Shown one piece after another: positions 1 to 64,000 of a DNA stretch of 64,000 nucleotides. Below the pieces are notes generated by a model, which saw only the letters and a program-made list of their open reading frames with translations, ran no database searches and was not told the DNA's origin. Each line of letters starts with the position of its first letter. Position 1 is the first letter of the stretch. The position numbers and the translations under genes were made by a program. Source of the stretch: Clostridia bacterium (GTDB taxonomy: Bacteria > Bacillota > Clostridia > TANB77 > CAG-465); assembly GCA_045637095.1 (NCBI GenBank), contig JAZTYX010000054.1, positions 1,373 through 65,372 on the forward strand. The letters are read 5' to 3'.

Positions 1-497
1 TCAACACAATGGTAAACAAAACGAAATTTAGCCTAAGGAAGATAACATCAGATGGCAATTATCCTTCAAGTCATACAGGATTTGTAACAAGTGTAACAAC
101 TATTTCATGGATATATACAATACGGGAAATCTTAAACTCAGAAAATGCTAATATTAGCGTTTGGTGCTCTATGGCATTTACTGCTCTTGCAGTGGTAATC
201 ATAAGAGACGCACTGGGTGTAAGATATACTGTACAGAAACTCTGTGAAACTGTGACTAAACTTGCAGAAAACTCCGAACATGCAGAAGAGATAAAAAAAG
301 AGATGGATATTAAATCTGGACATAAACCTTATGAGGTTATGGGCGGAGCAATCTTAGGATTTATCGTAGCGGGCTTTACATCGTGTATTTACTACAAATT
401 GTACAAGCTTTTGCCTATTGCAATTGTGGCATTTGTGCTTTTCATTGTGGTATCTCTCATGTTGCTAAAGAAAAAAAGAAAAGAAAATGCAGCCTAA
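1..497 (+). CDS. DUF212 (divergent PAP2 / YuiD-like) membrane protein, 5' end truncated by the window edge
   Basis: PSSHTGFVTSVTT and later segments match the YuiD/DUF212 pattern (GGMPSSHSAxV). The family signature normally sits about 40 aa into the protein but here is only 15 aa after the first in-frame Met, so the true start lies upstream of the window. Confidence 0.5.
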   Translation, partial: NTMVNKTKFSLRKITSDGNYPSSHTGFVTSVTTISWIYTIREILNSENANISVWCSMAFTALAVVIIRDALGVRYTVQKLCETVTKLAENSEHAEEIKKEMDIKSGHKPYEVMGGAILGFIVAGFTSCIYYKLYKLLPIAIVAFVLFIVVSLMLLKKKRKENAA

Positions 498-521
498 TTA
501 AAAATTAGGCTGTATTTTTTG
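490..521 (+). terminator. rho-independent terminator
   Basis: Hairpin AGCCTAATT-aaaa-AATTAGGCT overlaps the stop codon and is followed by TTTTTT. Confidence 0.6.
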
Positions 522-567
522 CACTTTTTGTGATAGAATACACACATAATATATAACGGAGAAATAA

Positions 568-2196
568 ATGGAAAAAAGATATATTAGCGAGGGTAGATAT
601 AAAAAGAGTAGCGCAAGAAAACGCCGTGACATTAAGAAGATAAGAAAAAAAGTGGTTGCGGATGTAGAAAATAAAAAGAAACTAGAAAATAAAAAGGCTG
701 CTACTAAAAAGATTGTAAAAAAGAATAAGAAAAAAATAAGTCCTAAAGTGAGAAAAGAAATGCGCATTAGAAGACGCAATACTTTTACTTGTATTCTTTT
801 AATAATATTAATAGTGATAATATCTAGAGCAATATTAAAAGATGAAGGTGAACCGTTCATACCGAACTTTTGGGCGGAAGAAGAAAATGAATCAGTACTA
901 ACTTTAGGAATAATTACAACAGACGATTTAAGAGATGAGAATACAAATAATATAGTCTTAAAAGAATTAAAACATTATACATCATATATGTTACTTAAGA
1001 TAAATGAAGATTATACATTTACATATGATGTACTAGAAAATATAGAAAAAACAAATGAGAAAGAATATATATTAAAGATAAAAAAATCTAAAGAATACAC
1101 ACCAGAAAGTATAAAGAATATTATTCTATCATATATGGTAGATGAGAAATCTGTATATTATCCAAATGTAAGTAATATAGAACAAATAGTAGCGGGAGAA
1201 GGTGCGTTAACTATTACGCTAAAAGAACAAGATCCATACTTTGTATATAATCTTGAATTGCCGGTTGGTAATACATTAAATAAAGATTATGTTGTATCTG
1301 CTGAAGCAACAGCAATGGCTAAAATATACGAAAGAACAAAAGCTGCAGATAGAACATTACCAAAAAGAATAATAGTAAAAAGATATAAAGATATGTACGC
1401 CGGAGTAGAAGCATACAAAAAAGCGGAAATAAACATATTAATAACTAATCAAAAGAATGTACAAAATATATTAGGTAAATATGAATATAACGTTTCTACT
1501 GTAAAGACGGGAGAAAGCGTATTCTTATTATTTAATCAAAATTCAGAATTGATTTCTAGAGATGAAATACGTAAAGTTTTAGCTTATGGAATAAATAGAG
1601 ATAGTATAATAAAAGACACAATGCAGTCTTTAGCAGAAACAATAGATTTACCATATGTTTATGATAAATCAAAATATAAATACGATATTTATGCGGCAGA
1701 GAATCTACTTCTTTCAAATGGGTATACAAAGGTAAATAAAGTTTATACTAAAGATAAGAAAAAAGTAGAACTAACATTAATAGTAAATAAAGAAGATGAA
1801 GAAAAGGTAGCTATAGCTAATACAATAAAGAATAACCTTACAGCTTTGGGTGTAAATATAAATGTAGAGAAGCTAACAAAGGATGAATTAAATAAAAGAA
1901 TAACAAAAGGAACATACGATTTAGTTCTTGCAAATGTTAATCTAAACAATAATCCAAACATAAACTTCATAACATCTAAATTATACCTAACAGAAGGAAT
2001 AAAAACGGCATTAGAAGCAATTAATATATCTGACACGGTAAATTTACCACAAGAAATTAAAAATGCCTCAAACACGATGTCAGAAAGTATTAGCACTATT
2101 GGTATAGTAGCTAAAACAACATATGTGATCTCAAATAAAAACTTAACAGGTTTAACAGATATTAGTTACTTAAACATACTTAAGAATTTAATATAA
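568..2196 (+). CDS. Membrane-anchored protein with a solute-binding-protein family 5 (oligopeptide-SBP-like) domain and a highly basic N-terminal tail
   Basis: Lys/Arg-rich N-terminus followed by one TM helix. The C-terminal half (AENLLLSNGY...KVELTLIVNKEDEEKVAIANTIKNNLTALGVNINVEKL...TYDLVLANVNL) follows the SBP_bac_5 C-terminal pattern. No ABC permease or ATPase genes are nearby. Confidence 0.5.
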   Translation: MEKRYISEGRYKKSSARKRRDIKKIRKKVVADVENKKKLENKKAATKKIVKKNKKKISPKVRKEMRIRRRNTFTCILLIILIVIISRAILKDEGEPFIPNFWAEEENESVLTLGIITTDDLRDENTNNIVLKELKHYTSYMLLKINEDYTFTYDVLENIEKTNEKEYILKIKKSKEYTPESIKNIILSYMVDEKSVYYPNVSNIEQIVAGEGALTITLKEQDPYFVYNLELPVGNTLNKDYVVSAEATAMAKIYERTKAADRTLPKRIIVKRYKDMYAGVEAYKKAEINILITNQKNVQNILGKYEYNVSTVKTGESVFLLFNQNSELISRDEIRKVLAYGINRDSIIKDTMQSLAETIDLPYVYDKSKYKYDIYAAENLLLSNGYTKVNKVYTKDKKKVELTLIVNKEDEEKVAIANTIKNNLTALGVNINVEKLTKDELNKRITKGTYDLVLANVNLNNNPNINFITSKLYLTEGIKTALEAINISDTVNLPQEIKNASNTMSESISTIGIVAKTTYVISNKNLTGLTDISYLNILKNLI

Positions 2197-2207
2197 AATT
2201 AAATAAT

Positions 2208-2240
2208 AACACCATACTCAAAGTGTGGTGTTATTTTGTT
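2208..2240 (+). terminator. rho-independent terminator
   Basis: AACACCA-tactcaaagtg-TGGTGTT hairpin followed by ATTTTGTT. Confidence 0.6.
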
Positions 2241-2329
2241 GAAATTTATGTTAACTTGTGGTATAATAATTCTCGTAACAAAAAAATATAGTCCTAACTT
2301 AAAAGTGCGGATGTGAAAAAGGAGATAGT

Positions 2330-3109
2330 ATGAATTTTTACAAAAAAGTAATTCTAAAACACGTACCGGAGTTTCAAAAACTAACAGAAGATGAGCAGCG
2401 GATAAGTGTAAAGATGCATAAGCATAAATATATTGCTATGTGGATTTCTGCACTTTTTGCAACAACATCTTATCCAGGCATCATAACATTAGTTTTGAGT
2501 GCAGCAACACTTGTGATTCTAAACTTTGTAAATGCAACAGTTGGTAACATTTTGTTCTGGATAACTTTCCCGTACAATCTTTTTGTATGCGCTATGTATT
2601 TCTATTGGTTCCGTAGGGTAATAATCAAAAAGGATACAAACCAAGAGTATTACGAGAGACTTTTTGATTTCTTTACCAAAGCATGGTTATATAACTACAA
2701 AGTTGTAACCAAAAAAGATTGGAGAAAGCTTAAAGCTACAAACAAGACGCGGTATAACGCGTACAGAACAGAGGAGTCTAATCATCATTGCTATAGCGTA
2801 ACATATGAATTAGCAAGAATTATTGCTAGTACTGATGTTAAAATTGTTTGGATTTTTATGGAGTCTTGGTGCTCTAAATGTGGCCATGCAATTTTAATAA
2901 AAGGTGACTATGTATACGATAGCAATATGAGAAGAACTTACAAGAAAGATGAATACTTCAGATACTTTAAGGTCCAAATGTTTAACGAGTTTGATTACAA
3001 TGAGTGGTCAACGTATGCTGAACTTAAGCAAAGTGAAGCTTGGCAAGCTTTTGGTATTTGGTGTAGACAACTTGGTGGTAAACGTGATACAGATGATGAG
3101 CAGGAGTGA
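2330..3109 (+). CDS. Hypothetical membrane protein (2 TM) with a C-terminal Cys/His/Asp-containing domain
   Basis: Long ORF with an SD-like GGAGAT upstream. Two N-terminal hydrophobic helices. The C-terminal HHCYSVTYELARII ... CGHAILIKGDYVYD arrangement is reminiscent of transglutaminase-like/papain-like C-H-D cores, but the match is weak. Confidence 0.45.
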   Translation: MNFYKKVILKHVPEFQKLTEDEQRISVKMHKHKYIAMWISALFATTSYPGIITLVLSAATLVILNFVNATVGNILFWITFPYNLFVCAMYFYWFRRVIIKKDTNQEYYERLFDFFTKAWLYNYKVVTKKDWRKLKATNKTRYNAYRTEESNHHCYSVTYELARIIASTDVKIVWIFMESWCSKCGHAILIKGDYVYDSNMRRTYKKDEYFRYFKVQMFNEFDYNEWSTYAELKQSEAWQAFGIWCRQLGGKRDTDDEQE

Positions 3110-3129
3110 AAAACCCTGCTCATTTTTTA
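3098..3129 (+). terminator. rho-independent terminator
   Basis: GAGCAGG-agtgaaaaac-CCTGCTC followed by ATTTTTT, overlapping the CDS end. Confidence 0.6.
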
Positions 3130-3150
3130 TACAATTTAATAATTTTATAC

Positions 3151-3179
3151 TTGACACCAATTAACAAGTGTGTTATTAT
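3151..3179 (+). promoter_or_regulatory. sigma-A type promoter for tRNA-Arg
   Basis: TTGACA, a 17-nt spacer, then TATTAT with a TGTGT extended -10. The predicted TSS is about 10 nt before the mature tRNA 5' end. Confidence 0.55.
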
Positions 3180-3196
3180 ATATGAGTACCGATTGT

Positions 3197-3273
<77 letters not shown>

Positions 3274-3280
3274 AGGTAAA

Positions 3281-3318
3281 AATAAACTGTAAGTTAAACT
3301 TACAGTTTATTTTTTTAT
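3281..3318. terminator. bidirectional rho-independent terminator (tRNA and the convergent acyltransferase gene)
   Basis: AAACTGTAAGTT-a-AACTTACAGTTT, with an A-run on the left and TTTTTTT on the right. Confidence 0.7.
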
Positions 3319-3352
3319 ATTTATCTTGTTTTTAGAATTCTTTTATTATTTC

Positions 3353-4423
3353 TTAATTATTTGTGTTTTCCGTTTCTTTTCTCATAAATATATTCTTAAC
3401 AGTTTCTCCTACAAGTATAGGGAAGAAGAATTTTACAATCTTAGTAGCTAGAATAGAGAAAGCTATTGCTAGTATAGATACTAAGAAGGAAATTAAAACT
3501 TCTACAAATATATTACTGTTCTTCATAAGTGTAGATACTATGCCTAGTTTTGATTGAAATAATACAATTAACAACTTATGGAATATTAAAATACCCATTG
3601 TATTTTTTCCTATATACTCTAGCAATTTATTATTATCTATTTTATATGCTATATATACAGCTGTTAGAGATAATGTTATTCCACTTAAAAGTGAAAGTGG
3701 AAGACTTCCTAATGTTAGAACTCTATAACTAACAGTTATATTTGATAATGCACAGATGCATCCTACTATTGCTAAAATGAGTATATAATACCAATGCTTA
3801 AATATATATTCTTTCAAATTAAATTTATTAAATATGTAACCTATATAAAATACGGGACCTAGTATTAATACTTGGTTTATACACATTGGCAGTGTGATGT
3901 TTAAGTAGTTATAACAAAGAAATGAAACTATGAGCGTTATACCAAGAAGTATAATTGAATGAGATTTTTTCTTGCTTGTTAATTTTATTAATAAGTAATA
4001 TATACAAACCATACTAAATAACGCAGGTAAAAACCATAACGGTCTGTTTTGTTGAAGTCCATCTCCAGAAGCGTATATAATGTTAAATACTGTTTCTTTT
4101 AGATTAAAAGTAGTTGCTTTATCTAAGGTTGAACCAACAAATTTTCCAAGTAATGCATATGGTATTAAAAAAGCTAGTGCCCAGAAATAATAGGGTATCA
4201 TTATTCTTTTGAATTTGTTTGTAATAAAGTCTTTAATCTTTTTATTTGTACTAAATGTATATCCAGATAAAAAGAAAAATAGATAAACATGAAAGCTATA
4301 TACAAACTTGAATACATTGCTACAATGCTCAGAATATGCAACCGAGTGACCTAATACTATAAATATTATAGCGAAAGCTTTAGCTATGTCTATAAAGGAT
4401 AGTCTAGTATTTTCTTTATTCAT
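3353..4423 (-). CDS. Acyltransferase family 3 (OatA-like) integral membrane acyltransferase
   Basis: About 10 TM helices. N-terminal FIDIAKAFAIIFIVLGHS is typical of Acyl_transf_3. Confidence 0.7.
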   Translation of the reverse strand: MNKENTRLSFIDIAKAFAIIFIVLGHSVAYSEHCSNVFKFVYSFHVYLFFFLSGYTFSTNKKIKDFITNKFKRIMIPYYFWALAFLIPYALLGKFVGSTLDKATTFNLKETVFNIIYASGDGLQQNRPLWFLPALFSMVCIYYLLIKLTSKKKSHSIILLGITLIVSFLCYNYLNITLPMCINQVLILGPVFYIGYIFNKFNLKEYIFKHWYYILILAIVGCICALSNITVSYRVLTLGSLPLSLLSGITLSLTAVYIAYKIDNNKLLEYIGKNTMGILIFHKLLIVLFQSKLGIVSTLMKNSNIFVEVLISFLVSILAIAFSILATKIVKFFFPILVGETVKNIFMRKETENTNN

Positions 4424-4507
4424 TTTTCCTCCTTGTTTTAAGTTTTAACTGATAATGAATATATTTTACTACAAGCTATTATTACGGTCAATAATATACA
4501 TTAGTTT

Positions 4508-4546
4508 GCAATAGACAAAATAAAACCTACTGTTTTGCAGTAGGTT
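4508..4546 (-). terminator. rho-independent terminator of the SPFH gene
   Basis: On the minus strand AACCTACTG-caaaa-CAGTAGGTT is followed by TTTATTTTG. Confidence 0.55.
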
Positions 4547-4552
4547 AATTTG

Positions 4553-5476
4553 TTATTTAAGTAATTCTCTAGCAGTACCAAGAGCGCTAAATGCTGAGCT
4601 TGTATCAAATGGAATAAATACTTTGTTTGCAGGTCCTTCTGCGATTTTTTCCATTGATTCTAAAGACTTAATAGCAACAAGTTCTTTAGTTGGTTTTGCA
4701 GTATTGATTGCACCATAAACTAATTCTATTTCTTGTGCTTTAGCTTCAGCTATTTTCTTTATTGCTGCTGAAGTACCTTCGGCTTCTAACATTCTAGCTT
4801 CTCTTAAACCTTGAGCACGTCTAATGCTAGATTCTTTTTCAGCTTCAGCTTCTAATATTTGTGCTTCTTTTTGTCCTTCGGCGTGAGTTATAGCTGCTTG
4901 ACGGCTACCTTCAGCTTCAAGAATTAAAGCTCTTTTATTTCTTTCAGCATTCATTTGTTTTTCCATGGCATCACGAACATCCTTTGGAGGAGTGATGTCT
5001 TTAATTTCAACTCTATCTACTTTACAACCCCATCTATCTGTTGCTTCATCAAGCACTTGACGAAGTTGAGCGTTTATTAAATCTCTTGAACTGAATGTAC
5101 TATCTAGATCCATTTTACCAACAATATCTCTTATTGTTGTAATTGCTAAGTATTGAATACCTTTTCCAAGGTTTTCAATTTCATAAACAGATTTTACTGG
5201 ATCCATTATTTGAAAGAACACAACTGTATCTATTGTAATAGTTACGTTATCTTTTGTGATAACTTGTTGTGGTGGAACATCCATTGTTTGTTGTTTCATA
5301 TTTACGATAGCTCTTACTCTATCTACAAAAGGGAAGATGAAGTTAAGACCAGCTGATGCAACCTTGTGGAATTTACCAACTCTCTCTATAACATATACTT
5401 CCGCTTGTCTTACTACTTTAATAGAAAATGCTACTATTACCATAAGTAGTAAAAAGGCTCCTAAAACATACCACAT
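4553..5476 (-). CDS. SPFH/band-7 (stomatin-like) membrane protein
   Basis: N-terminal TM followed by an SPFH core (VYVIERVGKF...FIFPFVDRV...) and a C-terminal EAEA-rich coiled region. Sits directly downstream of an NfeD gene. Confidence 0.8.
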   Translation of the reverse strand: MWYVLGAFLLLMVIVAFSIKVVRQAEVYVIERVGKFHKVASAGLNFIFPFVDRVRAIVNMKQQTMDVPPQQVITKDNVTITIDTVVFFQIMDPVKSVYEIENLGKGIQYLAITTIRDIVGKMDLDSTFSSRDLINAQLRQVLDEATDRWGCKVDRVEIKDITPPKDVRDAMEKQMNAERNKRALILEAEGSRQAAITHAEGQKEAQILEAEAEKESSIRRAQGLREARMLEAEGTSAAIKKIAEAKAQEIELVYGAINTAKPTKELVAIKSLESMEKIAEGPANKVFIPFDTSSAFSALGTARELLK

Positions 5477-5490
5477 AAAAATACCCTCCT

Positions 5491-5925
5491 TTATTCAGTA
5501 TATTCTTTAATTACTAGTTTTACGCCGTCGATTGAATCTACTATAACAGTTTCATCAACTTTGAAAGTTTTCTTATCTCTAGATATTGCTGACCAAATTT
5601 CACCTTGGACTTTAATTTGTCCCATGTTATCTGGACCAACTATTTCTTTTAATACAATACCAGTTTTTCCTATTAAACTGTCTGAGTTTGTAGGCAGGTC
5701 TTTTGTCTTAAATAGTTTTGCAAATACTGGTCTTAAAAATATGACAAGTAATGTTGTAGAAACTATAAACACTCCTATTTGTACTGCAATAGAATCACAG
5801 AACAAACTAACAAGGAATGTTAAGAAAGCTCCAACACCAGGGAAAAAGAATAAGAATCCCACTGTTAGTATTTCAATTACAAGGCACAAAGCACATAATA
5901 ATAGCCAAATGGCAGTAGGTGACAT
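5491..5925 (-). CDS. NfeD-like short-form membrane protein (partner of stomatin)
   Basis: Two TM helices plus a C-terminal OB-fold-like segment (IGKTGIVLKEI...GQIKVQGEIWSA...). Follows the conserved nfeD-SPFH operon arrangement. Confidence 0.75.
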   Translation of the reverse strand: MSPTAIWLLLCALCLVIEILTVGFLFFFPGVGAFLTFLVSLFCDSIAVQIGVFIVSTTLLVIFLRPVFAKLFKTKDLPTNSDSLIGKTGIVLKEIVGPDNMGQIKVQGEIWSAISRDKKTFKVDETVIVDSIDGVKLVIKEYTE

Positions 5926-6031
5926 ATATAATCCCTCCTTTATTATGTATTACCCTATATGTCCATATTATATATTATTAATATAAAAAAATAAATAGTT
6001 TTTTTAAGATATTGTATATTTATAAAATTAA

Positions 6032-7618
6032 ATGTATAATTTGGTTATGAAAACAAGGGTAATTGAAAAAATAAATAATAGTTATATATATGTAGTAATA
6101 TTAGCAGTATATGTCATTGTAACGCTTGGTATATCTATGCTAATTACAAAACCAAATAACAAAGAGACAAACATAATCGTTAATGGCGAGACCTTGAACT
6201 TAAAAAACGGTGTTGTAAATATAAAAGGGACAAGATATATTACTAGAAAAGACATAGAAGAAAATTTTTTCGAACATGTTTTTTACGATAAAATTTCTAG
6301 AACTTTAATAATTACTACATGGGATGAAAAAATAAAAATAAAAAAAGGTGACACAGGTACTATAGAATACGAAGCAGAAACTGCATATAGCATAAAGAAT
6401 TTGGCAGAAAAGTTAGGCTATGAGTATATTGAAGATGCTAAAACAAACGATGTATACATATATAACTACACAGAACAAGATGTTAAAATAAAGAAAAATA
6501 GAGTAGAAGTGTATAGTTTGGAGAATAAATGTGTTGTTGGTGTTGTGGAAAAGAAAGACAAAATAACACTACTTGAAACAGAAGCTGTGTATAAAGAGAG
6601 CAAAGACAAACTACTTACAGTAAAAATAACAGATAAAGATGGCAAATCGTATATAGCAAGAATAAGTAAAGATAAGGTGGAGTATATCCCAAAAGTTAAA
6701 GATCTTATAAAAACAGATAAAGATATGATTGTAATTACACATGTAGAAAACAAGGTGGCAAGTACAACAGATTTGACTAAAGTAGACGCGTTAGCTATAG
6801 AGATGTTACAACTTAATTCATCAAATAAGCTAACAACTAAAAAATACACTTTACCAGATGCTAAAGATGTAGATGTATATGCTGTAATAGATAATGGATA
6901 TAAGTCTACAGGTTTTGATACAAATATAATTACTGACCTAGTTCATAGCGATAAAAATAAGGAAATAGTTGCAGAACAGGTAATAGATTTTGTAATGGAA
7001 AATGAACTTGCTGGAATTGTAATAGACTTTAAGAAATTTAAGAAGTCAGATAAGGATTTGTTAGAGCAATATATAAAAGAATTAGCTGTATTAATGCATG
7101 CTAATAACAAGAAAATACTAGTAAAAATGCAAGCTATTGATTCGTACAATATTATAGATATAGAATATTTTGTAGATCAGATAATATTGCAAGCCTATGG
7201 AACAAGAACGGTAGCTTCTAAAACAGCAGGTTCTCATTCATCTATTATTTATATAATGGAAATGATGGATGAAATAGAGAAAAATGTGTTAGATAGAAAA
7301 AAGATAATATTAGAAATTCCAACATATTCAATTTTATGGACAGAAAGAGGCGGAACAATAATAAATGCAGAAGAATATTCTATGCAAGCAGTAAATGAAT
7401 ATTTGAAAGAAAATAATATTACACCAGAATTTAATAAGGCTTCGGGACAGAACTATGTTAGCTATACTAAAGGAATAATTACATATAAAATGTGGTTAGA
7501 AGATGAATTTAGCATAGGCAAGAAAATGGGAATGGCATATTACCAAGAATTTGCGGGAATATGCATATACAAAAGCGGAGAAGAATTAAAAAGCATCTAT
7601 AGTATAACTATAGAATAG
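6032..7618 (+). CDS. Membrane-anchored protein with a GH18 (chitinase-like) domain that has a degenerate catalytic motif
   Basis: N-terminal TM. The C-terminal region VIDFVMENELAGIVIDFKKF aligns to the GH18 DGxDxDWE motif with D1 to A, D2 to V and E to K, so it is predicted inactive. First gene of an operon with two pilin-like genes. Confidence 0.45.
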   Translation: MYNLVMKTRVIEKINNSYIYVVILAVYVIVTLGISMLITKPNNKETNIIVNGETLNLKNGVVNIKGTRYITRKDIEENFFEHVFYDKISRTLIITTWDEKIKIKKGDTGTIEYEAETAYSIKNLAEKLGYEYIEDAKTNDVYIYNYTEQDVKIKKNRVEVYSLENKCVVGVVEKKDKITLLETEAVYKESKDKLLTVKITDKDGKSYIARISKDKVEYIPKVKDLIKTDKDMIVITHVENKVASTTDLTKVDALAIEMLQLNSSNKLTTKKYTLPDAKDVDVYAVIDNGYKSTGFDTNIITDLVHSDKNKEIVAEQVIDFVMENELAGIVIDFKKFKKSDKDLLEQYIKELAVLMHANNKKILVKMQAIDSYNIIDIEYFVDQIILQAYGTRTVASKTAGSHSSIIYIMEMMDEIEKNVLDRKKIILEIPTYSILWTERGGTIINAEEYSMQAVNEYLKENNITPEFNKASGQNYVSYTKGIITYKMWLEDEFSIGKKMGMAYYQEFAGICIYKSGEELKSIYSITIE

Positions 7619-7628
7619 AGGAGGATAT

Positions 7629-8081
7629 ATGAAAAAAAGAGGTGTTACTCTAATTACTTTAAGTATAATTGTAGCGGTAATGGCTATTCTTACAGCAGTA
7701 ACAATAACTATAGGAACAGACATACATACAGGTGCGCAAAAAGCTAGATTTCAAGCTGAAATAGCTCAAATTGAAATACTTACAAGTAATTATATAAGAA
7801 GAAATTCTGGAAATGATTTTACACCATATACATGGAATGTTACATCGCTTTCAGGTTATGATGAATCTCAATTTGAAGGTGAAATAATAACAGGTGGCAA
7901 CATTAATGTATATGTAGTAGACTTAACAAAGATAGATGCAGAAGAAGTAAACGATGGCCTTTTAGAAAATGGTGCAAATGATAGATATTTGTATTCTGAA
8001 CAGACAGGTCATGTGTATTATGAAAAAGGCAAAACTTTTGGTAGTAAAGTATACTACAGAGTTTCAGAATTAGAGGAGTAG
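7629..8081 (+). CDS. Small pilin-like / signal-anchored protein (family member 1)
   Basis: Strong SD GAGGAGG. N-terminus MKKRG|VTLITLSIIVAVMAILTAV resembles a class III prepilin leader but lacks Phe+1 and Glu+5. Its globular part is homologous to the N-terminal domain of the next gene (YLYSEQTGHVYYEKG against IYAYSELTGRVYYLNG). Confidence 0.55.
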   Translation: MKKRGVTLITLSIIVAVMAILTAVTITIGTDIHTGAQKARFQAEIAQIEILTSNYIRRNSGNDFTPYTWNVTSLSGYDESQFEGEIITGGNINVYVVDLTKIDAEEVNDGLLENGANDRYLYSEQTGHVYYEKGKTFGSKVYYRVSELEE

Positions 8082-9656
8082 ATGAAGATGAGATTAAAAA
8101 AAGGAATAACAATGGCTATGCTTGTTGTTATAGTTGCAGTGCTAGGAATATTAGCAACTGTAACAGTAACATCCATATCTAATAGTTATACAAACTCTAA
8201 ATTAGCTATTTGGACATCCGAAATTAGTATTGTACAAGATCTGATGAAAGAGAAAAGAGATAACCTATCAAATATTTTAATGGATGAAATAACATTTGAT
8301 GTTTCGGGTATATCTCAAACAACTTTAGCAGAACAATTTTCTGGAGAAACAATAATATCAAATAAACTTACATTAAAAGAAATAAATCTTGCGGCTATTG
8401 GAGTAGACAATGCGTTATATGGAGTTCACAAAGATACATTAGATATATATGCGTATTCTGAACTAACAGGTAGGGTGTATTATCTAAATGGCTTTGATGC
8501 AAGAATAAAAGAATATTACACTTTAACGCAAGAATTAAAAAATAAATATGGAGATAACTTAACAGTATCTAATTTATCTCTAATTTCTTTTGAACAAAGT
8601 GAAATAGAACCAACAATGAATGCGGTTAAAGTTACTGTTAAAGTACCTAAAACATATACAACAGTAAGCATAACAACAACAAATTCAAGTATAACAGTTG
8701 GTTCAAGAGTAACAGAAACAGATAAATATACATATCCAGTAAATACTAATGGAATAAAAGGCAATTATACAATAACGGTAACTTATACAGAGGGTGGAAC
8801 AACAAAGACAGTTACACATAAAGTAACAAATGCAATATCTACTTTGGGAGCTTTAATTACTAGCGCGCAGGATTACGGTAAAACAGTAGATTATGTATCA
8901 GACAATGGCGTTAAAAAATGGAATGTGTTGTATGAGGATACTACCAATGGGTATATTTATCTAATAGCTACTGAAAAGTTGGCATATAATAAAATGCCAA
9001 CAATACCAGGTGCGACAATAACATCATCTGCAGTAACTCTTGAAAATGGCACATCTAAAAATGTTGGGCAAATAAATTGGGTAAGCGTACCAACAGGAAC
9101 AACAGTTGCTAGTGATGCAAAAACAAAATGGAAAGCTGAATGGTCATCGTATACATCTGGAACAAACGCAAAATGTATATCATATTTTCTAGATGAAACA
9201 TATTGGACAGGACTAAAAAATACAACAGCAGCATACAAAGATTATGTATTAGGTGCAATAGGTACACCAACAGCAGAACTATTTGTACTAAGTTGGAATG
9301 CTAAAAGAGCTGCAACAAACAATACAACTATATACAACAAACAAATATCTTTAACGGTAAGAAGTACGACTACAGGCTACTACGTAAAAGATGCATCAGT
9401 GTCTACCAATACATATCTTCAAGCATTAACTACAGGAGATAAATTGTATGTGTGGAATAATTCAGAATTATCTACAACATGGTTAGCTTCACCAGGAGCT
9501 GTTACAGCAAATTATATATTAATAATAGGTAGTACAGGAAATTTAAGTTATGATACATATAGTGCATCTAACCGCGGAATAAGACCGGTAGTGTGTCTAA
9601 AGTCAGATACACCGGCAGTTTTAGGGACAACAACAGATTATAGTTTAATAAAATAA
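8082..9656 (+). CDS. Large pilin-like / signal-anchored surface protein (family member 2)
   Basis: N-terminus MKMRLKKG|ITMAMLVVIVAVLGIL. Thr-rich beta-type middle region. The C-terminus (TTWLASPG...NRGIRPVVCLKSD) shares a motif with the 23019 and 44046 proteins (YWLAT...VRAVVTLA.D). Confidence 0.55.
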   Translation: MKMRLKKGITMAMLVVIVAVLGILATVTVTSISNSYTNSKLAIWTSEISIVQDLMKEKRDNLSNILMDEITFDVSGISQTTLAEQFSGETIISNKLTLKEINLAAIGVDNALYGVHKDTLDIYAYSELTGRVYYLNGFDARIKEYYTLTQELKNKYGDNLTVSNLSLISFEQSEIEPTMNAVKVTVKVPKTYTTVSITTTNSSITVGSRVTETDKYTYPVNTNGIKGNYTITVTYTEGGTTKTVTHKVTNAISTLGALITSAQDYGKTVDYVSDNGVKKWNVLYEDTTNGYIYLIATEKLAYNKMPTIPGATITSSAVTLENGTSKNVGQINWVSVPTGTTVASDAKTKWKAEWSSYTSGTNAKCISYFLDETYWTGLKNTTAAYKDYVLGAIGTPTAELFVLSWNAKRAATNNTTIYNKQISLTVRSTTTGYYVKDASVSTNTYLQALTTGDKLYVWNNSELSTTWLASPGAVTANYILIIGSTGNLSYDTYSASNRGIRPVVCLKSDTPAVLGTTTDYSLIK

Positions 9657-9763
9657 CAACCACTTGACAAGTGTGTTATAATAATAATGTACCTTAATCT
9701 AGGATATAACTTCCTCAGATTATTTCTTGGACTAAGGCGAATTTAATTAAGGAGGAAAAAGTC

Positions 9764-10024
9764 ATGACTAAGGAAAGAAAGCAAGAAATACTTTCTACTT
9801 ATGCAAAACATGAAGGTGACACTGGTTCTACAGAAGTTCAAGTAGCTCTTTTAACAGAAAGAATTAACGAACTTACAGAACACTTAAGAACTCACAAAAA
9901 AGACGAACACTCTAGACGTGGTCTTTTAATCATGGTTGGTAAGAGAAAAAGATTATTAACATATCTTGAAAACAATGATATTGAAGCTTGCAGAGAATTA
10001 AAAGCTAAATTATCTATAAGATAA
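9764..10024 (+). CDS. rpsO: 30S ribosomal protein S15
   Basis: [55 protein letters not shown] is unmistakably S15. SD AAGGAGG. The extended -10 TGTGTTATAAT lies at 9673-9683. Confidence 0.95.
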
Positions 10025-10030
10025 GTTATT

Positions 10031-10067
10031 AAAACAGCAGTTGAAATTCAACTGCTGTTCTTTTTTA
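10031..10067 (+). terminator. rho-independent terminator after rpsO
   Basis: AACAGCAGTTGAA-at-TTCAACTGCTGTT followed by CTTTTTT. Confidence 0.75.
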
Positions 10068-10093
10068 TACTTACTTTATATTTCTTTTATTTA

Positions 10094-10516
10094 TTATCTA
10101 AATAATGATTTAATCCAATTTTTAATTTTAGTAAACCAATTATCTTTATTAGTTATCGCTGGTAGGGTAGAAGGTTCAACATTAAATGATGTAACATCAT
10201 TAAACAAACTTTCTATTCCTATTTTGCTGCTTTCTTCTAATTTCGCTCTTAAATTCTCCTTTTCGTAAATTGCTTCTTTTTCCAAATCTGTTGCAAAGAA
10301 TTCTAAATACATTTGTTTTAATATAGCTTGAGTTTCGGTTAGAAGTTTTTGATTTACTAAGCTATAGTTAGGGTTGATATTTACCTTATATTCTTTATTC
10401 ATGTTATCTTTAAGCATATTAATAAAGTCTTCAGGTATTTTTAGCTTATCTTCTTTAGGTAAGCAATTAATTATAAAGAAAGTTTCTGCAAATGCATTGT
10501 TATACACGTTGTTCAT
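10094..10516 (-). CDS. Hypothetical protein (140 aa), translationally coupled to the upstream 538-aa ORF
   Basis: Its start overlaps the end of the 10500..12116 ORF by 17 nt. No recognisable domain. Confidence 0.5.
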   Translation of the reverse strand: MNNVYNNAFAETFFIINCLPKEDKLKIPEDFINMLKDNMNKEYKVNINPNYSLVNQKLLTETQAILKQMYLEFFATDLEKEAIYEKENLRAKLEESSKIGIESLFNDVTSFNVEPSTLPAITNKDNWFTKIKNWIKSLFR

Positions 10517-12116
10517 TTTCAGGACCTCCTTTTTTTATAAAGTGATTTCTGAAGAAAGATTTTACCTTGTCCATCATAGTTGGTTCATGTGGAGCATAAG
10601 CAAATTCTGCAAACTCTTTACTAGAGAAGGCGCCTTCTATTGGTGCGTCATCTTCAATGGTTGGAGCAGACTTAGCTCTTTCTAATTCATATGCATCAAA
10701 TATTTTAAGAGGTAATCCTAAATCTTCAGCATATCTTTTAGCAGTAGCAAGAGTGTCTGGATCAATTTCTTCACCGTTTTTCATAACCATAATATATGAA
10801 GGTTTAACTTTTGACCAATCTAATAATGTTTCGTTTGTTCTACCGTTTTTTGTTCCTTCGAGAGCTTCTGTAAATGGTACGGAATTTCTTTCAAAGTCAA
10901 ATTCATCAAGAGCGTTGTTATATCCTCTGTTTACACTATGTATTGCATCGGCTGGAACTTCAGAAAATCCTATTGCAATGTTTCTACCCAAATGTGGTTT
11001 CATTGCGTCCACTGAAGCTATAGAACACGAAAGCGATGTGGTTGGTTTAGTAATTACATCAGTGCCTAAATGTTTAGTGTATCTACATTTTAATGGTATT
11101 CTAGAATCTAAATCACAAGGATTTTCTCTAGAATATATGTATTGCTCTCTAAGATCTTGTGCTTCTGCTGCGTCAAGTGATTCATCAAAAGGTCTACCGT
11201 ATTTAGCTTCTATTGTTTCGTGAATCCAATTGTTAATTTCAGTTTCAAAATGTTCATTTTGTCTTTGATCATGTTGGTTGTTATGATCTGGTACAAAGTG
11301 AACTATCATAAGCCTACCATCTTCTGGATTGTTAATCGTTTCAGCTCCATCTTTATTGAGTCTTGCTTCAAGCATTGTTCTATTAGCAAGTTCGTATGTA
11401 TCAAAAGCTTGTTTAAGATGAGGATAAATGTCTCCACTTTTAGAAGCAAGCATTTGATCTATATTTGCAAAATTAGTTAAAACACTTTGTAATGCTTGTC
11501 TTTCTTCTGGAGTTGCTGTTTCCAAAAGAACGTTAACTCTAGTTTTTAGTAGTTCATAGTTTTCTATATAGTTAACACAAGCTTCGCCATAAGTGTCTGC
11601 GAGTTCAATTCGCTTAGTATATTTTTCTTTGGTTTCATCTGAAGCATATGGACTATACATTTCTGGATAAGCTCCAAGTCTAACTTCTTTTCTTACTCTA
11701 GCTTCATCAAATGCTAAAGCGTCTGCACCATATGTTTCAAGTAATCTTGCGGATTCAAGTAACATGAATTTTTTAGCACGTAGTTCATATTCATTTAACT
11801 CAATGTTATCATTTGAAAGGCTAGATATAACCTTATCAAAATCTACTGTATCGGAAAGTTCAAGATCATGACGCGCTCTGCCTTGTTCATCTGTAAGAAT
11901 TTTATCTCTGAAACTAATATCTGAAGCAGCTATTTCTTTGAACATTTCACTGTACTGAGAAGATATATCTACTAAATCTTCTTTTGTACCATCAAATGAA
12001 ATAATAGTGTCTATATATCCACCGTAGCCGTTATAATCTGGACTACCCATACATGTTTCTATTAAATCATTTTCGCCAAGTATGTAACCAAATCTATCAA
12101 ATTCTTTTTCGTACAT
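10500..12116 (-). CDS. Large hypothetical cytoplasmic protein (538 aa), no recognisable family
   Basis: Long ORF with diverse composition that is not Lys-biased like its neighbours. An SD is present. The antisense + strand ORFs here are Ser-rich noise. Confidence 0.6.
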   Translation of the reverse strand: MYEKEFDRFGYILGENDLIETCMGSPDYNGYGGYIDTIISFDGTKEDLVDISSQYSEMFKEIAASDISFRDKILTDEQGRARHDLELSDTVDFDKVISSLSNDNIELNEYELRAKKFMLLESARLLETYGADALAFDEARVRKEVRLGAYPEMYSPYASDETKEKYTKRIELADTYGEACVNYIENYELLKTRVNVLLETATPEERQALQSVLTNFANIDQMLASKSGDIYPHLKQAFDTYELANRTMLEARLNKDGAETINNPEDGRLMIVHFVPDHNNQHDQRQNEHFETEINNWIHETIEAKYGRPFDESLDAAEAQDLREQYIYSRENPCDLDSRIPLKCRYTKHLGTDVITKPTTSLSCSIASVDAMKPHLGRNIAIGFSEVPADAIHSVNRGYNNALDEFDFERNSVPFTEALEGTKNGRTNETLLDWSKVKPSYIMVMKNGEEIDPDTLATAKRYAEDLGLPLKIFDAYELERAKSAPTIEDDAPIEGAFSSKEFAEFAYAPHEPTMMDKVKSFFRNHFIKKGGPENEQRV

Positions 12117-12255
12117 AATTTTCTCCTATATATAGGAATATATCATATAAATATTTTTTGTTCAATAATATGTAAAAAATATTAAATTTAATATAATATG
12201 TTTAAAAATATATATTTTTATGATAGCATTGTAAATTGTAAATAGGAGGAAACTA

Positions 12256-14949
12256 ATGAAAGAGGCATATAAGTATTCGGTTGATGAAGTTTTTAATAAA
12301 TTGGGTACAAGTTCAGATGGTTTAAGCTTTGAACAGGCAGAAAAAAGACTTGCAGCAAACGGATTAAATAAATTACAAGAAGCTAAAAAGAAAACACTAC
12401 TTACAAGATTTATAGAGCAAATGAAAAACATTATGATAATTGTTCTTTTAATTGCAGCAGTAATATCTTTAGTAGTAGCTAAAATAGAAAACGAAAGTTA
12501 TACAGATTCAATAATAATATTTGCAGTTGTAATAATGAATGCAGTACTTGGAGTGGTGCAAGAAGCAAAAGCAGATAAGGCTATAGATTCATTAAAGAAG
12601 ATGTCGCTTCCATATATTAAGGTAAGAAGACACGGAAAAATAATGAATATTAAAACAGAAGAACTAGTAGTAGGTGATGTTGTTTTAATAGAAGCGGGAG
12701 ATTTTGTTCCTGCAGATATGAGGCTTATTATTTGTAACGGAATAAGAGTAGAAGAAGCTTCGCTTACAGGAGAATCTTTACCGGTAAGTAAATTTACAGA
12801 TAAGATAGATGAAGATACAGCTCTAGCGGATAGAAGAAATATGCTTTACTCTGGAAGTAGCGTAGTATATGGCCGCGGAGAAGGTGTTGTAACAGCTACT
12901 GGAATGAAAACAGAGCTTGGTAAAATAGCAACAATACTTGCTGAAACCAAAGAAGAACTTACACCACTTCAAAAGAAGATGAATGAAATAAGTAAGGTGT
13001 TAAGTGTAATAGTTGTTGTAATAGGTTTAGCGATGGTTATACTAGGACTTATACAAGGAAATAAACCACTTGAAATATTTATGCTTGCAGTATCACTAGC
13101 TGTAGCGGCAATTCCAGAAGGATTACCAGCATCAATAACAATAATACTTTCAATTGGTGTTCAAAAGATGGCAAAAGAACATAGTATTATACGTAAGCTT
13201 TCTTCAGTAGAAACTTTAGGAGCGACACAAGTAATATGTTCAGATAAAACAGGAACACTTACACAAAATAAAATGACAGTTACTGAAATTAATTTTGGTG
13301 GCGAAAAAATAAAGGTAGATCATTTAGTAGTAAATGATGATGAAAACTTAAAGAGATTTTTAGATAACATTACATTATCTAATGATGTAAAAACTAATGG
13401 CTCTACAGGTGGATACTTAGGTGATCCTACTGAAATAGCATTAGTAGAAATGACAAATAAGTTTGGTAGAAACAAAGATATATACGATACTAGATATGAA
13501 AGAGTAGCAGAAGTTCCATTCGATTCTGAAAGAAAGATGATGACTACTGTAAACAAAATAGATGGTGAGCTTTATGTTCACACTAAAGGCGCATTAGAAT
13601 CTTTAATACATAGATGTTCTAAGGCTATGATAAATGGAAAATTAGTAGACATGACAGATAAGCTAAAAGAAGAAATACTAGATACTAACTCTGAAATGGC
13701 TAGTAGAGCGCTTAGAGTATTAAGTTTTGCATATAAGAAAGTAGATAAGCTACCAAAAGAAGTATCTTCAGATACAATAGAAAAAGATTTAATTTACCAA
13801 GGTATGGTTGGTATGATAGATCCACCAAGACCGGAAGTAAAACAAGCTGTTAAAGATTGTTTCTCTGCAGGCATGATTCCAATTATGATAACAGGAGATA
13901 GCGTAATAACAGCTAGAGCAATAGCAGAAGAAATAGGGATATTAGTTCCAGGTTCAGAAGCAATAACTGGTCAAGAGTTAGATGCTATGAGCGATGAAGA
14001 ATTTGAAAAGAAAATTAAAAACATACGTGTTTATGCAAGAGTAAGTCCAGAAAACAAAGTTAGAATAGTTAAGACTTGGAAGAAGCTTGGTAAGACAGTT
14101 GCTATGACAGGTGATGGAGTAAATGATGCTCCGGCACTTAAGAATGCAGATATAGGCGTTGGAATGGGAATAACAGGTACAGAAGTATCTAAGAGTGTAG
14201 CAAGTATGGTTTTAACAGACGATAACTTTGCATCGATAGTTGTAGCAGTAAAAGAAGGAAGAAGAGTATATAGAAATATACAAAATGTTATAGCATATCT
14301 ATTAGCTTCTAATATAGCAGAAGTAATTATAGTATTTATAGCTAAGATATTTAATATGACAGTATTTAATCCATTACATTTATTATGGATAAATCTAATA
14401 ACAGATGCAATACCAGCAATGGCGTTAGGATTTGAACCAGCAGATGAAAAATCTATGAAAGAAAAACCAAGAAAGGCAACTGCAAAATTCATGTCACCGT
14501 TCTTGATATCTAGAATAATTGTGCCAGCTTTCTTAAAGAGTATGATAATACTAATATTATTCTTTACTGTAAATAATGCATATGGAGCTAGTGTTGCAAC
14601 AACAGCATCGTTTATAACATTATCTTTTGCAGAGTTACTATTTGTATTTGTAGCACGTTCAGATAGTAAACCAATATTTAAGATTGGACTATTCTCAAAC
14701 AAACAATTAGTAATAGGTGTATTTTGTATAATATTAATACAATTATTAGTAATATTTAATCCAACACTTGCAGGATTATTAGAATTAGAACAATTAAAAC
14801 CACAATTATATGCAGTAGCTATACTAAATGCAATTATTTTTATGGTATTTGCAGAAATATTAAAAGTATTAGTTGCTAAAACGTTTGAGGTAAGAAGACA
14901 GATATTAAAAGAAAGAAAAAGAGCTAAAGCAGCACAAAATAATAAGTAA
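12256..14949 (+). CDS. yloB: Calcium-translocating P-type ATPase (P2A/YloB-type)
   Basis: Cation_ATPase_N at the N-terminus. Phosphorylation motif CSDKTGTLT, hinge TGDGVNDAPALK, about 10 TM helices, 897 aa. Confidence 0.9.
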   Translation: MKEAYKYSVDEVFNKLGTSSDGLSFEQAEKRLAANGLNKLQEAKKKTLLTRFIEQMKNIMIIVLLIAAVISLVVAKIENESYTDSIIIFAVVIMNAVLGVVQEAKADKAIDSLKKMSLPYIKVRRHGKIMNIKTEELVVGDVVLIEAGDFVPADMRLIICNGIRVEEASLTGESLPVSKFTDKIDEDTALADRRNMLYSGSSVVYGRGEGVVTATGMKTELGKIATILAETKEELTPLQKKMNEISKVLSVIVVVIGLAMVILGLIQGNKPLEIFMLAVSLAVAAIPEGLPASITIILSIGVQKMAKEHSIIRKLSSVETLGATQVICSDKTGTLTQNKMTVTEINFGGEKIKVDHLVVNDDENLKRFLDNITLSNDVKTNGSTGGYLGDPTEIALVEMTNKFGRNKDIYDTRYERVAEVPFDSERKMMTTVNKIDGELYVHTKGALESLIHRCSKAMINGKLVDMTDKLKEEILDTNSEMASRALRVLSFAYKKVDKLPKEVSSDTIEKDLIYQGMVGMIDPPRPEVKQAVKDCFSAGMIPIMITGDSVITARAIAEEIGILVPGSEAITGQELDAMSDEEFEKKIKNIRVYARVSPENKVRIVKTWKKLGKTVAMTGDGVNDAPALKNADIGVGMGITGTEVSKSVASMVLTDDNFASIVVAVKEGRRVYRNIQNVIAYLLASNIAEVIIVFIAKIFNMTVFNPLHLLWINLITDAIPAMALGFEPADEKSMKEKPRKATAKFMSPFLISRIIVPAFLKSMIILILFFTVNNAYGASVATTASFITLSFAELLFVFVARSDSKPIFKIGLFSNKQLVIGVFCIILIQLLVIFNPTLAGLLELEQLKPQLYAVAILNAIIFMVFAEILKVLVAKTFEVRRQILKERKRAKAAQNNK

Positions 14950-14971
14950 TTAAAATAAGAAAAAATAACAA

Positions 14972-15008
14972 TAAACAGAGGAGCATATTGCTCCTCTGTT
15001 ATTCATTA
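14972..15008. terminator. bidirectional terminator between convergent genes
   Basis: AACAGAGGAGCA-tatt-GCTCCTCTGTT with A-rich sequence to the left and T-rich sequence to the right. Confidence 0.7.
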
Positions 15009-15512
15009 TTGCATTATTCTATTAAGTAATTTCTTAAAATCATCATAATATATTTTATCTGATTTATAGAAATAGATGTCGCCGTCTGTTTTTTTGCGTA
15101 TTCTAAAGTCTCCAGGAGAAATTCCTACCGAATAGAAATCGCCGTTTGTTGAGTAAAAACTAATACTATATACAAATGTTGTAACAAGAGCATTATAAGA
15201 AGAAAGTCTATATCCAGACATTTTTTTTACAAAATTGCATATAGCTTCAATATCTTCTGGTTCAGTTAATGTTGTAATGTAATCATAGCCATGTTTAATT
15301 TCAATTCTTTCAATTTCTTTTTTGAATATTCTGTTATTACCAACAGTAGTTAAAATTGAAGAACAGTTCTCTATTGGATGCTGTGAGCGTACTTTAAGTG
15401 TATAAATATATAATGTTAAAAAACATATAATAGCTAGTATAAGCAATGTATATAATATTATGCTGTTTTTTCCTTTATTTTTTCCCATTTCATTTGACCT
15501 TTCTAAATACAA
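15006..15512 (-). CDS. Hypothetical signal-anchored protein
   Basis: Single N-terminal TM (IILYTLLILAIICFLTLYIY). The true start is possibly the Met at MGKNKGK. No family recognised. Confidence 0.5.
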   Translation of the reverse strand: MYLERSNEMGKNKGKNSIILYTLLILAIICFLTLYIYTLKVRSQHPIENCSSILTTVGNNRIFKKEIERIEIKHGYDYITTLTEPEDIEAICNFVKKMSGYRLSSYNALVTTFVYSISFYSTNGDFYSVGISPGDFRIRKKTDGDIYFYKSDKIYYDDFKKLLNRIMQ

Positions 15513-15608
15513 CTAAATTATATATAGTATATCTTTAATTGTCAAACTAAGTAGAATATACTTAGCCCTTTATTCATATGTATATATTAAAAAGGGGATG
15601 TAAATAAT

Positions 15609-16166
15609 ATGAATGGTGAAATGAATGCTAATAATAACGCTAATGGCAATACTACTAATAATAGGTCTGCTTCTAGTAACGGAGGATTTAACATAAGCAA
15701 TCTGTTTGATCTTTCTAGAATTGGGAATATGTTTAGTGGCAATACTAGAGTAAATAATCCATTAAATAATATACGTAGAATGTTTAGTGGAAATAATATG
15801 AATAGAAGATATGTCGGAAATAGAAATATGCTAAAAGTTCTCCCTATAGAAGAAGCATATAGAAGGATTAAAAGTGGAAACATTCTTCTTATAGATGTAA
15901 GAACGGAAATGGAATATGCAACGCTAAAGATAAAAGGAAGCGTAAATATTCCGTTAGATAGATTGCAAATGGAAATAGTAAATATGGTGGCTAATAAAGA
16001 GGAGAATATAATGTTATATTGTGCAACTGGCTCAAGGGTAAGACGTGCAGCTCAAATTCTATGGTCACTTGGATATAACAATATATACATATGGGAAGGA
16101 GCAGGTATAAATACATTTGCTTTTCAAGATTTAATAGTATATAATAACAGGCAGCAAGATGAATAA
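15609..16166 (+). CDS. Rhodanese-domain sulfurtransferase with an Asn-rich N-terminal extension
   Basis: The C-terminal 100 aa form a rhodanese fold with active-site loop YCATGSRVRRA. The N-terminal 80 aa are low complexity (N-rich with repeated MFSGN motifs). Confidence 0.8.
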   Translation: MNGEMNANNNANGNTTNNRSASSNGGFNISNLFDLSRIGNMFSGNTRVNNPLNNIRRMFSGNNMNRRYVGNRNMLKVLPIEEAYRRIKSGNILLIDVRTEMEYATLKIKGSVNIPLDRLQMEIVNMVANKEENIMLYCATGSRVRRAAQILWSLGYNNIYIWEGAGINTFAFQDLIVYNNRQQDE

Positions 16167-16184
16167 CTTGCTAGGAGGAAACTT

Positions 16185-16499
16185 ATGAAAGAATTAAACG
16201 ATAATAACTTTAGAGAAGAAATAAAGAAAGAAAAATTAGCACTTGTAGATTTTTATGCAACTTGGTGTGGACCATGTGGTATGCAAGCGGAAGTATTAAA
16301 GAAAATGTCTGAATCTAGAACACTAGAATTTAGTATAGTAAAAGTAAATGTAGATGAAGCACCAGGGTTAGCATTAGAACATAGCATATCATCTATACCA
16401 ACATTAGTAGTATATAGAGAAGGAAAAATGGTTAAAAAGGTAGTTGGACTATCTGATGAAGAAGAAATATTAAATATCATGAGTGGATTTATGGACTAA
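16185..16499 (+). CDS. trxA: Thioredoxin
   Basis: WCGPCGM active site, 104 aa, good SD GGAGGA. Confidence 0.9.
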   Translation: MKELNDNNFREEIKKEKLALVDFYATWCGPCGMQAEVLKKMSESRTLEFSIVKVNVDEAPGLALEHSISSIPTLVVYREGKMVKKVVGLSDEEEILNIMSGFMD

Positions 16500-16528
16500 A
16501 TCCTATGATTTAGCTCTAAAACAAGGTT

Positions 16529-16590
16529 TTGTAACATTTGTGTAACACAAAAGTATGTATTTTGTAACACAAATGTTATTTGTTTGTAGT
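16529..16590 (+). terminator. long AT-rich hairpin terminator after trxA
   Basis: Arms GTAACATTTGTGTAAC (16531-16546) and GTAACACAAATGTTAT (16565-16580) pair at 15 of 16 positions and are followed by TTGTTTG. The stem contains an inner 7-1-7 palindrome TTTGTGTaACACAAA. Confidence 0.5.
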
Positions 16591-16618
16591 TGATTTTGAA
16601 AAGCCTTATATCTATAAT
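16590..16618 (+). promoter_or_regulatory. sigma-A promoter of the repeat-protein gene
   Basis: TTGATT, a 17-nt spacer, then TATAAT. Confidence 0.5.
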
Positions 16619-16669
16619 TGAAGTATAAGTAATTATTATAAATTATTTCTACAAATTTCTACAAAAGAG

Positions 16670-17779
16670 GTGTTAAAAATGAAAGGATTTTTTGAAAGAC
16701 AATGGGAATTATTCCTAGCTGACATGCAAGAAGTAGGTGAATTCTTCCTAGACGCATTTGGTGCTAACGAACAATTAATGTTAGGTGCTCCAAAAGCAGA
16801 TAAAGTTGAAGGAGAAGAAGGATTCTTCGCAAGAGAATTCAGACTATTCAAAGAAGACATGCAATCTTTAGGTGAAATGTTCATGGCTCCATTCGAAGCA
16901 GATGAACCACTTATGTTAGATTCAGCAGAACCTGAAATGCCAAAAGCAGAAGCAGACGGATTCTTCAAAAGAGAATGGGAACTATTCAAAACAGATCTAG
17001 ATAATGCCAATTCAGCTTTAGAAAGCTTATTTGGTATTGAAAAAAAAAATGATGAAATAGTTGAATGTGCTGATGTACCTGTAGAATTCAGAGATGAAGT
17101 AGATGTAAAACTTGAAACTTTTTTGGGAGAACCAATAAATGAGTTAAAAGAAAGTGCTTGTGGAGATAGAACTCAACACGAAGTTCTAAGAGACTATGCA
17201 GAATTCTTCAAACCATATGCAGAAAACCCAGATATGTGTCAAATGGCATTCAAAAAATACTATGACAGACATGCTTTAAAAATGGCAGTTTCTGAACTAC
17301 CTATCGAGCAAGTTAGAATAGTACAAAATAATGTAGACATATTTATCAAAGGTCAAGAATCATTTGGTGAACCATTTGTTGACTCAAGAGTTGATACAGT
17401 TTTCGAAAAAGCTGGAATCGATGAAGTAAACAAGGTTATCGGAATTATAGGTGACTGTGATTCTGAAGGTAAAACATTAAAAGGTGAAAGACTTTTTGCA
17501 GAAGCAGTAAATTACATGGTAGATCATGGTATAAGAGTTGCTAAGGATGGGGATTTAATTGAACCAGTTAGAAAAGCAATAGAAGCTCAACACGACGAAA
17601 TACACACTACAATGTGTTCATTTGAAGATGTTGGACCAGAATATCAAGAACTATTAGCTAAAGAAAAAACTTATTTAGCTGCATTAAATAGAATTGAGCA
17701 ATACGAAACTGAAAAAAGAATTGCTGCATTCGAAGCTAAAATGAGTGATGAAGTTAGCGGATTAGATGTAATACTTTAA
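16670..17779 (+). CDS. Acidic hypothetical protein with three tandem 46-aa repeats (GFFxRxWELFxxDMQ...), probably highly expressed
   Basis: Three consecutive 138-bp DNA repeats (16679-16816, 16817-16954, 16955-about 17090). Codon usage (TTC, GCT, CCA, AAC, GGT) matches rpsO rather than its neighbours. Strong promoter and SD. Confidence 0.7.
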   Translation: MLKMKGFFERQWELFLADMQEVGEFFLDAFGANEQLMLGAPKADKVEGEEGFFAREFRLFKEDMQSLGEMFMAPFEADEPLMLDSAEPEMPKAEADGFFKREWELFKTDLDNANSALESLFGIEKKNDEIVECADVPVEFRDEVDVKLETFLGEPINELKESACGDRTQHEVLRDYAEFFKPYAENPDMCQMAFKKYYDRHALKMAVSELPIEQVRIVQNNVDIFIKGQESFGEPFVDSRVDTVFEKAGIDEVNKVIGIIGDCDSEGKTLKGERLFAEAVNYMVDHGIRVAKDGDLIEPVRKAIEAQHDEIHTTMCSFEDVGPEYQELLAKEKTYLAALNRIEQYETEKRIAAFEAKMSDEVSGLDVIL

Positions 17780-17788
17780 AATGTTAAA

Positions 17789-17827
17789 AAGAAGTAAATG
17801 TATATAATCATTTACTTCTTTTTTTGT
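17789..17827 (+). terminator. rho-independent terminator
   Basis: AAGAAGTAAATG-tatataat-CATTTACTTCTT followed by TTTTTTG. Confidence 0.75.
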
Positions 17828-17926
17828 GCTTTTTAAGGTCTTAAAATTCCCTAAAACCCTTTACAAATCTACGCTTTTGGTATATTATATGGTTGTATTT
17901 AAATAAATAGAAATAAATAGGGGTAA

Positions 17927-19414
17927 ATGTATATGAAATTAGAATTAAAAGTTCAAAAAGATGGTGTAAATACACTAAAAGAGGAAGTGTTAAAACACAG
18001 TAACAGCAAATTAGAAAAAATGTATCTAGTTATGGGAAATGTTAAGGAATCTGGTTATGATGTAATAGAAGAAGCTTTAATAGATCTTAAAGCTAAAACT
18101 AACATTGTAATGGGGATAGATAAAAAGAACACTACTAAAAAGATACTAGATAATATAGTAACATATTCTAAGAATGTATCTGTGTGGGATAATAACGAAG
18201 ATAATGAACTTAATGCAAACGTATTTGTATTTGAGTATGAAGATGAAGCGTGCGTTTATACTTTTGCAGGAGATATAACAGATAGCGTTCTTGAAACAGA
18301 TACTACTATGTATACATATATAACATATGATTTAATTAAAGATAAAAAAGAATATGCAGCATTTATAGATACATTAACTAAGGAATTAAAAGATAAGGTA
18401 GAAAAATTAACTAAAGCAAAAATTGCTGAGTTAAGTGAGAATAAAAAGATATTTAGTTCAAGACAATATCTACACAATGTTCCAAGCATAGCTGAATTAT
18501 TAGGAAACAAAGAAACAGCTAAAAAAGAAACTCGTGAAGAAGTGGAAGAAGAAACAAAACAAGATTATGTGGAAGATGAAGAACTTCCTAAAGTAGAGCT
18601 TAATAAATTCAAAGATGTGGCTTTTGAAATTGACCTAAGCGATATGGATATTAGCATAGACGACATATCTGTTGGCTTAGTTGGAGAAACTAAGAAAAAA
18701 GATGCTAAGGTAGAAAAGAAGGAAGAACATGTACTTGACCTTACTGAAGCTTTAGAACAAGAAGCAAATCTGGGTGTAGAAGCTGAAGAAGTAGCTCTTG
18801 TTGAAGAAGAGGAAGAATATGTGGTTTCTGATGAAATAATAGATTTAGAAGAACTTCTTTTTGAAAAAGAAACAGTTAAATTAGACAAGAAAAAAGTAGA
18901 AAAGAAAATAAAGAAAGAAGCTAAAGAAAAAGAGGAAAATAAACCAGCTTCTAAAAAGATAGATTTAACTAAAGTATCTAATATAATAATGGAACTTCCA
19001 AAGAAAGCAACTAAAGGAAGAGATGCAGATGCAGTAAAAGTTCCAACATACATTCGTGAGATGATACCAGATTTCTTTGATGTAATGGAAAACGCTACAT
19101 TAGTAGAAAGAGAAGATGGTAAATACAAAGAAGTTAAAATAAAACTTGAAGTAATAGATGTTAATTCTGGGGAAAAACATATGGATAATGAAGCGATGTT
19201 ATCTCACAAGCTAGGACAAACATATGTAACTTTTGAATCACGTAAATTAATAAACGTAAACTATGAAGAATTAGATATAGCAAGGGTAATTAAATTATCT
19301 AAAGATTCATATCACATAGAAATAATTCCATCACATATGGAAGAATATAACCTATGGAAGAAGATGTGTACAAACACATTTAGAGGAAGCAGTAGACAAT
19401 ACGGCTTAATGTAA
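17927..19414 (+). CDS. Hypothetical protein: PLD-like N-terminal domain with a degenerate HKD motif, an acidic/Lys-rich linker, and a possibly B3-like C-terminal domain
   Basis: The N-terminal 150 aa (YLVMGNVKESGYDVIEEALIDLKAKTNIVMGID...NANVFVFEYED...) match PLD-like alternating strand-helix topology, but HxK is replaced by NAN. The C-terminal KVPTYIREMIPDFF...YVTFE resembles B3/EcoRII-N DNA-binding barrels. Confidence 0.4.
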   Translation: MYMKLELKVQKDGVNTLKEEVLKHSNSKLEKMYLVMGNVKESGYDVIEEALIDLKAKTNIVMGIDKKNTTKKILDNIVTYSKNVSVWDNNEDNELNANVFVFEYEDEACVYTFAGDITDSVLETDTTMYTYITYDLIKDKKEYAAFIDTLTKELKDKVEKLTKAKIAELSENKKIFSSRQYLHNVPSIAELLGNKETAKKETREEVEEETKQDYVEDEELPKVELNKFKDVAFEIDLSDMDISIDDISVGLVGETKKKDAKVEKKEEHVLDLTEALEQEANLGVEAEEVALVEEEEEYVVSDEIIDLEELLFEKETVKLDKKKVEKKIKKEAKEKEENKPASKKIDLTKVSNIIMELPKKATKGRDADAVKVPTYIREMIPDFFDVMENATLVEREDGKYKEVKIKLEVIDVNSGEKHMDNEAMLSHKLGQTYVTFESRKLINVNYEELDIARVIKLSKDSYHIEIIPSHMEEYNLWKKMCTNTFRGSSRQYGLM

Positions 19415-19429
19415 TAAGAGGGGTAATAA

Positions 19430-22400
19430 ATGCAGTTAAAAAGAATTGAAGTACAAGGCTTCAAATCGTTTGCAGATAAAACAATTATCGAATTCGATGG
19501 TGGTATAACAACAATAGTTGGACCAAATGGAAGCGGTAAGAGTAACATATCTGATGCGGTTAGATGGGTACTTGGAGAACAAAGCGCAAAGAGCCTTAGA
19601 GGTTCTAAAATGGAAGATGTAATTTTCGCAGGGACTAAGCATAGAAAAATGCTTGGTCTTGCTGAGGTTTCATTGGTATTAGATAATAGTGATCACAGCC
19701 TTCCTTTAGAATTTGATGAGGTTGTTGTAACAAGAAAAGTATATAGAAGTGGTGAAAGTGAGTATTTAATAAACAAATCTAATGTAAGACTTAAAGATAT
19801 TCAAGAACTTTTCATGGATACAGGTGTAGGTCGTGATGGATATAGTATCATTGGACAAGGTAAAATAGACTCAATAATATCTTCTAAATCTGAAGATAGA
19901 AGAAGTATATTTGAAGAAGCATCTGGAATTGTTAAATATAGAACTAGAAAAGATGAAGCTTTAAGAAAATTAGAGCATACAAATACAAACTTAGATAGAG
20001 TTAGAGATATATTAACAGAAATAGAAAACAATCTAGGACCATTAGAAAAGAAAGCAGAAACTGCTAAAAAATATCTAGAACTAAAAGAAGAATTAAAGGG
20101 GATAGATGTAAAGTTATTCTTAAACCTTATAGATAGTTCTAAGGAAGATATGGATGTTCTTGTAGAAAAACTAGAAGCATTACAAGCAAGTATAGATGAA
20201 AAAGAACAAGAAATATCTACAGCACAAAGAACAAGTGATGAAACAAGAGTATGTCTAGAAGAACTTCTTCAAGCTATAGAAACTACACAAGAAGCATATT
20301 ATGCATCACTTAATGAAATAGATAGATTAGTATCTAAAGTAGAAGCATATGACGATAGAGTGGCATTAAACAAAGAAAACATAGACAAGCTTAAAGAAGA
20401 AATTGCAGGTAGCGATACTAGTATTGCTATTCTAGAACAAGAAATAATAACTCGTTCATCTAAGAAAGATAATTTAGAAAAGAATAAAGAAAGATTTGAA
20501 ACTGAGCTAAAAGAAAAACAAGAAGAATTAAAAGAAATAACAGCTAATATGTCAGATAAAGAGCTTGAAATAGAAGAATTAAAAAGAACAGTTGAATCTC
20601 TAAAAGAAAATATTTCTGAACTAAAACTTAAGATTGCTACAGCAGAAATGAAGTTAGAAACAAATATAAAAAGAATAGATACAATAGCTAAAGAAGCAAG
20701 AGGAGATATTTCAAGTTCAGATGGCTTAAGACTTCGTGAAGAAGAAGTTAGAGGCGAATTCGAGAAAATTGCTAAATCTAGAAATACATTAAAAGATGAA
20801 GTTGAATCTTTAAGACAAGAAAAAGCAAGACTTGAAGAATTCTTTAGTACATTCTCAGAAAAAGAGAATCAATATAAACAAGGAATTCTAGAAACTCGTT
20901 CTAAACTAAACTATATGGTAAATCTTGAAGCGGAAAGTGAAGGATATACACGTAGTGTTAAGAGTATAATAGATCTTTCAAGAAGAAATGAAAAATACAA
21001 AGCACATGTATTTGGAACACTTGCAAGCTTAATTTCAACTACAGAAAAGTATGAAAAAGCAATAGAAATTGCAATGGGTGGATATGTACAAAACATAGTT
21101 GTAGATAAAGATAGTATGGCCAAAGACCTAGTAAACTTCTTAAAAGATGGCGCACTAGGAAGAGCAACTTTCTTACCACTTGAAAGTATTAAGCTATATA
21201 AAGAAGATATTCCAACAGCTGTTAAAAAAGAAACAGGATATATTGGAAACGCAATAGAACTTGTTAAATTTGATTCTAAATATGAACCAGCAGTTCGTTT
21301 AGCGCTAGGCAGAACAATAGTTGTAGACACAATAGAAAACGGTATTAAGCTTTCTAAAGTGGCTAAAAACAGTGCTAAGATAGTAACACTTGATGGTGAA
21401 ATAATTGCAACAACAGGAAGCATAACAGGTGGTAAATCTGAAGGAAAACAAATGACTCTTGTTGGACGTAACAGAAAGATAAATGAATACAAAGATAGAC
21501 TAGAAAAATTAGAAAAAGAATATAATGATCATATGAAAGCCATAGAAAAAGATAAAGGCAAATATGAAATGGTTGTAGAAAGATTAAATTCATTATCTGA
21601 TGAATACACAGTTGTTAATACTAATTACAGTGTTATAGAAGAAAGATTAAATGCTGTATTACGTGATTCGGTTAAAATTAAAGAATCAAGAAAAAATAAA
21701 GAGCAAGAAAAACTTGAACTTGAATCAGAAAACAAAGATTTAAGATGGGATATAGATGTAGCAAACAAAGAAATTGAAGCTACAAATGAAGAAATATCTA
21801 AACATCTAGAAGTTATTTCTGAATATGCAAGATTTAACAAAGAAAAAGAAGAAAGAGTAAACTTCTTAAACGAAGATATAATGAACCTTAAAGTTTCGTT
21901 ATCTTCATTTGATGAATCTGAAGCTGCTATTGATGAAATGGTAGATAAGATAAGACAAGATATTAATTCCTTTATGGCAAGTATCGAAAGAAAGAAAGAC
22001 TTAATTAAAGAGTATGAAAATACTTTAAATGAAAGTGAATCTAAGAATGAAGAAGATAAGAAAGCTATAGAAGAATTAAAAGTTAAATCCGAAGAATTAA
22101 AACTTGAAGTAGAAAAATTAAAAGAAGATAAAGCTGCAAATATAGCTAAACAAAGCGAAATAGAAAAGCAAACATTCGATTCTATGAAAACTCTAGAAAA
22201 ATTAAGAGATGAAAAGAATAAAGTTGATGCTAAGAAAAACAAATATGATAGTGATACAGAACTTCTAAAGATAAAAATGTGGGAAGAATATGAACTTACA
22301 ATATCTTCTGCAAGAGAATATAATAAAGCTTTAGATGCGCTAAATGAACTATCTAAAACAAAACTTGAACAAAGAGCAAGCAAGCTTAAATCTGAGATTA

Positions 22401-22999
22401 AAGGACTAGGAGAAGTTACAGTAAGTTCAATAGATGAGTTTAAGGAGCTTAAAGAGCGTGGGGAATTCATATCTAAACAAAAAATAGATCTTGAAGAAAC
22501 TAAAGCCAAACTAGAAAACTTAATAGAAAATACAACAGCAGTAATGAAGACACAATTTGCAAGACAATTTAAAGAAATAAACGAAAACTTTAAAGTTGTA
22601 TTCAAAGAGTTATTCGGTGGTGGTAGAGCAGAACTTAAACTAGTAGACGATAAAAATATACTAGAAAGTGGAATAGAAATAGAAGCAGAACCACCTGGAA
22701 AGAAACTACAAAACATGTCTCTATTATCTGGTGGAGAAAAAGCTTTAACAGCTATAGCAATATTATTTGCAATACTAAAAATAAAAGCACCTCCATTCTG
22801 TGTTCTAGATGAAATAGAAGCGGCTCTAGATGATATTAACGTTGCAAGATTTGCAAGTTATCTAGAAAAATACTCAGATGAAACACAATTCATTGTAATA
22901 ACACATAGAAAAGGAACAATGGAAGTTGCAACATCGGTATATGGTGTAACAATGCAAGAATACGGTGTATCTAAACTTGTTTCTATGAAGTTGAAATAA
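19430..22999 (+). CDS. smc: Chromosome partition protein Smc
   Basis: 1189 aa. N-terminal Walker A FKSFADKTIIEFDGGITTIVGPNGSGKSN, long coiled coils, a hinge, and C-terminal LSGGEKALTAIAILFA...LDEIEAALD. Confidence 0.97.
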   Translation: MQLKRIEVQGFKSFADKTIIEFDGGITTIVGPNGSGKSNISDAVRWVLGEQSAKSLRGSKMEDVIFAGTKHRKMLGLAEVSLVLDNSDHSLPLEFDEVVVTRKVYRSGESEYLINKSNVRLKDIQELFMDTGVGRDGYSIIGQGKIDSIISSKSEDRRSIFEEASGIVKYRTRKDEALRKLEHTNTNLDRVRDILTEIENNLGPLEKKAETAKKYLELKEELKGIDVKLFLNLIDSSKEDMDVLVEKLEALQASIDEKEQEISTAQRTSDETRVCLEELLQAIETTQEAYYASLNEIDRLVSKVEAYDDRVALNKENIDKLKEEIAGSDTSIAILEQEIITRSSKKDNLEKNKERFETELKEKQEELKEITANMSDKELEIEELKRTVESLKENISELKLKIATAEMKLETNIKRIDTIAKEARGDISSSDGLRLREEEVRGEFEKIAKSRNTLKDEVESLRQEKARLEEFFSTFSEKENQYKQGILETRSKLNYMVNLEAESEGYTRSVKSIIDLSRRNEKYKAHVFGTLASLISTTEKYEKAIEIAMGGYVQNIVVDKDSMAKDLVNFLKDGALGRATFLPLESIKLYKEDIPTAVKKETGYIGNAIELVKFDSKYEPAVRLALGRTIVVDTIENGIKLSKVAKNSAKIVTLDGEIIATTGSITGGKSEGKQMTLVGRNRKINEYKDRLEKLEKEYNDHMKAIEKDKGKYEMVVERLNSLSDEYTVVNTNYSVIEERLNAVLRDSVKIKESRKNKEQEKLELESENKDLRWDIDVANKEIEATNEEISKHLEVISEYARFNKEKEERVNFLNEDIMNLKVSLSSFDESEAAIDEMVDKIRQDINSFMASIERKKDLIKEYENTLNESESKNEEDKKAIEELKVKSEELKLEVEKLKEDKAANIAKQSEIEKQTFDSMKTLEKLRDEKNKVDAKKNKYDSDTELLKIKMWEEYELTISSAREYNKALDALNELSKTKLEQRASKLKSEIKGLGEVTVSSIDEFKELKERGEFISKQKIDLEETKAKLENLIENTTAVMKTQFARQFKEINENFKVVFKELFGGGRAELKLVDDKNILESGIEIEAEPPGKKLQNMSLLSGGEKALTAIAILFAILKIKAPPFCVLDEIEAALDDINVARFASYLEKYSDETQFIVITHRKGTMEVATSVYGVTMQEYGVSKLVSMKLK

Positions 23000-23018
23000 A
23001 ATTTGGAGGTAACAAAAG

Positions 23019-24332
23019 ATGAAAAAGGGAATATCATTAATAGTATTAGTTATAACTATAATTGTTATGATAATCTTAGCAGTATCTGTTGTAATTACGC
23101 TAACAAACACAGGAATAATAAATAAAGCAAATCAAGCGGTAAGCCAAACAAATGAACAACAACTCCAAGATTTAGCTGCACTTTTATGGGCGGATTCATA
23201 TATGGCTGGTAAAAGAGGAATAGAGCTAAAAGAAGAAGTTTTAGAACAATTAAAAGAATATAAAACAGATTATAGAATTCTTGTTACAGACAACGGTGTA
23301 ACAGTGCAAGATAGAAAAAATATTGACTGGAAAATGGTTAGAGAATATGATGAAAATGGGCTAATAACAAAAGTAATGTTAACAGATGGAATCGAGTCAT
23401 ATGAAATAGGAACAACTGTTAACTATATGCCAAGTGGAATTGGACCAACAAACTATAAATCTGGTTGGAAACTACTTGGAGTAGATGAACAAGGAAGATT
23501 GTTATTGATGTCTGCTTCGGATATATTAGGAGCTAAATTAAATGGAGAAGAAGATTTTGTAAATGGAATACAAAAGTTAAATAATTTAGTAGCAGATTAT
23601 AAAGATGGAACAGTAGGTATATCTTCAAGAAGTATAACTGTAGAAGATATAAATAAGATTACTGGATTTACACTAGAAGATGCAAATTCAACAGAATATT
23701 TGGCGTACAGAGTTGCATATAATAAACAACAAGGTATTGGCGGTACAGAAGAAGAATTATTAAATGGAGTATTACAAACAATGGGATTTTCGGATATATC
23801 TCAAGCTTCAATTTTAGATAGTGGCTTGGATATAAATATATCGTGGGATGGTACAAGATATCCTAAATGTACATATGTTCAAGATGGAGTTACTAAAACA
23901 TATAGTTTGCAAGCAGAACATAATTGGAATGGATTTAGATACTATGATGCCAAAACAAATAAATTTGTAACAGCTCCTTATGCAGAACAAGGCGAAATAA
24001 CTACAGTAACTAATAAGTTGTATGCTTATGATGGATTAGCAAAATATTCAGCGGATTCTAAAGCATATAAAATGCTATTTAAATATCCAAATAGTGAAAT
24101 TTTGGCTGGATATTGGTTAGCAACACACTATACACGAGTTAATGCTAAAGCGTACTTTATGGGGATGCATTATGTACATAGTGGTTTTGTAGCAGCTACA
24201 TATTTAATAGGTTCTCACAGCGGTAGTGCAGAATCAAGTTCTAGTGTTAGAGCGGTAGTAACTCTTGCACCAGATGCTGAACTTGTGGAAAGTACAAACA
24301 ATATTGGAACATATAACATTATAAAGGATTAA
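23019..24332 (+). CDS. Pilin-like / signal-anchored surface protein (family member 3), probably co-transcribed with smc
   Basis: Starts 20 nt after the smc stop, with SD GGAGG. N-terminus MKKG|ISLIVLVITIIVMIILAVSVVITL. Full-length paralog of the 44046 protein. Confidence 0.6.
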   Translation: MKKGISLIVLVITIIVMIILAVSVVITLTNTGIINKANQAVSQTNEQQLQDLAALLWADSYMAGKRGIELKEEVLEQLKEYKTDYRILVTDNGVTVQDRKNIDWKMVREYDENGLITKVMLTDGIESYEIGTTVNYMPSGIGPTNYKSGWKLLGVDEQGRLLLMSASDILGAKLNGEEDFVNGIQKLNNLVADYKDGTVGISSRSITVEDINKITGFTLEDANSTEYLAYRVAYNKQQGIGGTEEELLNGVLQTMGFSDISQASILDSGLDINISWDGTRYPKCTYVQDGVTKTYSLQAEHNWNGFRYYDAKTNKFVTAPYAEQGEITTVTNKLYAYDGLAKYSADSKAYKMLFKYPNSEILAGYWLATHYTRVNAKAYFMGMHYVHSGFVAATYLIGSHSGSAESSSSVRAVVTLAPDAELVESTNNIGTYNIIKD

Positions 24333-24346
24333 TAATAAAACAAACA

Positions 24347-24378
24347 AAAAGACTAAGATTTCTCTTAGTCTTTTTTTG
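24347..24378. terminator. rho-independent terminator (bidirectional)
   Basis: GACTAAGA-tttc-TCTTAGTC followed by TTTTTTT, with an A-run on the other side. Confidence 0.7.
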
Positions 24379-24386
24379 CTTTTCAG

Positions 24387-24842
24387 TTATTCAACTGTAA
24401 TGAAGTAATCATCTGTTTCAGTAAAGATATGATACAGATTATCCTTCATTTTTTGAAGCTTTGTTACAAATACGGTTGTGTCGATAAACGCGGGACCGTT
24501 GTCGCTCAAGTTTACGATAGATATATTGAGCGGTGCGTTTTGAATGGGTGTGTCTGTAGCGAAAGCGTAGGGGAGTTCAGAACCGGCGTAATGAAGTGCG
24601 TTGAAGGCAATGTATCTGCATGGACCGGTATTGATCATAGTATATTCTTCAGATGCAAAGTCAATTGAAAGAATACCATCGGTTAAAAATGCTTCAAACT
24701 TTCCGCTCTTTGAAGCAAGTTCAAATACCTGTACTTTTTTGCCAATAGACAACTTATCATGGAAGAATAAAACAATCTTCCAGTCCTTCTTAAATAACTT
24801 CTGATTGCGCTTTTCTGTGATGAATTTCTCCGTCTTAGTCAT
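24387..24842 (-). CDS. Hypothetical protein encoded by a GC-enriched single-gene island
   Basis: GC is about 45% against about 28% in the surroundings. The likely start is the internal Met (MTKTEKFITEK) preceded by GGAGG. The tracked ORF extends to 24929 without an SD. Confidence 0.5.
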   Translation of the reverse strand: MTKTEKFITEKRNQKLFKKDWKIVLFFHDKLSIGKKVQVFELASKSGKFEAFLTDGILSIDFASEEYTMINTGPCRYIAFNALHYAGSELPYAFATDTPIQNAPLNISIVNLSDNGPAFIDTTVFVTKLQKMKDNLYHIFTETDDYFITVE

Positions 24843-25095
24843 AAAACCTCCATAAAAATTATTTTTTGAATATGCGCTATTAACAGAAAGTATTATATCA
24901 TAAGGTTTTATTAAAATCAAGGTATACATAAAAAAGAGAAGAGACGTAAGTCTCTTCAGGGGTAATAATATAAAATAAATATTTGAGGGTATATAAAGGT
25001 AATATGTATTACTATTCTGTAATACAACTAAATTATATTACTAATATGTATTTTGTATTGTCGAAAAATATACTGTATTTGTAAAAAGAAAGACT

Positions 25096-25132
25096 ATTTT
25101 TGTCGAAAAAATAACAGGTTATTAAACCTGTT
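25096..25132 (-). terminator. rho-independent terminator of the 25131..25601 gene
   Basis: On the minus strand AACAGGTTTAATAACCTGTT is followed by ATTTTTTCG. Confidence 0.6.
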
Positions 25133-25601
25133 ATTTCTCATCTCTAATAAAGAGAAAGTATGCTTTACCGGCAAGAGTAGTTGTGTAGTATAAATCTTTG
25201 TCAAGAATTTTAACAGACGAGATTTTATCCATTACATGAGGAATTTCATGTGGTTTGTTTTCTTTAATAGTCATAACAGAAATACAAGGTTCGGTTTCTG
25301 TTTTAGGGACGTCGGAAATAAAACCAATAGATGTATGAACTCGTCTATATATTTTAGGGGTTATACAAAGGTGGAACGATTCAAATGGGTTGCTAATTAA
25401 ATAAAGACCGGGTTCGATAACTTGAACTAACTTGATTTTGTTAACAATAGTTTTTGCTAAAATTTTGTAGTGAATAAACAAAGTTGTACATTTAAATTTC
25501 CGACCTGTTTTTGGTTCTTTGTCCGAGAACGCTAAATGCCATTTTTTAGATTGCTCGTAAGCAATAGCTTCTTTCATGACTTGCTTATCTACGTCTTTCA
25601 T
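25131..25601 (-). CDS. Hypothetical protein (156 aa)
   Basis: SD GGAGG 5 nt upstream of the ATG. No recognisable family. Confidence 0.55.
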   Translation of the reverse strand: MKDVDKQVMKEAIAYEQSKKWHLAFSDKEPKTGRKFKCTTLFIHYKILAKTIVNKIKLVQVIEPGLYLISNPFESFHLCITPKIYRRVHTSIGFISDVPKTETEPCISVMTIKENKPHEIPHVMDKISSVKILDKDLYYTTTLAGKAYFLFIRDEK

Positions 25602-25889
25602 AATACCTCCAGTTCAAAATTATTTTTACATAGAATATTAAATGCTTTTTTAGTATAGCATTAGAGTGTAGAAAAGTCAAATAAGGAGTAGCTAGCATTA
25701 GCTACTCCTTGAGAGTAATATATTTAATATATTATAAAAAAGGATTTATGAAAAAGGTAAATGTACTCTACTTGAGAATACTCTTAAAGTATAGTATAAT
25801 AGCATAAAAATAGATGTCGAAATATATGGCTATAGTATAAAAGAAAAGTCATATATTGTAATAATATGAAATGTATAAAGAGGGTAAAA

Positions 25890-27218
25890 ATGGAGAAAGT
25901 AGTAAATGTAATAGGGGCAGGCTTAGCAGGTACTGAGTGTGCGTATATACTAAGTAAAAATGGAATAAAAGTTAGACTTTATGAAATGAAGCCTAATAAA
26001 AAAAGCCCAGCTCATGTATCAGATAAATTTGGAGAGTTGGTATGTAGCAATTCATTAAAATCCGAACTTTTAACAAATGCTTGTGGGCTTCTTAAAGAAG
26101 AAATGAGGAGACTTGGAAGTCTTTTTGTAGAAGCTGCATATAGTTCAAAAGTACCAGCAGGAAATGCTTTAGCGGTAGATAGAGAAAAGTTTGCAGAATA
26201 TATAACAAATAAAATTAAAGCAGAGAAGAATATAGAAGTTATTTATGAAGAAGTGGAAGATATAAATAATCTAGATGGAATTACGGTAATAGCAACTGGA
26301 CCTTTAACAAGTGATGCATTATCTAAAAGTATAGCTAAACTTGTTGGAGATGAAGGTCTGTATTTTTATGATGCAGCTGCACCAATAATTACTAAAGAAA
26401 GTATAGATATGACTAAAGCATATAGAAAAGATAGATATGGTGAAGTTGGAGTAGGAGACTACTTAAACCTAGCAATGTCTAAAGAAGAATATGATGTGTT
26501 CTACGATGCTTTAATAAATGCAGAAAGTGCAAATCGTCATGAATTCGATTCTTTAGAAAACATAGAACATTTTGAAGGTTGTATGCCGGTAGAATCTTTA
26601 GCTAGACGTGGAGAACAAACATTAGTATTTGGACCATTAAAACCAGTAGGTCTTTACAGAGAAGATGGAACAAAACCATATGCGGTACTTCAACTAAGAG
26701 CAGAAGATGAAGAAGAAACTATGTTTAATCTAGTAGGATTCCAAACAAGCTTAAAATTTAGTGAACAAAAAAGAGTATTTAGTTTAATTCCAGGTTTAGA
26801 GAATATGGAATTCTTGCGTTATGGGGTAATGCATAGAAATACATACATAAACGGCCCTAAAACGCTAAATAAAGACTTTAGAATGAAAGATAATAAAAAT
26901 ATATACTTCGCAGGACAAATAAGCGGAGTGGAAGGCTACGTTGAATCTGCGGCAAGTGGACTTATGGTAGCATACAACATAATAGAAAGCTTTAATAATG
27001 ATAGTGATGAACAAGCACTATTTGATGAAGTTACAATTCTGGGAGCACTTAGTAAATATGTAAGTACAGAAAATAAAGATTATGCACCTATGAATGCAAA
27101 CTTTGGAATTGTACCACCACTAGAAAACAAAATTAAAGATAAAAAAGAAAGATATTTGATTTATGCAAATAGGTCTTTAGAAAAAATAGAGGAGTTTGTA
27201 AATGAGCATATTAGATGA
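25890..27218 (+). CDS. trmFO: Methylenetetrahydrofolate--tRNA-(uracil54-C5)-methyltransferase TrmFO
   Basis: N-terminal FAD-binding VNVIGAGLAGTECAY and an overall match to TrmFO/Gid. Start chosen at MEKVV, after SD AAGAGGG. Confidence 0.9.
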   Translation: MEKVVNVIGAGLAGTECAYILSKNGIKVRLYEMKPNKKSPAHVSDKFGELVCSNSLKSELLTNACGLLKEEMRRLGSLFVEAAYSSKVPAGNALAVDREKFAEYITNKIKAEKNIEVIYEEVEDINNLDGITVIATGPLTSDALSKSIAKLVGDEGLYFYDAAAPIITKESIDMTKAYRKDRYGEVGVGDYLNLAMSKEEYDVFYDALINAESANRHEFDSLENIEHFEGCMPVESLARRGEQTLVFGPLKPVGLYREDGTKPYAVLQLRAEDEEETMFNLVGFQTSLKFSEQKRVFSLIPGLENMEFLRYGVMHRNTYINGPKTLNKDFRMKDNKNIYFAGQISGVEGYVESAASGLMVAYNIIESFNNDSDEQALFDEVTILGALSKYVSTENKDYAPMNANFGIVPPLENKIKDKKERYLIYANRSLEKIEEFVNEHIR

Positions 27219-28164
27219 TCATATTAAAAATAACAGTGTTAAAGGATTATATCTATTATTTGGTGATGAAAAATATGATATAGAACGCTATATAGATAAA
27301 ATGAAAAAAACATTTTCAAATCTAGAACTTGGAATAAACTATTTTGTATTAGATAAAACTAATATAGAAACATTAAAAGATGCAATAGAAAGTGTTTCGT
27401 TTTTTGGATTAGAAAAATTAATAGTAGTAAAAAATGTTGGATTAAAATTTAAGAAAGAAGCTATAGAAAACATATCTAATACAGAACTTGCAATAATTTT
27501 TGTAGAGGATAGTGTGGATAAAAGAACTGCAGAATACAAGTTTCTAGCTAAAAATGCTGTTTGCCAAGAATTTGCAAAGCTTAATGCAAAAGATGCAGCT
27601 TTCTATGTAGTAAGAACACTTAATTCATATAAAATTAAAGTTAAAGACAGTACAGCGGAATACATGGTAAGTGTATGCACAGAAGATAAACAAACATTAA
27701 TAAACGAGTTTAAGAAAATAGTTGCATATCTAGAACCGGGAGATGAACTTACTAAAGAGGTAATAGATAAAATATGTACAAGAACGTTAGATGCTAAAAT
27801 ATTTGATCTTGTAGATATGGTTTTAGCAAAAAAGAAAAAAGAAGCGTTAAAAATATTAGAAGATATGCTTGCGCAAAAAACATATCCGGGGATAATAACA
27901 GGCATGCTATATAAGCAAATGAAACAAATGTATATGATTAAACTTTTAGAAGAAAAATCTAGAAAAGAAGGATATAATGCAAATATTGCGACTGAGCTAG
28001 GAATACATCCATTTGTGCTTTCTAAATTAAAAGCAGCAAGTATAAATTACAAAATAGAAGATATAGAAAATATACTTTTAGAGTTTGATGAATATGACTC
28101 AAATTCTAAAACAGGAAAAATGGATATAGAAACAGGGTTAAAACGATTGATATTAAGTATGTAA
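27202..28164 (+). CDS. holA: DNA polymerase III delta subunit
   Basis: Around 320 aa, with the LYLLFGDE N-terminal motif typical of delta. Overlaps the trmFO stop by 17 nt. Confidence 0.75.
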   Translation: MSILDDHIKNNSVKGLYLLFGDEKYDIERYIDKMKKTFSNLELGINYFVLDKTNIETLKDAIESVSFFGLEKLIVVKNVGLKFKKEAIENISNTELAIIFVEDSVDKRTAEYKFLAKNAVCQEFAKLNAKDAAFYVVRTLNSYKIKVKDSTAEYMVSVCTEDKQTLINEFKKIVAYLEPGDELTKEVIDKICTRTLDAKIFDLVDMVLAKKKKEALKILEDMLAQKTYPGIITGMLYKQMKQMYMIKLLEEKSRKEGYNANIATELGIHPFVLSKLKAASINYKIEDIENILLEFDEYDSNSKTGKMDIETGLKRLILSM

Positions 28165-28284
28165 AGATATATTGATGATTGTAGACATAAAACTGCAAAA
28201 ACTATTGACTTTCTCTAAGAATTATGTTAAACTAATATTGCGTAGTTTAGCAATATAAATATTCTTAATAGGAGGTTTAGTACC

Positions 28285-28959
28285 GTGAAAATTCTGGGAA
28301 CTGAGAAGCAGAAATACGCTAACTGCTTGTTTTCAGTAAACGTCGTTGATAGTTTAGACTCATCTTATACTACTCTTGTGAAAAAGAGTTTCTTTGGAAG
28401 CGCGGATTATAAAAAGCGGACTTTCACCAATGGCACGTTAGAAAAAGTTTTTGTTGAAAATGCAAATGCATACTGTAAAGTGAAATTTAAGGTTATCGAG
28501 GGCGATTATCTTGTAATCATGGATGAACACGATAACATTACTATATATATAACTGAACAATATGTAGGCCTGGTACAGGTCAAAAACAAAACTGTGCAAA
28601 CGGTGATTGACGAATATTATGCCACTATGCGTGGTAGAATCGATTCCAAGAGAGAATTTGCAAGAGAGATGGGCTCCATTTCAAGAAGAATCAATATTCC
28701 TTTCCATATCGTTATGGCATTCAAGGGAAATGAAGAACTTCTGATGCAGCTTGTAAGAAACATTGAGGATGCAATTTCTAAACGTCGTTACGAAGACAAA
28801 AGTTTCATGGCAGCACTTTGCGGCAACAATTTCGCATCGCGCATGAAAGCAATCGAGACAATGGGGATTACCAATATTCCTGAATATCAATCGGAGAAGA
28901 TCGCAAAGTATCTTCACGAGTGTCTCGAAAAAAGAAAGATTGTTCGTAGATTCGAATAG
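28285..28959 (+). CDS. Hypothetical protein in a GC-enriched island between holA and gpr
   Basis: GTG start with SD GGAGG. Codon usage is richer in G/C at the third position than flanking genes. No family recognised. Occupies the position where rpsT often sits. Confidence 0.5.
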   Translation: MKILGTEKQKYANCLFSVNVVDSLDSSYTTLVKKSFFGSADYKKRTFTNGTLEKVFVENANAYCKVKFKVIEGDYLVIMDEHDNITIYITEQYVGLVQVKNKTVQTVIDEYYATMRGRIDSKREFAREMGSISRRINIPFHIVMAFKGNEELLMQLVRNIEDAISKRRYEDKSFMAALCGNNFASRMKAIETMGITNIPEYQSEKIAKYLHECLEKRKIVRRFE

Positions 28960-29016
28960 TCAGTATACTTATAAAAAACACCTTTTTAATACATAATATT
29001 AAAGAGGTGTTTTTTT

Positions 29017-29889
29017 ATGAAAAATAATACAATAAAAAATAAATATGTAACAGATATGGCAGATGAAAGAGTAGATGAATATAAAAAGACATATAACTTA
29101 AGTTATATAGATGGAATAAAGGTTGAATCGAGTGCAAGTAAAACACACAATATAACTACTGTAGAAGTAATTAATGAAAACGGCAAACAAGCAGTGGGAA
29201 AAGATATAGGGAAATATATTACATTAGAAATTAAGGATGTATTAACGTTAGAAGATAAAGAACTAGAAGATATAGTAAAAACTTTAGGTGAAGCGTTAGT
29301 TGGCTTGATAGAAAGTAATATAAACAAAGTTATGGTTGTGGGACTTGGAAATGAGATGGTGACAGCAGATTCTCTAGGTCCTAAGGTAATTAAGAATATA
29401 AATGTAACTAGACATGTAATAAAATATATGAAGGAAATAGTTGATCCTGGAACTAGAGAAATAACAGCTTTAACACCGGGGGTTTTAGGTACAACAGGAA
29501 TAGAGACAGAAGAGATAATTGAAGGTGTAGTAGAAAAGATACAACCAGATCTAATAATAGTAATAGATAGTTTGGCTTCTCAAAGTATAGCTAGAATAGG
29601 GACAACAATACAAATGGGAAATACAGGTATAACACCTGGCGCAGGAGTTGGTAACAGAAGAAAAGTGCTAAATCAAAATACATTAAAAGTACCGGTAATA
29701 GCGATAGGTGTACCCACTGTAGTTAATGCAGAAATATTATTAAAAGAAATGTTAGATAAATTAAATATATCTAGCGTTAGGAAGAACAAGAAATTATGTA
29801 ATAACATGGTAGTAACGCCAAAAGAAATAGATAGTTTAATAACAAAAATGACTAGAATAATATCCGATTCAATAAATGCGGCAATATAA
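29017..29889 (+). CDS. gpr: Germination protease (spore endopeptidase, peptidase A25 family)
   Basis: The VMVVGLGNEMVTADSLGP motif and overall A25 architecture fit. A length of 290 aa is consistent with a clostridial GPR. Confidence 0.6.
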   Translation: MKNNTIKNKYVTDMADERVDEYKKTYNLSYIDGIKVESSASKTHNITTVEVINENGKQAVGKDIGKYITLEIKDVLTLEDKELEDIVKTLGEALVGLIESNINKVMVVGLGNEMVTADSLGPKVIKNINVTRHVIKYMKEIVDPGTREITALTPGVLGTTGIETEEIIEGVVEKIQPDLIIVIDSLASQSIARIGTTIQMGNTGITPGAGVGNRRKVLNQNTLKVPVIAIGVPTVVNAEILLKEMLDKLNISSVRKNKKLCNNMVVTPKEIDSLITKMTRIISDSINAAI

Positions 29890-29907
29890 AATATATTAAA
29901 TAAAAGA

Positions 29908-29945
29908 AAAACGAGATAATTGATGCTAATTATCTCGTTTTATGA
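29908..29945 (+). terminator. rho-independent terminator after gpr
   Basis: AAACGAGATAATT-gatgct-AATTATCTCGTTT followed by TATGAT. Confidence 0.6.
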
Positions 29946-29967
29946 TATTATTCATATGAGGTTGAAT

Positions 29968-30603
29968 ATGAAATTTACATCAAAAGAGATAAAAAACGAA
30001 AATAGAAGTAAAAAACATACAGATAAATTATTAATAATATTAGGCTCAATGGTAGTTGCATTTGGATTATTTAATATACATTCAAGATGTGGAATTGCAG
30101 AAGGCGGACAACTTGGAGTAGAGCTACTATTCTTTAATCTTATAGGAATAAGCCCGGGGATTGTATCTATAATAATAGATGCCACAGCATATGTAGTAGG
30201 AAGCCTTTTATTTGGTAAGAAGTTTTTCTTTAACGCAATATTAGGAGCAATATCTTATTCTGGTTTTTATTTATTGTTCGAGAATACACCAATATTCTTT
30301 CCAAATCTATCTAACAATTTATTGTTAGCATCAATTATCGGTGGAATAATGGTTGGTATAGGATGTGGAATAGTAGTAAAAAATAATGGTGCTTGTGGTG
30401 GAGATGATGCGGTAGCATTAATAATATCTAAATTATCTAAACTACCAATAGCAATAAGTTATCTACTATTAGATTTAATAGTAATATTAATGTCATTATC
30501 ATATATAGATGCAAGTAATATTATCTATTCATTCATAACTGCAACTATTTCATCTATACTTATTGGCTATATAGCTAAAACAAAAGAAGATAAAGAAAAA
30601 TAA
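29968..30603 (+). CDS. YitT-family (DUF161) membrane protein
   Basis: Multi-TM with the Gly-rich YitT pattern. Start placed at MKFTSK, after the terminator. The tracked ORF starts inside the hairpin. Confidence 0.65.
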   Translation: MKFTSKEIKNENRSKKHTDKLLIILGSMVVAFGLFNIHSRCGIAEGGQLGVELLFFNLIGISPGIVSIIIDATAYVVGSLLFGKKFFFNAILGAISYSGFYLLFENTPIFFPNLSNNLLLASIIGGIMVGIGCGIVVKNNGACGGDDAVALIISKLSKLPIAISYLLLDLIVILMSLSYIDASNIIYSFITATISSILIGYIAKTKEDKEK

Positions 30604-30657
30604 TAGTTGTAACATATTAATGTTTATGGTATAACCATTAACGTAAGAGAGGGTAAA

Positions 30658-31320
30658 ATGAAAGTTAAAGTAAATGATGTAGTCTTAAATTATGACGTAG
30701 TAGGTACAGGTTATCCAATTATACTACTTCATGGTAATGGTGAGAGCTATACAATATTTAATAAATTAATAGAAAAACTACAAGAAGATTATACTGTGTA
30801 TGCAGTAGATAGTCGTTCGCATGGCGAAAGCGAAGAAACGGAGGAAGTCTCCTACGAATTGATGGCAGAAGATATAATCCAGTTTATAAAAGAACTAAAC
30901 ATAGAAAGTCCTATGCTTTATGGTTTTAGCGATGGTGGAATAGTAGGACTATTAATAGCAATAAAAGAGCCGGAACTTTTATCTAAATTAATAGTAAGTG
31001 GTGTAAATATAAATCCTAAAGGGTTAAAAAATGGAACATATTTAGGGTGTAAAATTGCATCTATGTTTACTGGGAATAAGCTAATAAAAATGATGGTAAA
31101 TGAACCAAATATATCTTTGGAGAACCTAAATAATATAAAGGTACCAACTGTACTTGTTGTAGGAGATAGAGATTGTATAAAATTATCTCATACTAAATTA
31201 ATACATAGGAATATACCAAACAGCAAATTAGAAATAGTAAAAAGAGCAGGACATTCTAATTATATAATTGGAAAAGATAGAATATATTACATATTAAAGA
31301 AATACATTGAAAACATATAG
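30658..31320 (+). CDS. Alpha/beta-fold hydrolase
   Basis: Has the LLHGNGES oxyanion region, the GFSDGG nucleophile elbow and a C-terminal GHS. Length 220 aa. Confidence 0.75.
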   Translation: MKVKVNDVVLNYDVVGTGYPIILLHGNGESYTIFNKLIEKLQEDYTVYAVDSRSHGESEETEEVSYELMAEDIIQFIKELNIESPMLYGFSDGGIVGLLIAIKEPELLSKLIVSGVNINPKGLKNGTYLGCKIASMFTGNKLIKMMVNEPNISLENLNNIKVPTVLVVGDRDCIKLSHTKLIHRNIPNSKLEIVKRAGHSNYIIGKDRIYYILKKYIENI

Positions 31321-31358
31321 GAAAAAGTGTATAATTGCACTGAAAGAAGGGGTATTAA

Positions 31359-32627
31359 ATGAAGAAAAAAATAGTAGCAATTTTATTTGTATTCGTTTTA
31401 ATGTTAACAACATTTAGCAGTACATATGGAGTAGAATTATTAAATTTAGGGATATATGAAACAGCATATAAATTAAGTAAAGATAATGATATAAATTTAC
31501 CGTTTATTAATGTTTTTGAAAAAAGTGCCACTTATGATAAAACAGTAAAACATTCTGGAATAACATTTGGTGAAACTACAATTGATGTGGAAGATAAATT
31601 AGAAGGTGTGCACGGAATCTTTACTGGAGATATGGTTACAATAAAAGGTGAAGTAGAACACGCTTTAATTGTAGCAAATAATGTAGTGATAGAAGGAAAA
31701 GTATCTGACGACACAGTAATAATAGCTGAGAAAGTACAAGTGATGGAAAATGCTATTGTTGAAAGAGATATCGTTATAGTATCTACGGATTTGGATGTAT
31801 TAGGAACAGTTAAAGGTAACTTAATAGCAGCTTCATTAGATGCAAAAATATCAGGAACAGTAGAACAAGATCTAAGAATATTAACATCTACTTTGGATTT
31901 AGAAAATAGTACAATAAAAGGAAGATTAGAAGCTGAAGTAGGTTTTGAAGATGTAAAACAAGAGATAATATCAATGTATCCAGAAGCTATAGTTACTAAG
32001 AGTGTAGAAAAAGAAGATAAGGTAAATGCAACAAGAATAGTAATAAAAGGTATAAAAACAGTATTAGTATATACATTTGTAGCAATGTTAATAACTAAAA
32101 AAGATAAATCTGTAGCTACAAAGATGTCAGCAAGATTTATGGAAAATTCAACATTTGGAGTGTTATCTTCAGCCGGACTATTAATAATAGCACCATTTGT
32201 TCTTATTATATTAATACTTGCAGGTGTATTTGGTTTAGGAATAATTGCATGGCCTGTGTTAGTGGTTTTTGTATCAACAATATTATTAACATTAGCGCTA
32301 AGTCAATTAATAGTAGGACTATTTATTTATGAAGTATTTAAGAAAAAAGCAAGTAAATATAGAATGTTAGTGTTAGCTATAATATATACTGCGCTATTTG
32401 CATTAACACAAATACCAGTAATATATTCATATGCAATAGTAGCAATTTCTTTAGTAGCTTTAGGATTGGTATTAACATACATATTTAAGAAGAACGAAAC
32501 ATCAGAGTTTATTGATGCGAGTGAAGATAAAGTAGTAAAGATAGAAGAAACATTAACAGAACAACCAAAAGAAGAGACTAAAAATGAGTCGAATGATAAA
32601 GCTAAAGGTAAAAATAAAAAGAAATAG
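31359..32627 (+). CDS. Secreted/membrane protein with a bactofilin-like (polymer-forming beta-helix) domain and a C-terminal 4-TM region
   Basis: Signal peptide, then a bactofilin-type repeat pattern (VTIKGEVEHALIVANNVVIEGKVSDDTVIIAEKVQV...), then four hydrophobic helices and a Lys-rich tail. Confidence 0.55.
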   Translation: MKKKIVAILFVFVLMLTTFSSTYGVELLNLGIYETAYKLSKDNDINLPFINVFEKSATYDKTVKHSGITFGETTIDVEDKLEGVHGIFTGDMVTIKGEVEHALIVANNVVIEGKVSDDTVIIAEKVQVMENAIVERDIVIVSTDLDVLGTVKGNLIAASLDAKISGTVEQDLRILTSTLDLENSTIKGRLEAEVGFEDVKQEIISMYPEAIVTKSVEKEDKVNATRIVIKGIKTVLVYTFVAMLITKKDKSVATKMSARFMENSTFGVLSSAGLLIIAPFVLIILILAGVFGLGIIAWPVLVVFVSTILLTLALSQLIVGLFIYEVFKKKASKYRMLVLAIIYTALFALTQIPVIYSYAIVAISLVALGLVLTYIFKKNETSEFIDASEDKVVKIEETLTEQPKEETKNESNDKAKGKNKKK

Positions 32628-32643
32628 TTGAATAGTAATTATT

Positions 32644-32670
32644 AAAGAGGACATATGTCCTCTTTTTTGT
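32644..32670 (+). terminator. rho-independent terminator
   Basis: Palindrome AAGAGGACAT-ATGTCCTCTT followed by TTTTTGT. Confidence 0.75.
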
Positions 32671-32706
32671 AACACGAAACGTAAATTAACATACAATATA
32701 CTAGAT

Positions 32707-33153
32707 GTGAAAACATCTAGAAAGGCAGACTTAAATATGAATAGATGCTGTAGAAACCAAGGAATGTATGGAAACCAAGGATGTCAATCAACAGGCTCAC
32801 AATATTGTAATTATGATACAACAATAGTAAGCTATATCGAAGGTCCAGTTGGACCACAAGGCCCAATGGGAAGACCAGGATTAACAGGACCACAAGGCCC
32901 TCAAGGACCAGCAGGACCAGTTGGACCACAAGGACCACAAGGAATACCTGGACCAACTGGTGCGACTGGCGCTACAGGTGCAACTGGAGCCACAGGCCCA
33001 GCGGGTGCGGATGGATTAACGCCGGTACTAACAATAGGTACTGTAACAACAGGTGCGCCAGGTACTCCTGCAGAAGCTAGTATAACAGGAACAGCTCCTA
33101 ACTTTGTGCTTAATTTAACAATTCCACAAGGTGAACCAGGAACACCAGCTTAA
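32707..33153 (+). CDS. Collagen-like (GXX repeat) protein, BclA-like exosporium/spore-surface candidate
   Basis: About 25 G-X-X triplets ([55 protein letters not shown]) followed by a roughly 45-aa C-terminal domain. The start is uncertain: GTG at 32707 or ATG at 32737. Confidence 0.65.
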
Positions 33154-33200
33154 ACTTAGGAAAAATTAACATTTTTTAGTATAAAAAACACTGTAAACTA

Positions 33201-33229
33201 TTGCAAAATACTGGAAAGTGTAGTAAAAT
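33201..33229 (+). promoter_or_regulatory. sigma-A promoter of the rimP-nusA-infB operon
   Basis: TTGCAA, a 17-nt spacer, then TAAAAT. Confidence 0.45.
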
Positions 33230-33256
33230 ATTAATTGTCAGTAAGAGAAATGCAAA

Positions 33257-33286
33257 ATGAGAGGACGAAAGTCCTCTCATTTGTGT
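33257..33286 (+). promoter_or_regulatory. Leader hairpin between the promoter and rimP (possible NusA-sensitive attenuator)
   Basis: ATGAGAGGAC-gaaa-GTCCTCTCAT followed by TTGTGT, 19 nt before the rimP SD. Confidence 0.4.
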
Positions 33287-33304
33287 AATTAAAAGGAGGG
33301 TGCT

Positions 33305-33760
33305 ATGTCTAAATTAACAGACAGTATTCATACTGCCATAACTAAAGATGTAGAAGACTTAGGGTACACAGTAGAATACGTAGAAAACGTAAAAGAAGGC
33401 GAAAGCAAAATATTAAGAGTTGTTATTGACAAAGAGAATACATCTCTAACAACAGACGATTGTGAAATCGTAAGTAGAAAGATTGAGGAAAAGGTAGATT
33501 CTTTAATGAAAGATGAAATGTACATATTAGAAATATCTTCACCTGGTCTTGAAAGACAATTAAAGAATACTAAGTTATATATTAAATACCTTGGTTCTAA
33601 AGTGTTAGTAAAACTATATAATAAAGTTGAGAATTCTAAAGAACTTGAGGGAATACTTAAAGAAGCAACAGATGAGTACATTGTACTTACTGTAGAAGAG
33701 AAAGATATTAAAATTGAAAGAGAAAATATTACGTGTGCAAACACAGTATATGAATTTTAG
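33305..33760 (+). CDS. rimP: Ribosome maturation factor RimP
   Basis: 151 aa. The LGYTVEYVENVKEGESKILRVVID pattern fits, and it sits immediately upstream of nusA. Confidence 0.85.
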   Translation: MSKLTDSIHTAITKDVEDLGYTVEYVENVKEGESKILRVVIDKENTSLTTDDCEIVSRKIEEKVDSLMKDEMYILEISSPGLERQLKNTKLYIKYLGSKVLVKLYNKVENSKELEGILKEATDEYIVLTVEEKDIKIERENITCANTVYEF

Positions 33761-33775
33761 GAGGAGATTAGAAAA

Positions 33776-34855
33776 ATGGCAAAGGTAAGCAAATCAAAAG
33801 CAAGTGCAGCAGAATTATTAGAAGCACTAGATGAGTTACAATCAGAAAAGGGAATAACAAAGGAGTACATGGTAGAATCTTTAAAACTAGCATTAGAAGC
33901 AGCATACAGAAAAAACTATGAGACTGAAGAAAATGTTAAAGTAGATATTGATGAGGATACTGGTATAGTTTCAGTATACGCATTAAAAACTATTGTTGAA
34001 GAAGTGGATAACCCAGATTTAGAAATAAGCTTAGAAGCAGCTAAGTTAATAAGCAAACGTTCTAAAGTTGGTGGAGAAATTAAACTAGAAGTTACTCCAA
34101 AGAACTTTGGTAGAATTGCAGCTAGTGCAGGTAAACAAATAATAATACAAAGATTAAGAGAAGCTGAACACGATTTAGTTTATACACAATACAGCGACAA
34201 ACAAGGTGAAATAGTTATAGGTGTTGTTCAAAGAACAGACAAGATGGGCATGATAGTTGACCTTGGTAGAGTAGAAGCTTTAATACCTTCTAAAGAATTA
34301 GTACCAACAGAAAGATTTGAAACACATCAAAGAATAAAAGCATACGTACAAAAAGTAGATGATTCTGCTAAATTTGGACCACAAGTAGTATTATCTAGAC
34401 GTGATCCTGGATTTGTTAAAAAATTATTTGAACTTGAAGTTCCAGAAATTGAAGAAGGAATAGTTGAAATAAAAGCAGTAGCAAGAGAAGCAGGCATGAG
34501 AAGTAAAATAGCTGTATGGTCAGATGATGAAAACATAGATCCAGTAGGAGCATGTATCGGTAAAAAAGGTATAAGAATAAATACAGTATCTGAAGAATTA
34601 AACGGAGAAAAAATTGACGTTATACCATATAGCGATGATGTGCCAAGCTTTATAGTTAATGCATTATCTCCAGCAGGAATAATGGCTATAGATATAAACG
34701 ATGAAGAACATATTGCAACAATAGTTGTTCCAGATGACCAATTATCTTTAGCAATTGGTGCAAAAGGACAAAACGTAAGACTTGCAGCAATACTTACAGG
34801 ATGGAAAATAGATATTAAGACAAAATCAGAAATAGAAAACAGAATAGTTGAATAA
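33776..34855 (+). CDS. nusA: Transcription termination/antitermination factor NusA
   Basis: N-terminal ELLEALDELQSEKGI, an S1 domain and two KH domains. Length 359 aa. Confidence 0.95.
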   Translation: MAKVSKSKASAAELLEALDELQSEKGITKEYMVESLKLALEAAYRKNYETEENVKVDIDEDTGIVSVYALKTIVEEVDNPDLEISLEAAKLISKRSKVGGEIKLEVTPKNFGRIAASAGKQIIIQRLREAEHDLVYTQYSDKQGEIVIGVVQRTDKMGMIVDLGRVEALIPSKELVPTERFETHQRIKAYVQKVDDSAKFGPQVVLSRRDPGFVKKLFELEVPEIEEGIVEIKAVAREAGMRSKIAVWSDDENIDPVGACIGKKGIRINTVSEELNGEKIDVIPYSDDVPSFIVNALSPAGIMAIDINDEEHIATIVVPDDQLSLAIGAKGQNVRLAAILTGWKIDIKTKSEIENRIVE

Positions 34856-34871
34856 GCTATAAGGAGAGTTC

Positions 34872-35123
34872 ATGATAAAACAAAGAACTTGTGTAGCGTG
34901 TAGAACTAAAAATACAAAAGAAAATCTGTTAAGAATAGTAGCAGATGAAAATGGTAATGCGGTTTTAGATGAAACACAAAAAATGAATACAAGAGCAATA
35001 TACATTTGTAATAACAAGACTTGCATAAACAGATTGTTAAAAGCAAAAGATATTACAAAATGTGTAAAAATAAAAGTAAAACAAGAAAGTATACAAGAAT
35101 TATTAAGAAATTTGGGGGAATAA
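34872..35123 (+). CDS. rnpM: YlxR/RnpM (DUF448) RNA-binding protein
   Basis: RTCVACRTKNTKENLLRIV matches the YlxR signature. Position is between nusA and infB. Confidence 0.85.
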   Translation: MIKQRTCVACRTKNTKENLLRIVADENGNAVLDETQKMNTRAIYICNNKTCINRLLKAKDITKCVKIKVKQESIQELLRNLGE

Positions 35124-35126
35124 GAT

Positions 35127-37976
35127 TTGGGAAAAATTAAAGTAAGCGAATTAGCTAAAAAAGTTAATATGGCAGAAGATGTAGTAATAAAGAAGTTAAA
35201 ATCATTTGGAGTTAATGTAGAAAATGGAGCAAGTATGGTAGAAGAATCATATGCAAGTAAGTTTGCGTCTACTACACCACACATAATACGTAGACAAGTA
35301 AAAGTTGTAACTACTGATGCGTCTGGTAATAAAGTAGAAAGAATAACAACTAATGCAGGTGGAACTATACAACAAAGCGTTGTTAGAGAAAAGAAACAAG
35401 AAAAACCTACATATAGCAAAGAAGGTTTAGGTGTTGTTAGAAGTAATAGAAATAGAAATAACAACAGAATGCAAAATATAGTTGTTACTCAAAATGGTAA
35501 AAAGGTAGAACCTAAAGTAGAACCAAAACCAGTAGTAGAAGAAACAAAAGCTCCAGTAGTAGAAAAAGTTGAAACTAAAGTGGTAGAAAAACCTGTGGAA
35601 AAACCAGAGGTTAAGTCTCCTGTAACTAAAGCTCCAGAAAATAGAACAGAATCTAAGAGATTCGATAATAACAAAGAAAATAAAGGCGGATTTAATAGAG
35701 ATAATAGAGAAGGCAGAGATAACAGAGATAACAAATTCCAAAACAGAGATAATAACAACAATAGATTTAATAAAGATAGAAAAGATGGTGTAAATAATAA
35801 TAGACCATTTAACAAAGGACCAAGAAACCAAGAAGGTAGAAATGGCGAAAGACCAAACAAACCAAATTTCCAAAATAGAGATAATAATAGAACAGGATCA
35901 AACACTGGCTATAGAGTAAATAAATTCATCAAAGAAACTATTGATGATACAATCCAAAAAGAAACTAGAGATTACTCTACAACATTAATAGACAAGAAAA
36001 AATATAATTCAGAAAAAGCAGAAAAACCAGAATCAACAACAAAGAGAGCAGCTAAAAATGCTAATGAAATTAGAGAAAAGAATACTAGAATGGAATTTAG
36101 CAAATTTAGAGGTATGTCAGTTTCTGAAGAAGGCTTAATGGATCTATATGATAGAGGAGAAAACAGAAAAGGTAAAGCAAAAGCTAAAAAACAAAAAGTA
36201 GAAATGAACACTACTAAGATAATACCTTTAACAGAAGTTGAACTTCCAGAATCTATGAGCGTTAAAGACTTCGCAGAAAAATTAAAGAAACAAGCATCAG
36301 AAATAATTAAGAAACTATTCTCAATGGGAATACTAGCAACAGTTAACCAAGAAATAGATTTCGATACAGCATTCTTAATAGCATCAGAATTTGGAATTAA
36401 TGCAACTAAACAAGTTGTAGTAACAGAAGAAGATGTGTTATTCGATGATTCTGAAGACAAAGAAGAAGATCTAGAAATCAGACCACCAGTTGTAACAATC
36501 ATGGGACACGTTGACCATGGTAAAACATCATTACTAGATAAAATACGTTCATCAAACGTAACAGCTGGAGAATCTGGTGGAATTACACAACATATTGGTG
36601 CATACAAAGTTAAGATTAACGGTCGTGAAATCGCATTCTTAGATACACCAGGACATGAAGCGTTCACAGAAATGAGAGCAAGAGGAGCTCAAATAACAGA
36701 TATAGTTGTAATAGTTGTAGCAGCAGATGATGGTATAAAACCACAAACAGTTGAAGCTATAAACCATGCTAAAGCAGCTGGAGTTTCAATAATAGTTGCA
36801 ATAAACAAAATAGATAAAGATACAGCAAATGCAGATAGAGTAAAACAAGAATTACTTGAAGTTGGTCTTGTTCCAGAAGAATGGGGTGGAGACACAATTT
36901 GTGTTCCAGTATCTGCAAGAACAGGTGATGGAATAGAGAATCTTCTTGAAATGATACTTCTAGTAGCAGATGTAAAAGAACTTAAAGCAAACCCTAACAA
37001 ACAAGCTAAGGGTACAGTTATAGAAGCTAAGCTAGACAAGACTAAAGGGCCTCTAGCAACAGTACTTGTACAAAGAGGTACATTAAATGTTGGAGACACA
37101 ATAGTTCTAGGAGATACAATTGGTAGAGTTCGTGTAATGACAAATGATAGAGGAGAAAAAGTTAAAAAAGCTGGACCTTCTACACCAGTTGAAATCTTAG
37201 GTTTAGGATCAGTTCCTGAAACTGGAGATACATTCTATGAAGTAAAAGATGAAAAGACAGCACATAAATTAATAGAAAAGAGAAAAGCACAACATAGATT
37301 AGACCTTATTAAGAAAGGCAGCGCAGTTACTCTTGATGATCTATTCAACAAGATTAAAGATGGCGAACTAATTAATCTAGATGTTGTACTTAGAGCAGAC
37401 GTTAAGGGTTCTGCAGAAGCAGTTAAAGAATCATTAGAAAAATTATCTAATGATGAAGTAAGAGTAAGAGTTATAGCATCAAATACTGGTGAAATAACAG
37501 AATCAGATATCACTCTTGCAAAAGTATCTAACGCAATTGTTATAGGATTTAACGTTAAAGCTAACGGTCAAGTTCAAGCAATGGCAGATAAAGAAAAAGT
37601 AGACTTAAGACTATACAAAGTTATCTACGATGCAATAGAAGATGTTGAGCTTGCAATGAAAGGTAAAGTTAAACCTAAATACAAACAAGTGGATATTGGT
37701 AAAGCAGAAATTAGACATATATTCAAACTTTCTACAGCTGGTATTATTGCAGGAAGCTACATACTAGAAGGTAAAGTGGTAAGAAATGCAATGGCTAGAC
37801 TTGTAAGAAAAGGTGAAGTAATCTTAGAAACTAAGATAGAATCAGTAAAACGTGAAAAAGACGATGTTAAAGAAGTAGCAGAAGGATATGAATGTGGTAT
37901 TAAAGTATCTGATTCAAATGAAATCAAAGAAGGCGACATTCTAGAATGCTATGAATTAGTTGAGGAGAAAAAATAA
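35127..37976 (+). CDS. infB: Translation initiation factor IF-2
   Basis: TTG start after GGGGGAA. Low-complexity N-terminal region, then GTPase motifs GHVDHGKTS, DTPGH and NKID. Length 949 aa. Confidence 0.97.
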   Translation: MGKIKVSELAKKVNMAEDVVIKKLKSFGVNVENGASMVEESYASKFASTTPHIIRRQVKVVTTDASGNKVERITTNAGGTIQQSVVREKKQEKPTYSKEGLGVVRSNRNRNNNRMQNIVVTQNGKKVEPKVEPKPVVEETKAPVVEKVETKVVEKPVEKPEVKSPVTKAPENRTESKRFDNNKENKGGFNRDNREGRDNRDNKFQNRDNNNNRFNKDRKDGVNNNRPFNKGPRNQEGRNGERPNKPNFQNRDNNRTGSNTGYRVNKFIKETIDDTIQKETRDYSTTLIDKKKYNSEKAEKPESTTKRAAKNANEIREKNTRMEFSKFRGMSVSEEGLMDLYDRGENRKGKAKAKKQKVEMNTTKIIPLTEVELPESMSVKDFAEKLKKQASEIIKKLFSMGILATVNQEIDFDTAFLIASEFGINATKQVVVTEEDVLFDDSEDKEEDLEIRPPVVTIMGHVDHGKTSLLDKIRSSNVTAGESGGITQHIGAYKVKINGREIAFLDTPGHEAFTEMRARGAQITDIVVIVVAADDGIKPQTVEAINHAKAAGVSIIVAINKIDKDTANADRVKQELLEVGLVPEEWGGDTICVPVSARTGDGIENLLEMILLVADVKELKANPNKQAKGTVIEAKLDKTKGPLATVLVQRGTLNVGDTIVLGDTIGRVRVMTNDRGEKVKKAGPSTPVEILGLGSVPETGDTFYEVKDEKTAHKLIEKRKAQHRLDLIKKGSAVTLDDLFNKIKDGELINLDVVLRADVKGSAEAVKESLEKLSNDEVRVRVIASNTGEITESDITLAKVSNAIVIGFNVKANGQVQAMADKEKVDLRLYKVIYDAIEDVELAMKGKVKPKYKQVDIGKAEIRHIFKLSTAGIIAGSYILEGKVVRNAMARLVRKGEVILETKIESVKREKDDVKEVAEGYECGIKVSDSNEIKEGDILECYELVEEKK

Positions 37977-38353
37977 TGAGAACAGAAAGAGTAGATGAAG
38001 ATATTAAGTATTACATAGATAGAATACTTAGAGAAAATATATCTAAATTTACAGATTCAGGCATAATAACTGTAACTTCAGTAAAGACAACTAAGGACTT
38101 AAGATATTCTAAAGTCTATGTGAGTATATTTGGAACAAAATATACTCACCAAGTCTTTGATAGACTAGTTAAAGGCGCTGGATTTGTAAGAAAGAATTTA
38201 GCATCTATGCTTAAAGCAAGAAATATTCCAGACATAGTATTTGAACTAGATGATTCTATGGAATATGGTTCAAAGATGGAAAGAATAATAAATGAAGTAA
38301 GTGCTAAAGATAGAGAAAATAGAGAAGCACATGCTGAACAGGTAGAAGAATAA
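37976..38353 (+). CDS. rbfA: Ribosome-binding factor A
   Basis: 125 aa. The ITVTSVKTTKDLRYSKVYVSIFG segment is the RbfA KH-like core. Confidence 0.9.
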   Translation: MRTERVDEDIKYYIDRILRENISKFTDSGIITVTSVKTTKDLRYSKVYVSIFGTKYTHQVFDRLVKGAGFVRKNLASMLKARNIPDIVFELDDSMEYGSKMERIINEVSAKDRENREAHAEQVEE

Positions 38354-38373
38354 TATAATTTAAGGGGTATAAT

Positions 38374-39327
38374 ATGGATTTTGAAAAAGCTAAATTATTA
38401 ATAGATAATGCAAAAACAATATGTTTGGTAGCACATAAGAAACCAGATGGAGATGCGGTAGGATGCGTAGGTGCAATGTACCACTTCTTAAAAGAACTTG
38501 GAAAAGATGTATATATGGTAATGCCAGATGTAACGCCAAGATTTAGTTTCTTGCCAGAAATAGATAAGGTAGTAAGTAGATTTCCTGAGGATAAAGAATT
38601 AGACCTTTTAATATGTCTAGATTGTTCAGAAATAGAAAGAAGATCAAGCATTGCTAAAGAGGACCTAGAAAGAGCACACAAAATATTAGTAATAGACCAC
38701 CATATGAATAGTTCAGAAGAAGGAGACCTAAGAATAATAGATAGTGAAGCTCCAGCTAATGCAGAAATTGTGTACAAGTTAATAAAATATATTAACCCAG
38801 TGATTTCTAAAGATGTAGCAACATATCTTTATGTTGGTATTATGACAGATACAGGTAGTTTCAATTATGAAAGAACTACAGGAGATACATATAGAGTAGC
38901 TGCAGAGTTAGTGGATACAGGAGTAGAGTTCTCTAAAATATGCAAGAAAATAAATGACACATATTCAGAATCTAAAATGAAGTTAATAGCTAAAGTTATA
39001 GACAATATGGAAACATATGCTGATGGTAAAATACGTGTTAGCGTATTAGATAAAGAGACGCAAGAAGAATTAGGTGCGACAGAAGAAGATGTTGATGGCT
39101 TAGTTACATATCTAAGATGCATAGAAGGAACAATAGCTGCTGTGTATATTAGATGGACTAAAGAGGGAGAATATAAATATAGCATAAGAACTGAAGAACC
39201 AATAGATGGTTCGGAAGTGGCTAGAGCGTTTAATGGTGGCGGACACAAGAGAGCTGCTGGGTTTGAAACAACAAATCTTAAAGATACTAAAGAGAAATTG
39301 ATACAAATGTTGGAAGGGTTGTTGTAA
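38374..39327 (+). CDS. nrnA: DHH/DHHA1 phosphoesterase NrnA (nanoRNase/pAp phosphatase)
   Basis: DHH motifs (HKKPDGDAVGC, ...DHH...) and DHHA1 GGGHKRAAG. Confidence 0.85.
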   Translation: MDFEKAKLLIDNAKTICLVAHKKPDGDAVGCVGAMYHFLKELGKDVYMVMPDVTPRFSFLPEIDKVVSRFPEDKELDLLICLDCSEIERRSSIAKEDLERAHKILVIDHHMNSSEEGDLRIIDSEAPANAEIVYKLIKYINPVISKDVATYLYVGIMTDTGSFNYERTTGDTYRVAAELVDTGVEFSKICKKINDTYSESKMKLIAKVIDNMETYADGKIRVSVLDKETQEELGATEEDVDGLVTYLRCIEGTIAAVYIRWTKEGEYKYSIRTEEPIDGSEVARAFNGGGHKRAAGFETTNLKDTKEKLIQMLEGLL

Positions 39328-39329
39328 AG

Positions 39330-40205
39330 GTGAAAATAACAGGAATACTTAATATTAATAAACCTGCAGGTATAACGTCTTATGATGTTGTAGATGTTAT
39401 TAAAAAGTTGTTTATAGGTTCCAAAGTTGGACATACTGGTACATTAGACCCAGTTGCTACAGGTGTATTACCAATACTTATTGGAGATGCTACTAAACTT
39501 TCAGATAACTTAACTGCAGAGAATAAGGCATACAGAGTAAAAATGTTGCTAGGTGTAGAAACAGATACTTATGATATAACAGGTAAAATAGTTTCAGCAT
39601 CAGTAGTAAATAAAGATGAAATATATATTCGTGAAAGAATAAAAAGATTTATTGGAGTTCAGGAACAAGTTCCACCACAGTATAGTGCAATAAAAGTATC
39701 TGGTAAAAAAGCATACGAATATGCACGTGAAGGAAAAGAAATAGAACTTAAAGCAAGAACTATAGAAATACATGATATAAATAACATTGCGGTAGACTTA
39801 AAAAAACGTGAAGTAATGTTTGATGTATATTGTACAAAAGGAACTTATGTGAGAAGTCTTGTAAATGATATAGGTAGAAAATTAGGTTGCGGAGCAACTA
39901 TGATAGACCTAATTAGACTTAGAAATGGTAACTTCTTTATAGAAGATAGTATAGCACTTTATGATTTCTTAAAATTAAATTTTGAAGATATGAAAAAGCA
40001 TATAGTGCCAATAGAAGATTACTATGATGACTTAAAGAAAATAAATATGTTAAAAGATGAATATACTAAATTCTTAAATGGAGTAAAACTTCCATATGAT
40101 GAACAAGATAAGCTTGTAAAAGTATATTATAATAACAAGTATAAAGGATTAGGTCAAATAAAAGACGGAATTCTAAAAAGATATTTAATAGAAAACGAGG
40201 AATAA
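39330..40205 (+). CDS. truB: tRNA pseudouridine(55) synthase
   Basis: GTG start. GHTGTLDP catalytic-Asp motif and a PUA-less TruB body of 291 aa. Confidence 0.9.
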   Translation: MKITGILNINKPAGITSYDVVDVIKKLFIGSKVGHTGTLDPVATGVLPILIGDATKLSDNLTAENKAYRVKMLLGVETDTYDITGKIVSASVVNKDEIYIRERIKRFIGVQEQVPPQYSAIKVSGKKAYEYAREGKEIELKARTIEIHDINNIAVDLKKREVMFDVYCTKGTYVRSLVNDIGRKLGCGATMIDLIRLRNGNFFIEDSIALYDFLKLNFEDMKKHIVPIEDYYDDLKKINMLKDEYTKFLNGVKLPYDEQDKLVKVYYNNKYKGLGQIKDGILKRYLIENEE

Positions 40206-40210
40206 GATAA

Positions 40211-40247
40211 CCCTCCAAACACAAAGTTGTTTGGAGGGCTTATTTTA
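40211..40247 (+). terminator. rho-independent terminator after truB
   Basis: CCCTCCAAAC-acaaa-GTTTGGAGGG followed by CTTATTTT. Confidence 0.85.
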
Positions 40248-40260
40248 TGCGCTTTAATAA

Positions 40261-40560
40261 AAAGGTACGCTTTTTTTGACCTATTAGATAGAAAACAAAA
40301 GATAAGTTAAAAAGTATAGAGGGGGGGTAGCCAATTATATTTAGATAGAAAGGAGGAGTGAAAATTAAAAAGGTTCTAAGTAAATTTATATTAAGTGTAG
40401 CAAGTGTGATTTACTACAGGTACCACATAAATTTATATTAAGTAACAAACTAAAGATAAAAGGTGTGTGGTAAACGACCTATTAAATAGAAAACAAAAGA
40501 TAAAGTTAAAATAAAGAACAAAAGGTGTGTGGCATTTTTATATTATATAGAAAGGAGAGA
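40261..40560 (+). repeat. Imperfect direct duplication of a roughly 100-bp intergenic unit (promoter/RBS-containing) upstream of a tandem small-gene pair
   Basis: Unit 1 (40261-40355) and unit 2 (40459-40560) share AAAGGT..GACCTATTARATAGAAAACAAAAGATAARGTTAAAA ... TTATATT..ATAGAAAGGAG. Unit 2 ends in the SD of the 40566 gene, whereas unit 1 is followed only by a 29-codon remnant. Confidence 0.7.
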
Positions 40561-40565
40561 TAAAA

Positions 40566-40832
40566 ATGGATAAACAATTTATAGAGAATGACTTTAAGTA
40601 TAGGGAAATAGAGAACTCTATATCGGATGATCAAGGTATAATATTCAAAGCTTTGATAAAAGAAGAACCAAACATTTTACTTTACACTAGAGATTATACA
40701 TTTGGACAAGTAGTGTTGTTGATGGTTGCATTAGAAGATACGTTGAAGTATTTAATTAAAGATTTTCCTGAAGCGTATGCGATAACTCTAGATGCTGATT
40801 TAGAAATTACAAAATATGTGGAATGGAAATAA
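40566..40832 (+). CDS. Small hypothetical protein (88 aa), tandem paralog A
   Basis: SD AAAGGAGAG. Shares the QVVLLMVALEDTLKYLIKDFPEAYAITLD core with the next ORF. Confidence 0.6.
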   Translation: MDKQFIENDFKYREIENSISDDQGIIFKALIKEEPNILLYTRDYTFGQVVLLMVALEDTLKYLIKDFPEAYAITLDADLEITKYVEWK

Positions 40833-40885
40833 CAAAAGAAAGAATTATCATAAAAATATTATTAAAAAGAAGGAGGAATTAAAAA

Positions 40886-41158
40886 ATGGTAAGTAGAATT
40901 AAAGATAATGAAAAAGCGAAAAGAAATTTAGAAAGGTTAGCACTGGAGTCAGAACACGGCTTAATGTTTGCAGCATATATAGGAGGAGAATTAGATAATG
41001 TAGTAACTTGTCTAGAAGAAAACAGAACTACTGAATATCAAATGATACAGCTGATGATAGCATTAAAAGAGACATTAGAAGAACTAATAAAACAACATAC
41101 AGAACTATATGCTGTTGCGCTAAATGAATTACCCGAAACAGAATCAATTCTTATTTAA
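40886..41158 (+). CDS. Small hypothetical protein (90 aa), tandem paralog B
   Basis: SD AAGGAGG. Core QMIQLMIALKETLEELIKQHTELYAVALN is paralogous to the 40566 protein. Confidence 0.6.
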   Translation: MVSRIKDNEKAKRNLERLALESEHGLMFAAYIGGELDNVVTCLEENRTTEYQMIQLMIALKETLEELIKQHTELYAVALNELPETESILI

Positions 41159-41220
41159 TAAACAACTTGCAAAATTATCATTCTTGTATTATTATATAGT
41201 TGTTAATAGGAGGTACAAAT

Positions 41221-42219
41221 ATGATATTATTAACAGGTGGCCTTGGATATATAGGCAGTCATACATGTGTAGAATTACTTAAAAGAGGCGAAAGAATAGT
41301 AATAATGGATAATTTATCTAACAGTAGAGAAGAAGCAATGGATAACATTAAAGCAATATCTAATGCTGGATTTATTTTCTACAAAGCAGATTTATTAGAT
41401 AAAGAATCTATGAGAAGAATATTTAGTGAAAACAAAATAGATGCGGTTGTTCATTTTGCAGGATTAAAAGCGGTGGGCGAATCAGTAGCAAAACCGTTAG
41501 AATATTATAAAAACAATGTTGAAGGAACATTAAATTTATTAGAAATAATGAAGGAATTTGATTGTAACAAGATGGTATTTAGTTCTTCAGCTACAGTATA
41601 TGGTTCTCCAGAAAGAGTTCCAATAACTGAAGATATGCCACTATCTACAACAAATCCATATGGAACAACTAAGCTTATGATAGAACAAATTTTACAAGAT
41701 TACGCGAAATCTAATAAGCAATTTAAAGTGGCTATTCTTAGATACTTTAACCCAATAGGAGCACATGAGTCTGGAGCAATCGGTGAAGATCCAAATGGTA
41801 TACCAAATAATTTAATGCCATATATAGCAAGAGTTGCAAGTGGTAAATTAGAATGCTTAAGTATATATGGAAATGATTATCCAACACATGATGGTACTGG
41901 AGTAAGAGACTACATACACGTAGTAGATTTAGCAAAAGGACATCTAAAAGCTTTAGATAGACTTGCTAAAGATGATACTGGTGTATTTATATATAACTTG
42001 GGTTCTGGTAGAGGATATAGTGTATTAGACATAGTAAAAGCATTTGAAAAAGCTAATGGAATAAAGATTAACTATAAAATAGTTGAAAGAAGACCTGGAG
42101 ATATAGCTAAATGTTATGCTGATGCTACAAAAGCATGGAAAGAACTTGGTTGGAAAGCAGAAAAGACTCTTGAAGATATGGTAAGAGATGCTTGGAACTT
42201 TGAACAAAAACATCGTTAA
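41221..42219 (+). CDS. galE: UDP-glucose 4-epimerase
   Basis: NAD-binding TGGLGYIGSH, catalytic YxxxK, 333 aa. Start chosen at MILLTGG after SD GGAGG. Confidence 0.9.
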   Translation: MILLTGGLGYIGSHTCVELLKRGERIVIMDNLSNSREEAMDNIKAISNAGFIFYKADLLDKESMRRIFSENKIDAVVHFAGLKAVGESVAKPLEYYKNNVEGTLNLLEIMKEFDCNKMVFSSSATVYGSPERVPITEDMPLSTTNPYGTTKLMIEQILQDYAKSNKQFKVAILRYFNPIGAHESGAIGEDPNGIPNNLMPYIARVASGKLECLSIYGNDYPTHDGTGVRDYIHVVDLAKGHLKALDRLAKDDTGVFIYNLGSGRGYSVLDIVKAFEKANGIKINYKIVERRPGDIAKCYADATKAWKELGWKAEKTLEDMVRDAWNFEQKHR

Positions 42220-42228
42220 AAATATAGT

Positions 42229-42266
42229 AAAACGGAGTAGAAAAAAACTACTTCGTTTTCTTATTC
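42229..42266 (+). terminator. rho-independent terminator after galE
   Basis: AAAACGGAGTAG-aaaaaaa-CTACTTCGTTTT followed by CTTATTC. Confidence 0.7.
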
Positions 42267-42356
42267 TATGCATTTGACATATACTATATAGTATGATAGA
42301 ATACAGTTAAATAAGGGGTAGGTATATAGGGAAAATATGCCTGAAAACTGAAAAAG

Positions 42357-42385
42357 TTGCAATTTGTATTCATTTATGGTATAAT
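42357..42385 (+). promoter_or_regulatory. sigma-A promoter of the M23 peptidase gene
   Basis: TTGCAA, a 17-nt spacer, then TATAAT. Confidence 0.55.
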
Positions 42386-42419
42386 ATAAATTGTGATTGA
42401 AAAGGAAGGTGTAATTATA

Positions 42420-43466
42420 GTGAAAAAAGGGAGTGCCCTCAGAACACTAAGATTCATATTTATAACAGTCGTATTATTTGTACTATCATTTAGTGCAGCG
42501 GTAGTAACAGTATTAAATGTTTATGTACCGCAATATATAGCAAAAATAGACGGAGAACAAGTTGGATATTTTACAAGTCCAGCGGAGTTTGATGAAGTTT
42601 ATGAAAAAATAGTTGATGAAAAAGAAGCTGATGGTTTAGAAGTTAAAGTATATTTACCAGCAGAACCAGAATTTGAATTAACATATGTAGTAGATTCAGT
42701 TACAGAAGAACAAAACTTATATACAAATATGAGAGCTTTTGTAAAAACAGAATATACAACATATAACGTGAACGTAAAAGGTAAAACAGAGCTTACATTT
42801 GCAACTAAAGCGGAAGCAGATGAATATGCTAAAAAAATAAAAAACGCAGTTAAATCTACAGTTAAATCTACAGTTGAAGTTAAATCTGTTGTTACAGAAG
42901 AATTAGTAGGTACAACAGAAAAAGCTTCTGTTAAAAAGATTTATGATAATGTAGTAAGTAGATATAAACCAGTTGTTAGAACATATAGCCCAACATATTG
43001 GGTAACTACTGGTAAAACGAAATATGGTAAAAAAGCATCTGGAGATTTACATGCATTTATATCAGGTGGTGTAAGACCAGCTTCTGGTGTTGTAACACAA
43101 AATTATGGTCCTAGTGCATATTATGCAAGTGGTATGCATACAGGAATAGATATAGCAAGTAAGGGAAGTAAGTATGTTCCAATATATGCATATAAATCTG
43201 GTACAGTTGTAAATGCAGGTACAAATGGCGATTATGGTAAATGTGTTATCATAAGCCATGGTAAGGATGCAAACGGTAATGAACTTCAAACATTATACGC
43301 TCACCTTAGCAGTATAAATGTTGTTAAAGGTCAAACAGTATCTATGGGACAAGAAATTGGTAAGATGGGTACAACAGGACGTTCAACTGGTGTTCACTTA
43401 CACTTTGAAATAAGAGTGTTAGGTGGAGGATATAAAACATTCTATAACCCAGCATATTATATTTAA
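42420..43466 (+). CDS. M23 family (LytM-type) metallopeptidase, membrane-anchored
   Basis: Intact HxxxD (HTGIDIA) and HxH (HLHFEI) motifs. N-terminal TM. GTG start chosen downstream of the promoter, with SD AAGGAAGG. Confidence 0.8.
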   Translation: MKKGSALRTLRFIFITVVLFVLSFSAAVVTVLNVYVPQYIAKIDGEQVGYFTSPAEFDEVYEKIVDEKEADGLEVKVYLPAEPEFELTYVVDSVTEEQNLYTNMRAFVKTEYTTYNVNVKGKTELTFATKAEADEYAKKIKNAVKSTVKSTVEVKSVVTEELVGTTEKASVKKIYDNVVSRYKPVVRTYSPTYWVTTGKTKYGKKASGDLHAFISGGVRPASGVVTQNYGPSAYYASGMHTGIDIASKGSKYVPIYAYKSGTVVNAGTNGDYGKCVIISHGKDANGNELQTLYAHLSSINVVKGQTVSMGQEIGKMGTTGRSTGVHLHFEIRVLGGGYKTFYNPAYYI

Positions 43467-43475
43467 TGAATAATA

Positions 43476-43506
43476 AAAAAGAAACTCGAAAGAGTTTCTT
43501 TTTTTA
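43476..43506 (+). terminator. rho-independent terminator
   Basis: GAAACTC-gaaa-GAGTTTC followed by TTTTTTTT. Confidence 0.8.
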
Positions 43507-43595
43507 CATATTCTTATATATATTCTTGAATAAAGATAAAATATGTTATACCATAAATGTATGAGTAAATAATAATTGTTTATAGGAGGATATAT

Positions 43596-43949
43596 ATGAA
43601 AGATTTTACAAATAATAATTACAACGCTAATGAATTTGCGTATAAGGACGAGGCAAGAGTTCGTGGTATAAGTCTAAAGGGATTAATTGTAATATTAGTT
43701 ATAGTAGGTATGATATTTGGTAGTATTGCAGAGGAATTAAATATTGAATTAGGCGGAAGAAGTAAATATACTATAGACGAGATAGAGGAAATGGCGGAAG
43801 ATTATTGGGAAGATGCCGAGTTTATGGGATATAGTAGATACGAAAGAGAAGATTATGCGATGGATAAGCTTGAAGATAGAGGAGTAGAACTAGAAAGATA
43901 TAATATAAAATTTGATTACAAAGGAGAAGTAGACGTACGAGCTAAATAG
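43596..43949 (+). CDS. Small hypothetical single-TM protein with an acidic C-terminus
   Basis: One TM helix (LIVILVIVGMIFGSI). SD AGGAGGA. Confidence 0.5.
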   Translation: MKDFTNNNYNANEFAYKDEARVRGISLKGLIVILVIVGMIFGSIAEELNIELGGRSKYTIDEIEEMAEDYWEDAEFMGYSRYEREDYAMDKLEDRGVELERYNIKFDYKGEVDVRAK

Positions 43950-44045
43950 AGTTAATTAAAATAACAATTGAAATTAGCAAAGTAATACATAGCTAAAACT
44001 ATGTACTGCGTTGCTTTTTGTATGCAAATAAAGGAGAAATGAAAA

Positions 44046-45311
44046 ATGCAAAAGAAAAAAGGTATATCGTTAATAGTTTTAGTCATTACAATAATAGTAA
44101 TGATAATATTGGCAGCAAGTGTTGTAATAACGTTAAGTAATACGGGAATAATAAATAGAGCAAATCGAGCTGTAGAATTAACAAATGAAAGTCAAGTGCA
44201 AGATTTAGCTGCATTAATATGGGCGGATGCTTATATGGATGAATTGAGAGGAACAGATTTAGTAAATAAAGTAAAAGAAGATTTAGATAAAAAAGGTATA
44301 AAAGAAGCTGAATGGAAAATAACAGTAACAGATAGTGGAGTTAGTGTTATAAATAAAGCAAATATACCAGTTCCGAAATGGGAATTAAAAAGAACAACAA
44401 ATGATTCGGGAATAGTTACAAAAGTAATAGTTACAGATGGGACGAGTGAAATAGAAGTAGGTTCTACTATAAATTATATGGTAGACGGAGTAGGAGATAC
44501 AAACTATAAAGGTGGATGGAAACTACTCGGTGCTGATGAAAATGGAAGATTATTGATAGTATCAACCGCAGATCTTGGTATAACAGGAAGCAACATTACA
44601 ATAGGAGATAATGCTAATTTTGATACTTGTAAAACAAGTATGGAAGGTGCGTTAACGACATTGCAAAATACAGTTAATAGTTATAAAGATGGAACAATCG
44701 GAGTAGAAGTTAGAAGCATAAGAATGGATGATGTGGATAAAGTAACAGGATTTGATCCTAAAACATATACAACATATTTTATGAATGCGGGCAACGTTAA
44801 TTCGTATGGGCAGGAAGTAAAATACGAATGGGATAATAATGCTGTAAAATATACTTGGAAAAACGGTGATGAAACAGTAACCGGTACATTGGAAGGACCA
44901 CATGGGGGTTATACATATTTTGATGAAACAACAAACAAGATTATAACAAGTGCAAAAGCAGCTTCTGGAGATATAGTAACGTTAAAAGAAAGTTATTATG
45001 GATATACAGGTAAAAACGTTCTGAGTGAAGAAACATTATCATATAAGATGTTATTTAGAAATTCAACAGATACAGCTAATGTAGCATATTGGTTGGCCAC
45101 AAGAAGTGTATTAATGTATTATGATTTTACAAATTTTTGTCTGGGGATTGTAAGTAGTAATTTTGCTAATCCTGGTGCACTAAGCATAGTAGATTCAATG
45201 GGGATGTATAGTGCATATTCATTCCCTGTTCGTGCGGTGGTGACGTTAGCAGCTGATGTAACTCTTACAGAAAGTAAAACAGTATCAGGCGCGTATGATT
45301 TAAACAAATAA
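44046..45311 (+). CDS. Pilin-like / signal-anchored surface protein (family member 4), immediately upstream of the dcw cluster
   Basis: N-terminus MQKKKG|ISLIVLVITIIVMIILAASVVITL. Collinear similarity to the 23019 protein, including the C-terminal YWLAT...VRAVVTLAADV. Confidence 0.6.
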   Translation: MQKKKGISLIVLVITIIVMIILAASVVITLSNTGIINRANRAVELTNESQVQDLAALIWADAYMDELRGTDLVNKVKEDLDKKGIKEAEWKITVTDSGVSVINKANIPVPKWELKRTTNDSGIVTKVIVTDGTSEIEVGSTINYMVDGVGDTNYKGGWKLLGADENGRLLIVSTADLGITGSNITIGDNANFDTCKTSMEGALTTLQNTVNSYKDGTIGVEVRSIRMDDVDKVTGFDPKTYTTYFMNAGNVNSYGQEVKYEWDNNAVKYTWKNGDETVTGTLEGPHGGYTYFDETTNKIITSAKAASGDIVTLKESYYGYTGKNVLSEETLSYKMLFRNSTDTANVAYWLATRSVLMYYDFTNFCLGIVSSNFANPGALSIVDSMGMYSAYSFPVRAVVTLAADVTLTESKTVSGAYDLNK

Positions 45312-45326
45312 TATATAAACCAAAAT

Positions 45327-45368
45327 AAAACAAACAAGTTAAAAAATTAACTTGTTTGTTTTATTTTT
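45327..45368 (+). terminator. rho-independent terminator
   Basis: AAACAAACAAGTT-aaaaaatt-AACTTGTTTGTTT followed by TATTTTT. Confidence 0.8.
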
Positions 45369-45413
45369 GATTTCAAAAAATTTATAAATTTTTAAAAAAT
45401 ATGTAAAAAGGTA

Positions 45414-45441
45414 TTGCAATTATATACTTATTTGATATAAT
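45414..45441 (+). promoter_or_regulatory. Pmra-like sigma-A promoter of the dcw cluster
   Basis: TTGCAA, a 16-nt spacer, then TATAAT. Confidence 0.55.
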
Positions 45442-45450
45442 TGGAGTGTA

Positions 45451-45480
45451 AGTGGATGAAAGTGGAGCGAAGTGGAGGAG
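45451..45480 (+). promoter_or_regulatory. Three direct AGTGGA repeats with 10-bp periodicity (MraZ-type operator)
   Basis: AGTGGATGAA / AGTGGAGCGA / AGTGGAGGAG lie between the -10 and the mraZ start. They match the GTGG-type direct-repeat MraZ binding sites described in other bacteria. Confidence 0.5.
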
Positions 45481-45490
45481 GTGTAAAACC

Positions 45491-45922
45491 TTGTTATTAG
45501 GTGAGTACAATCATACAATTGACGATAAATCAAGAGTTATAGTGCCAAGCAAGTTTAGAGACGACCTTGGTAGTACTTTCATAGTTACTAGAGGTTTTGA
45601 TAAATGCCTTTTCGCATTTTCTCTTGCAGAATGGCAAAACTTTGAAGCAGGACTTAGAGCTTTACCACTTTCAAATGAAAACGCTAGAAAATATGTTAGG
45701 TATTTTACAGCTGGTGCAACGGAGTGTCAAATAGATAAACAAGGAAGAGTGTTAATACCAAACAACCTTAGAGAATACGCAGGTCTTAAAAAAGAACTTG
45801 TAATTACAGGTGTATCTACTAGAGCAGAAATTTGGGACAAAGAAACTTGGGATAAGTATACAAGTGATGAGAACATAGACCTAGATGAAATTGCTAGTCA
45901 CATGTCAGAGTTTGGCATTTGA
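45491..45922 (+). CDS. mraZ: Transcriptional regulator MraZ
   Basis: TTG start 7 nt after GGAGGAGGTG. LLGEYNHTIDDKSRVIVPSKFRD is the canonical MraZ N-terminus, and there are two SpoVT/AbrB-like halves. The tracked ORF starts upstream but lacks an SD there. Confidence 0.85.
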   Translation: MLLGEYNHTIDDKSRVIVPSKFRDDLGSTFIVTRGFDKCLFAFSLAEWQNFEAGLRALPLSNENARKYVRYFTAGATECQIDKQGRVLIPNNLREYAGLKKELVITGVSTRAEIWDKETWDKYTSDENIDLDEIASHMSEFGI

Positions 45923-46135
45923 TATAGATAAACGAAAGAAAAAATATTTAATAAAACCTAATAAACTAAAGATAAAAGAATTAATAAACGAAAGAAATTA
46001 AAAAAACAAAAGATTTACAAATAACTTATTCATACTTATGATAAGATTTACATCATTTACAAAGGAAAAAACATTTAATAAACAAAAGATAAAAATTTTA
46101 AGATTTTAATTAGAGAATTACGGAGTAAGATAAAA

Positions 46136-47068
46136 GTGGAATTTAGTCATGTGTCAGTATTACTAGAAGAATGTATAGAATGTCTAAACGTAAAAAGGGG
46201 TGGAATATATGTTGATGGAACCCTTGGTGGCGGTGGGCATTCTTCGTATGTCTTAAAACTACTAGATAATACAGGAAGATTAATTGGAATAGATAGAGAT
46301 TCTGATGCACTAACACATACTAAAGAAAAACTTAAAGATTACACGAATGTAACTTATGTTAAAGATAAACATGAGAATATAAAACAAATATTAGAAGACT
46401 TAGAAGTACCTGGGGCAGATGGAATATTATTAGACCTGGGTGTTTCGTCGTATCAGTTAGATGAAGCGAGTCGTGGATTTAGTTATATGCACGATGCACC
46501 ATTAGATATGAGAATGAACAGAGATGATGAGTTTACTGCATATCATGTGGTTAACAAATACTCTGAAGAAAAACTTGCAGATATTTTCTTTTTATATGGA
46601 GAAGAAAAGTTCTCAAGACAAATAGCAAGAAAAATAGTAACAGTCCGTGAGTCTAAACCAATAGAAACAACTTTAGAACTTGTAGATATAATAAAATCTG
46701 CACTTCCAGCTAAAGCAAAGAACGAAAAACAACATCCTGCTAAAAGAGTTTTCCAAGCAATTCGTATAGAAGTAAATGGAGAACTTGTAGATTTAGAAAA
46801 TGCAGTATGTGATGCAATAAAATGCTTAGTACCAGGTGGAAGACTTGCAATAATAACATTCCATTCGCTAGAGGATAGAATAGTAAAAAGAGCATACGAG
46901 AAGATGGAAGGTAGATGTACTTGTCCGCCAGATTTTCCAAAATGTATATGCGGATATGTATCATATGGAAAGATACTTACAAAGAAACCTATAGTAGCAA
47001 CTGAACAAGAACTTGAGAATAATCCAAGATCTAGAAGTGCTAAACTTAGAGTTTTTGAAAGAAGATAA
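46136..47068 (+). CDS. rsmH: 16S rRNA (cytosine1402-N4)-methyltransferase RsmH
   Basis: The HVSVLL motif, SAM-binding DGTLGGGGHS, and a length of 310 aa. Confidence 0.92.
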   Translation: MEFSHVSVLLEECIECLNVKRGGIYVDGTLGGGGHSSYVLKLLDNTGRLIGIDRDSDALTHTKEKLKDYTNVTYVKDKHENIKQILEDLEVPGADGILLDLGVSSYQLDEASRGFSYMHDAPLDMRMNRDDEFTAYHVVNKYSEEKLADIFFLYGEEKFSRQIARKIVTVRESKPIETTLELVDIIKSALPAKAKNEKQHPAKRVFQAIRIEVNGELVDLENAVCDAIKCLVPGGRLAIITFHSLEDRIVKRAYEKMEGRCTCPPDFPKCICGYVSYGKILTKKPIVATEQELENNPRSRSAKLRVFERR

Positions 47069-47121
47069 AAATAATAAACAACTATTAAGTAATAAGATTA
47101 CAAATTAACTTAAGAAAAGAG

Positions 47122-47622
47122 GTGAAATTAGTGATAGCAAACAGAGCTTACGCATATGATTTAGAAGTAGAGAAACAAGAGGTAGAATATTTACCAAATA
47201 AAAGAGACTTCAGATTAATAAAAAACACAGTAAAAAAACTACAAACAGCGTCAAATATAAAAGCAAAGAAAAAATCAGAACTATCACTAGTTTTGTCGGT
47301 TGTAGCAATGTTTGCTATGTTCATCATCTTAAGTTATAGAACAAACATAATAAGTGAAAAGAATTTAGAATTGCAAAGACTTGCTATTAAAGCAGATAAT
47401 GCAAATGCAGTTCTTGCAACAACTGAAGTAAATGTAAGTAGGGTTATAGATAAAGACAAAGTTGAAACTTACGCAAAACAACAATTAGGAATGCAAAAAC
47501 CAGAAAAAAGTCAATTAGTATATATAAACTCTAATTATGAAACAAAAGTAGAAAGTGTAAATGAAGGAAATATAATTAGTAAAGTAGTAGATAAGCTAAA
47601 AGATATAATAGGTATTAAATAA
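47122..47622 (+). CDS. ftsL: Cell division protein FtsL-like (single TM, coiled coil)
   Basis: Its position between rsmH and the PBP gene, a single TM (LSLVLSVVAMFAMFIIL), and a following coiled segment. Confidence 0.65.
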   Translation: MKLVIANRAYAYDLEVEKQEVEYLPNKRDFRLIKNTVKKLQTASNIKAKKKSELSLVLSVVAMFAMFIILSYRTNIISEKNLELQRLAIKADNANAVLATTEVNVSRVIDKDKVETYAKQQLGMQKPEKSQLVYINSNYETKVESVNEGNIISKVVDKLKDIIGIK

Positions 47623-47688
47623 TCATAAGATAGCTAGTGTAATGTAACAGCTTACTTATGGTTATTTTTCTTTAAAAGGAGGTGTAGT

Positions 47689-49869
47689 ATGGCGTTTGCA
47701 AAGAAAGCACATAAAACAAGAGCAATGGGATTAATGGCAGTTGCGGTAATAGCATTTGTGCTATTAGCTATTAGAATGTTTTGGATACAAATTGTAAAAG
47801 GCGAGTATTATTCAGAAAAAGCATATTTACAACAAACAAAAGACAGAGCTATTTCTGCAAGCCGTGGAACAATTTATGATACGGCAGGAAATAAATTAGC
47901 GCTTAGTGTTTCTACAAATACGCTATCTATAGCACCAACAAATATAGAAACAGAAGATAAAGAGAAACTAGCTAAAGATTTAGGAGAAATTTTAGATATG
48001 TCTTGGGATACAATTTTATCTAAAATAAATAAAACAGTATCTTTAGTTACAATAGCTACAAATATAGATAAGGAAACAGCAGAAGAACTAACTAATTACG
48101 TGTATAAAAATGAGCTTAAAGGTGTGTATGTAGATGAATCAACTAGCAGAATATATCCTTACGGAGCAATGTTATCTCATGTATTAGGATTTACAGGAAC
48201 AGATGATCAAGGATTATATGGTCTAGAATCATATTATGAAGAAGAACTTGCTGGAGAAGATGGAAGAATCGTTGGTAGTATAGATGGTGGCGGAAATGAA
48301 ACTCCATTTGAAGAAGAAGAATATATAGCACCAACAAACGGAAGTGATATAACTTTAACAATAGATGCAACTATACAAGGTATAGTAGAAAAGAATCTAG
48401 AAAAAGCCGTAAAAGAAAACGTATCAGATAAAGGTGTATGTGTTGTAATGCGTCCGTCAACTGGAGAGGTTTTAGCAATGGCTACATATCCAGATTTTGA
48501 TCCGAATGATCCATTTACAATAAACGATGCTAGTTTAGCTGCTAAGTGGGATACGATGTCTTCAAAAGATAAAAATACAGCATTAAATAATATGTGGAGA
48601 AATACAGCTATATCTGATGCGTACGAACCAGGATCAACATTTAAGGTTGTAACTGCTTCAGCAGCATTAGAAGAAGATATTGTTTCTATAGATCAAGCAG
48701 GACTATTTAATTGTAATGGATATGTGAGCATATCTGGTTGGAAGATTAGATGTTGGAGATATCCAAGAAAACATGGTGCGCAAACATTAAGACAGGCGGT
48801 TATGAATTCTTGTAATCCAAGTTTTATGCAAGCTGGCCTTAAAATAGGAAAAGAAAAATATACAGAATATCTAAAAGCATATAATTTATATGATAGAACG
48901 GGAATAGATTTACCTGGTGAAACAACAGGTATAATACATGATCCTAAAACAATGACAGAACTTGACCTTGCAACAACATCGTTTGGTCAAACGATATCTG
49001 TAACAACACTTCAAACAGCAGTTATATATTCTGCAATAGCAAACGGTGGATATATTATGCAACCATATGTTGTAAAAGAGGTTCGTAGTGCAGATGGTAC
49101 ACTTATATCTGAAACTACACCTAAAATTAAGAAACAAGTAATATCTGAATCTACAGCAAATGATGTATTGTCTGCGTTATTTGATACAGTAGATAAAGGA
49201 ACAGGTAAGGCTGCTAAAGTAAGTGGATATACAGTTGCTGGTAAAACAGGAACGGCTGAAGAAGGAAGAGGTAAGGATCTTTGGTACATGGCATCATTTG
49301 CGGGTATTGCACCGGTAAATGATCCAGAAGTAGTAGTTATATTTAGTCTATATGATCCTAAAGGGCCAAGCGGACACCAAGGTGGAACAATTTGTGCTCC
49401 AGTTGTAGGAAATATTATAGATGAGACATTAAGATATTTAGATGTAAATCCAAGTTATGCAGTAGAAGAAACAGATACTAAAACGGTAGTAGTTCCAAAT
49501 GTAACTGGTAAAACATATAAGGAAGCAAAAGAAATAATAGAAAAAGCTGGTTTAACAATAGCATCAGATAACACAATAGCGTCAGATAAAATAATATTAG
49601 ATCAAATACCAAAAGCTGGTGCAAACCTTATAGAAGATGGAACGGTTAGAGTGTATAATTCTACAGATGCTAAGAAAGATACAACTACTGTACCAGATGT
49701 AAGAGGTTTAAGTGTTAAGAAGGCAATAACTAAATTAAATAAAGCAGGACTAAATATTAAAGTAGTAGGAAATGGTAATGCAATAATCCAAGACACAAGT
49801 CCGGGGGATGTTGTTACTAAAGGTTCAATAATTACGGTTAAGTTTGTGGATACAACAGACTTACACTAA
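47689..49869 (+). CDS. Class B penicillin-binding protein (FtsI/PBP2B/SpoVD-type) with two C-terminal PASTA domains
   Basis: N-terminal TM, dimerisation domain, transpeptidase motifs STFK (SxxK), SCN and KTGT, then two PASTA repeats. Confidence 0.9.
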   Translation: MAFAKKAHKTRAMGLMAVAVIAFVLLAIRMFWIQIVKGEYYSEKAYLQQTKDRAISASRGTIYDTAGNKLALSVSTNTLSIAPTNIETEDKEKLAKDLGEILDMSWDTILSKINKTVSLVTIATNIDKETAEELTNYVYKNELKGVYVDESTSRIYPYGAMLSHVLGFTGTDDQGLYGLESYYEEELAGEDGRIVGSIDGGGNETPFEEEEYIAPTNGSDITLTIDATIQGIVEKNLEKAVKENVSDKGVCVVMRPSTGEVLAMATYPDFDPNDPFTINDASLAAKWDTMSSKDKNTALNNMWRNTAISDAYEPGSTFKVVTASAALEEDIVSIDQAGLFNCNGYVSISGWKIRCWRYPRKHGAQTLRQAVMNSCNPSFMQAGLKIGKEKYTEYLKAYNLYDRTGIDLPGETTGIIHDPKTMTELDLATTSFGQTISVTTLQTAVIYSAIANGGYIMQPYVVKEVRSADGTLISETTPKIKKQVISESTANDVLSALFDTVDKGTGKAAKVSGYTVAGKTGTAEEGRGKDLWYMASFAGIAPVNDPEVVVIFSLYDPKGPSGHQGGTICAPVVGNIIDETLRYLDVNPSYAVEETDTKTVVVPNVTGKTYKEAKEIIEKAGLTIASDNTIASDKIILDQIPKAGANLIEDGTVRVYNSTDAKKDTTTVPDVRGLSVKKAITKLNKAGLNIKVVGNGNAIIQDTSPGDVVTKGSIITVKFVDTTDLH

Positions 49870-49947
49870 AAGCATATTATTTATATAATATGACTTAAAA
49901 TTTGTATGAGAGTGTGGTATAATTACTACGTATTTGGAGGGATAACA

Positions 49948-51420
49948 ATGTTATTACAATATCTAGTAGAAGAATTAGATAAAAAAACTAATGGAGATTT
50001 AAACATTAATATAAATAAAATAGAATATAGTTCAGAAAAAGTAGGATTAGGCGACTTGTTTGTAGCCATAAAAGGATTAAAGCAAGATGGTCATGATTAT
50101 ATAGTAGATGCAGTAGCTAACGGTGCTGTAGCAGTTATAGTAGAAGAAGCATATTTAGATAAAGTGAATGTACCAGTACCAGTTATAGCTGTTCCTAATT
50201 CAAGAATAGCTTTAGCAGAAGTTGCAGCAAAGTTTTATGATTATCCAGCATCTAAACTAAAAGTTATAGGAATAACAGGAACAAAAGGTAAAACAACAAC
50301 TGCATATATGGTAAGAGATATTATGCTAGCAGCTAAAAAGAAAATTGGTATGATAGGCACAATATACAATACTTATGCAGATAAAGTAATAGAAGCAGTA
50401 AGAACAACACCAGAATCTTTAGATATACAAAAGTTATTAAAAGATATGGTAGATAGCGGCATGGAATATGTTGTTATGGAGGTATCTTCACACGCTCTAG
50501 AACTTCATAGAGTACACGGTATTAAATTTGAAATAGGAATATTTACAAATCTAGGACGTGAACATTTAGATTTTCATGGTGATATGGATAATTATCTTAA
50601 AGCTAAGGCAAAGCTTTTTGAACAAAGTATATTTGGAATAATTAATGTAGACGATATCTATGCTCCAAAGTTGCTTAAATATGTAAATTGCAAATATGCA
50701 AAATATGGTTTAGATAATGAAGCAAATGTATCTGCTACAGATATTAGAATAAACAACAATTATGTAGATTTCAAAATGTATATAAACAAACAATTACAAA
50801 CAATTACTGTTCCAATACCAGGAAAATATACAGTATACAATGCAGTAGCAGCAGTAGCAGCTTGTAGCATGTTAGGTGCTCAAATGCAAGATGTACTTGT
50901 AGGACTTTCTACAGTTAAAGTTCCAGGTAGAAGCGAAACAGTAGATATAAATAAAACATTTGCTGTTTTAATAGATTATGCACACAATCCATCAAGTTTA
51001 GAAGCAATACTTGTAAATACTAAAAAGTATATTAAAGGTAGAGTAATACTTGTATTTGGATGCGGCGGAAACAGAGATAAAGAAAAAAGAAAAGAGATGG
51101 GAAAACTTGCAGGAACATATGCAGATTTCACTATCATAACAACAGATAATCCAAGAGACGAAAAGCCAGAAACTATAGCAAAAGAAATAGAAGCTGGACT
51201 TAAAGAAACAAGAGGATTATCTAAAGTAATAATAAACAGAAAAGATGCCATTGAATTTGCAATGAGAATTGCATGGGCAAATGATACAGTAATTCTTGCT
51301 GGTAAAGGTCATGAAACATATCAAGAACTTGCAAACGGTAAGAAGATACATTTTGACGAAAGAGAAATCGTTAAAAAGGCAGCAGAAAAAATGCCTGGTA
51401 AAAACGAAGTAAAATATTAA
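49948..51420 (+). CDS. murE: UDP-N-acetylmuramoyl-L-alanyl-D-glutamate--2,6-diaminopimelate ligase
   Basis: Has GITGTKGKTTT and a Mur-ligase C-terminal domain. Preceded by its own extended -10 TGTGGTATAAT. Start chosen at MLLQY after SD GGAGGG. Confidence 0.9.
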   Translation: MLLQYLVEELDKKTNGDLNININKIEYSSEKVGLGDLFVAIKGLKQDGHDYIVDAVANGAVAVIVEEAYLDKVNVPVPVIAVPNSRIALAEVAAKFYDYPASKLKVIGITGTKGKTTTAYMVRDIMLAAKKKIGMIGTIYNTYADKVIEAVRTTPESLDIQKLLKDMVDSGMEYVVMEVSSHALELHRVHGIKFEIGIFTNLGREHLDFHGDMDNYLKAKAKLFEQSIFGIINVDDIYAPKLLKYVNCKYAKYGLDNEANVSATDIRINNNYVDFKMYINKQLQTITVPIPGKYTVYNAVAAVAACSMLGAQMQDVLVGLSTVKVPGRSETVDINKTFAVLIDYAHNPSSLEAILVNTKKYIKGRVILVFGCGGNRDKEKRKEMGKLAGTYADFTIITTDNPRDEKPETIAKEIEAGLKETRGLSKVIINRKDAIEFAMRIAWANDTVILAGKGHETYQELANGKKIHFDEREIVKKAAEKMPGKNEVKY

Positions 51421-51442
51421 TAAGACATTTGGAGGATAAAAC

Positions 51443-52393
51443 ATGAATATACCATTAACTTTACTTTTATCAGGAGGAATTTCATTTGTAGTGACAGTTG
51501 TCTTAAGTTTAATAATAATACCATACTTAAGAAAACTTAAAATAGGGCAAGTGGTTCGTACTGATGGCCCAGAAGAACATTTGAAAAAATCTGGAACACC
51601 TACAATGGGTGGAATAATGATGCTAATTGCAATGATAGGAATTCTTGTAGTATTTGCATTTAAATATCCTGTATTAATATTACCGATAACGTTAATATTA
51701 GGCTACGGAATAGTTGGTTTTATAGATGATAGAAAAAAATTAGTAGAAAAAAGTAGCGATGGAATAAGCGCTAAAATGAAGATGATACTTCTATTTGTAT
51801 TCTCGGTAGCATTTCTTGTATTATACATGGTATTCTTAGACTGGGGTACAGGAACAAACATACCATTTCTAGACTTTGCTGGAGTGTTTGTTGTGTTTAC
51901 AATGCTTGTAATGCTTGGAACAAGTAATGCAATAAACTTGACTGATGGCCTAGATGGTTTAGCATCAGGTGTAAGTGCAATAATAATGACATTCTTTACG
52001 GCAGTAGCTATGAAAAGAGGAGACATGGCAATGGTTGTGCTTGGAGCTACAACTGTAGGAGCAACACTTGGATTTTTAATATTTAACGTAAAACCAGCAA
52101 AGGTGTTTATGGGAGACACAGGTTCTCTTGCATTAGGTGCAGCAATAGCAGCAATAGCAATACTTATGAAAATGCCAATGTATCTATTAATAGTTGCATT
52201 AATACCAGTAGTAGAAACATTATCTTCAGCACTTCAAGTTATCTACTTTAAAGCTACGAAAGGTAAAAGATTATTTAAGATGGCTCCGCTACATCATCAT
52301 TTAGAATTAAGCGGATTAAAAGAAACAACAATAGTAATCTTATTCTGGGGGATAACAGCAGTGTTATCTTTGATAGGATTTATATTAGTATAG
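51443..52393 (+). CDS. mraY: Phospho-N-acetylmuramoyl-pentapeptide transferase
   Basis: Ten TM helices, the MraY motifs (DDxxKL..., GDTGSLALG) and HHHLEL. Confidence 0.95.
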   Translation: MNIPLTLLLSGGISFVVTVVLSLIIIPYLRKLKIGQVVRTDGPEEHLKKSGTPTMGGIMMLIAMIGILVVFAFKYPVLILPITLILGYGIVGFIDDRKKLVEKSSDGISAKMKMILLFVFSVAFLVLYMVFLDWGTGTNIPFLDFAGVFVVFTMLVMLGTSNAINLTDGLDGLASGVSAIIMTFFTAVAMKRGDMAMVVLGATTVGATLGFLIFNVKPAKVFMGDTGSLALGAAIAAIAILMKMPMYLLIVALIPVVETLSSALQVIYFKATKGKRLFKMAPLHHHLELSGLKETTIVILFWGITAVLSLIGFILV

Positions 52394-52415
52394 AATAGAA
52401 AATAGGAGGAAGAGC

Positions 52416-53540
52416 ATGGCTAAAATTGTAGAGAAATTAAAAGCACTTAAAGACTGGAAATTAGTAGATTTCCCGTTCCTTTTCACGCTTTTAGTTCTTC
52501 TTGCAATTGGCCTTATTGCTCTTTCTTCTGCTAGTTCATACTATGCTTTAACAGAAACAGGAGATAGCATGTATTACCTAAAAAGACAACTTGGATTTGC
52601 TTCTTTTGGTTTGGTTGTTATGGCATTTGTAATGACTTGGGAAAAGAAAAACTATAAAAGGTTTAGTTACCTTGCTTTTATAATTGCAGGGATATTTATG
52701 GTACTTGTAGAAGTGCCTGGACTAGGTGTTACCGTAAAGGGAGCAAAACGTTGGCTAAATTTAGGATTTACATTCCAACCGTCTGAAGTGTTAAAGTTAG
52801 GACTAATAATGGCCTTAGCTAGATATATTTCAGAAAACCAAAAGAAAATGAAAAGTGTTAAGGGATATTTAGCACCTTTGGGAATGTTGGTTGGTGCAAT
52901 AGTATTTACATATTTACAATCACACATGAGTGCCATGATTGTTATGTGTGTAATATTTGGAATAATGATGCTATGTAGTGGGCTTAAGATAAATTGGAAA
53001 ATTGTTGGTCCGTTGCTTGTGATAGGTATAATTGGAGTAGGCGCCTTCTTCTTAGCAGAGGACTATAGAAGAGAAAGAATATTCTCTTACCTAAATCCAG
53101 ATGTGGATATAACAGGTAGTAACTGGCAACCTACACAAAGTCTTTACGCAATAGGTTCTGGTGGACTTTTTGGTAAAGGGTTAGGTCAAAGCAGACAAAA
53201 ATATCTATGGCTTCCTGAAGCACAAAACGACTTTGTATTTTCTGTGTATGCAGAAGAATTTGGTTTTGTAGGATCACTTGTAGTAATTATACTTTTTATA
53301 ACATTAATATATAGAGGTGTGTCAATAGGATTAAATTCTAAAGATATGTATGGAATGCTTGTGACACTCGGTATAATTGGAATGTTTGCATTCCAGATAA
53401 TAATAAATATAGCGGTTGTAACAAAAACAATGCCAACAACAGGTATGCCGCTTCCATTCTTTAGTTCGGGTGGTACATCACTTGTAATAAATTTAATAGC
53501 AATGGGAATAGTACTTGGAATATCTAAGGAAAATAAATAA
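52416..53540 (+). CDS. ftsW: SEDS-family peptidoglycan polymerase FtsW/SpoVE
   Basis: About 10 TM helices and a SEDS signature region (...PTTGMPLPFFSSGGTSL...). Confidence 0.9.
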   Translation: MAKIVEKLKALKDWKLVDFPFLFTLLVLLAIGLIALSSASSYYALTETGDSMYYLKRQLGFASFGLVVMAFVMTWEKKNYKRFSYLAFIIAGIFMVLVEVPGLGVTVKGAKRWLNLGFTFQPSEVLKLGLIMALARYISENQKKMKSVKGYLAPLGMLVGAIVFTYLQSHMSAMIVMCVIFGIMMLCSGLKINWKIVGPLLVIGIIGVGAFFLAEDYRRERIFSYLNPDVDITGSNWQPTQSLYAIGSGGLFGKGLGQSRQKYLWLPEAQNDFVFSVYAEEFGFVGSLVVIILFITLIYRGVSIGLNSKDMYGMLVTLGIIGMFAFQIIINIAVVTKTMPTTGMPLPFFSSGGTSLVINLIAMGIVLGISKENK

Positions 53541-53554
53541 GGTTAGGTGAAAAA

Positions 53555-54667
53555 ATGAGAGCAATAATAGCATGCGCTGGTAGTGGTGGGCACATTAATC
53601 CAGGAATAGCAATAGCAAATGAAATACTAAAGAGAGAACCAGATAGTAAAATAATATTTGTTGGTACTAAAACAGGTATGGAAAATGATTTGGTAAAAAA
53701 AGCTGGTTATGAACTTGCGCATATACGTGCTGGAAGATTCCATAGAAGACTTACTTGGTATAATATAAGAAATATGGCAAATGCTTTCTTAGGAATATTT
53801 GATGCGGAAAAACTTGTTAAGAAATTTAAACCAGATATAGTTATAGGTACAGGTGGGTTTATATGTGTCCCAATGATGAAAGCTGCAAAGAAAAAACATA
53901 TACCATATGTATTACATGAAAGTAATGCATTCCCTGGTCTATCTGTGAAGTTAGTTGCAAAAGATGCAGCGAAGATATTACTTGGTTTTGAAGATACTAA
54001 ACAAAGATTAGATAATAAAGTAAATTCTGTATATACAGGCACACCTGCTAAATTTGATATGAATCATATGATGGCTTTAGACAAAGAAGCATGTAAAAAA
54101 GAATTAGGATTAGATAAAGAAACTATAGGAGATAGAAAAGTAATATTTGTAACAGGTGGAAGCCAAGGAGCAAAGAGATTTAACGAAGTAATTATTAATA
54201 TGGTAAGAGAATATAAACCGAAAGATTTGTATTTTGTAATTGCTGTAGGTAAAGATAATTATGAATTAGCACAAAGTATGTTAAAAGAAGAAGATAGTGA
54301 GTATATAAAAATAGAGAAGTTTATATACGAAATGGATAAGATGTATAAAGCATCAGATCTTTTAATTACTCGTGCGGGAGCATTAACAATAACTGAACTT
54401 AGTATAGTAAGAAGACCTGCAATACTTGTTCCGCTTCCAACAGCAGCAGAGAATCATCAATTCTTTAACGCTAAGGCAATGGAAAATGCCGGTGCAGGTA
54501 TATTAATAGAAGAGAATGTATTGAATGAAACCGTTTTATATGATAAAATAAAAGATATAATAAATGACAACAAAATACTTGAAACTATGGGTGAAAATGC
54601 AGCTAAATTGTATAAACCAGATGTTGAAGGTAAAATTTATGAAGAAATAAAAGAAATTGTTGGCTAG
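53555..54667 (+). CDS. murG: UDP-N-acetylglucosamine--N-acetylmuramyl-(pentapeptide) pyrophosphoryl-undecaprenol GlcNAc transferase
   Basis: GT28 family: N-terminal GSGGHINPG and C-terminal GALTITELS..P.ILVPLP. Confidence 0.92.
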   Translation: MRAIIACAGSGGHINPGIAIANEILKREPDSKIIFVGTKTGMENDLVKKAGYELAHIRAGRFHRRLTWYNIRNMANAFLGIFDAEKLVKKFKPDIVIGTGGFICVPMMKAAKKKHIPYVLHESNAFPGLSVKLVAKDAAKILLGFEDTKQRLDNKVNSVYTGTPAKFDMNHMMALDKEACKKELGLDKETIGDRKVIFVTGGSQGAKRFNEVIINMVREYKPKDLYFVIAVGKDNYELAQSMLKEEDSEYIKIEKFIYEMDKMYKASDLLITRAGALTITELSIVRRPAILVPLPTAAENHQFFNAKAMENAGAGILIEENVLNETVLYDKIKDIINDNKILETMGENAAKLYKPDVEGKIYEEIKEIVG

Positions 54668-54675
54668 GAGAAAAC

Positions 54676-55503
54676 GTGAGAAAAGAAGAAAGTAGAACGG
54701 AATCAGTTGAAAAAAATAAAAAAGTAAATAAAACCGTTTCTAAAAAGAACAAAGGAAAGCTTAAGAGAAAAATATTAAGAGGACTAGTTTATCTAGTGCT
54801 TATAGTATTTGCGCTTTCTTTGTTCTTTTTATTGGGATTTGGTGTATACAAGCTATATACCGCAAGTAGATTCAATATAGGTGCGGTTAATGTAGAAGGC
54901 AATGTTAAGTATACTGTAGAAGAAATTAAAGAGTTAGCAAACATTCAGATAGGTACAAACATTAACAAACTTAAAGCAGGCAAAACAGAAAAGATAATAG
55001 AAGAATTGCCTTATGTAAGAGATGCCAAGGTAGTGCGTAAGTATCCAGAAACTGTAATAATAAAAGTTGAAGAGTATGTTTCTAGTTTTGTTGCACTTAA
55101 TAAAGAAACAAACGAATATATTAGACTTACAGATAAAGGTGTAATATTAGAAAAATGTAATTTAGAGGATGTTACAGAAACAGAATTGTTATTATTCGGA
55201 ATACATTTTGACGATAACCTAGGAGAAAAAATAGTTGAACTAGAACAAAAGAAACTACAAACACTTATAGATATGATGGAGAAATATTCTAAAGAAAATA
55301 TATCTAAAAAAATAACAAGTGTAGAGTTTAATGAAGGAGATATTATTTTAACACTAGATTATGATATAGATGTAATAATGGATACAACTGAGATAGAGTA
55401 CAAGCTTAATCTTTTAACAAGCATATTAGATGAAATAAATGGTAAAGTTGGAACTATAGATATGACAATAGAAAATCCAATATTTGCTGAAAGCATAAAA
55501 TAG
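54676..55503 (+). CDS. divIB: Cell division protein DivIB/FtsQ (POTRA domain)
   Basis: GTG start after AGGAGAAAAC. Basic N-terminus, one TM, then a POTRA-like segment (VEGNVKYTVEEIKELANIQIGTNI). Confidence 0.8.
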   Translation: MRKEESRTESVEKNKKVNKTVSKKNKGKLKRKILRGLVYLVLIVFALSLFFLLGFGVYKLYTASRFNIGAVNVEGNVKYTVEEIKELANIQIGTNINKLKAGKTEKIIEELPYVRDAKVVRKYPETVIIKVEEYVSSFVALNKETNEYIRLTDKGVILEKCNLEDVTETELLLFGIHFDDNLGEKIVELEQKKLQTLIDMMEKYSKENISKKITSVEFNEGDIILTLDYDIDVIMDTTEIEYKLNLLTSILDEINGKVGTIDMTIENPIFAESIK

Positions 55504-55512
55504 AAGGAAGAA

Positions 55513-56421
55513 ATGGAGAAAAAACAAACAAGACCTGTAGTTAAAGAAAAGAAAGTAACTATAGACATAACAAAAAAAGAGCCAATAGATAAGGTCAAGA
55601 AAATAGCCAAAGAAAATTCTACAGTTGTTATGGGGAAGGTTGCAGAAAGTTCTAAAGAACAAGGTACAAAAAACATAAAAGCAGCAAAAATAGAAAGAAC
55701 AAGAGAATTAATAAAAAAATACAATGTTACTTCAGTTGTTATGATTTCTTTAGTATTATTCATTTGTTCCTTCATAATAGCAGCGCAACTTAATACTGTT
55801 GGAAATACAGATATAGTAACACAAGGCATGAGAGAAGCGGAACTTTTAACAGAACTTCAAAAAGCAAACAATAAATATGAAGAACTAAAAGAAGAATATG
55901 AAAAAAGTCAAATAATAGTTGATGAGTATAGAGAAGATGCTTCAAGTAACGACCTTTTAATATCTTCGATGACAACATTGCTTGAAAGAGCAGAAATATT
56001 AGCTGGTCTTGTAAAAGTAAAAGGCCAAGGCGTAGTAATAACGCTTGCAGACAGTACAGATACAAACATACCAGTTGAAGCTGGACTTGTTCATGATACT
56101 GACCTTATGGCAATAGTTAATGAATTAAGAGCAGCAGGTGCAGAAGCAATAAGTGTTAATGGACAAAGAATTATTTCTACAACCGCAATAAGATGTGTAG
56201 GTCCAACAATACAAATTAACGAAGTTAAAGTTGCATCACCATTCCATATTAAAGCAATTGGAGATGCGAAATACTTAGAAAGTGCACTTAATATTAAAAA
56301 TGGCATAGTAGATAATTTCAAAGTATATGGAATTAATGTTGAAGTAAAAACAGACAATAATATAACAATAGATAAATATGATAACACATTAACATTAAAA
56401 TATGCTAGTGAAGTAAAATAG
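55513..56421 (+). CDS. DUF881 family protein (YlxW/YlxX-like)
   Basis: A single TM and a C-terminal DUF881 pattern (LVKVKGQGVVITLADST...AIVNELRAAGAEAISVNGQRI). Confidence 0.75.
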   Translation: MEKKQTRPVVKEKKVTIDITKKEPIDKVKKIAKENSTVVMGKVAESSKEQGTKNIKAAKIERTRELIKKYNVTSVVMISLVLFICSFIIAAQLNTVGNTDIVTQGMREAELLTELQKANNKYEELKEEYEKSQIIVDEYREDASSNDLLISSMTTLLERAEILAGLVKVKGQGVVITLADSTDTNIPVEAGLVHDTDLMAIVNELRAAGAEAISVNGQRIISTTAIRCVGPTIQINEVKVASPFHIKAIGDAKYLESALNIKNGIVDNFKVYGINVEVKTDNNITIDKYDNTLTLKYASEVK

Positions 56422-56430
56422 GAGGTAGAG

Positions 56431-56802
56431 ATGAAGAAAACAGTAATAACATTAATATTTGCAATAGTAATCGTATTTGGCTTCATATTTGGCTCAAATC
56501 TAGAAATACCATATAAATATACTGCATATATTGCGGTGGCAATATTAGCATTCTTAGATTCGTTATTTGGTGGCATAGTATCCAATATGAAAAACGAATT
56601 CGATATGACGGTTTTTATATCAGGATTCTTTGTAAATGCTCTTATAGCAATATTTTTAGTATATCTAGGACAAAAATTAAATGTAGATATTTACCTTGCA
56701 GCTGTAATAGTATTTACAACAAGATTGTTTACAAACCTAAGTATAATCCGTAGATTAATAATAGAAAATATAGAAGAAAATAAGAAGAATAAAAAAGCAT
56801 AG
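56431..56802 (+). CDS. sbp: Small basic protein (DUF1290, Sbp)
   Basis: 123 aa with four TM helices. Sits at the position of B. subtilis sbp, after the DUF881 genes. Confidence 0.7.
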   Translation: MKKTVITLIFAIVIVFGFIFGSNLEIPYKYTAYIAVAILAFLDSLFGGIVSNMKNEFDMTVFISGFFVNALIAIFLVYLGQKLNVDIYLAAVIVFTTRLFTNLSIIRRLIIENIEENKKNKKA

Positions 56803-56907
56803 CTAAGAAAAGAAATGTCATAAAACTACATGTATAGTCGAATGCATTGAGAGTAAAAAATAGTAAATATATAATAATACCGAAACGTAAAGTGGAGGTA
56901 TTTTTTT

Positions 56908-59170
56908 ATGCATGAGTTTACTAAAAAGGCAGAATCTGTTTTAGAGAAAACAAGACTTTTTGCAATAAAACATCGATATACATATATAGGAACAGAACAT
57001 ATACTGTATGGTTTAATTAAAGAACAAACCTCGATCGCGGGTAAAATACTTTCAAAGCAAAAGATAACAGCAAAGTATATAGAACAAGAAATACTAAAGA
57101 TAGATGGAGTGAAAGATAAAGAACAGTTAAAAATAACAGAACCTACCTTTACATTAAGAGCTAAAAAGGTAATAGAAAACAGTATTAAAGAGGCGAATAA
57201 AACGGGTGCCAATTATATTGGGACAGAACATATTCTTTTAGCATTAATGAAGGAAACAGATAGTATTGCGGTTAGAATACTAATAGAAGCAAACATAGAT
57301 CCAGAAAAAGTATTTACAGATATTATCAAATACATAACTGAAGAACATTATACGGCTTCTACATCTAAAAATAGTAATACACAAGCTTTAGATATGTATA
57401 CAGAAGATATAACGGAGCTTGCAAAAAGAAATAAGCTAGAGCAAGTTGTAGGAATGGAACCATATATAACAAGGTGTTTACAGATTCTTTTAAGAAAAAC
57501 AAAAAATAATGTGTTAATAATTGGTGAAGCTGGAGTTGGGAAAACGAGTCTGGTATATGCTTTAACTAAACGAATTTTAGAAGAAAACGCAGGTATAAAT
57601 AAAAGAATATTAGAGTTAGATATATCTTCGATGTTAGCAGGTGCTAAGTATAGAGGGGATTTTGAAGAAAGATTAAAGAAATGTATTTTAGAAGCGAAAG
57701 CTGAAGAAAATATTTTGCTATATATAGACGATATGAGAAATATAATAAGCTTAGGAAACACAGAAGGTTCTTTAGATGCAGCAAATATTCTTAAACCATA
57801 TTTATCAAAAGGAGAGATACAAGTAATAGGAACATGTACAATAGATGAGTATGCAAAATACATAGAAAAAGATATGTCATTAAATAGACTTTTTCAAACA
57901 ATAGATATAAAAGAACCAAACAAAAACGAGACATATAATATAATTAAGGGGATAAAAAGTAGATACGAAAAACATCATAACGTTGTAATTCCAGATGAAA
58001 CAATAAAAGAAAGTATAGAACTTGGTATAAGGTATATACATACAAGAAAGATGCCGGACAAAATAATAGATATTTTGGATGAGGCTTGTGCTAAAGCGAA
58101 AACGGAAAAAAGGAATACTGTGTTAATGGAAGATATAGAAAGTATTGTTTCTAAAATTACAAATATACCAGCTCAAAAAATAAAAAAGAGTGAGAAGGAA
58201 AAACTAATCTTTTTAGAAAAAAGATTAAAAGAAAATGTAATTGGTCAAGATGAAGCAATAAAGAAAATTTCTAATGTTATAAAAAGAAATAGGCTAGGTA
58301 TAAGAGATACAAAAAGGCCTATGGGTGTTTTCCTTTTTACTGGTCCTACACGGTGTTGGTAAAACAGAGTTGGTAAAGGTGCTTGCGAGTGAGCTGTTAG
58401 ATTCTAAAGAAAATATAATAAGATTAGATATGTCAGAATACATGGAAAGGCACAGCGTGTCAAAGTTAATAGGCGCGCCACCAGGATATATTGGATTTGG
58501 TGAACTAGGAACTTTAACAGATAAGATTAAACGTAATCCATATAGCATAATTCTTTTTGACGAAATAGAAAAAGCACATCCGGATATATATAATATATTG
58601 CTTCAACTTTTTGATGATGGAAGATTAACAGATAGTAAAGGAAGTACAGTAAACTTTAACAATACTATATGTATAATGACATCAAATATTGGAGCTAGAA
58701 ATATAACAGATGCTAAAACATTAGGATTTGCAAAAGTTAATTCGGAAAAAGAAGAATATGAAAATATGAAAAAAGAAGTAATGGAGGAAGTGAATAAAAG
58801 ATTTAGTCCGGAATTTCTAAATAGATTGGATGATGTCATTGTGTTTAATAAACTAAGTAAAGAGGATATATTAAATATAACCAAGTTAATGTTAAAGGAT
58901 ACAAAAGAAAGAATAATGACTAGAGGGCTAAAAATTGAATTTAACGGCGAATTAGAAAAACACATATCTGTTGTAGGGTATGATGCTAAAAAAGGCGCTA
59001 GACCTATTTTAAGAGCAATACGAACTAAAATAGAAGATGAGTTGTCAGAGTATTTGTTAAAAAATGAAGTAGAAAAAGATGAAAAAATAAAGATAAGATA
59101 TATACCTAAGAAGGATAAAATAGAGATAAGCAAGACGTCGCTAAGACGCAAGGTTGAAAAAATGATGTAA
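56908..59170 (+). pseudogene. ClpC/ClpE-like AAA+ chaperone gene without an M-domain, split by a +1 frameshift in the D2 Walker A codons
   Basis: Two Clp_N repeats and D1 Walker A GEAGVGKTS, but D1 Walker B is IDDM rather than IDE. The frame breaks at about 58351: the sequence ggtcctacaCggtgttggtaaaaca would read GPTGVGKT if a single C were removed. The downstream frame carries an intact D2 (Walker B LFDEIEKAHPD) and a ClpB_D2-small domain. Confidence 0.7.
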
Positions 59171-59260
59171 AAGTGATATAATATTAATATCATCAATTTT
59201 TGATGGTCAACGTTAATATGTTTGAAAAAATAAAAAACAACAAAATTTTGGAGGTTTAAA

Positions 59261-59596
59261 ATGAAAGAGGTAAAAACAGTAAAGACATTGGCAGAGAAAC
59301 GGTTAGCATTTGCTGATCAGGAAAACTATGGTGACAAGTACATCAGCGGTACTTATGATCTCATCGCAGATCTGTACGAGATGAAAGTGGCACCTAAGTT
59401 TAAACTTGAAAAGATCTTCGCAACGCTCAATTTGCTTACTCTTAAAGAGGAGCTTATTATCAGATACTATTATGGTATCGATAGAATCAAATCAACAGTT
59501 GAAGAGATCGCAGAAAAGTTTAACATCTCTGTAGCAACAGCTAAGAGAATCCTCACAAACGGCAAAAAGCAGTTCATGGTAAACATGGCAGCTTAA
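59261..59596 (+). CDS. Small protein consisting essentially of a sigma-70 region-4-like HTH; GC-enriched island
   Basis: LTLKEELIIRYYYGIDRIKSTVEEIAEKFNISVATAKRILTNGKKQ matches the sigma-70 r4 HTH. GC is about 40% against about 28% in the background. SD GGAGG. Confidence 0.55.
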   Translation: MKEVKTVKTLAEKRLAFADQENYGDKYISGTYDLIADLYEMKVAPKFKLEKIFATLNLLTLKEELIIRYYYGIDRIKSTVEEIAEKFNISVATAKRILTNGKKQFMVNMAA

Positions 59597-59607
59597 GCAT
59601 TAACGGA

Positions 59608-59646
59608 AAGAGCATCGGTTAGAACCGGTGCTCTTCTTATTATATT
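59608..59646 (+). terminator. rho-independent terminator
   Basis: AAGAGCATCGGTT-ag-AACCGGTGCTCTT followed by CTTATTATATTT. Confidence 0.6.
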
Positions 59647-59658
59647 TATTTAAATTTG

Positions 59659-60888
59659 TTATTCGACATCTTCGTCTATTCCTGAGTCACTTAAAGTAGG
59701 TAGCATATCATAAAATGCCACTTCGTCAGAAACAGGTAACGCTTCGACATTTTTTAATTTTCTTTCAATAGTACGAGTTTTTCTTGTTGCATCAGACATT
59801 GTATTAGATATTTCAACAAGCTTTTTATTTGTCTTTTCTAGTAAATCACCAAACTTAGTAAATTCTGTTTTAACTACTCCAAGTAATTCCCAAACTTCAC
59901 TAGAGCGTTTTTCTATAGCTAAAGTTCTAAATCCCATTTGTAAGCTGTTAAGTAATGCAACAAATGTAGAAGGACCAGATATAACAACTCTAAATTTTTG
60001 TGTTAAAGTTTCGCATAAATCTGTGTTTCTAATTACTTCACAGTATAAACTTTCAGTAGGTAAGAACATTATACCAAAGTCTGTTGTATATGGTGGATCA
60101 AGATATTTTTCATTTATATCCTTAGCACACTTTTTAATTTGCATTTCTAGTTTCTTTCTAGATTCATCAATAAGTTCTAAATCTCCAGCTTCTTCAGCTG
60201 CTACAAGTCTTGAGTAATCTTCTATAGGGAATTTAGAGTCTACTGGTAAAAGTACAGTATCTATATTGTTTTTACCAGGAAGTTTGATTGCAAATTCTAC
60301 AAAGTCATTAGATTTAGCTTTTGTTTTAACATTTGTTAAATATTGTTCTGGAGTTAAGAATTGTTCAAGTATATTTGATAGTTGTATTTCACCCCAGTAA
60401 CCACGAGCTTTAACATTAGTGAACACATTTTTAAGATCTCCAACGCCTTTAGCTAAGCTTTGCATTTCGCCTAATCCTTTTTGAACAGATTCTAGGTTGT
60501 TACTTACTATTTTGAAAGATTCACTAAGTCTTTTTTCTAGAGTAGATTGAAGTTTTTCATCTACAGTAAGTCTCATTTTTTCTAGTTTTTCACCATTATC
60601 TCTTTGAATAGATGTAAGTCTATCTTCAACAGATTTACGAATGTTTTCCAGTTTAGTTTCATTTAGTTGAGTAAGATTTGTAATCGCATTTTGTTGTATA
60701 GTTGTATTATCTACAATTTTACCACCAATTGTGTTAGTAATATCATCGCGAGTATTTTTTAGGCTTAACTCAATAACCTTTTTAAAATCTTCTAAATCAT
60801 TCTTTTTGTTTTTCTTTAATAGCAGCATGCAAAGTAGCACAATTACTAGTAAAAGAACAGCTATAATAGCTATTAATGTTGTATTCAT
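59659..60888 (-). CDS. rmuC: DNA recombination protein RmuC
   Basis: N-terminal TM, a long coiled coil, and a C-terminal RmuC nuclease-like domain (ARGYWGEIQLSNILEQ...). Confidence 0.85.
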   Translation of the reverse strand: MNTTLIAIIAVLLLVIVLLCMLLLKKNKKNDLEDFKKVIELSLKNTRDDITNTIGGKIVDNTTIQQNAITNLTQLNETKLENIRKSVEDRLTSIQRDNGEKLEKMRLTVDEKLQSTLEKRLSESFKIVSNNLESVQKGLGEMQSLAKGVGDLKNVFTNVKARGYWGEIQLSNILEQFLTPEQYLTNVKTKAKSNDFVEFAIKLPGKNNIDTVLLPVDSKFPIEDYSRLVAAEEAGDLELIDESRKKLEMQIKKCAKDINEKYLDPPYTTDFGIMFLPTESLYCEVIRNTDLCETLTQKFRVVISGPSTFVALLNSLQMGFRTLAIEKRSSEVWELLGVVKTEFTKFGDLLEKTNKKLVEISNTMSDATRKTRTIERKLKNVEALPVSDEVAFYDMLPTLSDSGIDEDVE

Positions 60889-61034
60889 ATATTCACTCCC
60901 TTAATGGAATTTAGTATATCATACAAAACATTTGTTTGTCAATTAGAAGCGAGTAAGATATATAAATTTGTTAATCTTTGTTGATACCAACATTTTTTTG
61001 TGATATTCTTAACCATACATAAGGGTGAAAAAAT

Positions 61035-62195
61035 ATGAATAATAAAAAAGAAACAATTATGATTATGGTCATGATATTTCTTGCTACAATAATCGTAAGA
61101 GTATATTGTTTTCCGTTATTATCTGGGGACTATGTTAATTTCTTAGAGCCTTGGGTAGAAGAAATAAGGGAGAAAGGTGGATTTGCGGCACTTAAAGAAC
61201 CACTAGGCAACTATAACATACCATATATAATAATATTAATTTTAATATCGTACTTAAAGTGCGAACCGCTAATACCGATAAAAATAGTATCAATTATTTT
61301 TGATTTTGTATGTGCATTTGCAACATACAAGATAGTAAATAAAATAACTGGTAATAAAAATACAGCAATGGCATTTTCTGTTTTGATTTTATGGCTGCCA
61401 ACAGTTATTATGAATGGGGCACTTTGGGGACAATGTGATAGTATTTATGGGGCATTCGTACTTCTTGCAATATATTACTTAATGGAAAATAAAAATATAA
61501 AAGCTTTTGTAATGTTAGGTTTAGCATTTGCATTTAAGTTACAAGCCGTGTTTATACTTCCGTTGTTTGTACTTCTATTGTTTAGAAATAAAGATGTGAA
61601 ATGGTATTATTTCTTTATACCAATAGGTATAGTGCTATTAGCAGGAATGCCTGCAGTAATAGCTGGGCAAAGTATAACTAGTGTTCTTGGAATATATGGT
61701 GGACAGGTAGAAACATATAACGCATTAACAGCAAATTTCCCAAATATCTATTCAATAATAATTAAGTTCCCGTTTGCAGAAGAATACAATGGACTTATAA
61801 CAATAATAGGAATACTAGTAACTATGCTTGTATATTTTGCAATGTGGCTTGTAGTATTAATTAAGAAGGTAAATTTTGATGAAAAGAAAATACTTCTTGT
61901 TGGACTATGGAGTATAATAATTGCAACATTCTTGTTGCCAAGAATGCATGATAGATATATGTATATAGCAGATATTTTAAGTGTAATTTGGCTTGTGGTA
62001 AATAATAAAAACAAATTATTACCACTTATGATTAATTTAACATCAACAATAACATATCTAGGATTTTTATTCTTTGGAGAAGGAGATTATAGTGCGTGGG
62101 CTTTAATATATACTTTAACAGTAATAGAATTTACTGTGTATGTATTTAGAGTATTACTGGATAAGAAAAAGCTTGATGAAGTAGTTAAAGAATAA
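61035..62195 (+). CDS. Polytopic membrane protein, possibly a GT-C-fold glycosyltransferase (DUF2029/PMT_2-like)
   Basis: About 10 TM helices. An early extracytoplasmic loop carries acidic residues (LSGDYVNFLEPWVEE), and a conserved-looking WGQCDS motif is present. Confidence 0.35.
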   Translation: MNNKKETIMIMVMIFLATIIVRVYCFPLLSGDYVNFLEPWVEEIREKGGFAALKEPLGNYNIPYIIILILISYLKCEPLIPIKIVSIIFDFVCAFATYKIVNKITGNKNTAMAFSVLILWLPTVIMNGALWGQCDSIYGAFVLLAIYYLMENKNIKAFVMLGLAFAFKLQAVFILPLFVLLLFRNKDVKWYYFFIPIGIVLLAGMPAVIAGQSITSVLGIYGGQVETYNALTANFPNIYSIIIKFPFAEEYNGLITIIGILVTMLVYFAMWLVVLIKKVNFDEKKILLVGLWSIIIATFLLPRMHDRYMYIADILSVIWLVVNNKNKLLPLMINLTSTITYLGFLFFGEGDYSAWALIYTLTVIEFTVYVFRVLLDKKKLDEVVKE

Positions 62196-62205
62196 TATAA
62201 AATGG

Positions 62206-62246
62206 AAAGTGTATAAACGCTATTGCTTTTATACACTTTCTTTGAT
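62206..62246 (+). terminator. rho-independent terminator
   Basis: AAAGTGTATAAA-cgctattgc-TTTTATACACTTT followed by CTTTGAT. Confidence 0.65.
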
Positions 62247-62291
62247 ATTATAATCATACAAGTTTAGACTTGTACAAGGGAGGAAAATAAA

Positions 62292-62801
62292 ATGTCTAAA
62301 AAGAAAATAGCAATAATTGCAGTAGCAGTTGTAGTAGTTATAGCTGCAGTAGTAGCAGCAGTTCTTTTAATGCCTAAAAAAGTAGCAAACGTTGAAGGTA
62401 CATTAGAAGAAATAATGGCTAAAGTTTATGCTGGATTTGGTGAAGATGAACTTCCAATGTTAGGAGATATGCCTGTTGATGTAACAGATCCTGACGCAGT
62501 TTCTTATTATTTAGGTACATCAGAACTTTCAATAAAAGAAGCTTTAGTTCGTGAACCAATGATGGGTTCTATACCACACTCAGTAGTTTTAGTAAGATTA
62601 AATGATGCTAATGATGCTGAAGATGCAGTTGCAAAAATAAAAGCAAATGCAAATCCAAGAAAATGGATATGTGTAGAAGCTAAAAATGTAGTTGTAGATA
62701 ATATAGGAGATCTAGTTATATTAATAATGGTTGACTCTGAAGGACAAACTACACCAGAGATAGCACCAAAATTAACAGCTAATTTTGGAGGCTTAAAATA
62801 G
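62292..62801 (+). CDS. Signal-anchored hypothetical protein (possibly a DUF4358-type MBOAT partner)
   Basis: N-terminal TM (IAIIAVAVVVVIAAVVAAVLLM). The MBOAT gene starts 2 nt after its stop. Confidence 0.45.
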   Translation: MSKKKIAIIAVAVVVVIAAVVAAVLLMPKKVANVEGTLEEIMAKVYAGFGEDELPMLGDMPVDVTDPDAVSYYLGTSELSIKEALVREPMMGSIPHSVVLVRLNDANDAEDAVAKIKANANPRKWICVEAKNVVVDNIGDLVILIMVDSEGQTTPEIAPKLTANFGGLK

Positions 62802-62802
62802 G

Positions 62803-64000
62803 ATGGTATTTTCAAGTATAACATTCTTATACTTTTTTTTACCAATACTACTTATAGTATATTATATAGTTCCAAAGAAATATAGAAACTTAGTATTATT
62901 AATATTTAGCCTGTTATTCTATTTTTATGGTGAAAGTAATATAGTACTTGTTGCTTCTTTAGCAATGAATTATTTCTTTGGAATTTTTATAAGTAAAGAA
63001 AAGGAAAAAGAAAAGAACAAACAAAAAAACAGAGCAAAACTTTATTTAACACTTGGTGTAATAGCTAATGCAGCACTGCTTGGATATTATAAATACATGA
63101 ACTTCTTTATAGACAATATAAATGGAATATTTGGTGGAGATATAAAGAATCTAAATATAATTCTTCCTTTAGGAATAAGCTTCTTTACATTTCAAAATAT
63201 AAGCTACTTAGTAGATGTATATCGTGGAGAGGTAGAAGCACCAAAGAGTGTAATAAAATATGGAACATATATAACACTTTTCCCACAACTTATAGCTGGA
63301 CCAATAGTTAGATATAAAGATGTGGCAGAAGCGGTAGATAATAGAAAAGAGTCATGGGAACAATTTGGATATGGAGTATATAGATTTTGTATCGGTATGG
63401 CAAAGAAAATATTAGTAGCAAATGCTATGGGTGAACTTGCAACAACACTAGCAGGAATGGGAACAAAAACAGTTCTATCATACATAGTAGAAGCACTATG
63501 CTATACATTACAAATATACTTTGATTTCTCGGGTTATAGTGATATGGCAATAGGTCTTGGTTCAATGTTTGGATTTAGATTCAAAGAAAACTTTGACCAC
63601 CCATTATTTGCAACAAGCATAACAGAATTCTGGAGAAGATGGCATATGTCTTTAACATCATTCTTTAGAGATTATATATATATACCTTTAGGTGGTAATA
63701 GAGTATCTAAATTAAAATGGTATAGAAATTTATTAGTAGTATGGCTACTTACAGGTTTCTGGCATGGAGCTAGCTGGAACTTTGTATTATGGGGATTATA
63801 CTGTTTTGCATTCTTAATGTTAGAAAAGAACTTCTTACATAAGTTCCTTAAAAAAGGAGTATTATCTCATTTATATACAATAATAGTAACAATGGTTGGC
63901 TTTGTAATATTTAATATGCCAGATCTACCAGCAGTAGGAAACTACATTAAATGTATGTTTGGTTTTGGCGGACTTAAGTTTGCTAACTTTGAAACGTTGT
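62803..64000 (+). CDS. MBOAT-family membrane O-acyltransferase (DltB/AlgI-like), 3' end beyond the window
   Basis: Open frame to the window end without a stop. Carries MBOAT motifs FWRRWHMSLTSFFRDYIYIPLGGNR and LTGFWHGASWNFVLWG (catalytic His). Confidence 0.85.
   Translation, partial: MVFSSITFLYFFLPILLIVYYIVPKKYRNLVLLIFSLLFYFYGESNIVLVASLAMNYFFGIFISKEKEKEKNKQKNRAKLYLTLGVIANAALLGYYKYMNFFIDNINGIFGGDIKNLNIILPLGISFFTFQNISYLVDVYRGEVEAPKSVIKYGTYITLFPQLIAGPIVRYKDVAEAVDNRKESWEQFGYGVYRFCIGMAKKILVANAMGELATTLAGMGTKTVLSYIVEALCYTLQIYFDFSGYSDMAIGLGSMFGFRFKENFDHPLFATSITEFWRRWHMSLTSFFRDYIYIPLGGNRVSKLKWYRNLLVVWLLTGFWHGASWNFVLWGLYCFAFLMLEKNFLHKFLKKGVLSHLYTIIVTMVGFVIFNMPDLPAVGNYIKCMFGFGGLKFANFETL

Follow-up and report, generated by a model that had tools for sequence, protein, structure and literature searches.

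The window analysed here, a 64,000-nucleotide stretch of a Clostridia contig, carries four ORFs with pilin-like N-termini, designated below by their first nucleotide (Table 1); a six-frame regular-expression scan found exactly these four. The preliminary description of this DNA had credited all of them with an M-K-K-(R/K)-G start followed by neither Phe at +1 nor Glu at +5. A short basic leader ending in Gly is indeed common to the four, but the literal motif is not (compare MKMRLKKG and MQKKKG). The residues read from the sequence at +1 (V, I, I and I, in order of position) and at +5 (T, M, V and V) bear out the absence of Phe and Glu.

Table 1. Pilin-like ORFs of the window and associated features
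Feature	Coordinates	Strand	Product or content	N-terminus	Remarks
GH18-like gene	6032..7618	+	GH18-like membrane-anchored protein, 528 aa		Directly 5' of 7629, gap 11 nt; Pfam Glyco_hydro_18, E 5e-13
7629	7629..8081	+	Small minor-pilin-like protein, 150 aa	Leader MKKRG, then VTLIT...; post-leader sequence VTLITLSIIVAVMAILTAV	ORF call
8082	8082..9656	+	Bimodular pilin-like protein, 524 aa	Leader MKMRLKKG, then ITMAM...; post-leader sequence ITMAMLVVIVAVLGILA	ORF call
23019	23019..24332	+	Putative modular pilin, 437 aa	Leader MKKG, then ISLIV...; near-invariant helix ISLIVLVITIIVMIILA	ORF call
5' leader of 44046	43958..44045	+	Stem-loop, T-run, palindrome-like element, ribosome-binding site		Conserved
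44046	44046..45311	+	Putative modular pilin, 421 aa; paralogue of 23019	Leader MQKKKG, then ISLIV...; helix same as in 23019	ORF call

Two further similarities had been proposed among these products, and both were recovered. The protein encoded by 7629 is a paralogue of the first 150 aa of 8082 (30% identity, E 1e-12, BLASTP); their similarity covers the stretch YLYSEQTGHVYYEKG / IYAYSELTGRVYYLNG, which is also a 78%-identical DNA repeat in the window. The C-terminal motif WLA(S/T)...R(A/P)VV.L is present in 8082, 23019 and 44046. While 23019 and 44046 are 39% identical across their full length (E 2e-84, BLASTP), the tail of 8082 showed no significant similarity to their tails by BLASTP or hhalign, and we read the motif as a fold-level signature across the three proteins, not as a demonstration of close homology.

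Structure prediction with AF2 agreed with the suggested pilin architecture, returning an N-terminal helix of 53-60 residues followed by beta strands. The model of 7629 (pLDDT 76.7) has a helix at residues 6-58 and then six strands in a small beta domain, its transmembrane segment being of low confidence (pLDDT <50 at residues 1-27). That of 23019 (pLDDT 91.6) has a helix at residues 3-62, then a further helix and a beta hairpin. These models match the layout expected of a pilin, in which ~21 hydrophobic residues open an alpha1 helix of ~50 residues and a beta-sheet head comes after it.

The larger proteins appear to be modular. In 23019, a pilin module of ~100 aa precedes a module of ~300 aa in which a C-type-lectin fold was found and which ends in YWLAT...VRAVVTL (nt 24111-24266); the lectin-fold module of 44046 has the same ending (nt 45087-45248). 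In 8082, residues 1-150 are 7629-like and residues ~251-524 form an adhesin-type module, ending in TWLASP...GIRPVVCLKSD, that is common to other members of the family. It has 45-51% identity (E 1e-74 to 1e-89) with the C-terminal modules carried by L067, L029 and L039, relatives whose N-termini are of the GISLIV type; the same module is thus also found on an N-module of the major-pilin type, which suggests module shuffling. A match of 8082 to DUF6273 was sub-threshold (residues 456-508, E 0.0085, 16.4 bits against the PF19789 cut-off of 23.5), and 23019 and 44046 had no match to this Pfam model. Among 103 members searched against Pfam, DUF6273 was found in six (up to E 3e-15), LRR_5 in 10, LRR_8 in three and GLUG in two, alongside Sialidase_N and fn3; FGE-sulfatase and Big_2 modules also occur in the family, and C-terminal modules reach 700 aa. 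Judged by fold and Pfam family, these would be binding domains, not enzymes, and the larger proteins would be modular pilins with C-type-lectin-fold modules, a design already described (PMC8179133).

As for genomic setting, most family members, including all four in the window, are dispersed singletons amid housekeeping genes. The start codon of 8082 directly abuts the stop codon of 7629, and 23019 begins 20 nt past the stop codon of smc. Seventeen close homologues of 7629 were found, and the gene order GH18 - 150 aa - 522 aa - rpsO is kept in relatives L001-L003. The GH18-like gene is a possible operon partner of 7629; its catalytic DxxDxDxE motif is degenerate, reading AGIVIDFKK. Upstream of 44046, blastn identity of ~80% to more than 20 paralogue loci starts ~90 nt 5' of the ATG. 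The leader there consists of a stem-loop (AGCAAAGTAATACATAG / CTATGTACTGCGTTGCT), a T-run, the palindrome-like element TTTTGTATGCAAA and a ribosome-binding site, and leaders of this type are common to about a quarter of the family genes in several genomes. The stem shows compensatory changes in the alignment of paralogue loci and the relatives' leaders fold at -17 to -23 kcal/mol (z -2.6 to -5.5). The window copy of the stem is partly degenerate, RNAalifold on a MAFFT alignment of the leaders recovered the stem only in part, and no Rfam family matched.

The preliminary description spoke of a four-member family; this proved far too small. The genes are part of a lineage-wide expansion in uncultured gut Clostridia that has given rise to a very large family: at E<=1e-3, 23019 alone retrieves more than 815 homologues, and at least 30 paralogues are encoded in a single Clostridia MAG. 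Source records annotate some homologues as 'type II secretion system protein' or 'pseudopilin PulG'. Alignable parts of the window are 84-96% identical in DNA to the loci of relatives. Paralogue numbers in the dozens per genome far exceed those of characterized pili, and many of these proteins could be monomeric and membrane-anchored.

Conservation within the family is concentrated at the N-terminus. Leaders run from 4 to 20 residues, mostly 4 or 6, and in the 220 family sequences compared G (96%) or A (4%) occupies position -1, with K, R or Q before it; a short, hydrophilic leader closed by Gly or Ala thus characterizes family and window ORFs alike. Position +1 is I (96%) or V (4%), and I at +8, T at +9 and M at +13 are ~100% conserved. 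Position +5 is V across the family; the selection expression fixed this residue, but 120 unselected matches show it too. The Gly is followed by 28 residues (ISLIVLVITIIVMIILA...) that are almost fixed. Taken together, Gly or Ala at -1 and the next 17-28 residues barely vary over the 220 sequences, whereas the remainders are 30% identical or unrelated, a pattern expected of recognition by a machinery and of helix packing, not of a generic anchor. Such conservation and the number of homologues also show that the family of 23019 is not a chance assembly. Position 14 is I or V and position 22 is I, L or V, the helix breakers Gly14 and Pro22 being missing in most members.

Comparison with canonical pilins by sequence or profile yielded nothing significant. 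The preliminary description had proposed an HMM search against PF07963 and TIGR02532, which gave no match at E<=1 in any of the four proteins (Pfam, NCBIfam); nor was there a match to archaeal pilin N-terminal models at E<=1 (Pfam) or any significant family match in Pfam or NCBIfam. Whole-pilin models matched below threshold (PRK10574, E 0.008; GspG, E 0.03; TadF, E 0.39), and the best PDB sequence match was MshA at E 0.6. An hhalign comparison of the N-module profile with E. coli GspG and PpdD fell in the expected register at a probability of only 1-3%, which is not significant, and Foldseek with the small 7629 model found nothing in the PDB at E<3. Phe at +1 and Glu at +5, which matter for methylation and assembly in canonical systems, are missing in every family member. 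A Sec-type signal peptide cut by signal peptidase I was considered and rejected: the hydrophobic stretch of ~25 residues, too long for the h-region of such a peptide, belongs to a single helix that continues into the head.

Machinery genes for a pilus are likewise absent from the window, as had been stated: PilB, PilC and PilD were not found by ORF inspection, tblastn with E. coli HofB, HofC and GspE/F/O, a catalytic-motif scan or Pfam on unannotated neighbours. They are present in relatives. Type IV pilus (T4P) clusters in relatives L086 and L087-L091 encode, in order, a 337-aa homologue of 7629/8082, Asp23, proteins of 572, 233 and 116 aa, a 128-aa pilin (MKKGISLIVLVITIIVMIII...), a PilD-like protein, two small pilin-like ORFs, PilB (T2SSE, E 6e-94), PilT, PilC (T2SSF, E 7e-30) and a family member; the 572-aa protein has a weak, sub-threshold match to PilN. 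The clusters are thus flanked by a homologue of 7629/8082 at the 5' end and a modular member right after pilC.

The product of 7629 is 29-32% identical (E 5e-15) to the 337/339-aa gene product at the 5' end in L086 and L087, and 8082 matches the 337-aa product of L086 at E 3e-30 (BLASTP). The N-terminal 59-63 aa of 23019 are 52-54% identical to the 125/128-aa cluster pilin, and 44046 is 69% identical over 104 aa to the L086 family member just downstream of pilC. The 128-aa protein, which we presume to be the major pilin, has an N-terminus identical to that of the family (MKKGISLIVLVITIIVMII...) and carries no cargo module. No GFTLIE-type pilin is encoded in the relatives' clusters, so the substrates of this machine must be non-canonical pilins. 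One cluster is carried by MAG JAFXEC (GCA_017521005.1), of the same clade as the window. P0258 (IKK84_01820), a 150-aa protein that clusters at 90% identity with P0122, which is 91% identical to 7629, is probably located in this MAG, judging solely by protein accession numbers 202 apart from that of the MAG's PilC.

The PilD homologue of the clusters is unusual. It has the N-terminal, methylase-type A24_N_bact domain (E 7e-28 and 1e-28) and a pilin-like C-terminal half, which holds the only E5-like residue, and it lacks a Peptidase_A24 domain. A regular expression for the A24 catalytic motif (GxGDxK) matched the E. coli control but nothing in 1.3 Mb of loci from relatives. Searches with GspO of E. 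coli, by tblastn and phmmer, were also negative; GspO is a weak probe that missed even the A24_N genes, and these negatives do not amount to proof that the domain is absent.

In some relatives, the composition of the lectin tails points indirectly to DGR-like hypervariability. The tails of L007, L008 and L009 have an A fraction of 0.14-0.17 and a GC fraction of 0.48-0.54, against 0.41 and 0.34 for the gene body. Invariant residues use A-poor codons, and variation falls mostly at codon positions 1 and 2: the 40 codons of the variable region have 24/22/12 variable sites at positions 1/2/3, and the 72 codons that flank it have 7/5/13 (Fisher p 0.008). Our reading applies to these relatives only; in the window genes depletion of A in the tail is mild (0.25 in 44046, with 0.41 in its body; 0.29 in 23019; 0.34 in 8082), and 23019 is not hypervariable relative to a 92% orthologue. 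A scan for the reverse transcriptase motif and tblastn with Brt and Avd over 1.3 Mb located neither reverse transcriptase nor Avd near ~100 family genes or in the window, and no template-like repeat of the tails was found in the window, in L007 or beside P0006. Viral contigs gave nothing when searched with a pattern built on the conserved 5' part of the variable region, which VR and TR have in common, and the matches from a 15-mer scan of metagenome contigs were all due to chance, lying in unrelated soil contigs of high GC.

The relatives' gene cluster and the AF2 models are the main grounds on which a pilin reading of the four ORFs is partly supported, and we consider it reasonably probable that they encode subunits of a lineage-specific, T4aP-like type IV pilus of uncultured low-GC gut Clostridia. 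The products of 7629 and 8082 would be minor-pilin-type proteins, paralogues of the gene heading the pilus cluster. Those of 23019 and 44046 would pair a pilin module of ~100 aa, which all but matches the presumed major pilin over the first 28 residues of its putative mature form, with a grafted ligand-binding module of C-type-lectin (DUF6273-like) fold. Subunits may insert N-in/C-out through the hydrophobic alpha1N helix, from where a PilB/PilC/PilM-N-O machine would extract them and stack their alpha1 helices in the filament core, with PilT retracting the filament. Such a core would pack without the salt bridge between Glu5 and the N-terminal amine, as in archaeal type IV filaments. Because all paralogues share alpha1N, one machine could present dozens of adhesin modules (lectin-fold, BspA-type LRR, GLUG, FGE-like and Ig-like) at the tip or along the pilus; the lectin-like domains probably make such a display possible, and the set of adhesins may confer a broad, changeable binding specificity in the gut.

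A bolder proposal, which we regard as distinctly unlikely, holds that the peptidase domain of PilD has been lost and the subunits are never cut by an aspartic prepilin peptidase, that the core is built without the Glu5 salt bridge, on an invariant and wholly hydrophobic alpha1N, and that the dozens of interchangeable modular pilins shown by this one machine have lectin-fold tips hypermutated in trans, in some genomes, by a remote DGR; the remaining methylase-type domain of PilD would here be fused to a pilin-like module.

Somewhat unlikely, too, is that these proteins are pilin-derived membrane anchors, with the uncleaved helix serving as signal-anchor and the ~100-aa module as a stalk at the monoderm surface. 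The truncated PilD homologue and the lack of an A24 motif in related loci are what such anchors would lead one to expect, as are the missing Glu5 and Phe1, leaders as short as 4-6 aa, and at least 30 paralogues per genome dispersed amid housekeeping genes; C-terminal modules of up to 700 aa, moreover, would be hard to fit along a filament. However, bulky-module pilins are known to enter pili (PMC8179133, PMC9934059), and a generic anchor needs no invariant Gly at -1, no 28 invariant residues and no conserved head domain. The same N-terminus also occurs on the 128-aa cluster protein, which has no cargo module, and one modular member lies directly after pilC. Annotations of homologues as 'type II secretion system protein' or 'PulG' suggest instead a type II-secretion-like or Com-like pseudopilus for export or DNA uptake with the modular proteins as cargo-like pseudopilins, and T4P genes of C. 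perfringens are reported to be linked to secretion; but the cluster encodes a PilT-type retraction ATPase and PilM/N/O-like proteins, which in the evolutionary scheme given in PMC10191384 mark a T4aP and not a Com or T2SS system, and the C-terminal modules are of a putative binding type, not enzymes, which makes this very improbable.

The preliminary description had left a choice between a new class of pseudopilin or surface anchor and plain signal-anchored proteins. Of these, the former has held up as a pilin, given the relatives' T4P cluster and the AF2 models, and the plain signal-anchor reading is unlikely because Gly at -1 and the whole helix are invariant and because of the operon context. 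Surface proteins of an ordinary kind, type II signal-anchored or Sec-secreted and with no evolutionary link to pilins, their leaders resembling prepilin leaders by coincidence, would account for the non-significant tests against canonical pilin N-termini and for the lack of a pilin match in Foldseek. We give this hardly any credence, however, since an identical N-terminus stands in the pilin position of a PilM/N-like-PilB-PilT-PilC cluster without other pilin candidates, hhalign placed the family in exactly the register expected with GFTLIE pilins, and the hydrophobic stretch exceeds the length of a Sec h-region.

A pilus of this kind would have partial parallels elsewhere. The DUF1559 proteins of planctomycetes are another large prepilin-type expansion, in which a genome has tens of pilin-like N-termini, scattered over the chromosome and joined to other domains; they differ in their canonical GFTLIE and their occurrence in diderm phyla. 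Archaeal type IV pilins and archaellins have class III signal peptides without Glu5, cut by PibD, FlaK or EppA. Set against these general features, the family is alike in its short basic leader with terminal Gly or Ala, its fully hydrophobic alpha1N lacking Glu5 and, in most members, the missing Gly14/Pro22 helix breakers, whereas the machinery (PilB, PilT, PilC, PilM/N-like proteins and A24_N_bact) is bacterial and T4aP-like and the host is a bacterium. Closest in design are the modular type IV pilins of Streptococcus sanguinis, PilB with a vWA module and PilC with a lectin module (PMC8179133, PMC9934059). As in the present family, a bulky ligand-binding module is joined to a small pilin module whose N-terminal leader is of class III type; the host is a monoderm Firmicute, at least one such gene lies in the pil cluster, and the proposed role is pilus-presented adhesion. 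However, in S. sanguinis a complete PilD cleaves pilins that have a canonical IPR012902 motif, whereas the present family has no detected IPR012902, Phe1 or Glu5, and its relatives' PilD homologue has no peptidase domain; dozens of paralogues per genome stand against two, and their modules are mostly of DUF6273/C-type-lectin fold or BspA-type LRR. The earlier survey of modular pilins relied on IPR012902 and would thus have missed this N-terminus.

Tip minor pilins of the GspK/PilK/PilX type, which are thought to cap the filament, also lack Glu5 and may carry extra domains (PMC10191384), but there a single subunit per filament is Glu5-less, whereas in the present system no family member has Glu5, nor does the presumed major pilin. 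DGR variable proteins with C-type-lectin/DUF6273 folds include Bordetella phage Mtd, Treponema TvpA and phage tentaclins (PMC10743442), and DGR-diversified type V pilus adhesins are known from Bacteroides (bioRxiv 10.1101/2024.11.15.621889); pilins of the GspG type receive no more than passing mention as targets in DGR surveys (PMC11661182). A C-terminal C-type-lectin-fold module with a hypervariable stretch just before the C-terminus, and a pilus-presented adhesin, fit these DGR themes. Differences lie in the absence of reverse transcriptase, Avd and template repeat near the ~100 family genes and in the window, the weak signature of the window copies, and a scaffold of type IV rather than type V pilin.

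Three traits define type IV filaments: a class III signal peptide, its removal by a bifunctional PilD and, for those of bacteria, the Glu5 contact in the core. If our reading is true, a whole bacterial pilus system without Phe1 or Glu5, with a PilD homologue lacking the protease domain, would test which assembly rules are required. The family is invisible to IPR012902 and TIGR02532, and surveys of pilins and modular pilins therefore undercount such proteins in gut Clostridia. Its invariant 28-residue helix and variable cargo make it a natural scaffold for studying how bulky subunits are accommodated in pili. With dozens of pilin-anchored lectin and LRR modules per genome, anaerobes of ruminant and other guts seem to have a major adhesion repertoire that has gone unrecognised. 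Some of these putative adhesin modules appear to carry DGR-like hypervariable tips and, if true, a remote DGR acting with one machine would amount to a programmable pilus-borne adhesin repertoire.

The window comes from the chromosome of a Firmicute with a low GC content (about 30%) and carries smc, rpsO, nusA-infB-rbfA-truB and an mraZ-rsmH-ftsL-pbp-murE-mraY-ftsW-murG cluster. A six-frame scan confirmed exactly four ORFs with pilin-like N-termini within it. These most likely encode pilus subunits of a lineage-specific system of the type IV pilus (T4aP) kind, 7629 and 8082 being most likely minor-pilin-type proteins and 23019 and 44046 modular pilins which present a lectin-fold binding module. 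The likeness initially seen between 7629 and 8082 was borne out, 7629 being a paralogue of residues 1-150 of 8082 (30% identity, E 1e-12), while 23019 and 44046 are paralogous over their full length (39% identity, E 2e-84). A common C-terminal motif, WLA(S/T)...R(A/P)VV.L, had been attributed to 8082, 23019 and 44046; it does occur in all three, but the 8082 tail has no significant similarity to the other two by BLASTP or hhalign. The C-terminal 274 residues of 8082 share 45-51% identity with the cargo modules that GISLIV-type members carry at L067, L029 and L039, loci fetched from relatives (E 1e-74 to 1e-89), and 30-33% identity with other members giving sub-threshold DUF6273 matches. One cargo is thus paired with two different pilin modules.

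Positions of the features discussed (window coordinates, or coordinates of loci from relatives where an L handle is given)
Feature	Position	Strand	Length	Leader	Mature start
Membrane-anchored GH18-like protein	6032-7618				
ORF 7629	7629-8081	+	150 aa	MKKRG	VTLITLSIIVAVMAILTAV
ORF 8082	8082-9656	+	524 aa	MKMRLKKG	ITMAMLVVIVAVLGILATV
ORF 23019	23019-24332	+	437 aa	MKKG	ISLIVLVITIIVMIILAVS
ORF 44046	44046-45311	+	421 aa	MQKKKG	ISLIVLVITIIVMIILAAS
Hypervariable tails of relatives	L007:11117-11290; L008:3280-3453; L009:1071-1244				
Weaker tail counterparts	24111-24266; 45087-45248				
Slots variable against L008, L009, L073 and L077	40206-41199; 32628-32706				
Terminator-like hairpins flanking the P0006 gene	L007:9870-9912; L007:11365-11407		43 nt each		
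ORF with collagen-like repeats	32707-33153				
Membrane-anchored M23 peptidase	42393-43466				
Single-pass membrane protein	43596-43949		117 aa		
Conserved 5' leader of 44046	43958-44045		~90 nt		
PilD homologue (also in L089-L091)	L086:5807-6634; L087:5807-6643				

The preliminary description counted a family of four, a figure far too low: for 23019 alone, homologues at E<=1e-3 number more than 815, nearly all of them in MAGs of uncultured 'Clostridia bacterium' and in gut metagenomes. Among GTDB species representatives there were more than 577 pattern matches, the best 80 of which came from only eight MAGs. Counted as distinct members within fetched DNA, and so as lower bounds, individual MAGs hold at least 30 (JAZOWO), 23 (JAZSJJ), 16 (JAFXEC), 12 (JAZSRF), 10 (JAFXHJ) and 7 (JAZRSA) members. 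The 120 best 23019 matches have an almost invariant N-terminus, K-x-G-ISLIVLVITIIVMIILA-x-x-(V/I)-x-x-(T/S)-L-x-N-x-G-I-I, with only 30-50% identity in the rest of the protein. The leader comprises 4 or 6 residues in most members, and across 220 sequences position -1 is Gly (96%) or Ala (4%), position +1 is Ile (96%) or Val (4%), and Ile+8, Thr+9 and Met+13 are conserved at about 100%. Many 23019 matches are alike over the first ~100 residues only (57-69% identity); beyond that point they carry unrelated domains, for example FGE-sulfatase, Big_2 and LRR_5. Extra Pfam domains in 103 members included BspA-type LRR_5 (10), DUF6273 (6), LRR_8 (3), GLUG (2), Sialidase_N and fn3; for the majority of their C-terminal modules there was no Pfam match. 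The subfamily of 7629 is a narrow one of 17 homologues, in which the gene order is always GH18-like, 150 aa, ~522 aa, rpsO. Its proteins P0134-P0136 bear a GISLIVLVITIIV-type N-terminus instead, and both N-terminal types therefore form one superfamily. In the GH18-like protein encoded directly upstream of 7629, the motif reads AGIVIDFKK in place of DGxDxDWE, so that the catalytic Glu is missing and the protein is probably non-catalytic; the GH18-150-522 trio is syntenic in relatives.

The resemblance to a prepilin leader noted at the outset did not extend to a match with PF07963 or TIGR02532. When a profile of the N-terminal module was aligned to E. coli GspG and PpdD, the register was the expected one (KKG then ISLIV against QRG then FTLIE) but the probability only 1-3%, and the best PDB sequence match was MshA (E 0.6). 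Phe+1 and Glu+5, already reported as missing, are absent in all family members, and the usual helix breakers are replaced by I/V at position 14 and I/L/V at position 22. Archaeal type IV pilins likewise lack Glu5, with a machinery that is archaeal. The S. sanguinis modular type IV pilins PilB and PilC share the design of the family (PMC8179133, PMC9934059). The survey of modular pilins used IPR012902 for their identification (PMC8179133); the family proteins have no match to it. The four ORFs are thus neither a new kind of protein nor proven members of the canonical prepilin family, the latter because the two defining sequence features tested are absent from them.

As described, no pilus machinery is encoded in the window, and in other genomes, too, several family members stand alone amid housekeeping genes. 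A tblastn search with E. coli HofC as query turned up, in L029, a family member with a T2SSF/PilC gene directly upstream of it. Complete clusters were then reached through homologues of this PilC, at L086 (GCA_054291765.1), at L087/L088 and at L089-L091, in which GCA_017521005.1 (JAFXEC) is included. These clusters begin with a 337-aa pilin-like protein (G then ITLIN), a homologue of 7629 (E 5e-15) and of the N-terminal half of 8082 (E 3e-30). Asp23 follows, then a putatively PilM/N-like protein of 572 aa, so read from its position and from a PilN match that is weak and below threshold (Pfam E 0.026). Next come proteins of 233, 116 and 125-128 aa (the last starting MKKGISLIVLVITIIVMIIIAGAIIISLN...), a 275-aa PilD-like protein, proteins of 144 aa (KRG then ITVSS) and 58 aa (KRG then SATLAV), PilB (T2SSE, E 6e-94), PilT (T2SSE, E 6e-33), PilC (T2SSF, E 7e-30) and, finally, a family member. 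The cluster is found in close relatives of the organism from which the window derives, and JAFXEC is one that carries it. JAFXEC probably also holds the 150-aa protein P0258, to judge by accession numbers 202 apart (MBR6613487 and MBR6613689); P0258 clusters at 90% identity with P0122, a homologue 91% identical to 7629. The 44046 product (P0018) and a PilC homologue (P0139) may both derive from the window's assembly, in which case its genome would contain the pilus cluster as well.

The PilD homologue carries the methylase-type, four-Cys A24_N_bact domain in both lineages examined (E 7e-28 and 1e-28), and no Peptidase_A24 domain or GxGDxK motif was found in it. At what we take to be the site of the first catalytic Asp, judged by eye against canonical PilD, one lineage has D and the other S. 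Its C-terminal half resembles a pilin with Glu+5 (KKG then ALSSEILVAV; AG then ALNSEVLIAI), unlike every other pilin of the system. A search of 1.3 Mb of related loci, a weak probe that sampled parts of genomes, found no A24 catalytic motif. Prepilin peptidases are described as bimodular (methylase IPR010627 and peptidase IPR000045), some lacking the methylase domain, and the same source makes no mention of a methylase without a peptidase (PMC10191384).

The 40 codons that separate YWLAS from RAVVTLA in the lectin module are hypervariable in several relatives, with about 85% identity in the remaining protein. These tails have an A content of 0.14-0.17 and a GC content of 0.48-0.54 (0.41 and 0.34 in the gene body), and their variable sites fall at codon positions 1/2/3 as 24/22/12, compared with 7/5/13 in the flanks (p 0.008). 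By sequence, they resemble variable regions of diversity-generating retroelements (DGRs), for which DUF6273/C-type-lectin domains are known targets (PMC10743442). None of the available sequences yielded a reverse transcriptase, Avd or template repeat. The window's own tails are only mildly depleted in A, and 23019 differs from a 92% identical orthologue at only 4 tail positions.

Family genes are present or absent at fixed chromosomal slots among relatives whose DNA, where alignable, is 84-96% identical to the window; this range was obtained for fetched JAFXHJ, JAZOWO and JAZRSA loci. Between truB and an epimerase-like gene, relatives encode a 189-, 379-, 213- or 480-aa member and the window only two ORFs of 88 and 90 aa; following its orthologue of window gene 31359-32627, L008 encodes a 433-aa member that is missing from the corresponding place in the window. 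The two hairpins flanking the P0006 family gene are 98% identical, and the gene looks as if it was inserted or duplicated along with its terminator. The small ORF at 32707-33153 has GPx/Gxx triplet repeats that recall collagen-like proteins of exosporium or surface. Upstream of 44046 lie genes for an M23 (peptidoglycan endopeptidase family) protein (E 5e-28) and a membrane protein without a family match. The 5' leader of 44046 is common to about a quarter of family genes (some 25 paralogues, alignment A5), 23019 not included. It comprises, in order, a hairpin with a T-run, a long stem-loop (AGCAAAGTAACACATAC...GTATGTGCTGCTTTGCT) with a T-run, whose stem is strong and has compensatory changes, and a perfect 14-nt palindrome (TTTTGCATGCAAAA) immediately before the ribosome-binding site. 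It matched no Rfam family, and could be an attenuator, stabiliser or operator.

In canonical pili, Glu5 forms a pair with the adjoining subunit's N-terminal amine, and normally only the tip-capping minor pilin, a single cap per filament, lacks it (PMC10191384). The main rival to our reading, which we consider rather unlikely, holds that most paralogues have ceased to be polymerised and serve as pilin-derived membrane anchors for surface adhesins. The clusters of relatives encode no canonical GFTLIE pilin; provided that their machine works, these non-canonical proteins must supply its subunits. The analysis demonstrates that the four belong to the family, their architecture, the lectin fold and, in relatives, the setting within the cluster; the steps of assembly and the use in adhesion are inferred. 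As pilus subunits, the proteins would insert into the membrane through alpha1N, to be extracted and stacked by PilB, PilC and PilM-N-O, with PilT presumably driving retraction. The many paralogues would be incorporated interchangeably, since the alpha1N of the major pilin would be common to them, and the modules so displayed may function in adhesion.

Follow-up and report, generated by a model that had tools for sequence, protein, structure and literature searches.

The 64,000 nucleotides of DNA that we analysed (hereafter, the window) contain, on the + strand, an open reading frame at 16670-17779 that is the only one of its region and that is flanked by its own expression signals (Table 1). 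The frame opens with a GTG at 16670. Since this codon lies inside the Shine-Dalgarno sequence AAGAGGTG, and since the homologues all open with MKGFF or MxxFW, the ATG at 16679 is almost certainly the true start. A preliminary description of the locus had called the product acidic, and its 82 Asp and Glu residues, as opposed to 41 Lys and Arg, bear this out. The protein also contains 28 Phe and carries no signal peptide. Four features described below were absent from that description, namely the clade-specific triple repeat, a small repeat-only paralogue, a conserved putative operator array of the response-regulator type, and conserved synteny with rhodanese and thioredoxin genes.

Table 1. Features at the locus (window coordinates; aa, residues of the 366-aa protein).
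Feature	Position	Strand	Details
Rhodanese-domain protein, upstream	15609-16166	+	Pfam
Thioredoxin, upstream	16185-16499	+	Pfam
TGTWAH-type hexamer array	16530-16590	+	11-nt phase; window scan; conserved upstream of homologues
Sigma-A-type promoter	16590-16618	+	TTGATT-17-TATAAT; promoter scan
5' leader	16645-16665	+	tandem ATTTCTACAA, two copies; one TACAAAAGAGGTG copy conserved family-wide
Shine-Dalgarno	16665-16672	+	AAGAGGTG; strong, spaced 6 nt from the ATG; kept at nearly all loci
CDS	16679-17779	+	366 aa, 41.8 kDa, pI 4.42
Repeat unit 1, aa 3-47	16685-16819	+	amphipathic helix GFFERQWELFLADMQEVGEFFLDAF, ..QLML.. tail, acidic linker; AF2 helix 2-26
Repeat unit 2, aa 48-93	16820-16957	+	GFFAREFRLFKEDMQSLGEMFMAPF, ..PLML.. 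tail, linker; AF2 helix 49-73
Repeat unit 3, aa 94-125, diverged	16958-17053	+	GFFKREWELFKTDLDNANSALESLF, no LML tail; AF2 helix 95-118
Conserved C-terminal all-alpha domain, aa 126-366	17054-17776	+	70 invariant columns; AF2 model
Intrinsic terminator	17786-17833	+	15-bp stem and T-run; hairpin -15.7 kcal/mol, z = -6.0

Neighbouring genes and codon usage

In most of the homologous loci the gene order P-type ATPase, rhodanese, (thioredoxin), [small gene], target is kept; the thioredoxin gene is missing from the locus in many members. The downstream genes vary, being orf495 and smc in the relatives of the window, and genes for a nucleotidyltransferase and a membrane protein, dnaG and sigA elsewhere. 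Many loci also have a bactofilin-domain gene in the vicinity. This is a housekeeping neighbourhood, in which the linkage to rhodanese and thioredoxin is a weak functional hint.

The choice of synonymous codons in the target is shifted relative to the window median, with TTC, ATC, CAC, GAC, ACT, GTT, GCT, and GGT used more often (TTC 0.64 vs. 0.23 and ATC 0.22 vs. 0.03, for example). The preliminary description had named TTC, GCT, CCA, AAC, and GGT as the preferred codons. Enrichment was indeed seen for TTC, GCT, and GGT, and to a slight extent for CCA (0.77 vs. 0.67), but not for AAC (0.27 vs. 0.31). It had also likened the codon usage to that of highly expressed genes such as rpsO, and here it was right. 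On a log-odds axis computed from rpsO, nusA, and infB against all other genes of the window, with the target placed in neither set, the target ranked second of 46, between rpsO and infB (z = 2.7 vs. the non-reference genes); given the small size of the reference set (~1,400 codons), the rank is supportive rather than conclusive. Taken together, the codon bias, the near-consensus promoter, and the strength of the Shine-Dalgarno sequence and of the terminator suggest that the protein is probably abundant and that its gene is probably among the most highly expressed.

The promoter and a phased hexamer array

A promoter scan recovered the TTGATT-17-TATAAT promoter that had been proposed, which is near-consensus with a weak -35. 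The claim of a dedicated terminator was likewise sustained, both by the terminator scan, which placed it at 17786-17823, and by the calculated fold (Table 1). An Rfam scan of 16100-18000 returned only a sub-threshold microRNA match. The -35 lies inside a conserved TGTAGTTGATT block that is found in clades I and II of the family, and also at the small genes of clade III, which are described in the next section.

Immediately upstream of the -35 is an array of hexamers in an 11-nt register: TGTAAC at 16530, 16541, and 16563, TGTTAT at 16574, and a degenerate TGTAGT at 16585. The array includes two perfect TGTWAH-N5-TGTWAH boxes (16530-16546 and 16563-16579) and runs into the -35. The promoter region thus contains, twice over, the direct repeat that characterizes WalR-type promoters, in the form of the WalR consensus that has been used for Bacillus, Staphylococcus, and C. 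difficile (doi 10.1101/2022.04.01.486798). Five perfect boxes were found in the entire 64-kb window, where 1.9 are expected, and three of the five are located here. In the 77 related loci (875 kb), 71 of the 116 perfect boxes lie in the 260 nt that precede the gene, and a second cluster of boxes lies upstream of the small gene. A strict box is present in 44 of 74 upstream regions of homologues, and a box with at most one mismatch in 72; when the spacer was changed to N4 or N6, strict matches dropped to 1/74 and 0/74, respectively. Hexamer-to-hexamer distances show sharp peaks at 11, 22, 33, and 44 nt, and when the sequences are anchored on the -10, the last hexamer abuts a sub-consensus -35 in nearly all loci.

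Alternative operator patterns were rejected. These included reversed hexamers, the N4 and N6 spacings, and the Bacillus PhoP box (direct repeats of TT(A/T/C)ACA with ~5-nt spacers), which was found in none of the 74 upstream regions, even with one mismatch allowed. We conclude that the array is a putative operator with the architecture of promoters activated by response regulators of the OmpR/PhoB family. A scan of the window for WalR boxes with one mismatch found no enrichment (36 found vs. 42 expected), and the scan therefore says nothing about a regulon. A scan for receiver motifs detected no response regulator in the 64-kb window, nor was a regulator gene found in the homologue loci.

The classic targets of WalR are mostly secreted cell-wall enzymes. 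With respect to WalR (YycF/VicR)-activated promoters of Firmicutes, the window shares the exact direct repeat (twice), the 11-nt phase, and the position abutting a sub-consensus -35. It differs in that its array is longer, with four to five hexamers in place of the usual single box, and in that its product is cytoplasmic and not a secreted cell-wall hydrolase. Unlike most classic WalR targets, the protein has no signal peptide, which speaks against a WalR link.

We also considered whether the TGTAAC repeats are an RNA hairpin or terminator belonging to the thioredoxin gene, or whether some unrelated regulator peculiar to the lineage binds there. In the clade of the window, and only there, the two boxes double as a 19-nt inverted repeat. 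The region has a folding energy of -21 kcal/mol (z = -3), with a U-rich stretch behind it, and in this clade the repeat could act as a hairpin or as a terminator of the thioredoxin gene. What the other clades keep, however, is not the inverted repeat but the direct hexamers, with their strict 11-nt phase and fixed distance to the -35, and the array also occurs at loci that have no thioredoxin gene upstream, as well as at the small gene. We therefore regard such an origin of the repeats as very unlikely.

N-terminal repeats and a small paralogue

The preliminary description had divided the N-terminal region into three tandem 138-bp units in perfect register. A GFF motif does start three times, at 16685, 16820, and 16958. 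However, successive units begin at intervals of 135 and 138 nt (45 and 46 codons), and Tandem Repeats Finder, run on 16000-18500 with a minimum score of 30, reported no period of ~135-138. The perfect register has accordingly been dropped, and so has the idea of a tandem repeat at the DNA level, as the repeat is visible only when the protein is matched to itself. At the protein level there is no ambiguity about an internal repeat, which is far beyond chance: when the sequence is shifted against itself by 45 aa, the best 30-aa match reaches a score of 80, while 300 shuffled controls gave a mean of 26.6 (sd 4.8) and a maximum of 48. Between units 1 and 2, identity is 64% in DNA and 42% in protein. 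In unit 3 the match is limited to the first ~45 nt (~15 codons, about 70% nucleotide identity), and the later half, ...G-E-x-F...LML, is missing.

Each unit corresponds to one helix in the AF2 model of the full-length protein (pLDDT 66, pTM 0.39), which consists in this region of three isolated long helices (Table 1) with low-confidence linkers between them. The helices are aromatic, amphipathic, and ~25 residues long, with the consensus F-F/W-x-x-E-W-x-L-F-x-x-D-M/L.... Over 18 residues their maximal hydrophobic moment is 0.42-0.55, their net charge ranges from -1 to -5, and residues F, W, F, M, V, and F form an a/d-type heptad stripe. A stripe of this type is typical of helix-helix packing. 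The anionic charge and the stripe, taken together, therefore argue against a classical cationic membrane anchor and for packing of the helices against other helices.

The same helices could, in principle, be membrane-targeting elements, tripled for avidity, of a peripheral membrane protein that belongs to the division or envelope machinery. They are amphipathic and rich in F and W, a WalR-type control would hint at envelope growth, and the bactofilin-domain gene near many loci would suit such a role. Like the targeting helices of MinD, FtsA, and SepF, that of the target is terminal, amphipathic, and equipped with aromatic residues. Known bacterial membrane-targeting helices are cationic, whereas those of the target are anionic, heptad-like in the spacing of their hydrophobic positions, and repeated with long linkers, in a protein that is strongly acidic as a whole. 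A cationic amphipathic targeting sequence of the MinD/FtsA type was rejected because of the negative charge, despite the hydrophobic moment, and a membrane-bound role in general seems to us unlikely.

The number of motifs differs among the 78 loci, with one motif in 64, two in 1, three in 12, and none in 1. The three-motif forms, including that of the window, fall into a single monophyletic clade of a midpoint-rooted NJ tree; the triple N-terminal repeat is, on the evidence of this tree, a clade-specific expansion. In at least 21 other loci, a separate gene of 76-101 aa is located directly upstream of a one-motif long gene, and is built solely from two or three copies of this motif, each copy with QPVEF or QPVTF at its end. 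A profile search with the small protein found 158 proteins. The best 120 of these are short, unnamed, and free of domains, with none fused to another domain, and the only other carriers of the motif that were found are the long proteins.

The window gene resembles the small gene in both its promoter and its motifs. In score, units 1 and 2 of the window protein (..DMQEVGEFFL.. and ..DMQSLGEMFM..) are nearer to the first small-protein unit (..DMxELGEFCL..) than to the motif of the long protein, while unit 3 (LFKTDLDNANSAL) resembles both the last unit of the small protein (LFKQDLxNAKxFL) and the long-protein motif. Similarly, the -35 block TGTAGTTGW is common to the window clade and the small genes, and clades I and II all have the small-gene type of -35, whereas 48 of the 56 long genes of clade III, in which the locus is split, have TGTTATTGC at this block. 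Because of the small-gene-type promoter and the affinity of units 1 and 2 to small-protein unit 1, the window gene is most simply read as the 5' end of a small gene, comprising promoter and motifs, that has been joined to the C-terminal domain of a long gene. Such a fusion would imply that the small and long products work together. The midpoint-rooted NJ tree is compatible with fusion and also with the reverse event, fission, and under either the two products would be linked in the Rosetta-stone sense.

Scaffolds that act through multiple short helices are known from bacterial microcompartments, in the form of carboxysome organizers of the CsoS2/CcmN type and of encapsulation peptides. The target has in common with CsoS2/CcmN-type scaffolds its short amphipathic helices, numbering from 1 to 3, its poorly conserved acidic linkers, and the existence of a free-standing paralogue that is made of the motif only. 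In contrast to them, it shows no sequence similarity, and no shell or cargo genes are present in any of the 78 loci. A microcompartment encapsulation peptide or scaffold was rejected for the lack of shell genes in these loci and because the motif was seen in two paralogous families only (among the best 120 of the 158 profile matches).

The C-terminal domain, the family, and a possible scaffold

The part of the protein that is strongly conserved is a C-terminal domain of ~240 residues; the N-terminal region is variable. Alignments were made of 28 and of 100 members, and the latter contains 70 invariant columns in this domain. Among the invariant features are Cys187 (in the numbering of the full protein), KYYDRHALK, RI(I/V)QNNVD, and YLxALNRIEQxETE, with Cys187 sitting in a strictly conserved EMC(Q/N)xAF(K/R)KYYDRHALK block. 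Many of the invariant residues are polar (C, H, D, R, Y, N, Q). The AF2 model of the domain, based on 100 sequences, is confident and all-alpha (pLDDT 85.5, pTM 0.82) and ends in a helix of ~46 residues (aa 320-365, nt 17636-17773). None of the models placed the N-terminal helices on the C-terminal domain with confidence (full-length pTM 0.39).

The preliminary description had assigned the protein to no known family, and our searches led to the same result. In Pfam nothing exceeded the threshold (best, DUF4581, E 0.13, 12.9 bits vs. a cut-off of 27), NCBIfam gave no matches, and PHROGs gave nothing above threshold (best E 0.09). A phmmer search of PDB sequences yielded 0 matches, and the best hit in a search of PDB profiles had an E-value of 0.44. 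When the domain model was compared with PDB and BFVD by Foldseek, nothing was found at E <= 0.001; the top-ranked matches had query-normalized TM-scores of about 0.28 (PDB) and 0.30 (BFVD), where a score of about 0.5 or more was taken to indicate a shared fold. Foldseek matches of the full-length model (pLDDT 66) were discarded as meaningless. In a Pfam scan of 100 members, weak coiled-coil matches recurred on the long last helix (best E 0.006-0.09), to PRKG1_interact, Mu Gam/Sipho_Gp157-like, EspA, and the cortexillin coil. These lie far below the gathering thresholds and reflect the composition of the helix, not homology.

A word-indexed search retrieved 307 homologues, all of which are unnamed or "hypothetical" and none of which has a Pfam domain. 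An exhaustive HMM search of 1.84 billion cluster representatives found two full-length clusters and fragments, and otherwise just one protein of 842 aa (P0131), which contains a divergent copy of the last ~110 residues of the family and is itself without a Pfam domain. The family is therefore narrow. We regard it as new because every comparison with known families failed, with the exception of the WalR-consensus cis-element; the novelty is at the level of family and of fold, as judged against Pfam, NCBIfam, PHROGs, PDB, and BFVD. Orphan families are common in metagenomes.

Among species-representative genomes, homologues were found in 78, all of them metagenome-assembled genomes of uncultured gut bacteria, from sheep, buffalo, deer, rabbit, chicken, mouse, and human hosts. 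Of these, 77 are titled as Clostridia, Clostridium, Clostridiaceae, or Bacillota, and they include Clostridium sp. CAG:465, CAG:921, and CAG:1219; the remaining one is a 2.8-kb contig (L077) that had been binned under Actinomycetes. Carriage of the gene as cargo of a mobile element, phage, or plasmid was rejected, as tblastn detected no homologue in 50,697 phage and 72,556 plasmid records. Identity among relatives is 45-57% for the target, 54-62% for SMC, and 55-66% for the P-type ATPase, and the target is among the most conserved lineage-specific genes here.

The invariant cysteine raises the question of whether the protein is an enzyme or client of the adjacent rhodanese and thioredoxin, linked to them through thiol or persulfide chemistry with Cys187 as the reactive centre. 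In its favour, the single invariant Cys is accompanied by many invariant polar residues, and the arrangement rhodanese-(thioredoxin)-target persists in most loci even where identity falls to ~41-50%, against a background of varying genes downstream. However, synteny is weak evidence in this case because the lineage is narrow, and many members have no thioredoxin gene at the locus. Moreover, the target has its own promoter and array, a hairpin lies in the intergenic space between it and the thioredoxin gene, and no similarity to redox or sulfur-transfer families was found in Pfam, NCBIfam, PDB profiles, or by Foldseek. We consider this role quite unlikely.

The preliminary description had left the choice between a structural, a storage, and a stress protein. 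As modelled, the all-helical domain, its long terminal helix, and the multivalent N-terminal helices favour a structural or scaffold role, and nothing speaks for storage. A stress or storage protein, whether a chaperone-like holdase, a LEA-like or phasin-like coat, or an amino-acid store, would share with the target that it is acidic, helical, repeat-containing, and probably abundant. Yet the C-terminal domain is predicted to be globular and well folded, with 70 invariant columns and without low complexity, the promoter is a vegetative sigma-A promoter with an activator-type array, and Pfam gives no phasin, LEA, or sHSP signal. This possibility we hold to be highly improbable.

The reading we prefer, with a probability of roughly 0.4, is that the protein is an abundant, cytoplasmic, helical scaffold, in which the C-terminal domain oligomerizes, the helices act multivalently, and the amount of the protein is set by a WalR-like response regulator. 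Such a protein would comprise two modules, one to three amphipathic helices with acidic linkers and a ~240-residue all-alpha domain of unmatched fold. The domain may oligomerize through its coiled-coil-like terminal helix of 46 residues, and the amphipathic helices may serve as multivalent "stickers" for a hydrophobic groove, which could belong to the same protein, to its small paralogue, or to a partner. Transcription would start from the sigma-A promoter, whose weak -35 is preceded by four to five phased TGTWAH hexamers, and the level of the scaffold would be set by a two-component system, possibly one that tracks the growth of the cell envelope. Speaking against a scaffold are the many invariant polar residues of the C-terminal domain, which would also fit an enzyme, and the models, none of which docked the N-terminal helices on that domain with confidence.

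A wider proposal is that the small and long proteins constitute an unrecognized, abundant scaffold or cytoskeleton-like system, built on a new alpha-helical fold, specific to one uncultured lineage of gut Clostridia (probably the order TANB77), and coupled to envelope growth by a WalR-like switch; as a whole, this must be considered doubtful. Being conserved, lineage-specific, and probably highly expressed, the target is a candidate marker or antigen for the lineage, and it offers an entry into the cell biology of these bacteria and into a two-component regulon that is readable from sequence.

Going by their GTDB names, the genomes that bear homologues probably belong to the order TANB77. This order, as yet uncultured, is common in the guts of humans and animals. 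If the assignment is correct, the lineage is of medical interest, as an association between TANB77 and cancer immunotherapy outcome has been reported (PMC11680825). The many pilin-like genes of the window fit the TANB77 pilus cluster described in the same study (PMC11680825).

Repeat modules and the C-terminal half beyond the long gene

In L024, L059, and about 20 further homologue-bearing loci, a separate small gene adjoins the 5′ side of the long gene, which encodes the acidic repeat protein. The small gene is preceded by a phased TGTWAH array of its own, and its product (76-101 aa) consists of nothing but two or three FWxNEWxLF...QPVEF modules. The small-protein family comprises 158 proteins, and we found no name and no domain among the matches listed (best 120 of 158).

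An exhaustive profile search of 1.84 billion representatives gave a sole sign of the domain in a different architecture. This protein, P0131, is AT-rich and, at 842 aa, far longer than the members of the long-gene family. Its last ~110 residues are a divergent copy of the C-terminal half of that family (E 3e-18), and its N-terminal part of 730 aa has no Pfam domain.

Positions of features in the window and in three homologue-bearing loci
Feature	Locus	Positions	Strand
Prepilin-like gene	window	7629-9656	+
Rhodanese-domain protein	window	15609-16166	+
19-nt inverted repeat, 89% complementary	window	16532-16578	
Perfect tandem duplication of ATTTCTACAA	window	16645-16665	
orf495	window	17927-19414	+
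Prepilin-like gene	window	23019-24332	+
Prepilin-like gene	window	44046-45311	+
Bactofilin-domain protein	L024	1183-2421	
Small gene, directly upstream of long gene	L024	6073-6318	
Small gene, directly upstream of long gene	L059	5992-6264	
Germination protease gene (Gpr, Peptidase_A25)	L030	2940-3815	

Leader and inverted repeat

The tandem duplication lies in the 5′ leader of the long gene, just before the Shine-Dalgarno sequence. One leader copy, TACAAAAGAGGTG, is kept family-wide, and the duplicated state is confined to the closest relatives of the window. The inverted repeat, which is made by two WalR-type boxes, was found only in the window's clade (loci whose long protein has three N-terminal helix motifs), and may also serve to terminate transcription of the thioredoxin gene.

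Neighboring genes

Between the long gene and smc lies orf495, which encodes an acidic 495-aa protein with a Glu/Lys-rich middle region and no Pfam domain; both the clade of the window and the sister clade keep the orf495-smc pair. The rhodanese-domain protein of the window carries an Asn/Gly-rich, low-complexity N-terminal extension of ~75 residues (MNGEMNANNNANGNTTNN...), which is shorter in the 120-160 aa proteins of other clades. A bactofilin-domain protein (~400 aa) is kept upstream of a P-type ATPase in the same neighborhood in L024 and many other loci. In many loci, including L030, the Gpr gene stands upstream of the long gene, a few genes away, which suggests that this uncultured lineage includes spore formers.

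Several genes in the window open with a prepilin-like hydrophobic N-terminus (e.g., MKKGISLIVLVITIIVMIILA...), near-identical in two of them. Their products resemble the pilin-like proteins described as specific to the order TANB77 (PMC11680825).
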